Source of the DNA: Caldisericia bacterium
GTDB lineage: Bacteria; Caldisericota; Caldisericia; JAAYUI01
Length of the DNA: 64,000 nucleotides
Reading direction: 5' to 3'
Assembly (NCBI GenBank): GCA_963674785.1
Contig: OY771555.1
Coordinates: forward strand, 2,080,001 to 2,144,000
A model generated the notes under the pieces. The model had not been told where the DNA came from and did no database searches. It was given only the letters and a program-made list of their open reading frames with translations. Position numbers and translations under genes: made by a program. Positions within the stretch are counted from its first letter, which is position 1. Every line of letters begins with the position of its first letter. This document shows, piece after piece, positions 1-64,000 of this stretch.

Positions 1-2196
1 TCCCCATGATGAACCGGCTTCAATGTAGTCACCAACCTTAAGGACACCACTTTGAATTACAACAGTAGCAAGCGGCCCAACAAATTTATCCATGTGTGAC
101 TCGATAACTGTACCCGCAAGTTTACCACTCTTATTCATTTTTAGTTCAAGAATATCAGTCTGAAGTGATACCATCTCAAGGAGTTCAGGGACACCTTCTC
201 CAGTTTTAGCTGAAATTGGTACAACAATTGTTGATCCACCCCAATCCTCTGGAATCAATTCGATCTCAGAGAGTTCGCTTTTGAGTTTGTCTATGTTTGC
301 ACCAGGAAGATCCATTTTGTTTGCCGCAACAACGATTGAAACCTTTGCAGCTTTAGCCATGTTTATGGCTTCCTTTGTTTGTTCCTTGATTCCTTCAGTT
401 GCAGCGACAACCAAGATGACTACATCTGTGACATTTGCACCTTCTTGCCTCATTGCTGAGAAGGCTTCATGACCAGGTGTATCAATGAAGACAACGCTTC
501 TGTCTCCAACTTTTACCTTGTATGCACCAATGCTCTGGGTAATACCACCTGCTTCACCCTCAGCGACTGACTCTTTCCTGATGAAGTCGAGAAGCGTTGT
601 TTTTCCATGGTCTACGTGTCCCATAACGGTGACAATTGGAGAACGTGGAATAAGATTTTCCTCGGATAATTTTCCCTCTTCTGAGGTTTCAAGCCCAAAT
701 TCCTTAGAAAGCACAGCCAAAACTTCTCCTTTTAACTCTTCATCTGGGTTTGGAATGATTCCATTTTTAATCATGAATGTCATGACTTTCTTTTCCGGAA
801 CACCAGCAGTTTTTGCAAACACATCAATGGTAAGCTTGACCGGCTTCTTCTCTATGACCACCTGAGTTTCAGTTTTTGTAGTCTTCTTCTTTTTTGTCTT
901 TTTCTTGATAATAAAGTGCTGTTTTCCAACTACATATGGTTCTGTCGAGATTCTTCCCTCTGTTGTGCCACCAATATCTCTATCACGTTTGAGTTTGTCT
1001 CTCTCCTTACCATAATCTTTCCTACGCTTACCGGTTGTTTGTGGAGGAGTGGCCGTTGGCGGAGGAGCAGATGGTGCGCCACCAGAGAAACGTTTTGCGG
1101 TCCCTTTACTTCTTGTAAATCCTGGTGGTGGTCTTAGAGGTTGCTTCATTTTTTCCAAACGTTCTTTTGGAATTGGTGGAAGCTTAACTGGACTAACTTT
1201 TTTAGGCTTTGAAACTTCAACCTTCACTGGCTCTGCAGTCTTTGGAAGTTTAGCGAGGACATCTGGATTTTCATGGATAACAGGTCTTCTTACTTCCTGT
1301 TTTTCGACAACCAATGGTTCAGTTACTTTTTGTTTTGTCTCTTCCTTGGTTGCATCCACAGCCTCAGGTTTCTTCTCAATCACGACCTTTTTAGGTTTTG
1401 CAACTTCCTTCTTTGGTTTTTCTTCTGCAACCTTAATCTTTTCAATTGCATCAGGTTTTATAGCATCAGCAACCTTTGTTGGTCGCTTTTTTGGTTTCGA
1501 TTTTTTGTCTTGCTCAGTCTTTTTTTCTGCCTTAACCTTAGATTCGGCCTCAATCTTTGCTTTTGCAGCTTCTTCGATTCTCTTTCTCTCTAAGGCCTCA
1601 GCCTCCGCTTTGGCTTTAGCTCTTTCCTCAGCTTCAGATGCTTCTTGTTCAGCTCTTTGTCTCTCTTCTTCCTCTTGGAGACGTTTTTTTTCTTCAGCTT
1701 CTGCCTTAAGTCTCTCTTCTTCTTCCTTCTTTAAGGCTTCAGCCTTTTCACGTTTTTTTCTGTCAAGTTCCTTTTGGAGCTCAGGAGGAAGAGGTCTCTT
1801 TTTGACAACCTTTTTCTTAAGCACAGGGGCAGGTTTTTTTCTTGGTAGAAGCGACTTTCTTGTCTGTTTTTTTGGTTCAGAATCAACCTCTACAGCCTTC
1901 AATGCTGCTTCAGCATCCTGTAACAAATCTTTCGTCACATCGTCATCGATATCTGGTTTAATATCGACAGGAAAAAGCTCTCTATCTGTTGATGTTTTTT
2001 TACTGGACTCAGACTTTTTAGTCTTCTTTGGTGCCTTAATAACCCCAACACTTGCCCTGATCTTAAAAGCAACACTGTCCTCAATTGAAGAGGTTGCATT
2101 TTTTGGTCTTGCTCCAAGTTCTTTTGCCTTGGAGATTATTGTTTCCTCATCAACTCCTAGTTGTTTAGCTAACTCATCTATTCTTATCCTTGACAT
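1..2196 (-). CDS. infB: Translation initiation factor IF-2 (partial, runs off the left edge; absent from the ORF track)
   Basis: Minus-strand reading from ATG 2196 gives [14 protein letters not shown]..., then a long Lys/Glu-rich region and the G-domain motifs [44 protein letters not shown]. Lies downstream of nusA-ylxR. Confidence 0.97.
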
Positions 2197-2473
2197 TCAT
2201 CACCTTAACCAGAGATCTCAATCCAAAAAGAGACTCTGCCAAATTATTACTTAACCTCATAAGTTCGATCTTATCAATCTTTTTTATCTTCAAAGATCTG
2301 GCAATCGAAGTTTTCCCGGTTGCCAACTTCAAAACACATGATTCATTTCTGCAAACATAAAATCCCCTGCCAATGTCCTTCATCTGATAATCAGGTTCAA
2401 AATTCGCAGAAATCCTTACCATCTCAATTCTTTCCTTCTTCTTGTTACAACAAACACACGTCCTCTCAGGCAT
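2174..2473 (-). CDS. ylxR: YlxR/DUF448 RNA-binding protein
   Basis: PERTCVCC...GRGFYVC motif; canonical position between nusA and infB. Confidence 0.9.
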   Translation of the reverse strand: MPERTCVCCNKKKERIEMVRISANFEPDYQMKDIGRGFYVCRNESCVLKLATGKTSIARSLKIKKIDKIELMRLSNNLAESLFGLRSLVKVMNVKDKNR

Positions 2474-3504
2474 TAATCCTCAAGCTCTTGCATATCAATC
2501 TTGAAGCCAGTCAACCTGGACGCCAATCTAACATTGGAACCTTTTTTCCCTATTGCAAGAGAAAACTGGTCGTGTTCAACTAAAACAATCGCCCGTTTAT
2601 CCTCGGGGACTATTTGAACCGAATATACTGTAGCTGGAGAGAGAGAAGATGCAATGAAAAGTCTGGGGTCTTCAAACCACCTGACAACATCTATCCTTTC
2701 ACCCTTCAACTCATCAGATACAACATTGATTCGAACACCTTTTGTTCCAATACAAGAACCGACAGGATCAACTCTCTCCTGTAACGACCTCACGGCGACC
2801 TTTGCTCTTAAACCAGGTTCTCTGACAACAGCAAGAATTTCGATTACACCTTGCTCTATTTCAGGGATTCCCTGTTCCATAAGTCTCTGCAAAAGACCAG
2901 GATGGGTTCTTGAAAGAATAATCAAAGGCTCTCTTGAGGATTTATCTAGCTTTAAAACAAAGAGATGGAATTTATTCCCAGGATAATATCTCTCTCCGGG
3001 GATCTGTTCAGTTTTTGGCAGTAAACCTTCAGACGACCCAACAGTGAAATACACGCCCTTAGAGCCAACTCGACTAACCTCACCGAAAACAATTTGTTTG
3101 ATTTTTGCATCAAACTCACTGATGATCCTCTGTTTTTTGGCTTCCTTGAGCCTCTGCATGATTATCTGCTTACACGTTGAGGCTGCAAATCTTCCGAAAG
3201 ATTCAGGGGTGACTTCAATATCTACTTCCTGACCAACCTCTACGTCTGGATACAGCTTTTTTGCTTTCCTGTACGTGACTTCAGTATGTGGATATTGAAC
3301 CGTTCTGACAACTTTTTTTGTAGCAATTACCCTGATCTTCTTCTCTTTATCATCAACATCGATTCGAAGATTCTTTGAATCACTCCATGTTTTTTTGTAT
3401 GCAGCCAATAATCCTTGTTTGATGGCATCTATAAGGACATCATAATCTATTTTTTTCTCTCTCGAGATATCAGAAATTGCTGAAAAAAGGTCTTCGAGTT
3501 TCAT
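2473..3504 (-). CDS. nusA: Transcription termination/antitermination factor NusA
   Basis: FGRFAA..KQ, LSRTHP, REPGLRAKVAV, DPVGSCIG and SLAIGKKGSNVRLASRLTG motifs. Confidence 0.97.
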   Translation of the reverse strand: MKLEDLFSAISDISREKKIDYDVLIDAIKQGLLAAYKKTWSDSKNLRIDVDDKEKKIRVIATKKVVRTVQYPHTEVTYRKAKKLYPDVEVGQEVDIEVTPESFGRFAASTCKQIIMQRLKEAKKQRIISEFDAKIKQIVFGEVSRVGSKGVYFTVGSSEGLLPKTEQIPGERYYPGNKFHLFVLKLDKSSREPLIILSRTHPGLLQRLMEQGIPEIEQGVIEILAVVREPGLRAKVAVRSLQERVDPVGSCIGTKGVRINVVSDELKGERIDVVRWFEDPRLFIASSLSPATVYSVQIVPEDKRAIVLVEHDQFSLAIGKKGSNVRLASRLTGFKIDMQELED

Positions 3505-3511
3505 GCTCCCC

Positions 3512-4039
3512 CTAACCTGCCAACCTTACACTTTTTATGAGTTCAAAATCAATTTCAACCATTTTACCAGAGTCATCAACTTTTAGTTTATTATTCTCAA
3601 TCCCAAGGTTTTTACAGATGAGAACTTCTTTGCCATCGACAAGCTGAGAAAAAGAAATCTGAATATCCAAACCACCAAATATCTCAAATTCCTTCTCGCT
3701 TTTCAAAACTCTATCGATCCCAGGAGATGAAAGGTCAAGGCGTAGAATTTCTGAAATTTTTGTCTTTATGAGGACTTCATCCTGTTCAACTTCACGCATA
3801 AAATCTTTAGAGATTCTCACAAGATCAGCAATATCAACACCATTCTGATTCCAAACAACCGCTTTTACTAGAATGTCATTACGTTTTGCAACATCGCATA
3901 TTTCCACCAAAGAAAATGAATGTCTCTCGATAACTTTGGTAACTAGAGCATAGACATAATTCCTGTTATCTAACCAAAGTGGTCTTTCAACAAAAACCAT
4001 TTCCTTCTCTTGTTTTTTTCTTATCTTATCTTTTTTCAT
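3512..4039 (-). CDS. rimP: Ribosome maturation factor RimP (start uncertain)
   Basis: LDLSSPGIDRVL motif; first gene of the rimP-nusA-infB operon. Confidence 0.85.
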   Translation of the reverse strand: MKKDKIRKKQEKEMVFVERPLWLDNRNYVYALVTKVIERHSFSLVEICDVAKRNDILVKAVVWNQNGVDIADLVRISKDFMREVEQDEVLIKTKISEILRLDLSSPGIDRVLKSEKEFEIFGGLDIQISFSQLVDGKEVLICKNLGIENNKLKVDDSGKMVEIDFELIKSVRLAG

Positions 4040-4110
4040 AATCAAAAAACCTGCAAAAGACAACACTCTGTCTATACCTGTAATTATCATTGCAGGACTC
4101 GCAGGAATTA

Positions 4111-4138
4111 ATCATAGTAGCAAATGGTGAATAATCAA
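4111..4138 (-). promoter_or_regulatory. Putative sigma70 promoter of the rimP operon
   Basis: TTGATT-N16-TATGAT on the minus strand. Confidence 0.5.
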
Positions 4139-4247
4139 GTCACAATGCTAATTCTTTTTAATTTTAATGAAAAAACTATCTATCTTTTTTCTTAAGTGCT
4201 GAATATCAAAACATAAAGAACTGAATATGAGCGATGAGGTTTTCCAC

Positions 4248-4275
4248 TTGAGAAAAAAACAATTCTGAATACAAT
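4248..4275 (+). promoter_or_regulatory. Putative sigma70 promoter of the kinase operon
   Basis: TTGAGA-N16-TACAAT. Confidence 0.5.
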
Positions 4276-4347
4276 ACTAATCGATTGATTCTACTATCCG
4301 CATGATGAAAGATTTATCCATGCATTGCTTAGGAAGGGGAGTTCGAA

Positions 4348-7300
4348 ATGGCTGAGAGCGGCGAGCTGAAAATTGGCGATTTGAGTGTTTCAGATATTCT
4401 TGGCATGGGGGGAGCAGGTATTTCCTACAGAGCAAGCAATAAGGATGGTGATCAAGTCTTTTTAAAGGTTTTAAAATGGGAATATTTAAGAAAAAATGAC
4501 GAATTAGAGCAGGAATATGCACTCCACCGTCTATCCGAGTTATCACATCCAGGACTTGCAAAAATATTTGATATTGGATACACAACTGCTGGAAAATTGT
4601 GGTACACAAGAGAGCTTTTTGATGATGAGTCAAAAAACCTCGCATCTTTCAAGCCAACTATACTTGAAATGGACGAAATTGGTGCAGGTTTATTGATTTT
4701 ACAAATACTTGATGCACTTGATTTTCTCCACAGAAATGGATTTGTACACGGAAATCTAAAAGAGAGCAACATCAAACTTGTCAAAGGCAATACTGACACT
4801 AATTTCTTATGGAACAGCAGCAAAAAATCAAAATCTCCTTTTACTGTGAAGCTTACTGATTTTTGTTTACTTGAACCATTCAATGAATCTAATTCTGATA
4901 TCCTGTTACCAACTTTCAAAACGAGAGCGATGATCTTCGGTCATTGGGTAAAATTCTTTACAAAACATACATAGACGATGATTCAAATGGTGACTACTCT
5001 GTCATCAAAATCAGAGATAAGGTTCCTGAACCACTTCAAGTCCTCATTTCAAGACTCCTTGGGATTTCAAGAGAATCTGCCTTTAATTCTTGCGCCGAAG
5101 CGATCTCAGCCATTAGCCACATTTCGCCACAAAGAGCAACTGAACTCAGTGAAGACAAGCTTCAAAAAAACATAAGATTATCTAAAGATATTGAAAGACA
5201 AAACTATCTTCTTGATATACTATCCGACACAGAACAGAGTAACGGCAAGTTCATCATCCTTGAGGGAGAAGACGGGTCTGGAAAAACAGTTTTGGTCAGA
5301 GAATTTGTTAAAACCGCCATGTCTGCAAAAAAACAGGTCTCTATCTTTACGTGTTCAAACCATCACAGACCAGCAGAAGGATTGGTTAGGTTGCTGGATG
5401 ATTTCCTTCACATATTAAGAGATAAAAACCCCGCAATTGTCAACCACTACGAGCAGGTATTTGCAAGAGTCAAAGGAGAAAGGATCCCCGAATCTGGGCT
5501 TCTTCTCGATAACCAGACAGAGCTTTTTGAAGGATTAATTAAGCTCCTCAAAGAGCTTTCTGAACTCAATCCCTTCTGCCTAATAATGGAGGATATCGAA
5601 CTCGCATCAGACTATCTTTTGAACTTCATCTCAATGTTACTCGCTGACCTCAATGATTCAAAAATCCTTTTGGTGGCAACAATAGCCCCATCAAGAATAA
5701 GAAGTCCTCAACAAAGTCTTTTCGATTCTATATGTTCATACGACTCTGTAAACAGGGTACAAATCCAACAACTAGACTACAAAAACACTATTGAACATAT
5801 GAGAAATCTCTTAACGGCTCCCGAGCTTCCAGAAGACATCTGTGCAAGATTTTATGAGTCAACTGGCGGAAATATCCTCAAACTAGACGAACTTGTAAAG
5901 ACCGCTATCGCAAAAGGTGTTCTAGTAATAGGAAATGATTCATATCATTTTGACATAAGAAAATTTTCTGATATCTCAGAAGACATCGAGATCAACCAAA
6001 TTGTTGGAAGGTTAATCTCGGGACTCCACTCAAGCGAACGGGCACTTTGTCAGTTCATATCAATGTTTGGTGGGAAAGCTCAATTGGATGCAATCGAGAC
6101 TTTCGCCAAAAAATCTGATTTGATGAGCTTCAGTAGTCGAAGAGATCTGGCAAACATTGTATGGAATCTCATTGCAAAAGGTGTACTAAGAAGAAGGTTC
6201 GAAGCTGGGGGATATCATCTATTTATCTCTCATAAACTCTTTGCTGATGGGATAATCTCATCTATTCCTATCGAGGAAAGGAAAAGGATTTACGATAATA
6301 TCGTAACTGCTCTCGCAGGTAGCGAGGGTGAGATGTATTTCCCAGAAAGAGATATCAGGATTTCACTTCTTGCACTCAAGGGGAGTAGCCCTGAAAACGC
6401 CATGAGATGGGCAGTTCGAGCTCAAGCAATGTGTGAAAGACAATACGCCCTAGACGAAAAGGTATTCTTCCTTACAAAACTAATACAAATGATCCCCGAG
6501 GAAGAAATCGAATACGCAAACAGTTGCCAGATAAAACTCGCGTTCACACATTTTAGAAGAAAAGAATTTGGGCTTGCCGGGAAAAAAATTGCGAGAGTAA
6601 AAGCAGAAAACCCAATCGATGATGCAATAGTATCGATAGTTGCGAGCAAAACTGAGGGGTTTGATTCATGGATGTATCTCGAAAAAGCGATAAAAAGTAT
6701 TAATCAACTCCAAGATGTTCAGTTAAGAAAAATGCTTATAAACACATACCTTGGAAAACTACAGATAATTGATCCTCGAAAGGCATCTGAGTTTGCAAAG
6801 AATTTCGCTCTTTCAAGTGATAGTTCGTTTGATAAGATCGCCTGCTTTCTTACACTCAGTAGGATATCTGCAGCAATCGCAGATTTTGAAATTGCAGTTG
6901 AGTATGCTGACAAAGCTCTCTCACAAACGAGCGGACTTGAATTTACCTCAGAAAGGATTTTTGTTTCAATCTGGAAGATAAAACTCGCACAAATGATGGG
7001 TGATCAGACAACTGCATCGAGGCTCATCAGAAGAATGAGTGGTTTACTTTCCGGAAATTGGAATCTCAATCTTAAATCTGAATATTATAGGATTGCTTCA
7101 AGGTTTTACATGGACGCAGATGATTCAGTTACAGCAATAAAATATCTTTCTGAATTGGTCTCGGTTGAATCGAAACTTCAAGAGAAAAAGCCCCTAGCAA
7201 GAGCCCTTCTTGAATACGGAATCGCACTTGAGCATCGCGGAAATGACGAAAAATCAAAGAAAATCCTCGAGAGAGCGAGAAGAATTGCTGAAGATGTTGA

Positions 7301-8606
7301 GGATAATTATACCCTGGCAAAATCTTTGATCATGATGGGTAACCACTACCTAGAATCAGAATTATTTGACCAGGCATTAGTCTCGCTTGAGAGAGCTAAT
7401 CGACTGCTAGGAAGTATCGATGATATTGAGGCAAGCGCACAAGTGGCAGAGAGCCTAGGAAAGATTTCCATAACAAAAGATAAGATTGACAAAGCCAAAG
7501 AGTACGCAACTGCACTTTCATCCCTAGCTGATACATCCGGTAACGAGATTCTTCATGCTAAATCCATGATTTTAAATGGGATGATTGCGGCAAAAATTGA
7601 GAAATGGGATAAGGCCGAAGACAACTACACATCCGCCCTCAGAATCTTTGAAAAAAAGAAATTGAAACGTTTAGCAAACACAATCAAAATAGACCTTGCC
7701 CAGCTTTTCATCAACCAAGAAGATTACTTCAGGGCGTTATCGAAGCTATCTGAAGCCGGAATGTTTTTTGGTGATGACGGTGGGGTAAAAGAGCTAAAAC
7801 GAATACAGAAGGCCGAACTCACAATCGACAGAGAGCTTGGAAAATATGGCGAAGACTACAGGAATCTTCGAATGCTACTCGAGATTTCAAGAGCTCTTGT
7901 TGAGGTTGAAAACCTAGACGAGCTCCTTCCAATGATTGTTGATATGGCACTCAGAGTCACTGGTGCTGAACGTGGATACATAATGCTTTTGACCAAATCA
8001 GGTAGTTTGGATTTCAGATATGGAAGAAATAAAAATAAGGAGAATTTGAATCCTGATGAGTTCGCATTCTCCTCATCGGTTACTGATTCTGTTCTTTCTC
8101 AAAAAAGATTGATTTCAATAACTGATACAGAGTCTGATGAAAAGTTTAAGGCAAGAGATTCAATTGTTGGACTGAGTTTAAGATCGATAATGGCTGCACC
8201 ACTTAAGTCGGGCGAAAATGTTATCGGTTTGATTTATGTTGATAGCCAGGTTCCAACATTCTATTTCTCAAAAAAGAATGGTGAATTTTTCGAAGCCCTT
8301 TGCTCACACGCATCAACTGCAATAACGTATGCAGAGTTAAAATCAAAGAATGGTCAATTTGACTCATTATTGGAAGAGAACAAAGCATTAAAAGATTTGA
8401 AAAAAATTCAAAAAGCATATATAAAAAGAAATATGGACATATTGCAAGACTCTGTTATAAGTCTCGATAAGAAGATAAACAGTTTAAGTTCAAGCATCGA
8501 AGGCAATGGGGAACTAAAAAAACGTTTCGATAGTATTACAAGTGATATTCACGAACTCGTAAATATAATTGACCAATTCGAAAAAGAAGTCCAAAATTAT
8601 AGCTAG
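4348..8606 (+). CDS. Pseudokinase + P-loop ATPase + TPR-like helical region + GAF protein; split by a -1 frameshift near 4899-4930 (ORFs 4348..4974 and 4944..8606)
   Basis: Kinase motifs LGMGGAG, VFLKVL, HGNLKESNI and DFC in frame 1. Subdomain IX-like DDLRSLGKILY appears in the -1 frame. Walker A GEDGSGKT, Walker B LIMEDI, and a GAF region (AERGYIML...LRSIMAAPL..IGLIYVDS) follow. Confidence 0.8.
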
Positions 8607-8627
8607 AACAATTGGAAGGTCTACAAG

Positions 8628-10484
8628 GTGATAGGTAAAACGATATCCAGCAGGTACAAGATATATGATAAGGTCGGAAGCGGTGGAATGGCTGAGGTTT
8701 TTCTGGCTCGCGACCTTAGCTCCGGAGAGATTGTTGCACTAAAAGTTTTACGCGAGCAGTTTACAGAAGGCGAAGACTACATAGAGCGCTTTGAAAGAGA
8801 AGCAAAATCAGCAACAAAGCTTAACCACCCCAATATTTGTCTGGCAAAGGACTATGGGCAGGAAGACGATACCTACTACATGGTCATGGAGTACATTGAG
8901 GGGAAAACCCTAACATCTGTCATCGAAGAGAAAGGTGCTCTTCCAATTCAGGAAGCCTCATCATATGTGATACAAATCGCAAAAGCTCTCGAACACGCAT
9001 ATTCAAACGGGCTTGTCGCCCATCGCGATATCAAGAGCCAAAACATCATGGTAACCGCATCTGGTCAGGTCAAAATAATGGATTTCGGAATTGCAAAATC
9101 AAGAGATTTTGCAACCATGACGAGCGCTGGTAGCTTTGTTGGAACACCCGAGTACATGTCACCAGAGCAAGCTCAGGGAGAAAAAGTCGACGGAAGATCA
9201 GATATTTACTCCCTAGGTGTTGTGTTCTACGAAGCACTAGCTGGAGAGGTACCATTTGAATCAGACACCCCTTGGGGTGTTCTGAATATGCACATAAATA
9301 AAGAGCCTTTTCCTTTAAACAATCTTAGAAAAGATATCCCAAAGGAATTGGTTGATGTCATAGTAAGGATGATGGCAAAAGATGTTGATGAGAGATTCCA
9401 GACACCAAAGGAATTGATCGCAACACTTGAAGCAGTTCTTGAATCCATCAAATTGCCCAAAGGAACGATGGTAAAAAAGAAAAAGATTCCAAGAAAGAAT
9501 CCAAAAAGGGCACGAAAAATCAAAAGAGCCTTTTTGATAATCTTTATTATCCTCCTTCTCGGTGGAGGTGGGTATTTTGCATATGATAGATTCATTGAAC
9601 CAAGGCTACCAAAACCAGCAAATGTGATACTCAAAGCAGAGCCAATCGGAGCCAGAATTGAACTAAAAGGACCCAATGATTCTGAATTCATTGAGGTTGG
9701 TATATCTGAACCAGATTTCACTCTTGAAAAATATGCCCCTGGCTCATATGAAGTCAGGATAAGTCATGATGGGTATGTTACACAAACGATTCCATTTGCA
9801 ATTGAGTCTGGAATTGACACAAACCTTGACAACATATCGTTAAAAAGACCTGGGAAACTCGAGACCGCTGTTTCTGAGGTAGACTGGGGAACAGTTGAAG
9901 AAATCCCATTACCAAAAAATATTGAGATAAAAAACTCAGGTGAATCACCTCTTGTTGTGAAGCGTTCAAAAAGCGGTGATTGGTTTACCGTGGAGGAATC
10001 AGATTTAAATATCTCACCGGGCAAATCAATAAGCTTCCCAATCTCTGTTAATTCTACAAATCTTGACCCTGGAGTTTACTCAGGGACTTTGACACTCACA
10101 CCAGAAAATTCAGATGCCCTAGCAATAAACGTAAAACTCGAGCTTGTTGAACCAAAGGTTGAAACCCCAATTTCCAATCCGACATCCACATCAAACAGCG
10201 GTGGTGGGAGCAGCAGCAATAGTGGAAGTGGGTCAAGTGGTGGTACATCGAAACCAATCCCAACTACTGGTACACTACAATTCACATGCAATGTTACTGG
10301 TGTTGCCTATAAAATTGATGGAAATCCAGCCGGAACTACATCCAATTCAAACACCGTCCCAAGCCTAAAACCCGGTACTCACGAAATTGAGATCAGGGAC
10401 AGAAAATATGAAACATATAAAGGAACATTCACAATAGTTGCAGGCAAAACCGAAACACTGAACATCAAATTGGAGTTGAAGTAA
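8628..10484 (+). CDS. Membrane Hanks-type Ser/Thr protein kinase with extracellular PEGA/Ig-like domains
   Basis: GSGGMAEV, VALK, HRDIKSQN, DFGIAK, GTPEYMSPEQ, DIYSLG; one TM helix; PEGA-like 'PGSYEVRISHDGY' and 'PGTHEIEI..KYETY'; Ser/Gly linker. Confidence 0.93.
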   Translation: MIGKTISSRYKIYDKVGSGGMAEVFLARDLSSGEIVALKVLREQFTEGEDYIERFEREAKSATKLNHPNICLAKDYGQEDDTYYMVMEYIEGKTLTSVIEEKGALPIQEASSYVIQIAKALEHAYSNGLVAHRDIKSQNIMVTASGQVKIMDFGIAKSRDFATMTSAGSFVGTPEYMSPEQAQGEKVDGRSDIYSLGVVFYEALAGEVPFESDTPWGVLNMHINKEPFPLNNLRKDIPKELVDVIVRMMAKDVDERFQTPKELIATLEAVLESIKLPKGTMVKKKKIPRKNPKRARKIKRAFLIIFIILLLGGGGYFAYDRFIEPRLPKPANVILKAEPIGARIELKGPNDSEFIEVGISEPDFTLEKYAPGSYEVRISHDGYVTQTIPFAIESGIDTNLDNISLKRPGKLETAVSEVDWGTVEEIPLPKNIEIKNSGESPLVVKRSKSGDWFTVEESDLNISPGKSISFPISVNSTNLDPGVYSGTLTLTPENSDALAINVKLELVEPKVETPISNPTSTSNSGGGSSSNSGSGSSGGTSKPIPTTGTLQFTCNVTGVAYKIDGNPAGTTSNSNTVPSLKPGTHEIEIRDRKYETYKGTFTIVAGKTETLNIKLELK

Positions 10485-10506
10485 AATTAGAAAAATAACC
10501 ATCCCA

Positions 10507-12825
10507 TTGCTGATATTGCTCATCGCTCTTGTGCCGATAGTTTTTGCACAGGAACCTGACGATTTACTTGTAATGGGTGGTCCTTCCGCGGACGGATTGG
10601 TTCTACCAAGCGGAGTATCCGTTGATCCTGATAACAATTTCCTAATAGTCAATGATGGCACAAATGACATCCTCTCTTTGACAGAAAAACTAGATTATAG
10701 GTTCAGGTTTGGTGGATACAGTACCAACTTTGAAAAAGTACTCGACGCTCCAGCTCATATTATCTTTTCAAAGAAAAGGATGATTATCTCTGATATTGGT
10801 TGCCTAAAAATCTTTGACCTAAAAGGCAACCTTGAAGAGACAATCAAGAACATCGGGGATGAAACACTTAAAAGACCGATGGGTCTCTCAACCGATTCAA
10901 GAAACAGGATTTACATTTCTGACCCTGAACTTGGAAAAGTAATCATTTGTGAGAGTGATTTTAGCCCATACAAGGTAATCGAATCGATTGTCAAAAAACC
11001 TGTTCATTGCTTCGTAACTTCATCGTACCGACATATCATCCTTGATACTGAGCTTAAAAAAGGAATTGTGCTTTCCTCATATCTTGAGAAGATAAGTGAC
11101 TTCGGTGATTTTAAAGATCCAAAATCAATAGTGACCGACGGCTCAAGAAGAATATTTGTTTTAGATGAAAACACAATTCATAGTTTCAGCATCTCAGGTG
11201 ATTCAAGGCAAAAATGGAAACTCTCCCCAAAAAAACCTGAGGGGCTTTATCCATCAATGGTTCTTATCGATGATTCAATTTACCTTACATCCCATGAATC
11301 AGGAGAGTTTCTGGAATTCGACACATCAAACGGAAAAGTGAAAACTGTAATTGAGCAGAATCCAAACAATCTTGTTCTCCCATCTTGTCACGTAACAGAT
11401 GAAAACGGAAGAATATATATTGCGGACACACTCAATGACAGGATTAGAGTTGTGAACCAGCAGGGTGATACACTTTTTAATATCTCATCGAAAAGACCTG
11501 GTAGAATGTCTGTTTCAAGGAATTTCCTAGCAGTAATTGAGGAAAATGAGTACATCCAGGTCTACACAAGAGAAGGTGGAGATCTTTATAAAATTGAAGA
11601 GCTTAACCCGGTTGATTTGAGTTTTATCAGCGATGATTCGCTTCTTATTTTGACTTCGGACGGGCATGTCAAAAAATATATAGGCACCGAAGAGGCCGAT
11701 GAAATTCTTGATGATGAAAAAATAATCGAAAATTCAATCATCCTTGATTCAGCTGAGGATTATTTTGCAGTTGCTTCAAGTGACAAATCAGTTTCCATCT
11801 TTTCAAGGTTTGGTGATTTTGAGTGGTCAATCAAAACCTCGAGTATTCCAAGAGATGTGACTATTCTTTCATCAGGCAAAATCATCGTTGCATACGATAA
11901 TGGACTAAAACTAATAGATAGATTTGGGAAAGTGATCGAAAGCTTTGGAGAAGGTGATGGTCTATTTTCCGAAGGAATCAAAACTGAAAAGGAAATAGAT
12001 TACCAAAAGGATCTTGCCAAATTCACAAAACCTGTTTCAATTTCGAGGTTTGGGGATTGGATTTATGTTTTGGATAACATCGCAATGAGACTCACCAGAT
12101 TCAACAAACAGATTCTCCTCTCACCACCGGAAATAAAGGTTTCACCAGAGATTCTTGATTTCGGTTCAGTTCCTGCTGGAGATGAGACTGAGTCTTCAAT
12201 AGTTATTGAAAATATTGGTGGAGAAACACTTGAGGGAAGTTTATCGGTCATTCCTAGATGGGTTATATCTAATTCAAAACGCTTCAAAGGCGATGATGTA
12301 ATCATAAAACTAAAGACAAGAACAAACCACTTCATTGGTGGGAAAACCTACAGAGAGAATATCGTTATTGACTCAAATGCAGGCAAGATCATAGTTCCAT
12401 GTATTATTGGAATCTCTGATATCTCACTAAATCAAGTGGACATAATAATTGAAATTGGCAATACAAAGGTTGAAGTAGGCGACGAGGTAATCGATCTTGG
12501 TGTTGCACCATACATCAAGGATGGAAAAACAATGGTTCCACTAAGATTCATTAGTGAGGCATTCGGTGGAAGTGTTGAATTTGATGATGGTTATATTGAT
12601 GTATCATTCCCACAAAAAGACTTGTGGGTATCTCTAGAACTGGGAGAAGAAGACGTGATTTTAGATATTGGGGAAGAATCTAAGTTTCTCACAATCAGCC
12701 CTCCACCACAGATTAAATCTGGAACAACCTTTGTACCGCTCACATTTTTCACTGACATCTTGAGTTGTGAGTATTACTGGGATTCTAAAACAAAATCAAT
12801 CCGTTTAGTCTATATTCTCGATTAA
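10507..12825 (+). CDS. Secreted NHL-repeat/Ig-like/copper amine oxidase N-terminal (stalk) domain protein; true start may be slightly upstream
   Basis: Signal-like N-terminus; NHL repeats (RIYISDPELGKV, RIYIADTLNDRIRV); C-terminal APYIKDGKTMVPLRFISEAFG. Confidence 0.8.
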   Translation: MLILLIALVPIVFAQEPDDLLVMGGPSADGLVLPSGVSVDPDNNFLIVNDGTNDILSLTEKLDYRFRFGGYSTNFEKVLDAPAHIIFSKKRMIISDIGCLKIFDLKGNLEETIKNIGDETLKRPMGLSTDSRNRIYISDPELGKVIICESDFSPYKVIESIVKKPVHCFVTSSYRHIILDTELKKGIVLSSYLEKISDFGDFKDPKSIVTDGSRRIFVLDENTIHSFSISGDSRQKWKLSPKKPEGLYPSMVLIDDSIYLTSHESGEFLEFDTSNGKVKTVIEQNPNNLVLPSCHVTDENGRIYIADTLNDRIRVVNQQGDTLFNISSKRPGRMSVSRNFLAVIEENEYIQVYTREGGDLYKIEELNPVDLSFISDDSLLILTSDGHVKKYIGTEEADEILDDEKIIENSIILDSAEDYFAVASSDKSVSIFSRFGDFEWSIKTSSIPRDVTILSSGKIIVAYDNGLKLIDRFGKVIESFGEGDGLFSEGIKTEKEIDYQKDLAKFTKPVSISRFGDWIYVLDNIAMRLTRFNKQILLSPPEIKVSPEILDFGSVPAGDETESSIVIENIGGETLEGSLSVIPRWVISNSKRFKGDDVIIKLKTRTNHFIGGKTYRENIVIDSNAGKIIVPCIIGISDISLNQVDIIIEIGNTKVEVGDEVIDLGVAPYIKDGKTMVPLRFISEAFGGSVEFDDGYIDVSFPQKDLWVSLELGEEDVILDIGEESKFLTISPPPQIKSGTTFVPLTFFTDILSCEYYWDSKTKSIRLVYILD

Positions 12826-12844
12826 TTTTATAAGGAGCGCTTTT

Positions 12845-15800
12845 ATGAAGAAATTGATCACATTTGTGGTTGCAGTTTTTGTATTGGTTTCTGTTTTTCC
12901 AGTATTCAGTTTGGATGCACAAGAAAGGTTTGAGCAAATTGAACTTCCACTATCACCTGGGGACTTCACACTCGCAACCTCAAACCTTCCCTCAATTCCA
13001 GTCCATTTTGAACTGAATCCTGAAAAACTAATAACATTTCAGGGAAAGCTTTTTTATGAGGGAATGGGGCTCACACAGGATTTTGGATATCCACAGATTC
13101 CTGTTGTAACAAAAAGAATCCATCTGAAAAACAAGAATCCAGTCTCCATATCAATTGAGTCAGTTGATTGGGAAATTCGAAATATACCTGATCTTGACAA
13201 ATATCAGCCAAAGACTTGGGGTATGGAAAAAATCGATTACCCAGAGGTAAATTGGGAAGGAATGTATCCTGGAAAGCTTGGTGAATACACTATCGAAGAA
13301 GGTTCAGACGGTAACTGGTTATCTCTTCTTTTTGCACCAATCTCTCTCGACTTTGAAAGAAACGAGATGATCGTTTTCACATCAATTGACCTTAAGATCA
13401 ATTATCAAATCGATTTTTCACTGTACTCATTGGCCGAAGAAAATGAAACAGAGAAAGCAATTATCCTCTGTCCTGACCTCTTAAGGTCAGCTGCCGAATC
13501 ACTTGCTGTCATCCAAAGAGAGGATGGATATGAAGTTGAGGTTGTGACAGTTTCAAGCATTGACTCAAGATATTCTCCTCAAGATAAAGAGCCTGAGAAT
13601 ATGAGTGGTTATGAGGATATGTCAAAATCAGAACGCAAATTCCTCGAAGCATATGACTACGACCTTGCAAAAAAAATCAGAAGTTATTTTGAATCAGAAA
13701 TTGACGAGATTGATTATGTAACTTTGATGGGAGACGGAGAACTTATCCCAGCATCATTCTACAGCATCAGCGGTTGGTCGGATTATGAGTTTGATAGGTA
13801 TATCCCAACCGATCTTTTCTATGCATCACCAGACCTTGATACAATTCCAAATTTTGCACTTGGAAGATTGCCAGTCAGAAACATCGATGAAGCAAATGTT
13901 GTTGTTGAAAAAATCAAAAACTACAGGGAAGCATTAAGAGAAGACGATTGGTTTCATAAAATCAACCTTGGCGGAGGAGACCCATTCAATGGTGGTTTTG
14001 AAGGCGAGATCGATTGCCAAGCTTTAATCGATATGGGAATGCTCGACGGGTTTGAAGTAAATAAGTATTACAAAACAAGAGAGAGATTCGGATCAAAGGA
14101 TATGATTGATGCCCTCAGTGATGAAGCAGGATTTGTTTACACTATCAGTCACGGTTCAGGCGAAGCTCTCATAACTGAACCAGGTGAGGTCACAACAGAA
14201 GATATTCTTAATCTCCCAAAACGAGGAAAGCTTCCAATCCTGTTATCTCCAGCTTGCATAAACGGAATGTATGACTCAACCGTTGTAAACCACAAACTAA
14301 ACGAATATGAGGGCGGAAACGGCCTCTCGTTCAGTCAAGCCTGCATCACATCACCTGGTGGTCCAATTGCGTATTTTGGTGGCTCAAGAATCAACTATGC
14401 TGGGGTAAACTGGATGATTGAGGGTGGAGTCGTTAAAACACTGCCATTTGATGAGATGGACAGATTTATGCAGGAAGTGATGAACTCCTACCACAACTGG
14501 TCAGGCACCCTTGGGGAAATGACCGTCCAGGCATATAAAAAGTATGTTGGAATCGGTAGTTTCAGTTTCTTCGGAACTGGGGATAAGACCCTTCTTGCTT
14601 TTGTGTTCTTCGGAGACCCAACAATAAAACTCCCTGCAACACCTGGTGGCTCCCCACATAGAATTCCTGATATTGAAATTGTTGATGCACCAATGAGAGA
14701 CCTTTCATACGGCTCAATAAAGATTCCAGTTCTCTCAATTATTGATGAGAACACATTGAAGATTAAATCCGATATTCCTTGGGTTAATTACGAAATCCTC
14801 AACCTCGAGACAGATGTTAAAGTGGTCTCAGATTGGCAAAAGGTTGAACCAGGTTCAGAAAGGCTTTTCGATATATCAATAAGTCCTGATGACAAATCAT
14901 TCTGGCAGACAAGAGTCGAACTACCGAACCTCTCTGAGGTTTGGATTTATTACCTGTCAGCAGCTGAGCATGACCTTTCAGTTGAATCTGGAAGAGATTT
15001 CTTCATAACCAAACCAAAAAAGAGAGAACATTTTTATTTCTACATCATAAACGACGGTTTGAAAAAAGAAGAGAACATAACTGTCGATTTCTTTGTTGAT
15101 AACAAGAGGATCAAAACAAGGAATATTTCCGAGCTAGAAAGCGGAGACTATACATCCGTTTACTTTAAAGCTGATGATATAGACATCGGTGATCATCAAA
15201 TAAAAATCGAAACAAGTTTTGATGAAACCGATCAGTACCCAGAAGACAACGAATTTTCCAGGAAACTTGTTGTAACTGAAGAAGATACATGCAAAACTGC
15301 ATGCTTGGTTTCATATTTTTACCCAAGTTATCTTGTAGAGGATTATCTTGAAATCGAAAGATATAATGACATTGCATCAGGATTTGAAGGTAAACCAACT
15401 GAAATCGCAATGATTGGTTCAAACTCATACTGGGCACTTGTTTTCGGCTATCCAATCCCTGATTTAAGAGAAGTTGGAGCAGACTCAGTTATTATAGCAA
15501 ACATCAATGCGATAAATCCTTTCTCAAGCGATAGCATCGACAAACTGAATGCATTTAATTCGGAAGGTGGATCAATAATCTGTATGGGTTCACTTTACAA
15601 CTCAACAGCAGCTCCACTTTTCAACCAGATGTATGATTGGTTTGGTATCAATCCAGATATCAAAACAAAACTTGAAGAAACTGAATCCGACACATTTGAG
15701 CCTGTTTCAGAAGACTCGGTATTTTTCAATGGCATCTCAAAAACCCCATTGGAAATCAAAACAAAATATTCAAACAAACTAATCGATACAACATGGGAAG

Positions 15801-18800
15801 AAGCAATTGAAGACGACAAAACAGTGATTCATGCCAAAACCACAGACAACTCAGGAGCATTAATCAGCAACAAACAAAACATCTTCTTGTCATCTGGGAT
15901 AGATGTAGAAACAGATGATGATTTGAGATTCCTCTACAACCTTCTTTCGTACAATCTCAGACCAAGGTCAGATGCAATGATTTCATTATCAGGTATCGAA
16001 TGCGTTCCACCACTACCCAAAATTGATGAAGAGATTGAGATAATTGTAACCGTCGAAAATGTAGGAAACACAACCCTTAAAAATGTCGCGGTCAAAATCG
16101 ATGAGTTGGGTTTAGAATCTACAATTGATGAACTTCCAAAAAGCGAAAGCAAAGAAGTCTCATTCAACACAAAAGCCCCATCAGAAACTGGTATATTCAT
16201 TGTCTCACCAAGCGTCAATGTCGAAAACGACATCGATGATGAAAACAACTCAACATCTCTCCGAATTAGAATCAACGATAAAGATGAGAATGCAGGAAAA
16301 AATGTAATTTCTGATATAAATATATCCGACGGATCTATCCTTCCAAACGAACTCAAACTCATCAAGGGCAAAGCTGTTGCTGGCTCATTCATCAATATCT
16401 CTGGAAGAGTTGGAAGAGCGGATGAAAAAGGCAATTTTGCAATCCCATATACTCCAACTGGTTTAGAAAATGGTCTATCAGTCAAAACCAAAACCCCATC
16501 AGGACAAACTGAGGATTTCAAGGTTTGGGTTGCCTTCGAGGAAAAGAAAAGCATCGGTTGCCAAATTGATGAAAAATTCTTTATATCATCAACAAACCAT
16601 GTTGTAAAAACCGATGCTCCAGTATTTATAATCGAGAATGAAGTTGGTTATGTAAACCTAAGTGAAATCTCTGAATACCTTGGACTGAAGCTTTCAGAAA
16701 ATGATGATTCAATCATACTCGCCGGGAAAAAGGTTATATATACTGTGAGCAAAGATGGAACAAACATTGTGGCTAAAATCGGCGAATGGGAAGAAACACT
16801 GACAACAAGTAATGCTATCAAGAATTCAGATGGTAAAATTTATCTATCTCTTGAGTCTCTGAAAAAAATGTCTTTTAACGCTGACCTTGAAGATGAACCA
16901 TTCTCGCTTCTCATTGATTTCCCGAAAATAAGTCCGCAGACAGAAACAGTCGGTCTCAACTATGTAAGTTCAAATATAGAAAACCGAAGAATGACGGTTC
17001 CTTCTGAGGCAGACTACGGCAAACCAAAATTGGTATCTTTCGGTGCAATGGATGGTGAAATTGCTTCATTAAAGGAGTTTAAGATAACGTCGAAAAAAAT
17101 GTACCTATGGACTCACCGAGGTATTCAGGAATGGACACTTGATGGAAAATACATGGAAACAAAGGGATTTCCAAAAACTCTTTCTGAAGATCTTGATCTT
17201 TCATGGGCAACAATCTTCCATCCATCAAGTAGCTATTACTCAGGTTATACGATGAGATTCTTTATAACCTCTGATGGTGGCATAATGTTTATCACCAGTG
17301 ATAGGTTAGCAATTTACGATCGGGACTGGAACAGACTTGAACTCATCGAGTTCGACGATGAGATGGACATTAATGCTGCGGGTTGTGATAACGATGGGAA
17401 TCTTTTCGTTTTTGACTATTACGACAATTGTCATGTTTTCTCTTCCAAAGGCAAAAAGATTACAGATTTTGAATTTATCAACAAAGATGAAGAAAGAATC
17501 AGATATATTAGCTCCCACTGTGTGACCCCTGATGGAAACGTGGTTGCTATTGAGAGCAGTTCATCATACGACTTATTCAGTTTCGGTGGCTCGAGTTGGA
17601 GTATTTACCTCTATGATACTAGTGGAAATATCATCTCTTACAAAATCTTTGAAGAGAATGCTGACAGTGGTTTAGAGGAAGACGAAGAACTTCCAGGTGA
17701 ACCTAGCTATATCATGGCAGATAGGGACGGCACATATTGGTTGATTGAAGCTGACTGGTCAACCACAACGGTTAGACATTGGAACTCAAGATTTGAAGAG
17801 ATTGACTCCTATATTCTTGATACAAACCTATTAAGGGCAAGCGGAGCACAACTGGCAGACGATGGTAGATTCTATATTTCAGGATCATTTTCAAAAGAAG
17901 TTGATTCAGCAACAAAAACCTTCGCAATAATGACAATTAACTCTGAACTTGAAGAAGATTATATGGTGCCATATGCCAAATCTGACTCAAAAGACCGATT
18001 CTATTACCCGGATTATTTGACTTACGATAATGAAGGAAATCTTGTTGCCCTTGATGGTGTAGATATAAGAAAATACGACAAGATGGGAACATTTATTGAT
18101 TCGATTCACTTTAAAGACGAATCAGGAGAAAAGGCTTACGCAACCAGGTTTGTTTTTGAGGATGACCAAATATATGGAACTGTCAGCGATTGGAATAATT
18201 CTTGTGTATTCGTCGCCAACAACGATTTTGAGATACAAAGAAAAGTACCTCTTTCTGTTGATGCAACAGAAGAGAGAGACGAGTATATGCTTTATCCAAG
18301 AGGGATTTCTGCCGACCCTGATAGAAACGAAATCTACATAATGGATTCAAGTGAATCAAACATCGTTCAAGTGATTTCAGATTATTCCAATACTGAGAAA
18401 ATGCCCGAGAAGATTGAGATACTAAGATCATTTGTTCCGAGGGGAATTGGCAAGAGTAAGGTTTCAAATCCGAGATATTTGAGCAGATTTGAAGACAAGC
18501 TCTTTATCCTTGATGGAAAAGAAAAAAAGATTGTTGCCTATAACACCAAGGGAGAATTTCTCTTTGAATTTGGTGGAGAGGGAGAGACAGATGGGAAAAT
18601 GATGAGTCCTCAGAGTATGAATATTGATAAAAAAGGACGCATATGGATTTCTGATGCTAAGCTTTCTAAAATCCTCATTTTCGACGTAAATGGTACATAC
18701 ATTACGTCTCTAGGTTCAGAGGGAAATCTTGTACCACCAGGGACTATCAGTGAGTATTCCTCTGACCCATTCACCCTTTTATATCCAATTGAAGTGTGTG

Positions 18801-19555
18801 CCAACGACGGTCAGATAACAATTCTTGATTATTGCCACAACAGATTGATCATGCTAAATTCTCTTCAAGACACCACAAATATGTCTGTTATTCCTGAAAA
18901 TCCAAAACTTTCATATTATCCAACTCAGATGAAAGCCTCGGGGTCTTTTAATATCGTCAACTCTGGACCAGGAACTCTTGAGGTCGAAATCAAATGTGAA
19001 GATGAAAATCTTGAAATTGAACCATCCAAATTCACAGGAAACTTCAAAACAGTCAACCTAAAATATAACTTCGGGAAAAAGGATAACACTGAAATCCCAG
19101 AGTTCCTATTCTTAAGTATTGAAAGCAACATAGGAACAACAGTCATCAAAATTCCACTCAATCAAAACAAAATTGACTTCACAATTAAAGAGAAATCTGA
19201 TGTTGCATCAGGCGCAAATGGAGTAATAAGGTTATCAAACCAGATTACAAAATCAGGAGACACGAACCTCGTTTCATCAAAAGATTTAGTTCAATTAATT
19301 CCACTTTCTGGTACAAAATCAAGTAATGGACAGACCCTTTTCTACAATATCTGTGGAAGGGGTTTAGGTTTCACAATTGACAAGGATGTTGCTGAACTGA
19401 GACTCGGAGAAGATGTATTTAATATACATCTTAATGAAAAGACGCAGAAGAAAGAGGATGGATCGTTTATGCTTCCTCTTGATCTGATTTCAAACTTCAT
19501 CGGATGCGAAATTGTGAAACAAGAAGATGTATTAAAGGTGGTTTCTAGGAATTGA
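12845..19555 (+). CDS. Large secreted C25 (gingipain-like) cysteine peptidase with CARDB-like, NHL and stalk-like domains
   Basis: Signal peptide; YVTLMGD, TDLFYA, ALGRLP, catalytic-like SHGS and SPACING, FFGDP; CARDB-like segments (DQYPEDN, VENVGN..DENN); C-terminal NHL repeats. Confidence 0.85.
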   Translation: MKKLITFVVAVFVLVSVFPVFSLDAQERFEQIELPLSPGDFTLATSNLPSIPVHFELNPEKLITFQGKLFYEGMGLTQDFGYPQIPVVTKRIHLKNKNPVSISIESVDWEIRNIPDLDKYQPKTWGMEKIDYPEVNWEGMYPGKLGEYTIEEGSDGNWLSLLFAPISLDFERNEMIVFTSIDLKINYQIDFSLYSLAEENETEKAIILCPDLLRSAAESLAVIQREDGYEVEVVTVSSIDSRYSPQDKEPENMSGYEDMSKSERKFLEAYDYDLAKKIRSYFESEIDEIDYVTLMGDGELIPASFYSISGWSDYEFDRYIPTDLFYASPDLDTIPNFALGRLPVRNIDEANVVVEKIKNYREALREDDWFHKINLGGGDPFNGGFEGEIDCQALIDMGMLDGFEVNKYYKTRERFGSKDMIDALSDEAGFVYTISHGSGEALITEPGEVTTEDILNLPKRGKLPILLSPACINGMYDSTVVNHKLNEYEGGNGLSFSQACITSPGGPIAYFGGSRINYAGVNWMIEGGVVKTLPFDEMDRFMQEVMNSYHNWSGTLGEMTVQAYKKYVGIGSFSFFGTGDKTLLAFVFFGDPTIKLPATPGGSPHRIPDIEIVDAPMRDLSYGSIKIPVLSIIDENTLKIKSDIPWVNYEILNLETDVKVVSDWQKVEPGSERLFDISISPDDKSFWQTRVELPNLSEVWIYYLSAAEHDLSVESGRDFFITKPKKREHFYFYIINDGLKKEENITVDFFVDNKRIKTRNISELESGDYTSVYFKADDIDIGDHQIKIETSFDETDQYPEDNEFSRKLVVTEEDTCKTACLVSYFYPSYLVEDYLEIERYNDIASGFEGKPTEIAMIGSNSYWALVFGYPIPDLREVGADSVIIANINAINPFSSDSIDKLNAFNSEGGSIICMGSLYNSTAAPLFNQMYDWFGINPDIKTKLEETESDTFEPVSEDSVFFNGISKTPLEIKTKYSNKLIDTTWEEAIEDDKTVIHAKTTDNSGALISNKQNIFLSSGIDVETDDDLRFLYNLLSYNLRPRSDAMISLSGIECVPPLPKIDEEIEIIVTVENVGNTTLKNVAVKIDELGLESTIDELPKSESKEVSFNTKAPSETGIFIVSPSVNVENDIDDENNSTSLRIRINDKDENAGKNVISDINISDGSILPNELKLIKGKAVAGSFINISGRVGRADEKGNFAIPYTPTGLENGLSVKTKTPSGQTEDFKVWVAFEEKKSIGCQIDEKFFISSTNHVVKTDAPVFIIENEVGYVNLSEISEYLGLKLSENDDSIILAGKKVIYTVSKDGTNIVAKIGEWEETLTTSNAIKNSDGKIYLSLESLKKMSFNADLEDEPFSLLIDFPKISPQTETVGLNYVSSNIENRRMTVPSEADYGKPKLVSFGAMDGEIASLKEFKITSKKMYLWTHRGIQEWTLDGKYMETKGFPKTLSEDLDLSWATIFHPSSSYYSGYTMRFFITSDGGIMFITSDRLAIYDRDWNRLELIEFDDEMDINAAGCDNDGNLFVFDYYDNCHVFSSKGKKITDFEFINKDEERIRYISSHCVTPDGNVVAIESSSSYDLFSFGGSSWSIYLYDTSGNIISYKIFEENADSGLEEDEELPGEPSYIMADRDGTYWLIEADWSTTTVRHWNSRFEEIDSYILDTNLLRASGAQLADDGRFYISGSFSKEVDSATKTFAIMTINSELEEDYMVPYAKSDSKDRFYYPDYLTYDNEGNLVALDGVDIRKYDKMGTFIDSIHFKDESGEKAYATRFVFEDDQIYGTVSDWNNSCVFVANNDFEIQRKVPLSVDATEERDEYMLYPRGISADPDRNEIYIMDSSESNIVQVISDYSNTEKMPEKIEILRSFVPRGIGKSKVSNPRYLSRFEDKLFILDGKEKKIVAYNTKGEFLFEFGGEGETDGKMMSPQSMNIDKKGRIWISDAKLSKILIFDVNGTYITSLGSEGNLVPPGTISEYSSDPFTLLYPIEVCANDGQITILDYCHNRLIMLNSLQDTTNMSVIPENPKLSYYPTQMKASGSFNIVNSGPGTLEVEIKCEDENLEIEPSKFTGNFKTVNLKYNFGKKDNTEIPEFLFLSIESNIGTTVIKIPLNQNKIDFTIKEKSDVASGANGVIRLSNQITKSGDTNLVSSKDLVQLIPLSGTKSSNGQTLFYNICGRGLGFTIDKDVAELRLGEDVFNIHLNEKTQKKEDGSFMLPLDLISNFIGCEIVKQEDVLKVVSRN

Positions 19556-20220
19556 CAATAGATAAAAAAATGCTTATCGATGGGGTGATACCGTTTGGTG
19601 TCACCCTTTCTGATTATCAGCTTGAACAATTTGAAGAGTTCTACAATGTCTTGATCACGTGGAACAAAAAATTCAACCTTACAGCAATAACAAATCCCGA
19701 TGAGGTTGTTTCAAAGCATTTCGTTGACAGCTTGATAGCGAATGCTTTCCTGCCGGAAGACAAGGCAGGTGTTAAACATATCGACATTGGTTCGGGTTCA
19801 GGTCTTCCTGGTGTTGCATTAAATGTTGCATTCCCAGAGATTGAAACAGTACTCGTCGAATCGATTGGGAAAAAAGCGCGATTCTTGGAAACATTAACTA
19901 GAGAATTAAAGCTCGAGAATATCAAGGTAGTAAATGTTCGCGTTGAAGATCTTCCGGCCTTATATCCCGAATATAACTCATACTTCAATTTCACAACAGC
20001 AAGAGCGGTTGGAAGACTTTTGTGGCTACTCGAACTTGCTGCCCCAACAATGCAACCAGAATCTCGTATCGTTCTTTGGAAGGGAAGAGATCAGATTTCT
20101 GGACTCCCAAAACTAATGAATCAGATCAAGATGAGAGGATTTGATCTTGAAGAAACAAAGGCTTACAAAATCCCTCTGTGGAATATTGATAGATTTTTGA
20201 TTAGCTTAAAACGCTTGTAA
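19552..20220 (+). CDS. rsmG: 16S rRNA m7G527 methyltransferase
   Basis: WNKKFNLTAI, KHFVDSL, DIGSGSGLPG, TARAV. Confidence 0.95.
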   Translation: MTIDKKMLIDGVIPFGVTLSDYQLEQFEEFYNVLITWNKKFNLTAITNPDEVVSKHFVDSLIANAFLPEDKAGVKHIDIGSGSGLPGVALNVAFPEIETVLVESIGKKARFLETLTRELKLENIKVVNVRVEDLPALYPEYNSYFNFTTARAVGRLLWLLELAAPTMQPESRIVLWKGRDQISGLPKLMNQIKMRGFDLEETKAYKIPLWNIDRFLISLKRL

Positions 20221-20274
20221 TTGATGTTTACTCATATAGTATTTACCCCAAAGCTCGATGTTTAAGGAGGACAT

Positions 20275-21471
20275 ATGAAAGGTTTTAAGGGAAGAATCGA
20301 CACCTTACAGGAAAGACTTAAAAAACTTCGTGAAGAAGAACATCTTTTCTATAACAGAGAGATCCAGGAACACGATAATCAGTTCGTTGTTATTGGTGGA
20401 AAAAGATATCTAAACTTTACAACCTACTCATACATTGGTCTACTTGGACACCCAAGAATCAATAAGGCTGCAAAAGATGCAATCGATAAATTTGGTTCAG
20501 GAACTCATGGAGTTAGAATCCTTGCGGGAACGACCAGCGCTCATGTCAGTCTTGAAAACACTATCGCAAAGTACAAAAGGACTGAAGCTGCAGTAGTCTT
20601 TTCCTCAGGATATGTAACAAACCTTACAACTATTTCAAGCCTCTGCGGAAGAGGAGACGCGGTTTTTTGTGATATGATCAACCATGCATCGATTGTTGAC
20701 GGTTGCTTGCTTTCCTCTGCAAAGTTTGTCAGATTCAAACACAGCGACATGGCCGATCTCAGAAAAAAACTTGAAGAAACCGAAGCTGTTGGAAGAGTTA
20801 TTGTTGTAGACGCAGTCTTTTCGATGGATGGGGACATTGCACCACTTCCGGAAATAATTGAGCTTGCGAAAGAATTCGGGGCACTTGTTTATGTCGACGA
20901 AGCTCACTCAACCGGTGTTTTAGGAAAGACCGGTGAAGGCATAATGGAATACTTCGGTCTGACTGAAGGTGTCGATATTCTTATGGGAACATTATCAAAA
21001 ACGATCCCAGCAGCAGGTGGATACGTTGCTGCAAAAAAAGAGATAATTGATTGGCTCAAACACCAATCAAGAGCATATGTATTTTCTGCCGCTCTTCCCC
21101 CCGGAGCAACTGCCGCTGCTGAAGAGTCTTTCAAAGTGATGAAAGAAGAACAGTGGAGAATCACTAAACTCAGAGAAAACTACCAATACTATATCAAGAC
21201 CCTAAAGGAAGCTGGTTTTGATACAGGTCCATCAGAAACCGCCATTGTTCCAATCATACTCGGAGACGAATGGAGAACATGTGAAGCAACAAGACAACTC
21301 TTTGAAAACGGAATCTTCATCATGCCAATACTGTCTCCTGCGGTACCACCAAACACAAACAGATTGAGGGCAAACGTCACTTCCTGGCACACCAAAGAAG
21401 ATATAGATTTTATGGTCAATACTTTATCGGATGTCTGGAAGAATATGGGTATCAAACCTGGCTCTGAATAA
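20275..21471 (+). CDS. PLP-dependent alpha-oxoamine synthase (BioF/Kbl/SPT family)
   Basis: NHASIVDG, VFSMDGD, VDEAHSTG, MGTLSK (PLP lysine). Confidence 0.9.
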   Translation: MKGFKGRIDTLQERLKKLREEEHLFYNREIQEHDNQFVVIGGKRYLNFTTYSYIGLLGHPRINKAAKDAIDKFGSGTHGVRILAGTTSAHVSLENTIAKYKRTEAAVVFSSGYVTNLTTISSLCGRGDAVFCDMINHASIVDGCLLSSAKFVRFKHSDMADLRKKLEETEAVGRVIVVDAVFSMDGDIAPLPEIIELAKEFGALVYVDEAHSTGVLGKTGEGIMEYFGLTEGVDILMGTLSKTIPAAGGYVAAKKEIIDWLKHQSRAYVFSAALPPGATAAAEESFKVMKEEQWRITKLRENYQYYIKTLKEAGFDTGPSETAIVPIILGDEWRTCEATRQLFENGIFIMPILSPAVPPNTNRLRANVTSWHTKEDIDFMVNTLSDVWKNMGIKPGSE

Positions 21472-22087
21472 ATACTAAAATATCAGAATCCGTTTCGATT
21501 GAGAACTCTCCATCTTCTGTGATGTTACTCAGACATCTCGAGGAAAATGGGGTCAGTGTGTCTTCGAACCTGAATTTCAATCGCCCAAGCCTTATGAATG
21601 CAGAACTATTTAACGCATATATGCTTACGATTGCGCCTGGTTTTGAAGTAAACCTGTGTAGTCCTTTTCTGAAAACTTGAATCTTAAACCCCTGAGTAAA
21701 TGATGTGATTGGAATATCATTTATTCTGTTGTTCAAGAGCAAATAATTACCAAAGGTATGATCAGGTCTGTTACCAATGAGTCCGATAACCTTAATTTCA
21801 GAAAATTGAGGTTTATGGTGCAGAAGAAATTGAACCGCTAATTCCCCATCGGTGAAGTTTTTATCCTCAGGATACTTCATTGTAGATATGCTGTTCTGAT
21901 TTATATACTTCAACCCATCTTTTGATATTGAATCCATATCTCCGATTACAATATCAGGGGCGATCTTAAACTTTATTGCAGAATCAAGACCCGAATCTGC
22001 ACAACAAACAAAATCAAACTTTCCTATAGAAAGAATATCTTTTTGTTCGACAGTGCCCCCCAGAAAAAGAAGCGCTACTTTTCCCAA
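21452..22087 (-). CDS. thiN: Thiamine pyrophosphokinase
   Basis: CADSG, IGDMDSI, KNFTDGELA, GNRPDH, LSN motifs. Confidence 0.9.
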   Translation of the reverse strand: MGKVALLFLGGTVEQKDILSIGKFDFVCCADSGLDSAIKFKIAPDIVIGDMDSISKDGLKYINQNSISTMKYPEDKNFTDGELAVQFLLHHKPQFSEIKVIGLIGNRPDHTFGNYLLLNNRINDIPITSFTQGFKIQVFRKGLHRFTSKPGAIVSIYALNSSAFIRLGRLKFRFEDTLTPFSSRCLSNITEDGEFSIETDSDILVFIQSQV

Positions 22088-23598
22088 ACCTTTTCTCCAT
22101 CAACAAAGGTTGCCTTTACAGAAGTTTTCAATACATCCCAGGGAGCTTTCCCAATAAAATCATCTGTGACAATCAGGTCGGCTTTATAACCCTTTTCAAT
22201 ACTTCCTCTTTTTGGACCACCAATTATATCTGAGGAGTCTTTAAAGGCTATTTTCATGGCCGTGTTAAACGGAATTGCCTCTCGAGGATTAATTGTGCCG
22301 GTATTGATTCCTTTTCTCGTTGTGGCACACACAATTGCAAAAAAGGGATTGGCAGTTACAACTGGTGCATCGGAACCAAAACCAATCTTCACCCCAGCAG
22401 ATTTAAGCGACCTCATAGGATAAACCATGCTCTTAAGTTCTTTCCACTCAGAGTTTATCGATTCAAAATCAACAGGCATATGTGATGGATTCAGGACTAC
22501 ATTAACATCAGTTTTTGCTATCTCATTTATTGATGCGTTCGAGGAACACTGAAAATGTTCGATGGTATCTTTATTTGTTCCGTTTTTGAGAACCTTCACA
22601 ACATTATGAACAGCAACATCACCAATTGCGTGGATTGCCACACCAAATCCCTGTGTATGTGCTTTATCAACAATTTCTTGCATCTGTTCAAATGGCATAA
22701 CTGGAAGACCGTACGTACCGTCACTGTATGGCTTTGATATGAGTGCAGTCTTTGAACCAAGTGAGCCATCAGCAAAAATCTTTATCTGACCAAGCCAAAA
22801 CCTCTCCGTTCCGCTTCCTGTTTGGGTTGCCAAAGTGGTTGCCCAATCAAGAGCAGTATCCGGAATTGATGCTGATATTCGGAGTTTTAATAGATTCTCT
22901 TGTTCAAGAGAGGCAAGCATCAAAAAATCATCGAGAGTTCCAAAAGTCCTGCATGAAGTTATTCCAAGCGATAAAAGGTGTTCTTGAGCAAGAAGAACAC
23001 TTTCCTTAGTTTTTAAAGGGCTTGGATCAGGAATCAATGGTTTAATCTTTTCCGTAAAAACATTATCAAAAACAATACCAGTTGGTTTACCATCATTGTA
23101 TTGAACATGTTTTCTTAATTCTGGGTCTTTAATCTCATGTATCCCAGCAAGAACCATCATTTTGGAGTTAAGGAACCATGAGTGACCATCTGATCTCGTA
23201 AGTATTGCTGGATGATTTCCAGTTACACTGTCAATCAGTTCACATGTAGGCTTAACACCATCCTCCCATTCCTGCTCATTGTAACCGTAACCAAGCAGAA
23301 AATCATCGTCATCGAGTTTATCCGAAAAGTCTTTTACCTTATTTACAAGCTCAGTTGAGGTTTCAAGCTCCCTTAGATCACATCCAGATAGGATTTTCCC
23401 TAACCAGACCAAGTGTAGGTGTGCATCGGTAAAACCAGGTAGAATCACAGAATCACTATAATCAAAAACCTCATACCCTAAAGATTTATAATCTGTAAAA
23501 TCTCCAACTTCTTCAATCTTATCCTCATCGATGAGTACAGAATCGAAATTAAGCCCCTCACCCCAAACACGTTTCCCACGAATTACTTTTTTACTCAA
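22075..23598 (-). CDS. Amidohydrolase family 3 (YtcJ-like); TTG start inferred
   Basis: PGFTDAHLH, KIFADGSLG, HAIGD, IEH, FGSDAPV, GYKADL. Confidence 0.88.
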   Translation of the reverse strand: MSKKVIRGKRVWGEGLNFDSVLIDEDKIEEVGDFTDYKSLGYEVFDYSDSVILPGFTDAHLHLVWLGKILSGCDLRELETSTELVNKVKDFSDKLDDDDFLLGYGYNEQEWEDGVKPTCELIDSVTGNHPAILTRSDGHSWFLNSKMMVLAGIHEIKDPELRKHVQYNDGKPTGIVFDNVFTEKIKPLIPDPSPLKTKESVLLAQEHLLSLGITSCRTFGTLDDFLMLASLEQENLLKLRISASIPDTALDWATTLATQTGSGTERFWLGQIKIFADGSLGSKTALISKPYSDGTYGLPVMPFEQMQEIVDKAHTQGFGVAIHAIGDVAVHNVVKVLKNGTNKDTIEHFQCSSNASINEIAKTDVNVVLNPSHMPVDFESINSEWKELKSMVYPMRSLKSAGVKIGFGSDAPVVTANPFFAIVCATTRKGINTGTINPREAIPFNTAMKIAFKDSSDIIGGPKRGSIEKGYKADLIVTDDFIGKAPWDVLKTSVKATFVDGEKVWEK

Positions 23599-24787
23599 CT
23601 TGAATCCCAACCGTTGGCACCGTAACCAAGTACACACCTGAAGGCAAACCTGTTACTTCAACCTCTAGTTCATGGAAACCTTTTGCTAGATTTGTAATAT
23701 CAATGGTAACATTTGCACCCAATGCCTTATCAATCAGACTCTCGGGACCTCTAATAACTAAATCAACAGTTCTTGAACTGATTTGGTATAAAGCATCATC
23801 TGGTATAACTTTCACAGACAAGTTACTGAGAGTTTTTGTTGCAAGTTTTTCAATTATAAGCGTCGCTTTAACAGTTTTCTGATCTACAAACTCAGCCCCC
23901 TCTGGAAGAGAAACGGAAAGGGTGTAGGTATTACTCATGGTTATTCCATTTAGGTTTAGAGGAGTTGTGTTTAACACACTCAAATCCTTAAGAGTATTGT
24001 AGTCACCTTTAACACTTAAGGCTTTTGGCTCCCAATCCATTGAAGAAATAATATATCCATTTGGAATATTGCCACTGGTATTTAAAAGAGTTGGGATCAA
24101 ATGAGTGCTGATTTTCAAATCACCGGTATAACTGACGGAAACTTTTTGAAATTCGGCACTTATGTTGTTGGTCTTCCATCTTACGCTGCTAAACTCATCA
24201 TTCGTATTTGTGATAAGTTTGAATGGTAATTGTTCTACGTTCTCACCCGGTTTTGAGTCTGTCAAATCAACCGTAACCAACGCATTTTTTAAGGTAGAAA
24301 CAATACTATACGGACCGGAGATTTTTATCTGTTCAGGTTCAACTTGTGGTTCTGAGATATTCAATCCAACCTGCGCCTCACCAATAAATTCATACTGAAT
24401 GTCAAGCACGGTTGACGTATAGTTCTGAAGATCTATTGATACAGTTTTTGGTGAAATTTTATCTAAACTCACCTCAGATGGATAATTTGTTTCAATCTTT
24501 ATCTGATGAAAACCGGCATCTTTTTCAGAAAGGTTTATAAAAGCAGATATATTGTCCTTTGTAATGTTCTCCAAAACTCTTTCTGAACCACCAAGCGTTA
24601 TTGAGACTTCTGGAAGTTCACCCATCAAAATCATTTCCTGAGGAATATTTTGAGCAACAACAGGAATACCACTGAATTCCTTTGTTCCATCGGCACCCTC
24701 TTGATAATAGACATATACCCACAAAACAATGGCGCACACGAGGGCTAAGATTTTTATACCGAGATTTGAACTATTTTTTCGAGCCAT
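23591..24787 (-). CDS. cdaR: CdaR/YbbR-domain regulator of diadenylate cyclase
   Basis: KILALVCAIVLWVYV N-terminal TM helix and repeated YbbR-like domains; overlaps the end of cdaA. Confidence 0.88.
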   Translation of the reverse strand: MARKNSSNLGIKILALVCAIVLWVYVYYQEGADGTKEFSGIPVVAQNIPQEMILMGELPEVSITLGGSERVLENITKDNISAFINLSEKDAGFHQIKIETNYPSEVSLDKISPKTVSIDLQNYTSTVLDIQYEFIGEAQVGLNISEPQVEPEQIKISGPYSIVSTLKNALVTVDLTDSKPGENVEQLPFKLITNTNDEFSSVRWKTNNISAEFQKVSVSYTGDLKISTHLIPTLLNTSGNIPNGYIISSMDWEPKALSVKGDYNTLKDLSVLNTTPLNLNGITMSNTYTLSVSLPEGAEFVDQKTVKATLIIEKLATKTLSNLSVKVIPDDALYQISSRTVDLVIRGPESLIDKALGANVTIDITNLAKGFHELEVEVTGLPSGVYLVTVPTVGIQVE

Positions 24788-25682
24788 TGAAATTATTCCT
24801 TATAGAGCTGAAAAATGTCGTCTTTTTCTGATCGAGCATATATCTTAAAAGACCCTCTAGCTCAACATCGGACAGATACCTTGTTAACGAACCAGCTGTC
24901 GCAAGTGAAATAATACCTGATTCCTCAGAAACGCATATAACAACAGCATCAGTCTCTTCAGAAAGACCAACAGCAGCTCTGTGCCTCGTTCCTAAATCTT
25001 CGTCGAGATTTGCATCCTTTGATAGCGGAAAAACACATCTGGCAAATGCAATCCTATCACCCCTGATTATTATTCCACCATCATGAAGAGGAGAAGAAGT
25101 ATTAAAAATGCTTTCAATAAGCCCCGATGTTATCAGAGAATCGATTCTTGACCCACGAGACTCATAATCACCAAGACCAACTTGTCTCTCAATTGCAATA
25201 ATTGCTCCTGTTTTTGATTTCGACAGATGGCTCATCGCATTTACAACTTCTTTTACCAAATGCTTTATCTGACCTGGCTCAATCAAATCAATAGGTTTTT
25301 CAAAAACAGACTTCCCACCCAAAGAGCCAAGGGCTTTTCGAAGCTCAGGTTGAAACAAAATCGCCAGAAAAATCAAAAGAGTTGTTGGTAAGATTTCAAG
25401 TGCTTTTCTTACAATGAAGTTGATCGAAATAAGGTTAACTGGTTTAAGACCTGTAACATAATCGATAAGAACCAACACAATCAGAAAAATTGCCAAACCT
25501 TGAAAAAGCTGCAAAGCTTTCGATTCTCGTACCACTTTTAGAATATAGTAGATCAGTAGGGCAAGCAAAAAAATATCAACGAGGGTTTGTATTATTGGAA
25601 TATTACTATTTGCCTGGGTAATTGGATTCACTGCCCAAAAGAGAGACTTCAATACCTGAGTCAGTGAATCCAGAACTGGCAT
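24771..25682 (-). CDS. cdaA: Diadenylate cyclase CdaA
   Basis: Three TM helices; FQPELRKAL, PLHDGG, LGTRHRAA, VSEESG. Confidence 0.95.
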   Translation of the reverse strand: MPVLDSLTQVLKSLFWAVNPITQANSNIPIIQTLVDIFLLALLIYYILKVVRESKALQLFQGLAIFLIVLVLIDYVTGLKPVNLISINFIVRKALEILPTTLLIFLAILFQPELRKALGSLGGKSVFEKPIDLIEPGQIKHLVKEVVNAMSHLSKSKTGAIIAIERQVGLGDYESRGSRIDSLITSGLIESIFNTSSPLHDGGIIIRGDRIAFARCVFPLSKDANLDEDLGTRHRAAVGLSEETDAVVICVSEESGIISLATAGSLTRYLSDVELEGLLRYMLDQKKTTFFSSIRNNFNGSKK

Positions 25683-25686
25683 CTAA

Positions 25687-26715
25687 TTAGTTATCCTCGT
25701 TGTTTAGTGAATCAACAAGTTCTCTGGGGGTCATTTCTTTTGCATCGGTTGGGATTTTTATATCAACATGATCACCAGAATCGATGCATGTGAAGTGGTA
25801 CTCACCCTGCTCGCTTATCGGATTCTCACCGGTGTCCTTAAAAACAATGTCGTACCAAACACCAGTTTTTGTGAATAGAAACATCACCGATTTTCCCATA
25901 AGAGGTCCTTCGGGATCCCAGGATGTCCTTACACCAATCAATAATTCATCTGGGTTTTTTGGATTTCTCACAAGAACCTGCTCATACTCCGTTGTATTTC
26001 CATATGAGTAAAGAGGCTCCAAAAACCTTTTAGGATTAGCGTTGCCCAAAATTGCAACCTCAAAATCCAAGTCCTCGGATGATTTGAATGTTATCCAGTC
26101 TGTTGTATCACCTTTGTAATAAACTTGAGGCACATGGTCTTTATACAACATTGAACCAATATTCTCAGGATCCGCACCGATAACGATTGTGTTATGTCCA
26201 GAATCAAGAGGTCCATCCATCGTGTTACTACTATCCTGGCTAAACAGTTGAGCCTCAGGTGTTACAACAAATACAGTTTCAATCTTATTGGCAACACTAT
26301 CTGAATCATCGAAATGTGAATACGAAATCGTTGAGTTTTTAAGCACATAATGAGTCTTTGAATACAACTGTTCCTGACAAACCGCAATCATAGATTCAAA
26401 CGAGCTGTGATTGAGTTTTATCTCAACCGGTTTCGAAAGATCAAATCCAGTTAGGTAACTTGAAAATCTGTCAAAACAAGGATGATCCGCGGTAATTACT
26501 TTCCTTGAAAACGGAGAGACCCATCTCTGAAACTCACCGCTCTCATTACAGAGAGTGGAAACCCCATCAATTGAAACCGAAGCAAATGGAACTGGTTCTC
26601 CTTTGCCAGAAGAAACAACAACCCCGCTAACCGATGACCCAAAGACTAGAAAAACCAGGAACAGTGCGAGAAGGAATCCTCCGATGATAAGTACGCCAAG
26701 ATTCTTCAGAGACAT
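25687..26715 (-). CDS. Membrane-anchored hypothetical protein with a carboxypeptidase-regulatory-like domain
   Basis: N-terminal TM helix followed by VSGVVV..GEPVPFASVSI..NESGEF. Confidence 0.6.
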   Translation of the reverse strand: MSLKNLGVLIIGGFLLALFLVFLVFGSSVSGVVVSSGKGEPVPFASVSIDGVSTLCNESGEFQRWVSPFSRKVITADHPCFDRFSSYLTGFDLSKPVEIKLNHSSFESMIAVCQEQLYSKTHYVLKNSTISYSHFDDSDSVANKIETVFVVTPEAQLFSQDSSNTMDGPLDSGHNTIVIGADPENIGSMLYKDHVPQVYYKGDTTDWITFKSSEDLDFEVAILGNANPKRFLEPLYSYGNTTEYEQVLVRNPKNPDELLIGVRTSWDPEGPLMGKSVMFLFTKTGVWYDIVFKDTGENPISEQGEYHFTCIDSGDHVDIKIPTDAKEMTPRELVDSLNNEDN

Positions 26716-26717
26716 TA

Positions 26718-27233
26718 TCAGTATTCAGTTTCCCTTAATTTCCAATTGCCAGTCGAGTCTTTGGCTAAAAACATTGAACCGACAAACGAATCCTTTAAGA
26801 TTTTCACCTTATAAAGACCGTTTTCAGGTTTTCCAGGGTCTTTTTCTCTTGTTGTCTGATCATACTGCATGATAGTGTAAAGGACTTTTGCTTCTGTATT
26901 GACTTTATTTCTCATCACACCATCAATTCGGATGCCGACATATTCAGTACCGTGGTTTTTTCCACGTTCCCAGGTTTCTGTAAAGGTCGAAAGATCACCC
27001 TTTAGCTCCATCATTGGAGAGTTTTCAAGAATGTAAGACCATGCCTTCTCGTAGTCACCTTTGAAGCTTGCTTCAAAATAATTTCTAATTGCTTTTGCAG
27101 GAGTATCGATCATAAACAAACTAATCCCATAAAAAAAGCCGAACAGCAAAACGACAAGCAATATCCAGGTCAAAGGACCCGACAAACTGAATTTATTTTT
27201 TAACTCTAATGTATTTTCCATACTACCCCTCAT
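26718..27233 (-). CDS. Membrane-anchored hypothetical protein (NTF2-like/DUF4878-like)
   Basis: TM helix, then P.KAIRNYFEA..GDYEKAWSY and a C-terminal GNWKL. Confidence 0.6.
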   Translation of the reverse strand: MRGSMENTLELKNKFSLSGPLTWILLVVLLFGFFYGISLFMIDTPAKAIRNYFEASFKGDYEKAWSYILENSPMMELKGDLSTFTETWERGKNHGTEYVGIRIDGVMRNKVNTEAKVLYTIMQYDQTTREKDPGKPENGLYKVKILKDSFVGSMFLAKDSTGNWKLRETEY

Positions 27234-27273
27234 TTTATTTATAGTAACTCATGTCAAACAAACTGTTTGAAGT

Positions 27274-27735
27274 CTATTTTGGAACCACGCCCTTGTATAT
27301 CTTCCATATGCCATCAGCAGGATCTTTTTTTAAGTAATAGTTTTTTGGATCAGATACCTTTGGGTTTCCAGAAACAAGATTGTTTGTCCTGATTTGAACT
27401 ACAGGAACTTTCATGTTTTCAAACGGATCCATTTCCCAAAAATAATCTAGAACCTCAACATTTGTGATTTTTGTTCCTGATGCCCTCGCAAGAATAAGGT
27501 CTTCAATGAATTTGTTCTTATCGAGTGTCGGACCACCTTTAAGTCTCATAAACTCAGATTGAGGATAGATATAATTCCAGGCTTCTTCATACTTCTCGTA
27601 TTGAACATCAAGGAAGAAATTTCTCACAGATTTTGTAGGAACATCTGGCACAACCCAAATCAGATACCAGAGACCAAACAACACAACCAAGATCACACCG
27701 ATTGCGATTAAAGCTTTTGTAGTACTTTTATTCAT
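27274..27735 (-). CDS. Membrane-anchored hypothetical protein, paralog of 26718..27233
   Basis: TM helix, then PTKSVRNFF..EKYEEAWNYI..LKG and a C-terminal GIWKI. Confidence 0.6.
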   Translation of the reverse strand: MNKSTTKALIAIGVILVVLFGLWYLIWVVPDVPTKSVRNFFLDVQYEKYEEAWNYIYPQSEFMRLKGGPTLDKNKFIEDLILARASGTKITNVEVLDYFWEMDPFENMKVPVVQIRTNNLVSGNPKVSDPKNYYLKKDPADGIWKIYKGVVPK

Positions 27736-27750
27736 ATATATGCCCTCACA

Positions 27751-28836
27751 CTACTTTTGATAATCAACTATATCATTCTGATACTCAACATAAAGATTTC
27801 TTACAAATTCGCCACTAATTTCCATATTCTTATTGGATTTCCAATCAGAATAAACCCTCTCTCTAACCGAAATCTCATTCATCTTCCCGTTTGAACTATC
27901 AAAAATGCTAAATTTTCCATCAAAATCGGGGGACTGGGATGGGTTTCTGTAGAGGAGATTGAGGATAAATATCCCATTTGTTGTTTCAACATACAGTGGT
28001 TCACCAATCTTTGCCGCACCTGGATAACCCTCATAAGGCGGGAAAAGTGCGTTAGCAATTTCTGGAATTGGGATATCTGATTTTGTCATAATCGGCATCA
28101 GACCACCAGCTTCTCTGACAGCATCATTTTGTGAGAAATCATTCACAACATCTGCAAAGTCCTTACCACTATTAAGGAATCCAATAGCCTTTTTGCATGT
28201 TGCCATATCAGGCACCATAAGCTGTTGATACTCTACTGCCTCGGGCATAACATAGGTTTGTCTGTTCTGATCAAAATGAGATTTTAACTCAGTGTCTGAA
28301 GGTTCTGGAACTTTTGCAGAAAGTGGATCGAGAACACGCTCAAAAACGAGTTGATGCTCCACCTGCTCCCTAAATTCGTCCTCAGATATGTTTCCCTGTT
28401 CTAGGTATGTGTCAATATTAACTTGGCTTTGACTAAGAACAGCTTCAATCCTTTCATCAACCTGTTCATCGGTAATAGTGTTAAGATTGTTTCTCTCAGC
28501 ATAAGTTAAAACCAGGAAGAAATCAGTAAGATTTGAAATAGCCTGTTCTCTAAGTTTACCCTCAAAAAGGTCAACTTCTTCTTGGCTACTTCCCTCGGGT
28601 GCAATGTACCCATACATTCTCATATTGGTTATTTCTTGTTCGACCCTTGCTTCAGTAATCTTGAATGAGCCAACCTTCCTAACAACCTTTGAGTTATCAA
28701 TAGATGTCTTTTTCCCGGATGTGTTGTCGCCACTTGGATTAAAGAAAAAAACAGCCCAGACTATAAGGATGGCGACAATGCCGATTCCAATTCCTAAAAT
28801 CTGTATTATCTGATTCTTTTTCATATTAGTATTCAA
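27751..28836 (-). CDS. SurA/PrsA-like foldase with one degenerate parvulin domain
   Basis: TM anchor, SurA_N-like region, GKDFADVVNDFSQN..GGLM. Confidence 0.8.
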   Translation of the reverse strand: MNTNMKKNQIIQILGIGIGIVAILIVWAVFFFNPSGDNTSGKKTSIDNSKVVRKVGSFKITEARVEQEITNMRMYGYIAPEGSSQEEVDLFEGKLREQAISNLTDFFLVLTYAERNNLNTITDEQVDERIEAVLSQSQVNIDTYLEQGNISEDEFREQVEHQLVFERVLDPLSAKVPEPSDTELKSHFDQNRQTYVMPEAVEYQQLMVPDMATCKKAIGFLNSGKDFADVVNDFSQNDAVREAGGLMPIMTKSDIPIPEIANALFPPYEGYPGAAKIGEPLYVETTNGIFILNLLYRNPSQSPDFDGKFSIFDSSNGKMNEISVRERVYSDWKSNKNMEISGEFVRNLYVEYQNDIVDYQK

Positions 28837-29977
28837 ATCCCATTACTTTATTGAAAAGTGCTGGACCAAGAAGTTTGCCAAAGAACTGTTCAAGACCGTC
28901 CCATGGAATGTTTCCTTTAATTCTATCATAAATCTGAGGTTCATATCTGTCTGAAAGCTTTCTCACAAATGCTGCAACATTTGACTGTCCCTGTGCAGCC
29001 ATCCATGATGCTTCAACCTCGGCATAGACATCAACATCCACATAATCATTTTTTTCTAAATCCCAAAGCTTAAACACTCCATGTAAATCAGGCTTCTGTT
29101 CGGGATGTCTTGCGAGGACCTTGATGATTTTGTATCCACTCTTTTGAGTAACAACACCGCGTGTCTCACCAACACCAATTGATGCATAATTCTCAGAAGG
29201 TGGGAACAAAGCATTTGCAACTTCAAGATCAGAGATTGCTGCCTTCATAACAGACTTCATAAGACCACAATTCTCTTTGCTTTCAACATCAGTTGAGTAT
29301 TCTTGAACGAGATCACAAAAATCTTCACCTTCCCTGAGCTTATTGATTACCTCATTATGAGCTTCCTCATCTGGAACAGCAATAACTCTGTAGTCAACAT
29401 TTTCAGGTACAGTGTATGATTGACGATTTATTTCAAAGTAATCTTGAAGCTCATTTTCTGATGGAGTTGGAACATTATCCATGATTGGGTATGTAACCTT
29501 CTCGTATGTGAGCTGGTTAATTACCTGTGATCTGAATTCTGATTTGCTGACTCCACCTTCTGCAAGATACTCATTCAACTCCATGTTTGCGATCTGTAAA
29601 ACATATTCGATTCTTGCGTCAATCTCTTCATTTGTTGGTGGTTCAACATTTGTATCTTTTGCGTGCTGAAGGACAACGAAGAAATTGGTTAGGTTTGTGA
29701 TCGCTTGCTTTCTTGCAGCCTCATATGTCTCTTCCTGTTCGGCAACTGTCGCATTTGTTGGAGCTTGAAGGCCATATCTTTGGAGATTCATGATTTCAAG
29801 TTCAATCATTCTCTCGGTGATTGGATAATCAACAACAACTCGGGCTATGTCTCTTTTTGAATAGACATACAAAAACATGCTACCCAAAACAATAATTATC
29901 AAAACAAGAAGTCCGGCAATATATGGTAAGATATTGAATCTCTTCTTCGGTTTCTGATCAATAACTTTTCTACTCAT
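28826..29977 (-). CDS. SurA/PrsA-like foldase with one degenerate parvulin domain
   Basis: TM anchor, SurA_N-like region, GEDFCDLVQEYSTD..GYKIIKV. Confidence 0.8.
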   Translation of the reverse strand: MSRKVIDQKPKKRFNILPYIAGLLVLIIIVLGSMFLYVYSKRDIARVVVDYPITERMIELEIMNLQRYGLQAPTNATVAEQEETYEAARKQAITNLTNFFVVLQHAKDTNVEPPTNEEIDARIEYVLQIANMELNEYLAEGGVSKSEFRSQVINQLTYEKVTYPIMDNVPTPSENELQDYFEINRQSYTVPENVDYRVIAVPDEEAHNEVINKLREGEDFCDLVQEYSTDVESKENCGLMKSVMKAAISDLEVANALFPPSENYASIGVGETRGVVTQKSGYKIIKVLARHPEQKPDLHGVFKLWDLEKNDYVDVDVYAEVEASWMAAQGQSNVAAFVRKLSDRYEPQIYDRIKGNIPWDGLEQFFGKLLGPALFNKVMGFEY

Positions 29978-30006
29978 CTGTATGATATCTCCTTTAAGCT
30001 CGAAAA

Positions 30007-31713
30007 TTAAGGTATGACAGTTTCTGTCTGTGTTCCAAAACCATTTGGTTGAGTCATATACTCAACGTTAAGCTCTTCTCTTGCTTTCTCCATCCATTTA
30101 TTTTCAAACTCAGCTTTTAACTCATTTGTTCTGTCAGAAACAACTTGTTCTTTTATATCAGAAAAGACAGCAATTGATTCATCCCTGTGCATTATGACTT
30201 TACCAATTACCCAACCGTTTTCAACCTGTATTACTTCAGGATAAACCTCTCCATCATCAATTGTCCAAAGCTTTTCAATAACAGCTTTTTCATATGGATA
30301 CATTCCCTGTCCATCAAGTTCAGTGGCTATATCAAGGCTTGCCCAGAAGAATCCACTTGAATCAGACGCCATGAAGGATGGCATTTCTCCGCCATTTGAT
30401 TTTGTTATCTGGTCATCAGAATACAAAGAAACTGCTTCAACAAAATCTAATTCGCCGCTGAGAATTTTCTTTAATGCCTCATCTGCTCGAACTTTTGGAT
30501 TAACTGGCATTTCGCCATCTTCATCTGGTTCTGCACTGTTGAGAATATTTATCGTAGCAAGTCTGATTCCTTCTGGGAGATCATATCTTGTTCCATTAGC
30601 ATCAGCATCAATTATTTTGATAACATGGAAACCGAACTGGGTCTGTACAACTGGTGAAATCTCTCCAAGCCTTAACCTTAAAGCAGCCTGCTCAAATTCG
30701 GTCACAAATTGTCCGCCCTGATCTGAAACAAGTGCCCCATTTGAAATTGTGTACCAACCAAGATCTCCATGATTTTGTTTGGCAGTTGGATCTTCTGAAA
30801 CATCAAAAGCAAGTGATAAAAAGTCTGAGTCTGAAAGTGCTGTCAATCTTGCTTTCTCAGCGTTTTCTCTTGCTTCTTTTTCAAGCTCTTTTGGGTCACT
30901 TTCAGGGTTAAATGAATAAAGAATATGGGCTATTCTAATTCTGCCTGGAGCTTCGAACCAACTTCTTGCCTCGGTCTCAGATACCTTTATGCTATCGAGC
31001 TCTTCACCATAAAGCATTCTTTTGTAGGTGTCAGTTGTAAGTTCAGCGGGGTATCTCATCACAAAGTCGTTCTTCAGATCATCATCTGAGCCGAACCCCT
31101 GCGATGCAAGCCAGGTTTCCCACTGTTCCTGATCATTTTCATCCCATTTTGAAACATCTTTACCGGACACATATGGTTTAATCTGTGAATCAATTGTCAA
31201 AAAAGCGGTTTGAGCAATATCATCATCTGATAACTGTATACCTTCTTTTTTTGCATACTCCTCAAAGATAATCTCCTGAACCATCTGACCCAAAGCATAA
31301 TTCTTTGCTTGAGCGATTTGTCCTACTATTTGTGGATCTTCAAGGTCAAGCTGTTCTGGAGTCATTTGCTGCGATTGAGCAAGAATTCTGATTGCACGTT
31401 CAGTAACTTCACCATCAGTGAGTTCTCTATCAGCCACTTTTGCAAGTGTTTCACCAGCCTCAATAGAGATGCTGGGGGAATTATCTGCGGGAACATTTAC
31501 ATCATCACCACTTTTTCCAGATGGCTTCCCAACAATATAAAAAACTAGAAAGGCTATTAAGGCTATAAGAACAACCCCCATGACCCAAAGAATCCAATTG
31601 TTACCTTTGTTTTCAGCTGTTTCAATCTCAGCTGTCTCCCCAACCAATTCACTATTCTTCTCGGTTACCTGTTCTTCAATCTCATTAAAAACCTGATCTT
31701 TTTCTTCTTCCAT
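30007..31713 (-). CDS. SurA/PrsA-like foldase with two parvulin domains
   Basis: IAHILY, SEDPTAKQNHGDLGW, EFEQAA, TQFGFHVIK; the second domain is degenerate. Confidence 0.85.
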   Translation of the reverse strand: MEEEKDQVFNEIEEQVTEKNSELVGETAEIETAENKGNNWILWVMGVVLIALIAFLVFYIVGKPSGKSGDDVNVPADNSPSISIEAGETLAKVADRELTDGEVTERAIRILAQSQQMTPEQLDLEDPQIVGQIAQAKNYALGQMVQEIIFEEYAKKEGIQLSDDDIAQTAFLTIDSQIKPYVSGKDVSKWDENDQEQWETWLASQGFGSDDDLKNDFVMRYPAELTTDTYKRMLYGEELDSIKVSETEARSWFEAPGRIRIAHILYSFNPESDPKELEKEARENAEKARLTALSDSDFLSLAFDVSEDPTAKQNHGDLGWYTISNGALVSDQGGQFVTEFEQAALRLRLGEISPVVQTQFGFHVIKIIDADANGTRYDLPEGIRLATINILNSAEPDEDGEMPVNPKVRADEALKKILSGELDFVEAVSLYSDDQITKSNGGEMPSFMASDSSGFFWASLDIATELDGQGMYPYEKAVIEKLWTIDDGEVYPEVIQVENGWVIGKVIMHRDESIAVFSDIKEQVVSDRTNELKAEFENKWMEKAREELNVEYMTQPNGFGTQTETVIP

Positions 31714-31811
31714 GATAATTCCTTTCCACAAAAAAGTGGTAGCAATTCTTGTATCCTAACAAATCAAACCCCACAAATGTTCCAGGATATAAGTGCATCC
31801 TCAGATGATAC

Positions 31812-31868
31812 AAAAAAAACGGGGCAGAAACAGTAACAAACCGTTACATGTTATCATACCCCGTTTTT
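31812..31868. terminator. Long imperfect hairpin with A and T tails (possible bidirectional terminator)
   Basis: AAAAACGGGG...CCCCGTTTTT with an inner GTAAC/GTTAC stem, just downstream of 31899..33683. Confidence 0.55.
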
Positions 31869-31898
31869 GTATTTATTCTTTACTTAAAAATACGGCAA

Positions 31899-33683
31899 CT
31901 ATGGAGCAGTGGCTTCACCACCCTGTTGTTGGAGTATCTGCTGTAATTCTTCCTGGGTCATCTCTGGCATATCTAATGGAACCTCAGTTGATGTTGAAGA
32001 CTGCTCAGAGAGGTTTTTCCCAAGGAGACCCGAAACCCATCTTCCAAAGTCTTCGATTGGTGCAACTACACTATTTTCCCACCAGTTTGCAAACTTTGTC
32101 CAAGGATTTCCAATTGAAACATCAATCTGTCCGCGTTTTTCTGAAAGCCAGTTTGACTCAAATTCATTCTTTTTCAAAATGAGAATGTCATTTTTTACCT
32201 GATCTTTTACATCCTCAAACGAAAGCTTTGTGGCTGGTCTATAATCAATCTTTTTAACAATAACCCATGAATCAGATGTTCTGACTGGCTCTGAAACCTG
32301 TCCATTGGTCAAATCATAAGCTTTGCTTATAACTGTGGACTCAAATGGATACATTCCCTGACCTTCATATTTAACAGCATCTTCCAAGTTTGCCCAGAAG
32401 TATCCACTTGCATCAGAGGCCATCATTGATGGAATCTCTCCACCGTTATCTTTTGTAAATTGGTCGATTGAGTACCTTGATGCAGCATCAGCAAATGAAA
32501 GCTTACCTGATTTGATCTGCTTGATGATATCGTCAGCTTCTGCTTTTACCTTATTCCACTCTTCCTCGGTTGCAGGTGCAGCATTTTCATCAGTTACATT
32601 GCCTACTGTAAGTCTGATGATTCCAACTCTAACACCTTCCTGGAGGTCATAATTTACGCTATTATTTCTGACCTCAGTGCATTTGATGATATGGAAGCCA
32701 AACTGAGTCTGAACAATATCTGAAACCTCTCCTGGTTCAAGTGTGAGAGCCATTTTTTCAAACTCTTCGACCAAACCTGCTGTTCCGGCTTCGTTGATAA
32801 GTTTTCCATTCTGGATGTTATACCAACCAAGATCGCCACCACTTCCTTTTTGGTCTTCTGTACTTTCATTTGCTGCATCAGCAAATGAAATTTCACCATT
32901 AACAATCCTGTCGTGGATCTCTGAAAGCTTTTCTCTTTGGGTTTTTGCTTTCTCTGGTTCATCATTGATAACATCATACGAAAGCAATATATGTGAAAGT
33001 CTCATTGCACCCTTTTGGTTATACCACTCTCTTGCTTCTTCATCTGTTGCTTCCATTCCATCAAGAGTGTCACCGATTGCCTTCTGTCTGTGAGTTTTAA
33101 ACTCAATCTCGCCTGCAAACCTAGATCGAATAAAATCTCTTAGCTGGACTTCGTTTTCATACCCTGCATCAGTCATCCAATCTTCCCAGGTTTTTTTATC
33201 TTCTTCAGTCCAGTCCTCTTCTGGTTTCTGGACAACCTGAAGCTTAACCTCAGAATCAAGTTTATCTTGAGCAACCATGTTGTAGTCATCTTCGGTTACT
33301 GCAACATTTTCTTTCTTTGCCGCTTCAATATAAATCTTTTCCTGAATCAAACGCTGAAGAGTTGTGTCTCTTTCACCTTCAAGCTGCTGCTGAAACTCTG
33401 CTGACTGGTAATCCAACTGGTCAGATGGCAACTGTGCTGCGAGAGAATCAAATGCTCGGGATTCAACTTCATTAGTTGTGATAACCTGAGAGCCAACTCT
33501 GGCAGCTACATCTCTACCATTATATGCCCAAATTCCCATAACGATTAAAACGAGTGCAATGGCCACGATTGACCAAATTGTGATCTTCCAACCTTTTGAC
33601 AAAGGTCTCTTCTCACCCCTCTGTTTTACCTCAGGGATAATTTTTAATCTTCTAAGTTTGCGAATCTTACTTTCTCGGCCCAT
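31899..33683 (-). CDS. SurA/PrsA-like foldase with two parvulin domains
   Basis: LSHILL, GGDLGWY, EEFEKMA, TQFGFHIIK; GGAGG RBS upstream of ATG 33683. Confidence 0.85.
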   Translation of the reverse strand: MGRESKIRKLRRLKIIPEVKQRGEKRPLSKGWKITIWSIVAIALVLIVMGIWAYNGRDVAARVGSQVITTNEVESRAFDSLAAQLPSDQLDYQSAEFQQQLEGERDTTLQRLIQEKIYIEAAKKENVAVTEDDYNMVAQDKLDSEVKLQVVQKPEEDWTEEDKKTWEDWMTDAGYENEVQLRDFIRSRFAGEIEFKTHRQKAIGDTLDGMEATDEEAREWYNQKGAMRLSHILLSYDVINDEPEKAKTQREKLSEIHDRIVNGEISFADAANESTEDQKGSGGDLGWYNIQNGKLINEAGTAGLVEEFEKMALTLEPGEVSDIVQTQFGFHIIKCTEVRNNSVNYDLQEGVRVGIIRLTVGNVTDENAAPATEEEWNKVKAEADDIIKQIKSGKLSFADAASRYSIDQFTKDNGGEIPSMMASDASGYFWANLEDAVKYEGQGMYPFESTVISKAYDLTNGQVSEPVRTSDSWVIVKKIDYRPATKLSFEDVKDQVKNDILILKKNEFESNWLSEKRGQIDVSIGNPWTKFANWWENSVVAPIEDFGRWVSGLLGKNLSEQSSTSTEVPLDMPEMTQEELQQILQQQGGEATAP

Positions 33684-33818
33684 TTTTCCTCCAATACCTA
33701 ACGGCATTCTAACTTTCTATCAAACGGTTAGTTTAGACACACATCCTAAGAGTGTAAAGAAAAACTCTAACGAGTCTGACGCAAACCCATACAAGAAAAA
33801 GGTAAAAGTAGTTCTCAA

Positions 33819-34404
<586 letters not shown>

Positions 34405-34428
34405 TAATAGAATCTATTTGTAAATCAG

Positions 34429-34462
34429 ACCCTGGCATTTTTAACAGCCAGGGTTTTTTTTT
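34429..34462 (+). terminator. Intrinsic terminator or attenuator between pyrR and pyrB
   Basis: ACCCTGGC-N10-GCCAGGGT followed by a T-run. Confidence 0.8.
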
Positions 34463-34499
34463 GAAAAAAAATGCTGATTAGTCAAGGAGGCTAACGATT

Positions 34500-35426
34500 A
34501 TGGGTTTAAAGAGAAAACACCTGCTTGGACTCAAGGACGTAAACAAGGATGAGATAAAACTCATTCTTGATTCCGCAGAGAGTTTTAAAGAGCTACTTGG
34601 TAGAGAAATCAAGAAAGCTCCAGTTCTAAGGGGCAAGACCGTTGTAAACCTTTTCATGGAACCCTCAACCAGAACCAGAACAAGTTTCGAACTCGCCGCA
34701 AAAACTCTTTCTGCAAATGTTATCAATATCAATGCCTCAACATCAGCAGTTCAGAAAGGCGAATGCCTTAAAGACACAGTGTTAACCCTGACCGCTCTTG
34801 GCGCAGACTACATTGTTATCAGAACCTCTATGTGTGGTGCACCACATTTCATTTCGACCTTTTTTGGTGGACACGTTCTTAACGCAGGTGACGGAATCAA
34901 CGAACACCCTACACAAGCTCTTCTCGACCTCTACACAATAAGAGAAAAACTCGGAAAAATTGAAGGGAAGAAAGTTCTTATTCTCGGTGATATTAGGCAT
35001 TCTCGAGTTGCAAGATCAAATATCTTCGGTTTACAGACAATGGGTGCAACAGTTGGAGTATGTGCTCCCCCAACACTAATCCCTAAAAACATTGAGGAAC
35101 TTGGAGTAAATGTTCACTACAACCTCGACGAAGCTCTCCCAGAATATGACATCGTTAACATCCTCAGAATCCAGCTCGAAAGACAAAAACAGGGTCTTTT
35201 TTCCAGTGCTCATGAATACTTTGAGCAGTTCGGAATGACAGACGATAGGCTCGCAAGACATCCTGATCTTATGATTATGCACCCCGGTCCAATGAACAGA
35301 GGAATCGAGATTGACCCCGGTGTTGCTGAGTCACCAAACGCAACCATAACAGATCAGGTAACAAACGGAGTTGCTGTAAGAATGGCAGTTCTATATCTCC
35401 TGCTTGGAGGTGAAGCAAATGAGTAA
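34500..35426 (+). CDS. pyrB: Aspartate carbamoyltransferase catalytic subunit
   Basis: STRTRTSFE, NAGDG..EHPTQALLD, HSRVARS, MHPGPMNRG. Confidence 0.97.
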   Translation: MGLKRKHLLGLKDVNKDEIKLILDSAESFKELLGREIKKAPVLRGKTVVNLFMEPSTRTRTSFELAAKTLSANVININASTSAVQKGECLKDTVLTLTALGADYIVIRTSMCGAPHFISTFFGGHVLNAGDGINEHPTQALLDLYTIREKLGKIEGKKVLILGDIRHSRVARSNIFGLQTMGATVGVCAPPTLIPKNIEELGVNVHYNLDEALPEYDIVNILRIQLERQKQGLFSSAHEYFEQFGMTDDRLARHPDLMIMHPGPMNRGIEIDPGVAESPNATITDQVTNGVAVRMAVLYLLLGGEANE

Positions 35427-36717
35427 ATCCATAGTACTTAAGAATGGCAAAATTGTTGACGTCGAAAAGATTGAAAGCTATATCGGAGATGTACTGATTG
35501 AAGATGGTATCATTAAAAAAGTCGGTAAAGACTTATCTGCCGATGAAACAATTGATTGTACCGGAAAACTAGTCAGCCCTGGTCTTATCGACATCCATAC
35601 ACATCTGAGAGAGCCCGGGTTTGAGTACAAAGAGACCATCGCAACAGCAACAAGGGCGGCAGCCGCTGGAGGTTTTACAACCATTTTTGCAATGCCAAAT
35701 ACAAACCCTCCATGTGATAACGAAGCCACGGCTATCTACATCAGACGAAGAAACGAAACAACAGGAATAATAAACGTTGAACCGGTTGGTTGTGTTTCAA
35801 AAAACCGTGAAGGGAAACTACTTGCTGAGATGGGTGGGCTTTCAAGAGCTGGTGTAAAGATGGTCACCGACGATGGATCACCAATCTCTTCTGCTAATCT
35901 GATGCTTCTTGCTCTCAAATACTCAAAAGCATACAACCTTCTCGTTGCAAACCATTGTGAAGATACAAGTCTATCGGGAATAGGGGTATGTAGTGAAGGG
36001 TATTACTCAACCCTTTATGGACTGACACCAATACCAAAATCCGCAGAAGAAACAATGGTTGCAAGGGACTTAATCCTTGCCCATGAAGCTGATGCAAGGA
36101 TTCATATCCTTCATATCTCAACCTCCTGGTCTGTTGAATTGATTAGACAGAGCAAATCACAGGGGACAAAGGTTACGTGTGAGGTCACACCACACCACCT
36201 AACTCTAACTGACGAAATGCTTGGTTCATACAATCCTAACTGTAAAGTGAACCCACCCCTGAGATCAAAAAAAGATGTCGAGGCCTGTAGAAAAGCCCTT
36301 CTTGACGGCACAATTGACTGCATCGCAACAGACCATGCACCACATGCAAGACAAGACAAAGAGGTTGAAATTGACCTTGCACCTCCAGGAATCAGCGGAC
36401 TAGAAACTGCTCTTGGACAACTGTTTGCAGAGCTTGTCCACACTGGCATAGCACCAGCCGAATTGATTCTTTCAAAACTCACTGCAGGTCCTGCAAAGGT
36501 TATTGGTATGGATGCTCCAATAATTAAAGAAGGAGCAAAAGCCGACTTAACAATAATTGACCCCGAAAAAGAATGGACAGTTGACCCTGAGAATTTCTAC
36601 TCAAAAGGTAAAAACACCCCTCTTAAAGGTAGAAAACTTAAGGGAAAAGTATTCGCCACAATAGTCTCCGGAAGGACAATTTATCTTGATGGAAAGATTA
36701 AAGAAGAAGTTTGCTAA
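35419..36717 (+). CDS. pyrC: Dihydroorotase
   Basis: DIHTHLREPG, MPNT, EVTPHHL, KVNPPLR, ATDHAPH. Confidence 0.96.
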   Translation: MSKSIVLKNGKIVDVEKIESYIGDVLIEDGIIKKVGKDLSADETIDCTGKLVSPGLIDIHTHLREPGFEYKETIATATRAAAAGGFTTIFAMPNTNPPCDNEATAIYIRRRNETTGIINVEPVGCVSKNREGKLLAEMGGLSRAGVKMVTDDGSPISSANLMLLALKYSKAYNLLVANHCEDTSLSGIGVCSEGYYSTLYGLTPIPKSAEETMVARDLILAHEADARIHILHISTSWSVELIRQSKSQGTKVTCEVTPHHLTLTDEMLGSYNPNCKVNPPLRSKKDVEACRKALLDGTIDCIATDHAPHARQDKEVEIDLAPPGISGLETALGQLFAELVHTGIAPAELILSKLTAGPAKVIGMDAPIIKEGAKADLTIIDPEKEWTVDPENFYSKGKNTPLKGRKLKGKVFATIVSGRTIYLDGKIKEEVC

Positions 36718-37453
36718 AGTAGAGATCATCACAAATTGTGAGATACCAGGAAGCGAACTAAAACTGCTTTCATTTTTCGAGCCTACAATTGCCCTCACAT
36801 CAAAACCTGGGCAATTTGTTGAAATAGGAATTCCTGGCTGTGCTCTACCAAAACCCTTTTCAATAATGAATACTCAAAAGTTTGGTATCGTTGAGATTCT
36901 TTATCAGGTTGTTGGAGTTGGTACAACCATTCTTTCAAAAATGAAAGAGGGTGAAGAGATAACAGTACTTGGTCCACTCGGAAATGGTTTTTCCATCGAT
37001 GAGGAGACTGAGAATTGCTACTTGATAGGTGGTGGAACAGGAATTGCCCCGGTTCTTTTCTTCGCAAACTACTACGAAGATAAAATAAAATCCAAGCTAT
37101 TCCTTGGTGCAAGAACTAAAAACTTGCTACCCGATACAAGTCTTTTGCCAGAAGGCGTGGAGATTTCTACAGACGATGGAACACTAGGTTTTAGTGGAAA
37201 TGTCGTTGAACTTATGGCCGGAAAACTGCTCGCTCCTGCCCCAGTTTATTCATGTGGACCAAAACCAATGCTCAAATCAATTTTGGATTTTACTAACACA
37301 TGGAAAACAAAAATCGAGTTTAGCCTCGAAACTTATATGGGATGTGGAATCGGTGGATGTTTAGGTTGCCAAATTGAAACAAAATCTGGACAAAAACATG
37401 TATGCACGGACGGCCCCGTTTTCCCTGCAAGCGAGGTATCAGATGTCCTTTAG
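36689..37453 (+). CDS. pyrK: Dihydroorotate dehydrogenase electron transfer subunit
   Basis: PGQFV, GPLGNGF, GGGTGIAP, CGP, MGCGIGGCLGC..VCTDGPVF. Confidence 0.93.
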   Translation: MERLKKKFAKVEIITNCEIPGSELKLLSFFEPTIALTSKPGQFVEIGIPGCALPKPFSIMNTQKFGIVEILYQVVGVGTTILSKMKEGEEITVLGPLGNGFSIDEETENCYLIGGGTGIAPVLFFANYYEDKIKSKLFLGARTKNLLPDTSLLPEGVEISTDDGTLGFSGNVVELMAGKLLAPAPVYSCGPKPMLKSILDFTNTWKTKIEFSLETYMGCGIGGCLGCQIETKSGQKHVCTDGPVFPASEVSDVL

Positions 37454-38363
37454 TCCAGCAATCACTTTCCTCGATAAAGAATATTCAAGCCCAATTCTTG
37501 GTGCATCTGGGACTTTTGGTAACGGGGATATATACAAAGATTTGTTGAATTATTCCAAAATCGGTGGTTTCGTAACAAAGGCTGTCACTGCACAACCAAG
37601 AGCAGGAAACCCCGGTCAAAGGATTTTTGAGACCTCTGGCGGTGTTTTAAATTCAATTGGCTTAGAAAATGATGGGCTTGCCAATTTCATCGAACAGAAG
37701 CTTCCAGAGTTTGAAAAATACGACTGTCATATCTGGGTAAATGTATCCGGAAATAGTCCTGAAGAGTATATCAATATCATCGAAACCATCGGAGAACACG
37801 ATTTTATTGCTGGTTTTGAGATAAATGTTTCCTGTCCTAACGTCGCTCATGGTGGCATGAGGTTTGGGGCATCAGCCGATCAGGTTCGATCTCTGACATC
37901 AAGGATTCGAGTTCGGACAAATAAACCCATCACTATCAAACTCAACCCAAATGTCATAGATATTGTGGAAATTGCGAAGGCTGCCAAAGACGGAAAAGCA
38001 CATGCAATCACTGTATCAAACACTTTCCTTGGCATGGAGATTGATGTCCACAAAAAACAACCTGTTCTTGGAAATGTTACTGGTGGATACTCTGGAAAAC
38101 CAATTTTCCCTCTAGCTCTCAGGTGCGTGTGGCAAATCAGAAAAGAAATTGATATTCCAATTATAGGCTGTGGCGGAATAACATCAGGACTAGACGGCAT
38201 AAAGATGCTTATGGCTGGTGCAAGTCTCCTGCAAGTTGGAACATCAACCCTAAAAAATCCAAGGGCTCTTGAGGACATTTCAAATGAGATGTCTGATTGG
38301 GCAGAGAAGAATGGATACTCGAGTTTCTCAGAAATCATAGGAGTAGCGCAGAAAAATGATTAA
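37443..38363 (+). CDS. pyrD: Dihydroorotate dehydrogenase 1B catalytic subunit
   Basis: ASGTFG, NSIGLEN, EINVSCPN, TGGYSG, IIGCGGI. Confidence 0.95.
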   Translation: MSFSPAITFLDKEYSSPILGASGTFGNGDIYKDLLNYSKIGGFVTKAVTAQPRAGNPGQRIFETSGGVLNSIGLENDGLANFIEQKLPEFEKYDCHIWVNVSGNSPEEYINIIETIGEHDFIAGFEINVSCPNVAHGGMRFGASADQVRSLTSRIRVRTNKPITIKLNPNVIDIVEIAKAAKDGKAHAITVSNTFLGMEIDVHKKQPVLGNVTGGYSGKPIFPLALRCVWQIRKEIDIPIIGCGGITSGLDGIKMLMAGASLLQVGTSTLKNPRALEDISNEMSDWAEKNGYSSFSEIIGVAQKND

Positions 38364-39078
38364 GGCAGCAGAACGGCTGATTGTTGGTCTCGATGTTTCA
38401 AGAGAGAAAGCAATTGAACTTTCAAAAGAGCTACCAAAAGATGTGATGGTTAAAGTTGGATTGAAACTCTTCGATTCAAATGGCCCAGACATTGTTAAAG
38501 AGATTGCTGAAACTGGAAGAAAGATATTTCTTGATCTGAAGTTTTTTGATATTTCAAATCAAGTCGCTGACGCTTGTGAGGTTGTCAGTTCGTTCGGTGG
38601 TGTCTCCATGTTTAATCTCCATGCCCTTGGAGGATCTGAGATGATTCAGAAATCACGAGAAAGACTTGAACTGACAGCTCAAAATCTTGGCATAAAAAGA
38701 CCAAAACTTCTCGGAGTAACAATTCTTACATCACTAGATGTTGATCTCTTAAACGAGATTGGAATCTCGGATGATACTGTCGAAAAAGCTGTTTTAAGAC
38801 TTGCAAAAGTTGCTCTGAATAATGGATGTGATGGACTTGTTTGCTCTGCAAAAGAGCTTCCAGTTTTAAGAAAAACTTTCGGCGATGAGTTCATTACAGT
38901 CACACCGGGAATAAGAAGAGCAACAGATGCTGCAGGTGATCAAAAAAGAATTGTAACACCGGAAACAGCCATCAAAACAGGTGCAACCCATATTGTTGTT
39001 GGAAGACCTATCTACAATAGTGAAAATCCTGTTATTGAAGCAACCGAAATAATCAAGGAGATTGAAAATGCAAAATAA
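38356..39078 (+). CDS. pyrF: Orotidine-5'-phosphate decarboxylase
   Basis: FLDLKFFDI, VTILTS, TPGIR, DQKRIVTP, VVGRPI. Confidence 0.96.
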   Translation: MIKAAERLIVGLDVSREKAIELSKELPKDVMVKVGLKLFDSNGPDIVKEIAETGRKIFLDLKFFDISNQVADACEVVSSFGGVSMFNLHALGGSEMIQKSRERLELTAQNLGIKRPKLLGVTILTSLDVDLLNEIGISDDTVEKAVLRLAKVALNNGCDGLVCSAKELPVLRKTFGDEFITVTPGIRRATDAAGDQKRIVTPETAIKTGATHIVVGRPIYNSENPVIEATEIIKEIENAK

Positions 39079-39643
39079 CGACCCATTTGAAATTTTAAAA
39101 TCAACAGATGCCCTTCTTGATGGGCATTTCAAACTCTCATCTGGTCTACATTCAAAAAAATATATTCAATGCGCAAAAGTTTTTCAGTACCCAGAAAAGA
39201 GTCAACTTCTCTGTGAAATGTTAAAGGAAAAGCTTGCTGGACTTGAGATTGAAACGGTCATAGGGCCAGCAATTGGTGGGATTATCTTTGCGTACGAGAT
39301 GAGTAGAGCTTTGGGCATCAAAAACATTTTTGCTGAAAGAAAAGACGGAGAAATGACTTTCAGAAGAGGATTTGAAATCAAAAAAGGTGAAAAGGTTTTA
39401 CTCGCAGAGGATGTTGTCACAACTGGTGGCTCAGTTCTTGAGGTAGGAAAGCTTGCAGAATCTTTGGGTGCAGAAGTTGTTGGAATCACATCACTTGTCG
39501 ATAGATCAGGTGGGAAAGCAAAATTCCCATGGAAATTTGTTCCGTTAATTGAACTCGAAGTTGAAACATTTGACCCCGACGACTGCCCACTATGCAAGGA
39601 AAATGTCCCAATATATTCCCCTGGCTCAAGATTTTCAAAGTAA
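39068..39643 (+). CDS. pyrE: Orotate phosphoribosyltransferase
   Basis: GHFKLSSGLHS, EDVVTTGGS, VDRS. Confidence 0.96.
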   Translation: MQNNDPFEILKSTDALLDGHFKLSSGLHSKKYIQCAKVFQYPEKSQLLCEMLKEKLAGLEIETVIGPAIGGIIFAYEMSRALGIKNIFAERKDGEMTFRRGFEIKKGEKVLLAEDVVTTGGSVLEVGKLAESLGAEVVGITSLVDRSGGKAKFPWKFVPLIELEVETFDPDDCPLCKENVPIYSPGSRFSK

Positions 39644-39660
39644 GCAAAAAAATGTGATGC

Positions 39661-40134
39661 TTAGGATTTAATAATCTCTGTTAGTCTTTTACTTGAGAGT
39701 GCATACCATGCGACAACAGGTATAAGGACAGGAGTTGTTGCAATAAAAAAACTTGTAATATTAAGCATCATATCCGACATTGAATTTGATACCGCCATAT
39801 ATACCGCATAGTACTGCCCAAGTATTGTGAAACCAAGAAGTAGAACGCAAACAACAGTTGACCAAAGAATCAAGTTCCAATTAATTTTTTTATCTTTATA
39901 GACAAAACTGATACCCCAAGTGCCAATCATAAGAATCAAAAATGGGATCAATGGGCTAAGTAGTGATGTTGATACACTTGACGATCTCTCAACGTAATAC
40001 CCAGCATTCCAAACCATTCCGGCAACAACGTTATCTACGAAAAGAGCATACTGCTTTGCGATAAATGACCAGACAACAAAAACAAGAACTGTTGTCAAAA
40101 GAAGTCTCAATAAAAAGGCTTTTTTTGGAGTCAT
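39661..40134 (-). CDS. Exosortase-associated membrane protein
   Basis: About four hydrophobic helices; overlaps the stop of the exosortase gene, as XrtH-associated proteins do. Confidence 0.6.
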   Translation of the reverse strand: MTPKKAFLLRLLLTTVLVFVVWSFIAKQYALFVDNVVAGMVWNAGYYVERSSSVSTSLLSPLIPFLILMIGTWGISFVYKDKKINWNLILWSTVVCVLLLGFTILGQYYAVYMAVSNSMSDMMLNITSFFIATTPVLIPVVAWYALSSKRLTEIIKS

Positions 40135-40730
40135 TTTGTTTTCTTCGGGTTATCTTTTACAATCCATGTAACAAAAAGCCAGAACAGAAGAATAAGAAAA
40201 CCAATCATCATAAGCTGCCAAAGATAGGCATGCACAAAATCAAAGGCATTTGGCCAGTACGCGCCAAAAAGTCCGAGAACAATAAAACGGATCAAGTTCA
40301 CAAGATATATCGCAGGAATTCCAAATAAAAATCCCCAAATATTCTTCAAATAGTTGCCTGTCGGATAAGCAAGTACAGCAGCGGAGTAAACAATCCAAGC
40401 ATAAATACCAGTGCATTCATAAACAACTTCCATTCTAAATCCGGAAAGGTTTATAAAGGCTCCATTTATTCCTGCAAATACAGTTTCAAATGTGGCTGTG
40501 ATCCCAAACAATTTCATTATAAGAATCAACGGAGTGGATACAGAAAGAGTTAAGGCTTTTTGAATTGGATTAAGATATATCTCTCTACCACCCATCACGT
40601 TATACGTAGGTATGTTTAAATGCGTGACTATCTGGAGTACTACTGCGATAACAACGCTAAACAAAACCCACAGAATTACAGACTTATACTCTTTTAGAGT
40701 TTTCATCGATTTATCAAAAAAATTGCTCAT
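40131..40730 (-). CDS. Exosortase/archaeosortase family protein, XrtH-like
   Basis: Catalytic triad context VVYECTG (Cys), NLIRF (Arg), FDFVHAYLWQ (His); AAVLAYP; multi-TM. Confidence 0.88.
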   Translation of the reverse strand: MSNFFDKSMKTLKEYKSVILWVLFSVVIAVVLQIVTHLNIPTYNVMGGREIYLNPIQKALTLSVSTPLILIMKLFGITATFETVFAGINGAFINLSGFRMEVVYECTGIYAWIVYSAAVLAYPTGNYLKNIWGFLFGIPAIYLVNLIRFIVLGLFGAYWPNAFDFVHAYLWQLMMIGFLILLFWLFVTWIVKDNPKKTK

Positions 40731-40801
40731 GTTCCACCCTTCACTACATTGCCATACACAACAACTATTCTTAAAGTTTTTAAGAGTTTTTCAAGGACAA
40801 T

Positions 40802-40832
40802 AAAAAAGGAGACCACAGACTTGTGGTCTCCT
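40802..40832 (-). terminator. Intrinsic terminator after the S8 gene
   Basis: AGGAGACCACA-N4-TGTGGTCTCCT followed by a T-run on the minus strand. Confidence 0.8.
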
Positions 40833-40865
40833 GGTAAAGTTTAATCAAACAAGCAAGATGTTACT

Positions 40866-43800
40866 CTATGCAACTACCATTGCTTTCCTTCTGATGATGA
40901 AGAATACACCAACACAAAGAAGTCCGATTACGAGAAGTATGAGTGCAGGAGTTGAAAGTGCTGGTACTTCAGGAGCTGGAGCAACTGAGGCCTTAAGCTG
41001 TCCACCTGAAACAAGGAAAGCATAAAGCTGTGGGATGTTTGTTGATGACTGTTCAACACGAGCACCTGAGATTGAAACAGTCCATCTTCCCTCTTTAATC
41101 ATGCTTGGAGGGACAACAACTCTCTCTACGTTGTTTCTTCTGTCAAACTCTGTTCCACCTGGATTTGCAGCTGAAACTCTTCCCCATGATTCATAAAGGT
41201 TTGTGTGCTCATCAACATGTGGATCAGATGTATAGATGTTTCCATGGTATTCTGTTCCACCTGGATCGATGACAATAAGGTCGAGGTCATTTGCAAGAGC
41301 AACCTGTGGATTTGGAAGTTTAGGCATGTCTGTATAAACAAGAGTTGCTTCAAATGGGACTGAACTGTCATTTACATCATAGTAGAAGTAATGTTTTTCA
41401 CCAGTTGTAATACCACTGTCATGGTCTTCGAATAGTGTGTATGTTGGTGGATCTGGGTAAAGGGATCTCTTAATATCGAGTCTTCCGAAGCCCTGTGAGT
41501 AACTTGGTTTTGCGGAAAGCCATTCCCATGCACCATAACCTGCACCTGGTGCCTGAGCATCATAATTTGTTTCTCCACCAAGGTTTCTTGCACCATGAAT
41601 CAATGTTGCTTTGATGAGAGCAGAGGATGGATTTGGATACATATAGAGTCCTCTGTTTTCATAGTACTGTCTTGTTACAGCAGCAGCACCAGCGACAAAA
41701 CCTGTTGCACATGATGTACCTTCCATAAGTGCATAATGTTTGTAAAGTTCGCCATTACTAACACCTGATGGATTTGATGTTGATGGATGTCTTCCTACAT
41801 ATGGTCCACCCTGTTCATTACTACCAACCTGTCTCTGACCATTGTACTGGTTACCTGTATATCGTCGACCATTTCTTGTTGGATCATAATAACCGATTTC
41901 GTTGAGTGTAAGATATGAAGCGCTAGACATAATCTGGGTTCCTGGAGCAACGATGTCTGGTTTGAATCTTCCGGCAGTTTCCCATTTTGTTGGGTCAGCA
42001 TCACTGTGTGAATAATCGAGGTCAGGTGTTGGGCCTCTTCCTGAGAAGGCAGCAACCTGTCCGTAACCATTTTCAATTCCACCTGGGAGGTTCACTACAT
42101 TTGGATTATATTCAAATTCGTTTGCTGCACCCTGTGGCATCCACCAATCACTTCTATTGATTGTGTTTCCATCAATATCTACATCATACGGTGAATCGGA
42201 ATCAGCTGTGTTGTCGTCAAAGAGTGGAGATAATGGGAACCATGGAAGTCCGTTAACTTCGCTATATGCGTTTCCATATGTCCATGGACCCCTGTCTGTG
42301 TAAACCTGTGGAAGTGGTCCTGCTGTTGGGTTTGTTGGCATCGAGGTTCGAATGACCTGAATGTTTCTGTATGATTCTGATGCACCAACAGTAATTGGGT
42401 TCTTTGCAGTTGCAGGTGAAAGACATGAAGTTCCAAAATCAGCCTTACCATCGGCGTTACCTGTTGGCCAAGAAGACTGCTCGGTTGTTGGCGGCTGAGT
42501 CAAGTTCTGATAATAATAGTTGAATTCAACGGGAAGGTTCTGGGAAGTATCGCCAATCGGTGGATAGTACACACCGACATTCGGAGTAAGCACTGGATAT
42601 GTGATTCCATTGTACCACTCATGTGTTGGAGGCGTGGTATAGCACCATGGGGAACTGTAGTACTGTCCACCACTATCTGTCCAGCCATATGAACCATCTG
42701 GAAGTCCAGAGTCTACATAGTTGTACCACTCATAGTCATAGATAAATGGGGCAGCGAACCTTGTGTTTGTTGTTCCTGCCTGAACAAGAAGCATATCTTT
42801 CTGTTCCCATGTGAATCTATCCATCTGAGTACAGAAAAAGTTGTATTCGTTTGCATTATAAACAGCTGAGTCGTAAGAGATTTCTCTGTCACCTGGTGAA
42901 TTTGGATACCCATAAGAATTTGACATTCCTCTGTGAGGAACAACCCACGCATTGACCTGGATTCTTGCACCAACAATATAAGCATCGTTGACGATCGAGA
43001 ACATGGAATCTGGGGCTCTAAGATAATAAGTTGTAGGGTTAATATTCTGATAAAGACCAAGATAGGTTGGTCTTCCAGCATAATGCCAGAAGTAATATGT
43101 TCTGTTTCCGGCCTGACCTGAACCAGAATCGTATGCTCTTGTGAAGTTGTTGTTTGTGACTCTCTGTACAACGAGACCAGCCCTGTAAGCAACACCTCTA
43201 TAATCCCACTGACCTGTTGGATGTGGAGCGGTCTGGTATGGGTCTTCAAGGTTTGGAGGCATATGTGGAATACCTGGGACACCATCACCGGCAACAGGGT
43301 TTGCAATTGTTGGATCTACATATGGCTGACGTCCATCTGCTGACCAATCATCATCTGGTGTGTGACCAATTGACCAGAAACCATCACCAAATCCTGAACC
43401 AGTAACATGTGTCTCGTGTCCATCCCAGTCCATCCAAGGATAACCACGTGATCCAATAAGACCACTTGTTCTTGTTTCTGAGTAATAAGAGCTGATTGTA
43501 ACCCAATGAGCTCTCTGGACTCTGGTACCACTACCATTTGTTGGATTCCAACGCCATCTGGAATCACCACTAGTATTGTAGTATGAGGATGTCGGACGAA
43601 CATATGCAATATGGTCAACAACTCTACCTGCAAAGTCACCTACGGGGTTTGTGGAATACTGAGTTGAAATATAATATGAGCTGCCAACATCACCAGTATC
43701 AAGACCAGTACCAACGATTGCAACAATCTGTCTGTAGTGATCATAGTTGTTTCTGTCTGAGACAGTTGGGAGATAACATCTTGTTGGAAGGAATGATTCA

Positions 43801-45014
43801 CCATGAAGACCAAAATGGTCAAGTCTATCGTGTGGAAGTGCGTCTGTTGGGTTGGTTACGATTCCTGTTGACTCGTTTGCTGCCCAAGCTGCATATGAAC
43901 CGATCTGCCAGTTTGCAAGATCGTTCTGTGCCTCTGGTGCGCTGAACATATCGATATCGATTACCCATGGAAGCTCAGCAATTCGTGCAATTGCATTCAT
44001 CGGGCAAACAACTCTTACAAATGCGGCTTCATATGGACCTTCGTCCTTCTCAGATGCTCCGAGTGGACTTGTTGACCCAATTGTTCCAAACTTAATTACC
44101 TTGGCCTGATCCCTTATTCTTGCACCGGAATCATCCACTGGTGAATTATAATATTCTTCAAGAGATTTTCTCTCTTCGTTCCAAATCTTGAAGAGTTCCT
44201 GGTATTCTTCATCAGACATTCCCTCGGGTTTTGTTGGACCTAAATCGTTATCAAACTTCTCAATCTTTGTCTGAAGGAAAGTTTTGCAACCTAAATTTTT
44301 AAGCTCTCCAGAGATTGTCTCAAGCTCACTGTATGGAAGGTTACCTGCAATCGTGATGTTCACAGACTGCATGTGGCTATCGCTTTCATCAGTTGGCCAA
44401 AGATTAGTCTTGTAAAGAGGGGCATAATCACCGGTTGCTCTTACGAAATCAAGGTTTCTGAGTTCTGCATATTTATCCTGATCAATTCGGACAAGATATG
44501 TCTGTTCGAATATTGGGTATGAATCCATGATGTATCCACCCATATTCGTGATCTTGTCAATCCATGCTCTTTTGAGTGGACCAACAAAATCGACAAGATA
44601 GTATGCAAAATCGTAACCTGAGTAATCTGCAGTTGCATACTTGCTGTACCAGCCATCAACTTTGTCGACCATCTTCAACTCTTTGTTTTCGATTCTCATC
44701 TCAACGCCGTTGATGTTGCGATAGTCAGCACTACCAATAACAATATACTCAATATTCTTATCAGTAAGTACTTCCATCTGGCTTTCTGTTGCTTCAGTAA
44801 GAATAGAACCTGATGCATAATGAGTAAGATCTGGGAGCTTCATGCTCTCAAATGTGTTTCTTTCACTTGGGGTTGTAACGTAAACGAGGAGTTCATAAAG
44901 TGGACCATCGTTTGCAACAACATCGTTTGTAACAACACCCATACCTAGTCCTGCCACCATTGGGAGAACCATTACTACGGCAAGCAATACGGATAAAAGC
45001 TTAACCTTTCTCAT
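40866..45014 (-). CDS. KP-43-like S8 subtilase-family surface protein with an IPTL-CTERM-like sorting tail; catalytic site degenerate
   Basis: Signal peptide; QIVAIVGTGLDTG, DGHETHVTGS, PATAKNPITVGASE, FSGRGPT, KPDIVAPG, GTSCAT, NDLDL, NNVE; C-terminal VPALSTPALILL-TM-RRK. Confidence 0.9.
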   Translation of the reverse strand: MRKVKLLSVLLAVVMVLPMVAGLGMGVVTNDVVANDGPLYELLVYVTTPSERNTFESMKLPDLTHYASGSILTEATESQMEVLTDKNIEYIVIGSADYRNINGVEMRIENKELKMVDKVDGWYSKYATADYSGYDFAYYLVDFVGPLKRAWIDKITNMGGYIMDSYPIFEQTYLVRIDQDKYAELRNLDFVRATGDYAPLYKTNLWPTDESDSHMQSVNITIAGNLPYSELETISGELKNLGCKTFLQTKIEKFDNDLGPTKPEGMSDEEYQELFKIWNEERKSLEEYYNSPVDDSGARIRDQAKVIKFGTIGSTSPLGASEKDEGPYEAAFVRVVCPMNAIARIAELPWVIDIDMFSAPEAQNDLANWQIGSYAAWAANESTGIVTNPTDALPHDRLDHFGLHGESFLPTRCYLPTVSDRNNYDHYRQIVAIVGTGLDTGDVGSSYYISTQYSTNPVGDFAGRVVDHIAYVRPTSSYYNTSGDSRWRWNPTNGSGTRVQRAHWVTISSYYSETRTSGLIGSRGYPWMDWDGHETHVTGSGFGDGFWSIGHTPDDDWSADGRQPYVDPTIANPVAGDGVPGIPHMPPNLEDPYQTAPHPTGQWDYRGVAYRAGLVVQRVTNNNFTRAYDSGSGQAGNRTYYFWHYAGRPTYLGLYQNINPTTYYLRAPDSMFSIVNDAYIVGARIQVNAWVVPHRGMSNSYGYPNSPGDREISYDSAVYNANEYNFFCTQMDRFTWEQKDMLLVQAGTTNTRFAAPFIYDYEWYNYVDSGLPDGSYGWTDSGGQYYSSPWCYTTPPTHEWYNGITYPVLTPNVGVYYPPIGDTSQNLPVEFNYYYQNLTQPPTTEQSSWPTGNADGKADFGTSCLSPATAKNPITVGASESYRNIQVIRTSMPTNPTAGPLPQVYTDRGPWTYGNAYSEVNGLPWFPLSPLFDDNTADSDSPYDVDIDGNTINRSDWWMPQGAANEFEYNPNVVNLPGGIENGYGQVAAFSGRGPTPDLDYSHSDADPTKWETAGRFKPDIVAPGTQIMSSASYLTLNEIGYYDPTRNGRRYTGNQYNGQRQVGSNEQGGPYVGRHPSTSNPSGVSNGELYKHYALMEGTSCATGFVAGAAAVTRQYYENRGLYMYPNPSSALIKATLIHGARNLGGETNYDAQAPGAGYGAWEWLSAKPSYSQGFGRLDIKRSLYPDPPTYTLFEDHDSGITTGEKHYFYYDVNDSSVPFEATLVYTDMPKLPNPQVALANDLDLIVIDPGGTEYHGNIYTSDPHVDEHTNLYESWGRVSAANPGGTEFDRRNNVERVVVPPSMIKEGRWTVSISGARVEQSSTNIPQLYAFLVSGGQLKASVAPAPEVPALSTPALILLVIGLLCVGVFFIIRRKAMVVA

Positions 45015-45165
45015 CACCTTTTCCTTTCCAGGCAACAAAAGCTGTCACCATGTGAGGATTTTTTCAACGCACCGGCGAGTACACCGGGTCGGGCATAAAT
45101 TCCCTAAATAAATAAACTCAATCAGCACGTCTCTCAGATCCAGAATCTACTTCTGAAACGTTTGA

Positions 45166-45193
45166 ATTATAGCAAACGTGGAAGGGTTGTCAA
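45166..45193 (-). promoter_or_regulatory. Consensus sigma70 promoter of the S8 gene
   Basis: TTGACA-N16-TATAAT on the minus strand. Confidence 0.75.
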
Positions 45194-45329
45194 GAAGTTG
45201 TAAACAAGAAAATCGAACACTCACATTTTGATATACCATACACAAAAATACTTCAAAAGATAAAAAATGGGACTTTTTTTGAAATATGAGAAAACTTGGC
45301 ACAATAAGATTTTGGTTTCGAAAAAAAAG

Positions 45330-45404
45330 TGGCAGCCCCAAGGAGAATCGAACTCCTGCCTACACCTTGAAAGAGTGTCATCCTAACCGTTAGACCATGG
45401 GGCC
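45330..45404 (-). tRNA. tRNA-Glu(TTC)
   Basis: GGCCCCATGGTCTAACGGTTAGGATGACACTCTTTCAAGGTGT...GTTCGATTC..GGGGCTGCCA cloverleaf with encoded CCA. Confidence 0.96.
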
Positions 45405-45425
45405 ACACAAAATCAATTTTCAATA

Positions 45426-45498
45426 TGAGTCGTGCTGGACTCGAACCAGCGACCCTCTGCTTAAAAGGCAGATGCTCTACCACCTGAGCTAACGACCC
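45426..45498 (-). tRNA. tRNA-Lys(TTT)
   Basis: GGGTCGTTAGCTCAGGTGGTAGAGCATCTGCCTTTTAAGCAGA...GTTCGAGTCC..CGACTCA; CCA not encoded. Confidence 0.96.
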
Positions 45499-45513
45499 AC
45501 GCTCGAGGCAATT

Positions 45514-45541
45514 ATCATATAAAATCAGAATCATCTGTCAA
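45514..45541 (-). promoter_or_regulatory. Promoter of the tRNA pair
   Basis: TTGACA-N16-TATGAT on the minus strand. Confidence 0.65.
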
Positions 45542-45549
45542 GGAAATTC

Positions 45550-45577
45550 TTGACCATTTCGTTAATGTAATTAGACT
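45550..45577 (+). promoter_or_regulatory. Promoter of prfA (near-leaderless)
   Basis: TTGACC-N16-TAGACT; ATG 8 nt downstream; no SD sequence. Confidence 0.55.
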
Positions 45578-45585
45578 GCCCTCAT

Positions 45586-46671
45586 ATGATTCGAAAAGCA
45601 GAGAAACTAATTAATAGATACAACGAACTTATTGAACTCTTGAGCAATCCTGATGTTATCAAGGATAACAATAAATTCCGAAAGCTCTCAAAGGAACAGT
45701 CAGAGCTTGCAGAAATTGTAAATGTCGCAAACAGGTACGAAGAGCTTGAGACAGAAATCGAAAACACAAAATCACTCCTTAGCACATCTGATCTGGAGAT
45801 GAAAGAATTGGCAGCTGCAGAATTAGAGGAGCTTGAAGCTGAACTTAAGAGGACTGACAATAAGCTTAACCGATTGCTAATTCCAAAAGACCCTCGGGAT
45901 GAAAAATCCGTAATCATGGAGATTAGATCAGCTGCCGGTGGCGAGGAGTCTGCACTTTTTGCGGCAGAACTTTTCAGAGCATACAAACAATTCGCCATAT
46001 CTAGGAATTGGGAAGTTGAAATAATCAACTCTCACGCAACAGATATTGGTGGTTTCAAAGAAATCATTTTTTCAATTGAAGGAAAAAATGTTTTTAGGTA
46101 TATGAAGTACGAATCGGGCGTTCACAGGGTGCAACGAGTACCAGAAACAGAATCTGGTGGAAGAATCCACACAAGTACCATAACTGTAGCGGTCATGCAG
46201 GAAGCCGAAGAGGTCGACCTACAGATAAAACCTGAAGATATAAGAATTGATGTTTATAGATCATCTGGTCACGGCGGACAGTGCGTTCAAACATGTGATT
46301 CCGCAGTAAGAATAACCCATTTACCAACAGGCATGATTGTGACTTGCCAGGATGAACGTTCGCAATTCCAAAACAAAGAACGTGCAATGAAAGTTCTTCG
46401 TTCAAGGCTTTACGAAATCGAACAAGCCAAGAAAGATAAAGAACATGCGGAAACAAGACGTGTTCAGGTTGGATCAGGAGACAGAGCTGAAAAAATCAGG
46501 ACGTACAACTACCCTCAAACAAGAATTTCAGACCATAGGATAAACTTAACTATATATAAACTCCCAGAAGTAATGCTTGGTAATCTTGATCTAGTCGTTC
46601 AGCCACTTATTCAAGCAGAAGAGCAGAAAAAACTTGATGAACTCGCAAAATCTGCATCAACTGGTAAATGA
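45586..46671 (+). CDS. prfA: Peptide chain release factor 1
   Basis: ESGVHRVQRVPETE (PxT motif), GGQ, RTYNYPQ; followed by prmC. Confidence 0.97.
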   Translation: MIRKAEKLINRYNELIELLSNPDVIKDNNKFRKLSKEQSELAEIVNVANRYEELETEIENTKSLLSTSDLEMKELAAAELEELEAELKRTDNKLNRLLIPKDPRDEKSVIMEIRSAAGGEESALFAAELFRAYKQFAISRNWEVEIINSHATDIGGFKEIIFSIEGKNVFRYMKYESGVHRVQRVPETESGGRIHTSTITVAVMQEAEEVDLQIKPEDIRIDVYRSSGHGGQCVQTCDSAVRITHLPTGMIVTCQDERSQFQNKERAMKVLRSRLYEIEQAKKDKEHAETRRVQVGSGDRAEKIRTYNYPQTRISDHRINLTIYKLPEVMLGNLDLVVQPLIQAEEQKKLDELAKSASTGK

Positions 46672-47473
46672 TTTAACCAAGATTCTCTCAAACAGACCCT
46701 CAGCCAGATGGGATGCTGAAGAAATCGTATGTGCTCATCTTCGACTATCTAGAGAAGAGATGATCTCTTCTCTGTCTGAAATCGTTGAAAGTGAAGTCAT
46801 TGAAAAATGTGTTGATGTAGCTGGCAGAATATCTGGTGGTTACCCACTTGAGTATGCTCTCGGCTACACATATTTCCTGGGGATAAAATTAAAAGTTACT
46901 CAAGACGTATTGATCCCTCGACCCGATACAGAGCTTCTGGTTATCGAAGCTGAAAAAATAGAGCTAACGTGTAAAACCAAAGTCCTTGATCTCTGCACAG
47001 GTTCTGGGTGTATCGCAATCTCCTTAAAGAAAAGAAATCCAAAAATATCAGTTACTGCAAGTGATATTTCAAAAAAAGCCTTAGAGATTGCAAGAGAAAA
47101 TTCAAACAAAAATAAAACTGAAATTCAGTTCATAAAGTCAAACATTTTTGATTCGATAGAAGAAAAATTTGACATAATTGTAAGTAATCCACCTTACATC
47201 ATGACTGATCTTATCACTAAACTCGAAAGAGAGATTTCTCACGAACCAATGCTGGCTCTGGACGGTGGAGCTGACGGAATGGGTATCTATCGTAGGATAG
47301 AAGAAAAACTCAAAAACCATTTGAGTGAAAATGGTTCACTTCTGCTTGAGATTGAAAGGCAAAATGAATATACTATTCCGATGTTAAAAGATATTTTCCA
47401 AGAATGGAGCTTTGAAATAATCAATGACCTTTCTGGAAGACCAAGAGTTGCCATAATAAGGAGAGCGAGGTAA
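46634..47473 (+). CDS. prmC: Release factor glutamine methyltransferase
   Basis: VLIPRPDTE, LDLCTGSGCIA, SNPPY, ALDGGADG. Confidence 0.95.
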   Translation: MMNSQNLHQLVNDLTKILSNRPSARWDAEEIVCAHLRLSREEMISSLSEIVESEVIEKCVDVAGRISGGYPLEYALGYTYFLGIKLKVTQDVLIPRPDTELLVIEAEKIELTCKTKVLDLCTGSGCIAISLKKRNPKISVTASDISKKALEIARENSNKNKTEIQFIKSNIFDSIEEKFDIIVSNPPYIMTDLITKLEREISHEPMLALDGGADGMGIYRRIEEKLKNHLSENGSLLLEIERQNEYTIPMLKDIFQEWSFEIINDLSGRPRVAIIRRAR

Positions 47474-48414
47474 TGGAAAAAAACGAGTTTGATATTTTGA
47501 TAATAGGTGGCGGTCCTGCTGGAATGGCCGCAGGAATATATAGCGGAAGATCACTTCTTAAAACGGCAATCATTGAAAAAGTTGGAACAGGTGGACAACT
47601 CAACATCACGGACAAGATAGCCAACTATCCAGGCTTCCCAGATGAGGTTGCAGGATACGAACTTGGTTCAAAAATGCTCACACAAGCAAGTAAATTTGGT
47701 GCCGAAATCATCTACGATGAGGTTAAGAGTATCTCAAAAAGTGGGGATTGGTACATCGTGCAATGCATCGCCGAAACATACAAAGCCAAATCCATCATCA
47801 TCGCAACTGGTGCATCATATAGACCCCTTGGAGTTCATGGAGAAGCAAGATTAAGAGGCAGGGGGGTTTCATATTGTGCCACATGTGACGGTGCATTTTT
47901 CAAGGATAAAGTTATAACAGTCATAGGCGGAGGGGATACTGCTCTTGAAGAGGCAGAGTATCTAACTCAATTTGGCTCTGAAGTATTTATTATTCACAGA
48001 AGACAGGAATTCCGTGCCGTTCCAAAAAACATTGAAAAAGCAATAAACAACCCAAAGATTACTTTTATTCTCGACACAGTAGTTGAGTCAATCGAAGGGG
48101 AAGATAAAGTCGAAAAAGTTATACTTAAAAATAAAGTAACAGGCGAAACAACTGAACATAAAACAGATGCTGTTTTTATATTTATCGGATACATTCCAAA
48201 CACCGACTTCCTCAAAGATTTCATTCAACTCGATGATAGTGGATACATAATCACAGACAGGACAATGGCAACAAATGAACCAGGAGTATTTGTCGCGGGA
48301 GATGTGTCAGTAAAAGAACACAGACAGGTTGTGACAGCAGTTTCAGACGGAGCCATTGCAGCAATGAACGCGTGGAAATACATCTCCGAACATAAAGGAA
48401 GTGGAAATGAATAA
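47473..48414 (+). CDS. trxB: Thioredoxin-disulfide reductase
   Basis: GGGPAG, GVSYCATCDG, GGGDTALEEA, HRR, AGDV. Confidence 0.96.
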   Translation: MEKNEFDILIIGGGPAGMAAGIYSGRSLLKTAIIEKVGTGGQLNITDKIANYPGFPDEVAGYELGSKMLTQASKFGAEIIYDEVKSISKSGDWYIVQCIAETYKAKSIIIATGASYRPLGVHGEARLRGRGVSYCATCDGAFFKDKVITVIGGGDTALEEAEYLTQFGSEVFIIHRRQEFRAVPKNIEKAINNPKITFILDTVVESIEGEDKVEKVILKNKVTGETTEHKTDAVFIFIGYIPNTDFLKDFIQLDDSGYIITDRTMATNEPGVFVAGDVSVKEHRQVVTAVSDGAIAAMNAWKYISEHKGSGNE

Positions 48415-49501
48415 CAATCTCAATGCAATTAGAGAAAAAATGTCTGAAAAGAATATTGATGCGCTATTTTTACAGACAAACGAACACAGACTATCAAGAA
48501 ATATATTCTATTTATCTGGTTTTTCAGGGGAAGATGGGTTTCTGATAATCACAAAAGACGAGGCCATCCTACTTGTTGACGGAAGATACCCCGAACAGGC
48601 TCGTGAGGAAGCAAAAGACGGAATCGAAGTACGACTTCACAAAAGACCAATGATTGAAAACATGACAAATATTCTGGGTGGTTTGACTATCAAAAATGTT
48701 GGCCTTGAAGAAGCAATCCTTTCCCATGCTTTCTACAAATCGTTCACCTCAGAGCTTTCAAATATTGAACCAATCAAAGCCGATGGAATCGTTGAGGAAC
48801 TCAGAATTATTAAATCAAACGAAGAAATCGAATATTTAAGAAATGCCTGCAAATGCTCCGACGATGCATTTAAAGCAACACTTGAACACATGAAGGTTGG
48901 AGCAACTGAACGAGACATCGCAACCGAACTTGAATACCAGATGAAACGAAGGGGAGCATCAAAGGCATCATTCCCAATAATCGTCGCCTCAGGTTTCAGA
49001 GGTGCAATGGCACACGGACTTGCATCCGATAAAAAGCTTGAAAATGGAGATTTCGTTGTGATTGATTTTGGTGCAACCGTTGATTTTTACAACTCCGACT
49101 GCACAAGAACTATCGTTGTTGGTGAACCAACCCAAAAACACAAAGAGATATATGATACAGTAAGAAACTCTCAGGAGAATGCGATGCATTTCTTCAAGCC
49201 TGGGGAGATGTGTAAAACTCCAGACCTGGTAGCAAGAGAAATAATTGAAAAAGCAGGATATGGAGAAAACTTTAACCATTCATTAGGTCACGGAATCGGT
49301 CTGGATGTTCACGAAGCTCCTGGAATTTCATACCTTTCACCAGATGAAAACATCTTAAAAACTGGAATGATAGCAAGTAACGAACCAGGAATCTATCTCG
49401 AAGGATGGGGCGGAGTAAGAATTGAAGATACAGTGGTTGTAAGAGAAAATGGTGGCGAACCACTCACACTTTTAACAAAAGATATGATCGTCGTTGAATA
49501 A
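48407..49501 (+). CDS. M24 Xaa-Pro aminopeptidase/dipeptidase
   Basis: YLSGFSG, DGRY, IDFG, SDCTRT, HSLGHGIGLDVHEAP, EPGIY, GVRIED. Confidence 0.93.
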   Translation: MNNNLNAIREKMSEKNIDALFLQTNEHRLSRNIFYLSGFSGEDGFLIITKDEAILLVDGRYPEQAREEAKDGIEVRLHKRPMIENMTNILGGLTIKNVGLEEAILSHAFYKSFTSELSNIEPIKADGIVEELRIIKSNEEIEYLRNACKCSDDAFKATLEHMKVGATERDIATELEYQMKRRGASKASFPIIVASGFRGAMAHGLASDKKLENGDFVVIDFGATVDFYNSDCTRTIVVGEPTQKHKEIYDTVRNSQENAMHFFKPGEMCKTPDLVAREIIEKAGYGENFNHSLGHGIGLDVHEAPGISYLSPDENILKTGMIASNEPGIYLEGWGGVRIEDTVVVRENGGEPLTLLTKDMIVVE

Positions 49502-49520
49502 AAATTTTCCCATAAAAATG

Positions 49521-49555
49521 AAAAAGACCCCACAATACTGTGGGGTCTTTTTTTT
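49521..49555. terminator. Bidirectional intrinsic terminator
   Basis: AAAAAGACCCCACA-ATAC-TGTGGGGTCTTTTTTT between convergent genes. Confidence 0.85.
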
Positions 49556-49572
49556 GATTATAGGGCGTCAGT

Positions 49573-49791
49573 TTACTTTTTGTAAACTGTAATAGCAATA
49601 TCTGGACAGATAAGCGCACATGAAGCACATGCAATACATGAATCTTCATCGGTACAGTTTACAGGATGATAACCCTTTGAATTAATCTTGTCTGATAATG
49701 CCAAAATATTTTTTGGACAAACCTCGACACAGAGTCCGCAGGCTTTGCATCTTTCGTCGTTAACTTTAATCATTCCTTGTGCTATAGGCAT
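49573..49791 (-). CDS. 2[4Fe-4S] ferredoxin, similar to the delta subunit of 2-oxoacid:ferredoxin oxidoreductase
   Basis: CKACGLCVEVCP and CIACASCALICPD; NSKGYHP. Confidence 0.9.
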   Translation of the reverse strand: MPIAQGMIKVNDERCKACGLCVEVCPKNILALSDKINSKGYHPVNCTDEDSCIACASCALICPDIAITVYKK

Positions 49792-49871
49792 GTTCACCCC
49801 TTTCCACTTCCAGATGTTAACGATTAGATTTATAAGTTTCAAGGCTACCCACAGAAAATTTAATACTTACT

Positions 49872-49899
49872 TTGACAAAGAGGCAAATGACAATAGAAT
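49872..49899 (+). promoter_or_regulatory. Promoter of the buk operon
   Basis: TTGACA-N16-TAGAAT; AGGAGG RBS before ATG 49926. Confidence 0.65.
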
Positions 49900-49925
49900 G
49901 TATAAATAATTATTAGGAGGCTGTT

Positions 49926-51035
49926 ATGAACACAGAGTTCTTGATTCTGGCGGTTAATCCCGGTAGCACATCCACGAAAATGGCGTTGTTTAATAATGAA
50001 GAGAAAGTCTTTGAAGAGACCCTTAGGCATGACAGCGATGAGTTAAAAAAATACAAAGGAATCTGGGATCAGTTCGATTTTAGAAAAAATGTTATCGTTG
50101 ATTTCTTGAGAAATCATCCTTCAGGCATCAAGACTCTCTCTGCAGTTGTTGGGAGAGGCGGAATATTCAAACCAATCATCTCAGGCACATATGCTGTTAA
50201 CGAAGAGATGCTTGATGATGCAACAACAAACAAATATGGCGAACACGCATCAAACCTTGGATGTGCACTTGCAAAAGAAATATCAAAAGAATTTGGGAAT
50301 TGTCCATCTTTTATCGTTGATCCAACAACAACATGTGAATATCAGAGATTGTCTTTCTACTCAGGACATCCGGAGATACCAAGGAAATCTATCGCTCACG
50401 TTTTAAATATTCATGCAACAGCAAGAAAAGCAGCAACCGATCTTAAAATACCATATGAAAAATCTAGATTCATAGTTGTTCATATGGGTGGTGGAATTAC
50501 AGTGTCTGCCGTTGTTGGCGGAAAGATGATCGACAATAATAATGCAACCTGTGAGGGGCCATTTACTCCTGAACGAACTGGAAGTCTGCCCTCAACTCAG
50601 CTTGCAGAACTCTGTTTTTCTGGAAAATATACACTCCCCGAAATCAAGAAAATGATAATGGGTAAGGGTGGATTTGTTGCATATCTTGGCACAAACTCTG
50701 CTGCCAAAGTTCAGGAAATGGCAAATTCCGGGGATGAAAAAGCAAAAGAGATATATGAAGCACTAGTTTATCAGGTAGCCAAAGAAATCGGTGCATACTC
50801 AACAGTTCTCTGTGGAGAACTCGATGCAATTGTTTTAACCGGTGGACTTGCATACTCAGACATGATGATTGAGATGATAAAACCAAGAATCTCATTCCTT
50901 GGAAAAATTGTGAGATACCCGGGGGAAGATGAACTTGAAGCACTATCAGCTGGTGCCTTAAGGGTTTTATCCGGAAAAGAAGAAGCATTACCATACCCAA
51001 CATATGGTGAAAAGGAACCAGAATGGAATATCTAG
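49926..51035 (+). CDS. buk: Butyrate (branched-chain fatty acid) kinase
   Basis: NPGSTSTK, VGRGG, HASNLG, HMGGGI, GPFTPERTG, LTGGLA, PGEDE. Confidence 0.95.
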   Translation: MNTEFLILAVNPGSTSTKMALFNNEEKVFEETLRHDSDELKKYKGIWDQFDFRKNVIVDFLRNHPSGIKTLSAVVGRGGIFKPIISGTYAVNEEMLDDATTNKYGEHASNLGCALAKEISKEFGNCPSFIVDPTTTCEYQRLSFYSGHPEIPRKSIAHVLNIHATARKAATDLKIPYEKSRFIVVHMGGGITVSAVVGGKMIDNNNATCEGPFTPERTGSLPSTQLAELCFSGKYTLPEIKKMIMGKGGFVAYLGTNSAAKVQEMANSGDEKAKEIYEALVYQVAKEIGAYSTVLCGELDAIVLTGGLAYSDMMIEMIKPRISFLGKIVRYPGEDELEALSAGALRVLSGKEEALPYPTYGEKEPEWNI

Positions 51036-51787
51036 GAATTCAAACAGACCTAACAGATTCAATCTTCACAATAACTTTCAACAGACCTGAGAGACTCAAC
51101 GCTCTCGATAGAAAAACACTCGAAGAACTTAACGATATCATAGACACTATTGAAAAAACTCCTGAGGTTAAAGTCGTAGTTGTTAAGGGGTCTGGAAAAG
51201 CATTTATAGCTGGTGCTGATATTTCAGCAATGGTGAATATGACAGGTGAACAGGCGGAAGAATTCTCAAGATACGGACAGGGAGTATTCCTTAGACTTGA
51301 AAATCTGGATATTCCCGTGATCGCCTCCATTAATGGATTCTGTCTTGGTGGTGGTTGCGAGCTTGCCATGGCTTGCGACATCAGGATTGCATCAGAAAAA
51401 GCAAAATTTGGTCAACCTGAGGTCAACCTTGGAGTCATCCCTGGTTTTGGTGGCACTCAAAGACTACCTCAACTTGTTGGCATTGGCAATGCAATAGACC
51501 TTCTCACAACTGGTCGCATAATCAAGGCAAAAGAAGCCATCAAGATGGGTCTGCTCCAAAAAGTTGTAGAACCAGAAGAACTCGATCAATTTGTTCTAGA
51601 TATGGCAAAACTCCTGACATCAAAATGTAGAAATGCGGCTGTCATAAACAAAAAGGCTGCAATGGCGAGCCAGCATGAACTGGATTATGAATATGAAGCT
51701 GAACAGTTTGGAGCGTGTTTTGAAAGAGGGGATGCAAAGATTGGAATGCAGGCATTCCTTGACAAAAAAGAACCTGAATGGAGGTAG
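51023..51787 (+). CDS. crt: Enoyl-CoA hydratase (crotonase-like)
   Basis: NRPERLNAL, AFIAGADI, GGGCELAMACD, FGQPEVNLG..PGFGGTQRL. Confidence 0.85.
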   Translation: MEYLGIQTDLTDSIFTITFNRPERLNALDRKTLEELNDIIDTIEKTPEVKVVVVKGSGKAFIAGADISAMVNMTGEQAEEFSRYGQGVFLRLENLDIPVIASINGFCLGGGCELAMACDIRIASEKAKFGQPEVNLGVIPGFGGTQRLPQLVGIGNAIDLLTTGRIIKAKEAIKMGLLQKVVEPEELDQFVLDMAKLLTSKCRNAAVINKKAAMASQHELDYEYEAEQFGACFERGDAKIGMQAFLDKKEPEWR

Positions 51788-51790
51788 ATA

Positions 51791-52333
51791 TTGGATCTTC
51801 CATCAAATTTAAGGGAAACTACATTAGCGGAACTCATTCAAATCGTTGAGGTATCTGGAAGAAGCGGAAGATTACAGATTCAAACACTTGAGTCTGATGA
51901 ACTCTCTTCAATCTACTTCAGCAAGGGACAGATCGTTCACGCCACAACAAATAGGAGTCAAGGGATCGACGCAATATGGGAGCTTTTTTCTTGGATTAGG
52001 GGACGTGTGATGTTTAATGATGGTGTTACTATGCCACCTCAAACAATAAAGCATGACAATTTTTTCCTTATCACAGAAGGATTGAAAAAAGCCATGAAGT
52101 CTCATGAGATAATGATCAACCTTCCACCGTTGGAGACGAAGCTCATTGTAAACAAGACTGGTCTTGAGACTCAAGATAAGTTAAGTCTTGATTCAACCGA
52201 TTGGAACTTCCTTATTCTTGTTGACGGCTCGAGAACTATCCAACAATTGATTGACGACAGCCAGATGAGTGCTTCAGTAACAGGTCAGCTCATAATGAAG
52301 CTTCTGCAACAGAAGGTGATTATACCAGCATGA
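51791..52333 (+). CDS. DUF4388 (PATAN-like) domain protein
   Basis: L..TTLAELIQ....RSGRL...IYFSKGQIVHA...G; C-terminal wHTH-like DGSRTI. Confidence 0.75.
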   Translation: MDLPSNLRETTLAELIQIVEVSGRSGRLQIQTLESDELSSIYFSKGQIVHATTNRSQGIDAIWELFSWIRGRVMFNDGVTMPPQTIKHDNFFLITEGLKKAMKSHEIMINLPPLETKLIVNKTGLETQDKLSLDSTDWNFLILVDGSRTIQQLIDDSQMSASVTGQLIMKLLQQKVIIPA

Positions 52334-54741
52334 TTAAAAATAAGTTTTTTGTCATATTGTCAATAATTATATCCCTGATTTTTGTAACGCTATTTGTAGG
52401 AATTCAAGCTCAAACATCCGAAACAGATATTATTGGAATGCTCTCGGACAGAGCTCATTTCAAATATCCTAGATCAATTTTTGTTGATGATGATGAAAAA
52501 AAAATGATTGTTGCTGATACCGGAAATGGACTGATCAAGATACTCAATAAAGAGGGTGAATACATTGGTTCTTTTGGGGAAGACTTCTCGATGTACCCCA
52601 CAAAAGTTATCAAGGATTCTGGCTCAAGATACATCGTATGTGACCCAGAAAACGGAAGGATTTCGTTCTTTGACCGACGTGGTGAATTCATTGATAACAT
52701 GCATTTTTCAGAAAACCCAGAATGCGGTGTCATCAGGCCAATCTCCCTGACATACAATTCAAAGGGTGAGATGCTTGTTTTAGACAACGAAACCTCCCAA
52801 GTTAAGGTTTTTGGCTCAACAGGAATGTTTCTCTTCTCGGTAAGCCGGGAAGGTTCAGAAGATGGTGAGCTTTTAAAACCTGTTGATTTAACAACAGATA
52901 CAAACGATGATGTTTACGTTGTTGACAACGGCAACAACAGGATTTGTGTTTTTAATTCAGTCGGTAATTTCATAAAAAACATTGGAAGTGGAGAGCTCAG
53001 TTCTCCCTCCGCAATTTGTGTTACCGGAAACAATGTCTATGTGTCTGACACAGGAAACTCACAGATTAAGGTTTTCTCAAAAAGTGGTAGCATAACAAAA
53101 ACAATAGGTGAGTTTGGAATCGAGAGTGGACAATACAGATATCCAACAGGTTTTGTTGTTGAAGATGATGGCTCGATATGGGTATCAGATACTGGAAATA
53201 GCAGAATACAAAAAATCAAGAATGACAAGCACATTCTGACTGTTGGACTGGAAGGTTCGGCTCTATGGCCAAAGGGCTTAAAAGCGACAGATAATTACAT
53301 CTTTGTAGCCGAATCAAGCTCTGATGCTGTAAACGTTTACTCCGCTGAAACTGGAGAGCATATCATAAGTGTTGGATCACAGGGAACAAGTTCAACAAAT
53401 CTCAAAAAACCTGAGGACTGCGATATTTCTACAAGAGGTGATCTTGTTGTTTGCGACACTGGAAACAGTCGAATTCAAATCTACTCACTTGATGGGGATC
53501 ACCTTTTTGGATTTGGTGGTGAAGGAGATGGTCCAGGTGAATTCAGAAATCCTGGAGGAATCGGAATTGACAGAGATTCTGGCAACATCTATGTGGCAGA
53601 TACAGGTAATTCAAGGATTGTTTCAGTTTCAATGAGTGGAACGTGGATAGACTCTATTGATGAGAAACTAACAAAACCGACTGATGTTGCAATCGACACC
53701 CAAGGAAATGTTTGGGTAGTTGATGAAGAACTCGGAGAGGTCTTAATCTTTAACCCAGAGGGTGATTTTGAAAAATCACTTACCGATGAAGCCTTTTCAA
53801 AACCTACCTCAATCACAATCGATGAATTTGGAAGAGTGTTCATTTGTGATGCTGGGGTTTCTAATATCAGAGTCTTCTCAGAAAGCGGAATCGAACTTGG
53901 AAGCTTTGGTGAATACGGTGGTCCTCTGACAGACTTAAATGCTTTCTCAGAGGAGAAAAACACCGAACTCTTAAACAAACCAAATGGAATCTCTATTCAT
54001 GGAACACACGCATATATTTCCGACACGGCAAACAGTAGAATTGTAAGAGTTCCACTTTCAAAGTTTGGTGGACTCCCAAGGCTGTTTGTTGACACCGAGG
54101 AAATCACTTTCAGTAAAGTCCCACTTTCAACAAAAAGGTCTCAGATAATTCATGTTATAAACAATGGAAACGGCACCATTAGCGGAACAATTGAAGCTGA
54201 CCAAGATTGGGTTGAAATTACACCTAATGAATTTGATGGTGAAGCAGAAATCACAGTTTGGGTCAATGGTGAGAAAGCTCGGGAAGGATTGAGAGAGGCT
54301 GAGATCACTGTGATTTCAAATGGTGGAATCTTCAAAATACCTGTTTCTTCAAACTTCTTTTCGGGTACAGTAAAACGAATAGTCATGATGGATGGTCACA
54401 ACAACATAGAAGCAAACGGTAAAGAAATATACGTTTATCCATCCATGTATATTGATAAAAACTACTTCAGACGCTACGTTCATTTTAGGTTTATTGGTGA
54501 AGAGCTCGGAGCAAAAGTTACATATGACGGTAGATATATTAATTACTTCCTTGAAGGAAAAACCTTAAAACTAAAAATAGACTCGAAAGAAGCAGTCATC
54601 AATGGCGAAAAGACCCAAGCTAACTCTCCCGCGTACCTTTTCAATAAAAAGTATCCAGTTGTCCCACTAAGGTTTGTTGTCGAATCACTCGGGGCATCCT
54701 TGATGAATGTAGAAGATAAATTCATCGTTGAATATCCATAA
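52330..54741 (+). CDS. Secreted NHL-repeat/Ig-like/stalk domain protein
   Basis: Many NHL repeats (V.DTGNSRIQ); Ig-like INNGNGTISG; C-terminal VVPLRFVVESLGA. Confidence 0.85.
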   Translation: MIKNKFFVILSIIISLIFVTLFVGIQAQTSETDIIGMLSDRAHFKYPRSIFVDDDEKKMIVADTGNGLIKILNKEGEYIGSFGEDFSMYPTKVIKDSGSRYIVCDPENGRISFFDRRGEFIDNMHFSENPECGVIRPISLTYNSKGEMLVLDNETSQVKVFGSTGMFLFSVSREGSEDGELLKPVDLTTDTNDDVYVVDNGNNRICVFNSVGNFIKNIGSGELSSPSAICVTGNNVYVSDTGNSQIKVFSKSGSITKTIGEFGIESGQYRYPTGFVVEDDGSIWVSDTGNSRIQKIKNDKHILTVGLEGSALWPKGLKATDNYIFVAESSSDAVNVYSAETGEHIISVGSQGTSSTNLKKPEDCDISTRGDLVVCDTGNSRIQIYSLDGDHLFGFGGEGDGPGEFRNPGGIGIDRDSGNIYVADTGNSRIVSVSMSGTWIDSIDEKLTKPTDVAIDTQGNVWVVDEELGEVLIFNPEGDFEKSLTDEAFSKPTSITIDEFGRVFICDAGVSNIRVFSESGIELGSFGEYGGPLTDLNAFSEEKNTELLNKPNGISIHGTHAYISDTANSRIVRVPLSKFGGLPRLFVDTEEITFSKVPLSTKRSQIIHVINNGNGTISGTIEADQDWVEITPNEFDGEAEITVWVNGEKAREGLREAEITVISNGGIFKIPVSSNFFSGTVKRIVMMDGHNNIEANGKEIYVYPSMYIDKNYFRRYVHFRFIGEELGAKVTYDGRYINYFLEGKTLKLKIDSKEAVINGEKTQANSPAYLFNKKYPVVPLRFVVESLGASLMNVEDKFIVEYP

Positions 54742-55445
54742 TGAGCTCGTTTAAAATCCTAAACTCCAAGAATTGGTTTCTTGGTTCAGTTGATGATCTG
54801 ATTGAAGAGATTAGGTGTTCAGGTAAGCAGCTTTTTATAGTCACAGCCAACCTTGAGACAATCTCAAAATGCAATAGAGACGATGGGTTTTTAAGTATTT
54901 GTCTATCCGCCGATATAATCATCCCAGATGGGATCGGTTCGGTTCTTATGTTGAAAAGAATCGGTAAAAAACCAGAAGAAAAGGTTCCTGGATTTGAACT
55001 TGCATCGAAACTTCTTGAGAGATCAACCCAAGAAACAAAGGTTTTTTTGTTCGGTTCGTCTTCTGAGGTACTGGAAAAAGCTTCAGAGCATATAAAAGGG
55101 AACATTACAGTTGCAGGCACAAACCCTGGCTTCAGATTTACTTCAGCAGACGTTGTAAAAAAAATCAATGATTCGGAAGCTGAACTTCTTTATGTCGCAC
55201 TCGGAATACCCAAACAAGAAAAGTGGATTTATAATAACCATGATAAACTTTCAAAAGTAAAGGTCTTAATGGGAGTGGGGGGAACTTTTGATATCTGGGC
55301 TGGAACAAAAAAACGTGCTCCAAAATGGATTTGTAAAATTGGTTTTGAATGGTTATGGAGAATACTTTCTGAACCATTTGCTAGAATCCCACGGTTTATG
55401 AAAAGTTTCGGGACATTTATAAGGATAATGATTTTCGGAAAATGA
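54741..55445 (+). CDS. tagA: WecB/TagA/CpsF glycosyltransferase
   Basis: VTAN.E, PDGIG, VALGIPKQEKW, GVGGTFD, RAP, EWLWR. Confidence 0.9.
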   Translation: MSSFKILNSKNWFLGSVDDLIEEIRCSGKQLFIVTANLETISKCNRDDGFLSICLSADIIIPDGIGSVLMLKRIGKKPEEKVPGFELASKLLERSTQETKVFLFGSSSEVLEKASEHIKGNITVAGTNPGFRFTSADVVKKINDSEAELLYVALGIPKQEKWIYNNHDKLSKVKVLMGVGGTFDIWAGTKKRAPKWICKIGFEWLWRILSEPFARIPRFMKSFGTFIRIMIFGK

Positions 55446-56497
55446 AGCATCTGTCAGTCTGGGGGTATTACGGGTTTGGAAATGTCGGCGATGAAGCACT
55501 TTTATCAGCGCTTGCAAGAAACCTTCAAACCGAAAGGCTTTCGATTTTTTCGGGCAACACTAATTCAGTTCTAGACCATAAACATTTTGCATTTGAATCA
55601 AGAAATCCAAAAAACCTTTTTTCAGTGATCAAAAAAACAGATGGTTTCGTTCTTGGTCCCGGTGGTCTTCTTCACGAGAGAAAAAACGCAAAGGGAACGT
55701 GGTATCATCTTGCTGGAGCATTTGCTTCGCAGCTTTACAAAAAACCTTACTGTGCAGTTGGCCAACAAATCGGTTCATTTTCCAGAAGCTCAACAAAACT
55801 CCTCGTTAAGCAGGGACTTAGAAAAGCAAGCTTTATTTCGGTAAGGGATGAAAAATCATTTTCTGAAGCCAAGACATTAAATCTTAAGCCAACGCTTTCC
55901 GCCGATTTTGCATTCCTTCTCGAATCAGATGAACCATCAAAGGAAATCGCAGAAAAAATAAGAAAACTACCTAAACCAAGATTTATATTCGCACCAGCAA
56001 TTTCTGAAAACTTCACACCAGACATCAAGGCAACATCGAACATGCTTAACCAGATACTTGAAAAAACAAGCGGATCGCTGGTAATGATTCCATTTTTTCA
56101 AAGGAAAGATGACAAGACTATTTCTGAAATTTCCCCACTAATAAAATCAAGAAATCTCTTGTCTCTTGTTAGTCCAATCTCCTGGCAAGACGCTTTTGGG
56201 GTTTTTAGAATGGTCAATTTCTCAATACCAATAAGACTTCACTCCATGATAGCGTCAGCCCTTTCTGGTATTCCATTTCTTCCAATTGTTTACCACGAAA
56301 AAATCAAATCGATCGGATGCGATCTTGGTTGTGGTTATTTTATTGAAGACTTAGGTAACATCGAGAATACGTTTGATGAGTTTTACAAAAAAATTGGCGA
56401 ATCAAAAAAAGAAATACCCAAAATGGTTTTAAAAATGAGAGAGCGTGCAGGTATTTCAGTTAAACTGCTCAGAGCATTCATTGATGAAATTGATTGA
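55442..56497 (+). CDS. csaB: Polysaccharide pyruvyl transferase, CsaB-like
   Basis: GYYGFGNVGDEA, GGLL, SVRD..S, RLHS, Y..K. Confidence 0.85.
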   Translation: MKHLSVWGYYGFGNVGDEALLSALARNLQTERLSIFSGNTNSVLDHKHFAFESRNPKNLFSVIKKTDGFVLGPGGLLHERKNAKGTWYHLAGAFASQLYKKPYCAVGQQIGSFSRSSTKLLVKQGLRKASFISVRDEKSFSEAKTLNLKPTLSADFAFLLESDEPSKEIAEKIRKLPKPRFIFAPAISENFTPDIKATSNMLNQILEKTSGSLVMIPFFQRKDDKTISEISPLIKSRNLLSLVSPISWQDAFGVFRMVNFSIPIRLHSMIASALSGIPFLPIVYHEKIKSIGCDLGCGYFIEDLGNIENTFDEFYKKIGESKKEIPKMVLKMRERAGISVKLLRAFIDEID

Positions 56498-57148
56498 TGA
56501 CATACTTGATTTCATCTACCCACCAGTTTGTGTTATCTGCGAAAAACCTGGAAAACACGCTCTCTGTAATGACTGTCTCATCCAGCTTGAACCAAAACCC
56601 GAAATCTACTCTCTAAGATTGTTCAATGTTTTAACGATTCTTCCTTATGAAAACGTGGTAAGAGACCTAATCCACAAAATGAAATTTGAGAGCCACGACC
56701 GACTTGGGATTTTACTTGCAGAACTTGCAGCCCCATACCTTCAAAACCTCGGTGAAAGAATACTAATTCCTGTTCCAATTCACCCACTGAGGCTCAGGAA
56801 ACGAGGGTTTAATCATTCCGAAGTGATTGCAAAACGAATTGCAAAGATTCTGGGCTGGAAATGCAATAGCAGACTTCTGAAAAGGACAAAAAATACAAAT
56901 CCACAATTCCAAACAAATCTTGAAGACAGAGCTGAAAACGTTAAAAATGCTTTCAGTTTAAACCGGTTTCAAAAATTGATAAAGACAAGCATTACATGCT
57001 TGCCGATGATATTATGACAACATCTTCAACATTGCAAAGCTGTGCAGCGACCCTTTTTAAAGCAGGGATAACCAGACTTGATGCTCTTGCCATAACAAAT
57101 GCTACTGCATCTCCCTCAATTATTGTTGATTCGGATTACTTCATGTGA
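56484..57148 (+). CDS. comF: ComF family protein, split by a -1 frameshift near 56957-56975
   Basis: CVIC..CNDC, PVPIH..RGFN. The PRTase motif (LADDIMTTSSTL) lies in the -1 frame, which ends at TGA 57146-57148. Confidence 0.8.
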
Positions 57149-57189
57149 TAGCTTCACTGCCATTGACGAAGATTCGGAGGATTTAAGAG

Positions 57190-57747
57190 TTGAACACAAT
57201 AAAAGAGATGATTAAACGACCCTTCACATCGTTTGGAATATCTGTCATTGGAGTAATGACAGCCATGGCGATTATTGTTACAAGGTTCTTATCATATTTT
57301 CCAGTACAACATATTCGAGTCGACCCAGCTGGTCCTGCAATAATAATGATGGCTGGGATGTTTCTTGGACCAATCGGAGGAGCACTCGTTGGAGGTTTAT
57401 CTGACATAGTGGGAATACTCATTTTTAACCCAACACCAGGAGCCTGGAACCCATTAATCTTTTCGGGTCAGGTAGCTTATGGATTTGTCGCAGGTCTACT
57501 CTTCATGAAAAAATGGAATCCAAAAGACTCAAAGAGCGTTTTCCAGATCATTACAACTGTTGCCTCAGCACAATTGGTTGGCTCCACACTAATCACTCTT
57601 GGCGTTTGCTTTCTATATGGATTACCTTTTGTGGGAACATTTTTGACGAGATTGTCAATGCAACCTTTATTTATTGGCTTATATGCAATGATCTGTATTT
57701 TGGTAGTCCAACCTGTCGAATCAATCCTTCCATGGAGTAGAAAATAA
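57190..57747 (+). CDS. ECF transporter S component (FolT-like)
   Basis: Hydrophobic protein; AGMFLGPIGGALVGGLSDIVG motif. Confidence 0.75.
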   Translation: MNTIKEMIKRPFTSFGISVIGVMTAMAIIVTRFLSYFPVQHIRVDPAGPAIIMMAGMFLGPIGGALVGGLSDIVGILIFNPTPGAWNPLIFSGQVAYGFVAGLLFMKKWNPKDSKSVFQIITTVASAQLVGSTLITLGVCFLYGLPFVGTFLTRLSMQPLFIGLYAMICILVVQPVESILPWSRK

Positions 57748-58154
57748 TGAAAGTTATTCTTAAAAATAAACGTTGCATGTGACCAGCCTGTGCCTTACAG
57801 GTAGAGGAATCGGTTCGATTCTTAAATGGTGTTGAGAAGGTGGAAAAGCTCCTTTTTGGAGCATTTGAAATTGCTTTTGATGATCAAGCAGTTAAGGTTT
57901 CTGAACTTGAAAGTCGAATGTCAATCGCAGGATTTCCTCCGGAGGATGAAATGAGAGTAGAATTATCAGTTCCTGGAATTATGTGTGAAGTTTGTGCTGG
58001 AAAAGTCAAAGATAATCTATCAGTACTTTCAGGTATTGAAACAGTCAATATAAACATAAAAAATAAAACTGTAGCAGTCGATTTCGACAAATCAAAATTG
58101 ACTGTTGACGATATCAAAAATAAACTCTCAGAGATTGGTTATCCAGCAGATTAA
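57747..58154 (+). CDS. Tandem heavy-metal-associated (HMA) domain protein, probable selenoprotein (UGA at codon 12)
   Basis: ATG 57747 overlaps the upstream TAA. It reads MKVILKNKRCM-TGA(57780-57782)-PACALQVEESVRFLNGVEKV and continues in frame into ORF 57840..58154, whose second HMA has GIMCEVC. Confidence 0.8.
57805..57823 (+). promoter_or_regulatory. Candidate bacterial SECIS hairpin
   Basis: AGGAATCG-GTT-CGATTCTT stem-loop; G-first apical loop about 30 nt after the UGA. Confidence 0.55.
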
Positions 58155-59500
58155 CTAGAGTAACTGGTTACCTTTTGGGCACCAATTGAATATGTGTGGT
58201 CAACATATAATTTAACGAACTTTTTTGTGTCTGATATTGTCCTAAAACATGACCTTCCAGACATAGTGCTATTTTGATGAAGTGCTTGAGCAACACATCC
58301 GCCCCCACAAATTGGGAGGAGAACACAATTTTTTTCTGCGCATTCAAGGATTTTTTGTTTTCCTCCTGCCAACCAATTTTTCTCTTTTTTGGTATCAAAG
58401 AATGATTTGCCGTTTATATTTCCTACGCAAAAAGTCTGGTTATTGATATGCTCCCAACAATGATTTATCTCACCTTTTGGCCCAATTGCAAAAAACCCTT
58501 TTGAGTATGCCCCACACAGCATTGGAGCAATCAAGTACTTGAAATAACTTCTTTTATCTCCACCACAGAATCCATTTTCAACAATCTTTTGCGTCCACTG
58601 ACCAATCTCTGAAAAATACTTTTTACTTGATATACAATCAACCTCATACTTCTCGGAGCTCTCTGTCATTTTGGTTATTGGATAGGTATAAACAGATAGA
58701 TTCCTGAGATTTGATAAACCTTCTTTTTTCAAATCGTCCAGTAACTCATCAATTGAGCCTTCATTTTCTGAATCAACATTAATTCTTATTTCTATGTTTT
58801 TGATTCCAATATCTACAGCCTTTTTTATCCCCGTTATTACATCTGAGTATGATGCAGATCCATCTGAATATGGTCTCTCCTTGTTATGAAATCTTTTTGC
58901 TCCATGCAAGGTAACTTGCAATCGATTTAAACAAATTTCAGAATGTAGTCTTTCAAGTTCCTTTTCAATAAGAGATCCATTTGAAATTATTCCCCAATAC
59001 TGATTGATATCTGGAAAAGCATTATCAATGAATTTCTTTAAATCTATGAAATATTCAGGATACATTAGTGGTTCACCACCATAGCAATTGATGGTAATCT
59101 TCTTGACATCCAACCTAACAACTTGATCTTTAATGAAATCCTTGAGCCTATTAAAGGACTCTTGACTTATTGGTTCAATGTTGGTCCGACTTTCATAACA
59201 ATATGGGCAGCCAAAATTACAATCCATTGATAGCGCAAAAACAATATCAAGTGTCCCGGGGTTTTCAAATCTATTCAAAAATCTCTCAACAACCCATTTT
59301 TTTTCATCAAAACCGTCATCAACAAGAAAACCGGTCTTTTTTAAGTCAGCCAAAATATTTAAGTTCGAATGAAATCGATCTTCTTCAATAGCCCTAACAA
59401 CTTCATTCGATAAAATAATCACAGAGCCAGAAAGTGTTGAAAAAAGAATCATATTCTCATTATTATATTTGACCTTCAATAAGTAATTTGTAAATCTCAT
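58151..59500 (-). CDS. Radical SAM/SPASM peptide maturase
   Basis: CNFGCPYC, YGGEP, SPASM CGA..GPKGEINHC...CAEKNCVLLPICGGGC...C; RRE-like N-terminal extension; GGAGGAG RBS before ATG 59500. Confidence 0.9.
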   Translation of the reverse strand: MRFTNYLLKVKYNNENMILFSTLSGSVIILSNEVVRAIEEDRFHSNLNILADLKKTGFLVDDGFDEKKWVVERFLNRFENPGTLDIVFALSMDCNFGCPYCYESRTNIEPISQESFNRLKDFIKDQVVRLDVKKITINCYGGEPLMYPEYFIDLKKFIDNAFPDINQYWGIISNGSLIEKELERLHSEICLNRLQVTLHGAKRFHNKERPYSDGSASYSDVITGIKKAVDIGIKNIEIRINVDSENEGSIDELLDDLKKEGLSNLRNLSVYTYPITKMTESSEKYEVDCISSKKYFSEIGQWTQKIVENGFCGGDKRSYFKYLIAPMLCGAYSKGFFAIGPKGEINHCWEHINNQTFCVGNINGKSFFDTKKEKNWLAGGKQKILECAEKNCVLLPICGGGCVAQALHQNSTMSGRSCFRTISDTKKFVKLYVDHTYSIGAQKVTSYSS

Positions 59501-59517
59501 TGCTCCTCCACTAAAAT

Positions 59518-59547
59518 ACTGGGGTGGAAACATGTTTCCACCCCAGT
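59518..59547. repeat. Perfect 30-bp palindrome between precursor and maturase
   Basis: ACTGGGGTGGAAACA|TGTTTCCACCCCAGT. Confidence 0.95.
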
Positions 59548-59560
59548 CCCCAACATTAAC

Positions 59561-59752
59561 CTACTCCATCGTGCTACCATTTTGCCAGCATCTGTAGTTC
59601 GGGCATCCACATAGCTCCATCTGATTTGGATCAAAAACCTGTTGATCCATCCAAACTACTCTAAGCTCCGGAATCAACTCCATTATCTCTGGATCCACCT
59701 TTGACTGATCCAAAGACACCTTAATTGAGTCTGGGTTGTGTTCGTATGGCAT
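59561..59752 (-). CDS. Putative RiPP precursor peptide (63 aa)
   Basis: Strong GAGGAGGT RBS; acidic leader-like region; C-terminal CGCPNYRCWQNGSTME; directly upstream of the rSAM/SPASM gene. Confidence 0.75.
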   Translation of the reverse strand: MPYEHNPDSIKVSLDQSKVDPEIMELIPELRVVWMDQQVFDPNQMELCGCPNYRCWQNGSTME

Positions 59753-59889
59753 AACATTACCTCCTCTCTCACCTGATAAAACAACAATATCACGGAGGCA
59801 AGTTTACAAAAAATAATTTTAATTTATGGACAGATTAATTTTGTCGATTCTTTTATATTTGTAGCATCATCAACAGGATCTTCAAAAAT

Positions 59890-60873
59890 CTATTTAATTA
59901 GATTAAAAACCAACAACATCAATCCACCAAATACGGCTGATGCAAACCAGAACCAGAACACAATTTTTTTCTCACTCCATCCAAGAAGCTCAAAGTGATG
60001 GTGGATTGGTGTCATCAAAAACACTCTTTTCCCTGTTCCGGTTTTTCTTTTTGTGTATTTGAAATAGCTCGTTTGAATCATAGTTGAGAGCGCCTCAAAG
60101 AAGAAAACAAATCCGCCAATCAAAAATAACCAGATATGACCGGAATAGATTGCTGTTATTGCAAGCACTCCACCAAGTGCATTTGACCCAGTATTGCCCA
60201 TCCAAACCTTTGCAGGATGAAAATTAAAAACCAGAAATCCGACAGTTGCACCAATCAGAGCCAAGGGCAAAATTGCCAAACCTTTATCAACGATAAAAAG
60301 CATTGGAATGTATGAAATCAGAGTTATCGTGTTTGCACCTCCTGCCAACCCATCAAGACCATCAGCAAGATTAACTGCATTAACTATCCCAATAATAGCA
60401 ACAACATATACCATCGCTGAAATTGATTCTGGTGTTCCAGCACCAAAAACAGGCGTCAAAATCTGGTAATGAATTAAAATGAATGGGAATGTAATAAGAA
60501 GCTGAAGGGCGATTGTCCATCTTCCCGGTAAACCCTGTGGTGAATTTGTGAAGATTTTTATGGCATCGTCAATGAAACCAATGAGTCCAAATCCCCACAT
60601 CGCATAAAGTCCCCACATCAAATAATGAGGAGCAAAACCAGTCATTAGGTCTGTAAAACGAGAGAAAATAAGGGCGGAGGCAGTAGCAGCAATCATAAAA
60701 ATAAACCCGCCCATGCAAGGTGTGCCAGCTTTTTTTTGATGACGTTCAGGTGATTCTGCACGAACTTTTTGACCAGTGCCAAGTGTTTTTAATAAAAGAA
60801 TTATTGGATACCCGATGACTAGACTGATGGCAAATGCCGATCCTGTCAGCAAAAAGATATTATTCATAATCAC
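59890..60873 (-). CDS. mraY: Phospho-N-acetylmuramoyl-pentapeptide transferase
   Basis: KAGTPCMGG, GFIDD, NAVNLADGLDGLA, MGNTGS, MTPIHHHFE. Confidence 0.96.
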   Translation of the reverse strand: MIMNNIFLLTGSAFAISLVIGYPIILLLKTLGTGQKVRAESPERHQKKAGTPCMGGFIFMIAATASALIFSRFTDLMTGFAPHYLMWGLYAMWGFGLIGFIDDAIKIFTNSPQGLPGRWTIALQLLITFPFILIHYQILTPVFGAGTPESISAMVYVVAIIGIVNAVNLADGLDGLAGGANTITLISYIPMLFIVDKGLAILPLALIGATVGFLVFNFHPAKVWMGNTGSNALGGVLAITAIYSGHIWLFLIGGFVFFFEALSTMIQTSYFKYTKRKTGTGKRVFLMTPIHHHFELLGWSEKKIVFWFWFASAVFGGLMLLVFNLIK

Positions 60874-60891
60874 CTCACTTACAAACAGGGA

Positions 60892-60919
60892 ATTATAACG
60901 GATATTGACTTTATGACAA
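60892..60919 (-). promoter_or_regulatory. Promoter of mraY
   Basis: TTGTCA-N16-TATAAT on the minus strand. Confidence 0.65.
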
Positions 60920-60981
60920 GATTTTTAGTTTTCTAGTGTGTCAAATAAAATAGAATAAGTTTAGCAAAAAAGGAGGATATT

Positions 60982-62406
60982 ATGTCCGAAAAGAAAAAAG
61001 AAACATTAAACGATAAATTAGGTTATAAAACCAATCTTATATGGGAAAACGAAAAACTCCACAAGGAGATCATGGATTTCGCAGAACCGTACAAGAAATT
61101 CCTAACTGACAACAAAACTGAGCGTGAAGTTGCAAAATGGGCAATTGATCTTCTTGAAAAAGATGGCTTCAAAAAAGACAGCAAAGATGAGAAGAATTAC
61201 TCAGTAAACAGAGGAAAATCAGTGATTGCTGCAAGAATGGGTAAAAAGCCAATCACTGAAGGTTTTACACTCGTTATCGCGCATACCGACTCACCAAGAA
61301 TTGACCTTAAACAGGTTCCACTCTATGAAGATTCAGGCAATGCAATGCTTGACACACATTACTATGGTGGAATCAAAAAATGGCAGTGGACAAACATCCC
61401 ACTTTCAATTCATGGAACAATTGTCAAAAAAGATGGAACAAAAATTGATGTCTCTTGGGGCGAGGAAGACGATAAGGAATTTGGACCAGTATTGATCAGT
61501 GACATCCTCATTCACCTTTCAAAAGACCAGATGAGTCAGCCTGCAAGAAACATTATCACAGGTGAAAACCTTAACGCTATGGCAGGAACAATCCCACTTA
61601 CCGGAGAAGACTACAAGGATGAAAAAGATAAAGTTAAGCTTTATCTACTCAAGATTCTCAACGACAAATACGGAATCACCGAGGCTGATTTCCTCTCATC
61701 AGAGCTTGAACTCGTTCCAGCAATCAAGGCAAGAGACATCGGAATGGACAAATCCTTGGTAATGGGTTATGGTCACGATGACAGAATCTGCTCATACACT
61801 GCCCTCCGTGGACTTCTCGATCTTGACGAACAACCAGAGCTTACTGCAATCGTTTATCTTGTTGACAAAGAAGAGATTGGTTCAATGGGTACAACAGGCG
61901 CAGCAAACCAGTTCCTCGAGTATTTCGTTTCAAATCTTGCAGGTGGAGTTCCACTTTGGCCAATCATGCAGAAATCCTACTGTCTCAGTGCAGACGTTAA
62001 TGCCGCATACGATGTAAACTTCAAAGACAGATTTGAGTCAAAAAATGCTTCGTTCCTCGGTAAAGGTATCACCCTCACCAAATTCACAGGTAGTGGTGGA
62101 AAAGGTGGCGCAAGTGATGCGTCAGCAGAATTCGTCGCATCAGTAAGAATGCTTCTTGAAGACGAAAAGATTGATTTCCAGACAGCAGAACTTGGTTCTG
62201 TTGACATCGGTGGTGGTGGAACAGTCGCATACTTACTTGCAGACCGTGGAATCGACACCCTTGACGCAGGTCCAGCAGTGGTTGGAATGCACGCACCAAA
62301 CGAAACAATCAGCAAAGCTGACCTCTACAACACATACCTTGCATACAAAGCCTTCCTCCAGAAATTTGGCGGAAAATACATCAAGGTTGCAAAAAACACT
62401 GATTGA
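60982..62406 (+). CDS. M18 family aminopeptidase (ApeA-like)
   Basis: KTERE, AHTDSPRIDLK, YYGGIKKWQW, GHDDRIC, DKEEIGS, SADV, GMHAP. Confidence 0.92.
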   Translation: MSEKKKETLNDKLGYKTNLIWENEKLHKEIMDFAEPYKKFLTDNKTEREVAKWAIDLLEKDGFKKDSKDEKNYSVNRGKSVIAARMGKKPITEGFTLVIAHTDSPRIDLKQVPLYEDSGNAMLDTHYYGGIKKWQWTNIPLSIHGTIVKKDGTKIDVSWGEEDDKEFGPVLISDILIHLSKDQMSQPARNIITGENLNAMAGTIPLTGEDYKDEKDKVKLYLLKILNDKYGITEADFLSSELELVPAIKARDIGMDKSLVMGYGHDDRICSYTALRGLLDLDEQPELTAIVYLVDKEEIGSMGTTGAANQFLEYFVSNLAGGVPLWPIMQKSYCLSADVNAAYDVNFKDRFESKNASFLGKGITLTKFTGSGGKGGASDASAEFVASVRMLLEDEKIDFQTAELGSVDIGGGGTVAYLLADRGIDTLDAGPAVVGMHAPNETISKADLYNTYLAYKAFLQKFGGKYIKVAKNTD

Positions 62407-62858
62407 TGAAATTTAAACGAATAGTCAAAGAAGCAGAGCTTCCAAGACAAGCTCACGTAGGGGACGCCGGATACGATTTGGTTTCTTATAAACCAATCAA
62501 TCTGGCACCCCTGCAAAGGGTTCAAGTTATGTTGGGGTTTTCCATGGAAATCCCAGATGGACACGTTGGTCTTGTTTGTCCAAGATCCGGACTTGCTTCA
62601 AAACTTGGACTCACTGTTTTGAACTCACCTGGAATTATTGACTCCGGTTATCGTGGCGAAGTGGGAGTCATCATTATAAATCTTTCCAACCAGAATGTTT
62701 CACTCCCAGAAAAATCTCGGATTGCCCAACTTGTTATTGTTAAATTCTATTCAGAAAAAGCTGTTTGGTCGGAATCTTTGAATCAAACAGACAGAGGAGA
62801 AAAAGGCTTCGGATCATCCGGAGAAGTCATTTTTGAATCTGAAAAAGATATTATCTAA
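62406..62858 (+). CDS. dut: dUTP diphosphatase
   Basis: AGYDL, PRSGLA, NSPGIIDSGYRGE, RIAQL, RGEKGFGSSG. Confidence 0.96.
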   Translation: MKFKRIVKEAELPRQAHVGDAGYDLVSYKPINLAPLQRVQVMLGFSMEIPDGHVGLVCPRSGLASKLGLTVLNSPGIIDSGYRGEVGVIIINLSNQNVSLPEKSRIAQLVIVKFYSEKAVWSESLNQTDRGEKGFGSSGEVIFESEKDII

Positions 62859-62878
62859 ACAAACCCTTTTCCATATTT

Positions 62879-62906
62879 TTGAAAATTTTTCATTGTATGT
62901 TATCAT
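62879..62906 (+). promoter_or_regulatory. Promoter of pilM
   Basis: TTGAAA-N16-TATCAT with an extended TG. Confidence 0.5.
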
Positions 62907-62953
62907 GTACGCAATTGGTGGTTAGATTTTTTCTGTAGTCACGAAGGAGAAAT

Positions 62954-63961
62954 ATGAAATACGGTCCGATTGGTATTCATCTTGGTTCAGAGAAAGTTAA
63001 GATTTCACAGGTTTTTTCTGATGATATACAATTAAGAATGGTTGAGATGATTAGTCTTCCAACACCCGAAGGGTGTATCTCTGATGGTTATATAAAGACA
63101 CCGCGGGTACTCGGTGATTCAATTGGACGTGCAATAAAATCTTCGAAGTTCTTCGGCAATAGAGTAATGATTGCTATTCCAAGTGAAATATTAAGTATCA
63201 AGCTCATTACAACCAAAGAGGCAGCGAATCTAGATAGGGCTATCGCATCGAGATTATCTCAAATGGCATTCGAACATCCCGAAGACCTGACCTTTGATTA
63301 CAAGATTGCCAAAAAAGAAGATGACGACGTTACAGCAATTGTTGCCGTCACAAATAAGAAACACATCGCAAGAATAAGAGAAATGGCAGCCGAGGCAGAT
63401 TTAAGACTTGTTGGCACAGACCTTGAAATGCTTGCTATCTACAGATTGTCCAGTAAGTGTTACAAGACAAAAGATAAACCTGTTATGATTGCTCTTTTCA
63501 CTCCTCCAAAACTCAAATTGGCAATGTTTTCTAATACTGTCTTGAGTCAATTGGAAACAACAAATTTCCATGTTACAAGTGATCCAGAATACAACGATAT
63601 GCTCAAGCAAGAATTTGAGTCATTTCTGGAGAAGTATCGAAAAAACAACATCGTAACCGAACCTCCAACAATTTTCCTGGCGGGACTACCCAAACCAAGC
63701 ATCTCTCTTGAACATAATCTATGGAGGGATTTAGGTTTAAAAACAACTTCAATAAGGTGGAGTGAGCTTTTCAACATATCAAAAACATACACTAACATGA
63801 ATGAGTTAATAAACCGATTCGGTGCATTTTCATGTTCACTAGGTTTATCAATTGCAGACACTTCCATCCCAACCAGATTTAAAAGTCCGATTATTCCAGA
63901 TGGTCGAATAACAGAAATTGACCCAAAACTATTGGAATTCCCACAAAGGATTGAGCTATGA
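62954..63961 (+). CDS. pilM: Type IV pilus assembly PilM-like actin-fold protein (divergent)
   Basis: IGIHLGSEKVKI, PTPEGCISDGYI, LTFDY, IFLAG, SLGLS. Confidence 0.75.
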   Translation: MKYGPIGIHLGSEKVKISQVFSDDIQLRMVEMISLPTPEGCISDGYIKTPRVLGDSIGRAIKSSKFFGNRVMIAIPSEILSIKLITTKEAANLDRAIASRLSQMAFEHPEDLTFDYKIAKKEDDDVTAIVAVTNKKHIARIREMAAEADLRLVGTDLEMLAIYRLSSKCYKTKDKPVMIALFTPPKLKLAMFSNTVLSQLETTNFHVTSDPEYNDMLKQEFESFLEKYRKNNIVTEPPTIFLAGLPKPSISLEHNLWRDLGLKTTSIRWSELFNISKTYTNMNELINRFGAFSCSLGLSIADTSIPTRFKSPIIPDGRITEIDPKLLEFPQRIEL

Positions 63962-64000
63962 TTTTACTACTTTATTATTGCATCGGTGGATATATTTTGG
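63958..64000 (+). CDS. Start of a hydrophobic ORF (partial)
   Basis: ATGA overlap with the pilM stop; reads MILLLYYCIGGYIL up to the window edge. Confidence 0.4.
   Translation, partial: MILLLYYCIGGYIL

Follow-up and report, generated by a model that had tools for sequence, protein, structure and literature searches.

Here, we provide evidence that positions 57747-58154 of the window (the whole 64,000-nucleotide stretch of DNA that was analyzed) form a genuine, as yet unannotated gene for a selenoprotein in an uncultured bacterium of the Caldisericia, a reading that we hold with a probability of about 0.88. Translation would begin at an ATG that overlaps the stop codon of the upstream gene for an ECF S component, and at UGA codon 12 a hairpin at 57805-57823, whose stem has 7-8 bp and whose loop starts with G-U, would recruit SelB together with Sec-tRNA(Sec), so that selenocysteine would be inserted in place of termination. 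We infer both the contact between SelB and the hairpin and the actual insertion of Sec by analogy with the established bacterial mechanism. The predicted product is a cytoplasmic protein of 135 amino acids with two HMA (ferredoxin-like) domains, in which the selenol/thiol pair U12-x-x-C15 would occupy the soft-metal site of HMA domains, in the loop and the first turn of the helix, and the second domain would offer C80-x-x-C83.

Locus, reading frame, and selenocysteine machinery

The features of the locus are as follows.

57190..57747, plus strand: ECF-transporter S component of the FolT family, 185 aa (TIGR04518, 65.4 bits against a cut-off of 60 bits; Pfam ECF_trnsprt)
57747..58154, plus strand: proposed Sec-containing two-domain HMA open reading frame, 135 codons followed by a TAA stop
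57747..57944, plus strand: domain 1, residues 1-66, predicted divergent HMA fold with U12 and C15
57780..57782, plus strand: UGA codon 12, proposed Sec, in the motif C10-M11-U12-P13-A14-C15
57787..57801, plus strand: second hairpin (CCTGT/GCCTT/ACAGG), present in the window, not conserved
57805..57823, plus strand: SECIS-like hairpin, 5' arm 57805-57812, loop GTT 57813-57815, 3' arm 57816-57823
57963..58142, plus strand: domain 2, residues 73-132, canonical HMA with C80-x-x-C83

In the open reading frame listing, the table-11 frame covers 57840..58154, starts with GTG, and encodes 104 aa; its start at 57840 had been stated in an earlier reading made from the sequence alone (hereafter the sequence-only reading). 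That reading placed the true start further upstream, at an ATG coupled to the stop of the preceding gene, and the ATG at 57747-57749 does overlap the TAA at 57745-57747, giving TAATG. Within 57747-58154, a single in-frame stop occurs, the TGA at 57780-57782, which is codon 12 and falls precisely where the first Cys of the HMA motif had been expected. Translation through this TGA yields the mixed Sec/Cys two-domain protein of 135 aa that had been proposed, with C-M-U-P-A-C (UxxC) in domain 1 and I-M-C-E-V-C (CxxC) in domain 2. Independent assembly of the locus in a second study produced a contig spanning 57619-58154 with 12 differences, none of them before 57845, and the TGA is unchanged; a contig piece from a sludge study covering 57716-57810 carries one difference, the place of which is not listed. 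All six database entries found for the family start 3' of the TGA and are missing the Sec motif; the window's own entry (P0002) is 104 aa long and the other five are 103-119 aa. Databases thus hold the gene in N-terminally shortened form only, because the early TGA was treated as a stop instead of selenocysteine, and this annotation error, corrected here, is systematic for the family.

The ECF S gene is translationally coupled to the HMA gene and belongs to the same operon. An ECF-S gene lies directly 5' of the HMA gene or genes in all eight loci of relatives compared, across three genera, and in the seven genomes that carry the selenoprotein its stop overlaps the HMA start or falls just inside it (7/7). 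The third genus (g2) has an ordinary single Cys-HMA in the position of the selenoprotein gene. In-frame TGA codons among the g2 matches were considered as candidate Sec codons and rejected, because they lie upstream of the real start of that single Cys-HMA gene.

The genome encodes the machinery for selenocysteine. A search for selA, selB, selC, and selD, called for in the sequence-only reading, recovered selA (444 bits, above its curated cut-off), full-length selB (317 bits against a cut-off of 242 bits), a tRNA-Sec(tca) 64 nt 3' of selB, and selD (261 bits, above its curated cut-off), the last of Sec type with one in-frame TGA of its own. TGA otherwise serves as a normal stop, as had been stated for the window, terminating 362 of the 1333 genome open reading frames of at least 200 aa. 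Scanning the genome for the motif plus a hairpin gave 66 candidates; among the nine that were extracted, only one, a protein of 777 aa, looked credible, beside the HMA gene and selD.

Conservation of the UGA codon and of the hairpin

We compared a domain-1 profile with 93 Caldisericota genomes. Seven strong matches were obtained (E ≤ 1.4e-29; next best 2.3e-9), each with exactly one TGA, and the TGA aligns at one codon position in all seven orthologues. These comprise four fused two-domain genes from the genus of the window and three genes from a sister genus. The three other genomes of the same genus each hold a full-length orthologue with 53-60% identity and one in-frame TGA (3/3). In the sister genus (n = 3), the two domains are encoded as separate overlapping genes, and domain 1 is a free protein of 68 aa with the motif W-A-U-P-[NA]-C. 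Two features highlighted in the sequence-only reading are thus present but confined to the window's genus: the extra Cys of C-M-U-x-x-C (Cys10), which is replaced in the sister genus by the W-A-U-P-[NA]-C form, and the fused tandem architecture, which is not fixed, since the sister genus splits the domains.

The sequence around the TGA evolves as coding sequence on both sides. Within the genus, K2, V3, L5, K6, N7, R9, C10, and M11 are invariant before the TGA, as are P13, A14, C15, and A16 after it, and across codons 2-11 the four same-genus genes differ at 7, 8, and 33 sites in the first, second, and third codon positions, respectively. The N-terminal part is kept in frame in all seven species at 34-65% identity. 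The sequence-only reading had named as a point against itself the case that homologues never carry TGA here, and it had suggested looking for alternation of Cys and TGA at codon 12; TGA is present in 7/7 orthologues, and the alternation was not seen. A Cys orthologue of domain 1 was found neither in the 93 Caldisericota genomes nor in a set of 1.84 billion representatives. Paralogous or distant HMA domains are the only ones with Cys at the Sec position, namely domain 2, the single HMA of g2, the HMA domains of ATPases, and Cys tandem-HMA proteins; with no orthologue carrying Cys at codon 12, the Cys/Sec pair is therefore visible only against such domains. A scan of genome collections returned just the three genomes of the same genus, and a metagenome scan gave a single locus, which over the 96 nt surrounding the TGA has the same sequence as genome G002.

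The hairpin is conserved as well. Its sequence in the window is AGGAATCG/GTT/CGATTCTT, the loop GTT being the codon for Val23, and it agrees with the stem-loop with a G-first loop that had been pointed out some 30 nt 3' of the UGA: the loop G lies 30 nt past the A of the UGA. Bacterial SECIS elements are stem-loops soon 3' of the UGA that have G as the first or second loop nucleotide, and the hairpin at 57805-57823 has this form. The rule used by bSECISearch allows a spacing between UGA and loop of about 16-37 nt. The hairpin recurs at the same codon positions in all seven orthologues, with 85.7% of 56 cells paired and two-sided compensatory changes in four of the eight pairs, which answers the call for a covariation check. 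The stem sequence differs wholly among lineages (GGAATCG, GCGCG, GACCC, and GGCCCG), and the loop is GUU, GUC-containing, or CGUGA, with G-U invariant. None of 500 shuffles attained the observed pairing, and six slid controls reached 27-55%, although these shuffle statistics overstate independence because the seven sequences were drawn from only two, related genera. Over the same columns, the paralogous Cys domains have 25 of 88 cells (28%) paired. At three hairpin positions the compensatory substitutions also alter amino acids (E/S/F to G/A/A in G002), and the hairpin illustrates, cleanly and on a small scale, how an RNA structure can constrain coding sequence, its compensatory changes being forced through amino acid replacements. 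Taken in isolation, the hairpin has a folding energy of -6.8 to -10.0 kcal/mol in 7/7 sequences; in the 61-nt context of the window, the minimum-free-energy fold favors a competing structure, and the hairpin is best only as an isolated stretch.

Other candidate RNA structures at the locus were set aside. A second hairpin had been described right after the UGA, and it does exist at 57787-57801, but it is not conserved: 62.9% of cells are paired compared to 60.6% in shuffles, 169 of the 500 shuffles attain the observed value, one pair forms in just one of the seven sequences, and there is no covariation. An outer helix proposed by RNAalifold (columns 3-5 with 49-51) is uninformative because it is made of invariant letters of Pro and Gly codons. 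An Rfam scan of 57600-58300 at E ≤ 10 returned no SECIS family, and its three matches (a snoRNA, a Brucella sRNA, and an miRNA) were dismissed as chance.

Two explanations would do away with selenocysteine altogether. The TGA could be a plain nonsense codon, the real product being the protein of 104 aa that starts at GTG 57840 and retains domain 2 but just the C-terminal portion of domain 1, the upstream sequence being a decayed remnant. Such a view agrees with the annotation by gene callers (104 aa here, 103-119 aa among the entries) and with TGA being a common stop in the genome. Against it, the supposed remnant is in frame in seven of seven species at 34-65% identity with change biased toward third positions (7/8/33), the TGA sits exactly at a metal-ligand position, the shorter product would start midway along predicted strand 2, and the separate domain-1 gene of the sister genus makes sense only when read through its TGA. 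We regard the nonsense codon as very improbable and largely refuted. It is scarcely credible, too, that an open reading frame of 11 codons, closed by the TGA, encodes a leader peptide, with the hairpin acting as an attenuator or translational control element of the downstream HMA gene instead of as a SECIS. A short open reading frame followed by a hairpin does look like such an arrangement, as might the competing folds in the 61-nt context, but codons 13-31, which would then be noncoding, encode the conserved P-A-C-A and helix 1 of the HMA fold, the amino acid-changing compensatory substitutions at three hairpin positions fit an RNA structure inside a translated region, and no run of T follows the hairpin on its 3' side.

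Fold, metal binding, and the ECF neighbor

By sequence, the two domains differ in how readily they are recognized. Domain 2 scores 69.8 bits against Pfam PF00403 (cut-off 24.8 bits), and through it the protein reaches 62 bits with TIGR00003 ("copper ion binding protein"), equal to the 62-bit cut-off. Pfam HMA matches domain 1 weakly in 7/7 orthologues (best E 2.5e-5), and domain 1 of the window scores 16.1 bits, under the gathering cut-off of 24.8 bits. Despite falling below the threshold by sequence, domain 1 is predicted to adopt an HMA-like fold. In the AF2 model (pLDDT 88.6, pTM 0.78), the protein forms two beta-alpha-beta-beta-alpha units, domain 1 having a strand at 2-6, a helix at 13-24, strands at 29-35 and 39-44, and a helix at 51-60, with U12 placed just before the helix at 13-24. 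Foldseek gave as best matches the tandem HMA pairs of Bacillus subtilis CopA (2RML, 1P6T) and ATP7B, and next MerP and CopZ, with an rmsd of 0.8-0.9 over 66-68 columns for one domain.

From family resemblance, the likeliest function is that of a CopZ-type Cu(I) chaperone, at roughly even odds. Such a protein would capture Cu(I) and then hand it on to the only P1B-ATPase of CopA type in the genome, at its N-terminal HMA, and Sec would act as a more nucleophilic, low-pKa ligand in a sulfidic, anaerobic habitat. The one P1B-ATPase of the genome scores 507.5 bits with the copper model TIGR01511 (cut-off 397 bits) and has one Cys-HMA and no in-frame stop. The HMA gene is not adjacent to copA, and its conserved folate-family ECF S neighbor is left unexplained by the copper chaperone model.

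Granted a genuine selenoprotein, other roles deserve weighing. The binding of other thiophilic metals, for example Hg, Ag, or Cd, is a minority possibility, improbable without being negligible. The protein might instead serve the upstream FolT-family ECF S component and not CopA, as a cytoplasmic acceptor or protector for an imported metal-containing or thiol-reactive substrate, which we consider unlikely. The 8/8 adjacency of ECF-S and HMA genes, their overlapping or nearly overlapping stop and start in 7/7 genomes, a single shared EcfT module elsewhere in the genome, and a distance of 1.3 Mb to copA all speak for such a partnership. Operon adjacency is by itself weak evidence, however, and the S component fits the folate family (65.4 bits, cut-off 60 bits); to our knowledge, folate has no link to HMA proteins, which we count against the partnership, as we do the plain single Cys-HMA that g2 has at the same position. 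A word-limited search for a fused ECF-S/HMA protein gave seven close relatives only, none of them a fusion. The bolder form, in which the protein is the S component's dedicated cytoplasmic partner, a Sec-based acceptor to which an ECF-type importer directly passes a soft metal or else a metal-bearing or organometallic substrate, is likewise doubtful; if true, it would be the first link of ECF transporters, HMA chaperones, and selenium, and the "folate-family" S component would have another substrate. Finally, U-x-x-C might be a redox center (a selenol/thiol oxidoreductase) and not a metal ligand, in keeping with the tables of two reviews, in which UxxC bacterial selenoproteins are mostly redox proteins. 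This is distinctly unlikely given that the predicted fold is HMA and not thioredoxin-like, that the motif occupies the canonical metal-binding loop, and that the known Sec-HMA cases are classed under metal handling in the review passages that treat them.

Relation to known selenium-containing HMA proteins

Selenocysteine in HMA domains is already established from P1B-ATPases with UxxC, and the precedent invoked in the sequence-only reading is borne out by published passages and by NCBIfam models; no new category is opened here, because Sec in HMA domains is established. In the Sec P1B-ATPases (TIGR01525), as in the protein described here, Sec takes the place of the leading Cys in the HMA CxxC, which implies soft-metal handling in anaerobes. 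Their HMA is fused to the pump, whereas here it is a free protein of 135 aa (68 aa in the sister genus) that lacks an ATPase domain; the open reading frame ends at 135 codons, and the fusion of HMA to an ATPase core that marks the Sec P1B-ATPases is absent. The nearest curated selenoprotein model by score is NF041115 (UxxU_metal_bind, "metal-binding (seleno)protein," formerly "putative mercuric reductase"), likewise a small standalone selenoprotein of HMA fold. It has UxxU with two Sec in a single domain of 74 positions, in contrast to the UxxC, one Sec, and two domains found here, and against a cut-off of 95 bits the protein scores 55.4 bits by way of domain 2 and 18 bits with domain 1. The product of 57747-58154 passes no cut-off of the known Sec-HMA models (P1B-ATPase UxxC and NF041115 UxxU).

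The best sequence models and structural matches are CopZ of the Bacillus subtilis/Enterococcus hirae type and CopAab of B. subtilis CopA (2RML, 1P6T). The two CopZ models score best of all sequence models and yet stay under their cut-offs (NF033795, 78.7 bits against 91; NF033794, 70.1 bits against 95). CopZ consists of one domain and uses Cys alone, whereas the present protein pairs a Sec domain with a second HMA domain and has other residues flanking the ligands (C-M-U-P-A-C). The MerT/CopZ fusion-like heavy metal transport selenoprotein (NF045683) joins a small membrane transporter to an HMA, a logic comparable to the order of a membrane-protein gene followed by HMA genes at this locus. In NF045683, MerT is fused to the HMA; here there is no MerT domain, the upstream ECF S component is a separate gene, and the score is 31.8 bits, from the HMA part only, against a cut-off of 375 bits.

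With this gene, the catalogued selenoproteome gains a free, CopZ-like protein with UxxC, from Caldisericota. That phylum is absent from a 2026 review, in which the string "Caldiseric" has 0 occurrences. One study, in a preprint and a journal version, was the only one found to combine "Caldiseric" with "selenoprotein" in its full text, and a protein of the tandem Sec-HMA family may already stand in the supplementary tables of selenoproteome papers. The family brings together Sec and Cys HMA domains, its members in three sister genera being fused, split, or Cys-only, and it lends itself conveniently to studying the contribution of selenium to a metal-binding site.

An in-frame TGA in a tandem HMA gene

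We consider, with a probability of about 0.88, that 57747-58154 (+) is a real and unannotated selenoprotein gene, encoding a first HMA domain with Sec (domain 1) and a second with Cys (domain 2). The sequence-only reading had proposed a hidden selenoprotein here, an interpretation supported by the Sec genes of the host genome, by a TGA in 7/7 orthologues and by covariation in the first of two hairpins. The features from which it was argued, an ATG within TAATG, a TGA at codon 12 and both hairpins, are all in place.

Features of the locus in the window
57190..57747, + strand: upstream ORF of 185 aa (ORF list)
57747-57749, + strand: ATG overlapping the TAA of the 185-aa ORF (TAATG), in the frame of the 104-aa ORF
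57780-57782, + strand: TGA, codon 12, the lone stop between ATG 57747 and GTG 57840
57787-57801, + strand: second hairpin, CCTGT/GCCTT/ACAGG
57805-57823, + strand: first hairpin (SECIS candidate), AGGAATCG/GTT/CGATTCTT
57840..58154, + strand: table-11 ORF with GTG start, 104 aa (ORF list)

Translation of the TGA as U yields 135 residues, with a first motif C10-M11-U12-P13-A14-C15 and a second, I-M-C80-E-V-C83. All six entries found for the gene family in a 5.8-billion-protein collection are 103-119 aa long and begin 3' of the TGA. A sequencing error at the TGA is excluded by the agreement of contigs (not raw reads) across studies, compared over 57190-58154 for four runs from three studies. The contig of one run, which may be the assembly's source, was identical over 57190-58154, and a contig from a second sample of that study spanned 57680-57830 with 0 differences. 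An independent-study contig spanning 57619-58154 carried 12 differences, all at 57845 or beyond, hence leaving the TGA unchanged, and a third-study piece spanning 57716-57810 carried one difference, somewhere within the piece.

Sec decoding in the host genome

The window's own genome, G000, is a single 2.23-Mb contig with 39% G+C, of which the window covers G000:C1:2080001-2144000. Its ORFs of at least 200 aa (n = 1333) end in TAA (608), TAG (363) or TGA (362); TGA thus serves as a normal stop, with no reassignment of the genetic code. A check for selA, selB, selC and selD showed a complete set for Sec decoding, the protein genes and tRNA-SeC alike. Profile searches matched selA (444.3 bits), selB (317.4 bits against a 242.25-bit cut-off, covering model positions 2-579 of 581) and selD (261.5 bits, with one in-frame TGA inside), and 64 nt beyond the selB match comes tRNA-SeC (1784782-1784873; anticodon tca). 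The selD gene (G000:C1:175799-176710 (+), TGA at 175829) likewise encodes a Sec-type protein, with the context G-C-A-G-U-E, and has a downstream hairpin, TGGGGGC/CGGGA/GCTCTCA.

Elsewhere in the genome we observed a second, apparently unannotated selenoprotein of 777 aa at G000:C1:1767639-1769972 (+), equal to L074:640-2973. Its N-terminus has a signal-like segment and its C-terminus a Cu_amine_oxidN1 domain; it also contains the motif E-P-E-U-T-K-C-P-P (UxxC) at codon 51, and Ig-like/BACON domains. Its gene carries one in-frame TGA in 11/11 family genomes (G000 and 10 relatives, 34-68% identity) and a hairpin ACCTACT/GTT/AGTAGGT, whose loop begins 21 nt 3' of the T of the TGA.

Conservation of the TGA and of a downstream hairpin

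With the read-through protein as query against 41 related genomes, full-length matches were found in all three other genomes of the genus, at 53-60% identity over residues 1-135 and with exactly one in-frame TGA each. The TGA occupies the identical codon in 4/4 same-genus genomes, within R-C-M-U-P-A-C-A in translation, and invariant residues stand both before it (K2, V3, L5, K6, N7, R9, C10, M11) and after it (P13, A14, C15, A16, V19, V23). Across the four genes, the 10 codons before the TGA differ 7, 8 and 33 times at codon positions 1, 2 and 3, a skew that marks the frame as translated; the corresponding counts for codons 13-31 are 42, 26 and 53.

In the three genomes of a sister genus, domain 1 stands alone as a 68-69-codon gene with the motif W-A-U-P-[N/A]-C and a TGA at the aligned codon; it ends in a TGA overlapping the ATG of a second gene, a Cys-HMA gene that is the counterpart of domain 2. 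The extra Cys (C-M-U-x-x-C) and the fused architecture, both highlighted in the sequence-only reading, are thus not general features. A domain-1 profile run against 93 phylum genomes gave exactly seven strong matches (E 2e-34 to 1.4e-29), each with one TGA, and a Cys domain 2 as runner-up (E 2.3e-9). Of the Cys/TGA alternation proposed as a check among homologues, the TGA side was seen at the aligned codon in 7/7 orthologues; neither the 93 phylum genomes nor HMMER over 1.84 billion representatives yielded an orthologue of domain 1 with Cys. That HMMER search returned 864 proteins at E <= 0.001 and 0 at <= 1e-30; among the hits fetched, only two, P0006 and P0018 (46 aa), are truncated representatives of the Sec-HMA family; P0134 resembles a homologue of domain 2, and the remaining six are Cys HMA proteins of generic type.

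The locus accordingly occurs in three forms: fused Sec-HMA and Cys-HMA in the window's genus, two genes with an ATGA overlap in the sister genus (loci L020:1286-1689, L019:1289-1695 and L022:1292-1692), and a single Cys-HMA in a third genus (L034-L037). In the four genomes of the latter the locus holds one ordinary 69-aa Cys-HMA only, and a TGA in these matches was rejected as a Sec codon, as it lies upstream of the Cys-HMA start codon. The gene is useful for annotation, and provides a natural Sec/Cys comparison set.

The bSECISearch rule for spacing and loop G served as the yardstick for the first hairpin, which is well supported as a SECIS candidate. In an ungapped alignment of 60 nt from the TGA on, comprising seven genes that stem from only two genera, columns 26-33 pair with 37-44 (57805-57812 with 57816-57823) in 48/56 cells (85.7%), against a shuffled mean of 65.9% (0/500 shuffles as high) and 27-55% in six slid controls. 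Covariation, one of the proposed checks, was borne out by two-sided, compensatory changes in 4/8 pairs (11 cells), with stems of GGAATCG/CGATTCY in three genomes, GCGCG/CGCGC in the relative G002, GACCC/GGGTC in G005 and G009, and TGGCCCG/CGGGTCA in G007. The three compensated pairs in G002 alter the encoded residues (E-S...F to G-A...A), showing that selection here has favoured the RNA above the protein. G34 and T35, part of the invariant Val23 codon, are invariant in the seven genes and form the first two bases of the three-base loops; in G005 and G009 the loop is wider (CGUGA), with G second. RNAalifold finds the helix independently, and folding of the hairpin in isolation gives -6.8 to -10.0 kcal/mol in 7/7 sequences; the global minimum-free-energy fold of the window's 61-nt context is a competing structure. 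In a paralogous control, the same columns after the first Cys codon of 11 Cys-HMA domains, 25/88 cells were paired (28%). The second hairpin, also described in the sequence-only reading, is not conserved (62.9% paired versus 60.6% shuffled, with one pair kept in just 1/7 sequences). A review passage describes the SECIS only as a stem-loop that directly follows the UGA on its 3' side.

Fold, family relationships and probable function

Domain 2 matches Pfam HMA over residues 73-132 (69.8 bits), and domain 1 alone matches weakly in 7/7 sequences (best E-value 2.5e-5; 16.1 bits over residues 12-33 in the window's protein). AlphaFold2, with a 7-row alignment, predicted two beta-alpha-beta-beta-alpha units (pLDDT 88.6, pTM 0.78), in which U12 and C80 each immediately precede helix 1 of their unit, a position that is classical for HMA ligands.

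Units predicted by AlphaFold2
Unit 1: strand 2-6, helix 13-24, strands 29-35 and 39-44, helix 51-60
Unit 2: strand 68-74, helix 81-91, strands 97-103 and 108-114, helix 120-129

Foldseek against the PDB ranked tandem HMA pairs at the top (B. subtilis CopA N-terminal domains, 2RML and 1P6T; ATP7B domains 5-6 and 3-4), followed by MerP and CopZ (rmsd 0.8-0.9 over 66-68 columns, one domain). Sec as the first ligand in an HMA motif is of a kind already established, and the precedent suspected from sequence exists both as NF045683 in NCBIfam and in two selenoproteome reviews, whose tables list Sec families with HMA, including a 'Putative mercuric transport protein'. The window's protein falls under every relevant family cut-off, scoring 55.4 bits for NF041115 (cut-off 95), 31.8 for NF045683, the MerT/CopZ fusion-like selenoprotein (375), and 78.7 and 70.1 for the CopZ models NF033795 (91) and NF033794 (95). 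The titles, abstracts and passages covered by a full-text literature search contain no description of a free tandem Sec/Cys HMA chaperone; supplementary tables may list one.

Gene order is kept across the family: CsaB, ComF, ECF S component, HMA gene(s), MraY (opposite strand) and aminopeptidase. The genome has only one P1B-ATPase, of copper type (TIGR01511, 507.5 bits against 397) and with one Cys-HMA. This suggests a CopZ-like Cu(I) chaperone that would feed CopA, the most likely function, to which we give roughly even odds; the ligand may alternatively be another thiophilic metal, or the Sec-HMA protein may have a redox role. A functional link to the translationally coupled ECF S component, the boldest of the readings, seems unlikely. 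That component, at 57190-57747 (+), belongs to the folate family (FolT; TIGR04518, 65.4 bits against 60), and in 7/7 selenoprotein-carrying genomes its stop codon either overlaps the start of the HMA gene or falls within that gene, at most 23 nt in; the one EcfT gene lies away from the locus. The translationally coupled pairing of a FolT-family ECF S component with an HMA gene is without explanation in any established model.

Only G000 and the relative G003 have a radical-SAM/SPASM peptide maturase gene (58151-59533, - strand, in the window) separating the HMA gene from mraY; CefB ('Cys-every-fifth') is the model that the maturase matches best, with a score of 205.6 bits against a 600-bit cut-off. 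A 63-aa ORF immediately upstream of it (59561-59752, - strand), with Cys in its C-terminus, could encode the precursor peptide of the maturase.
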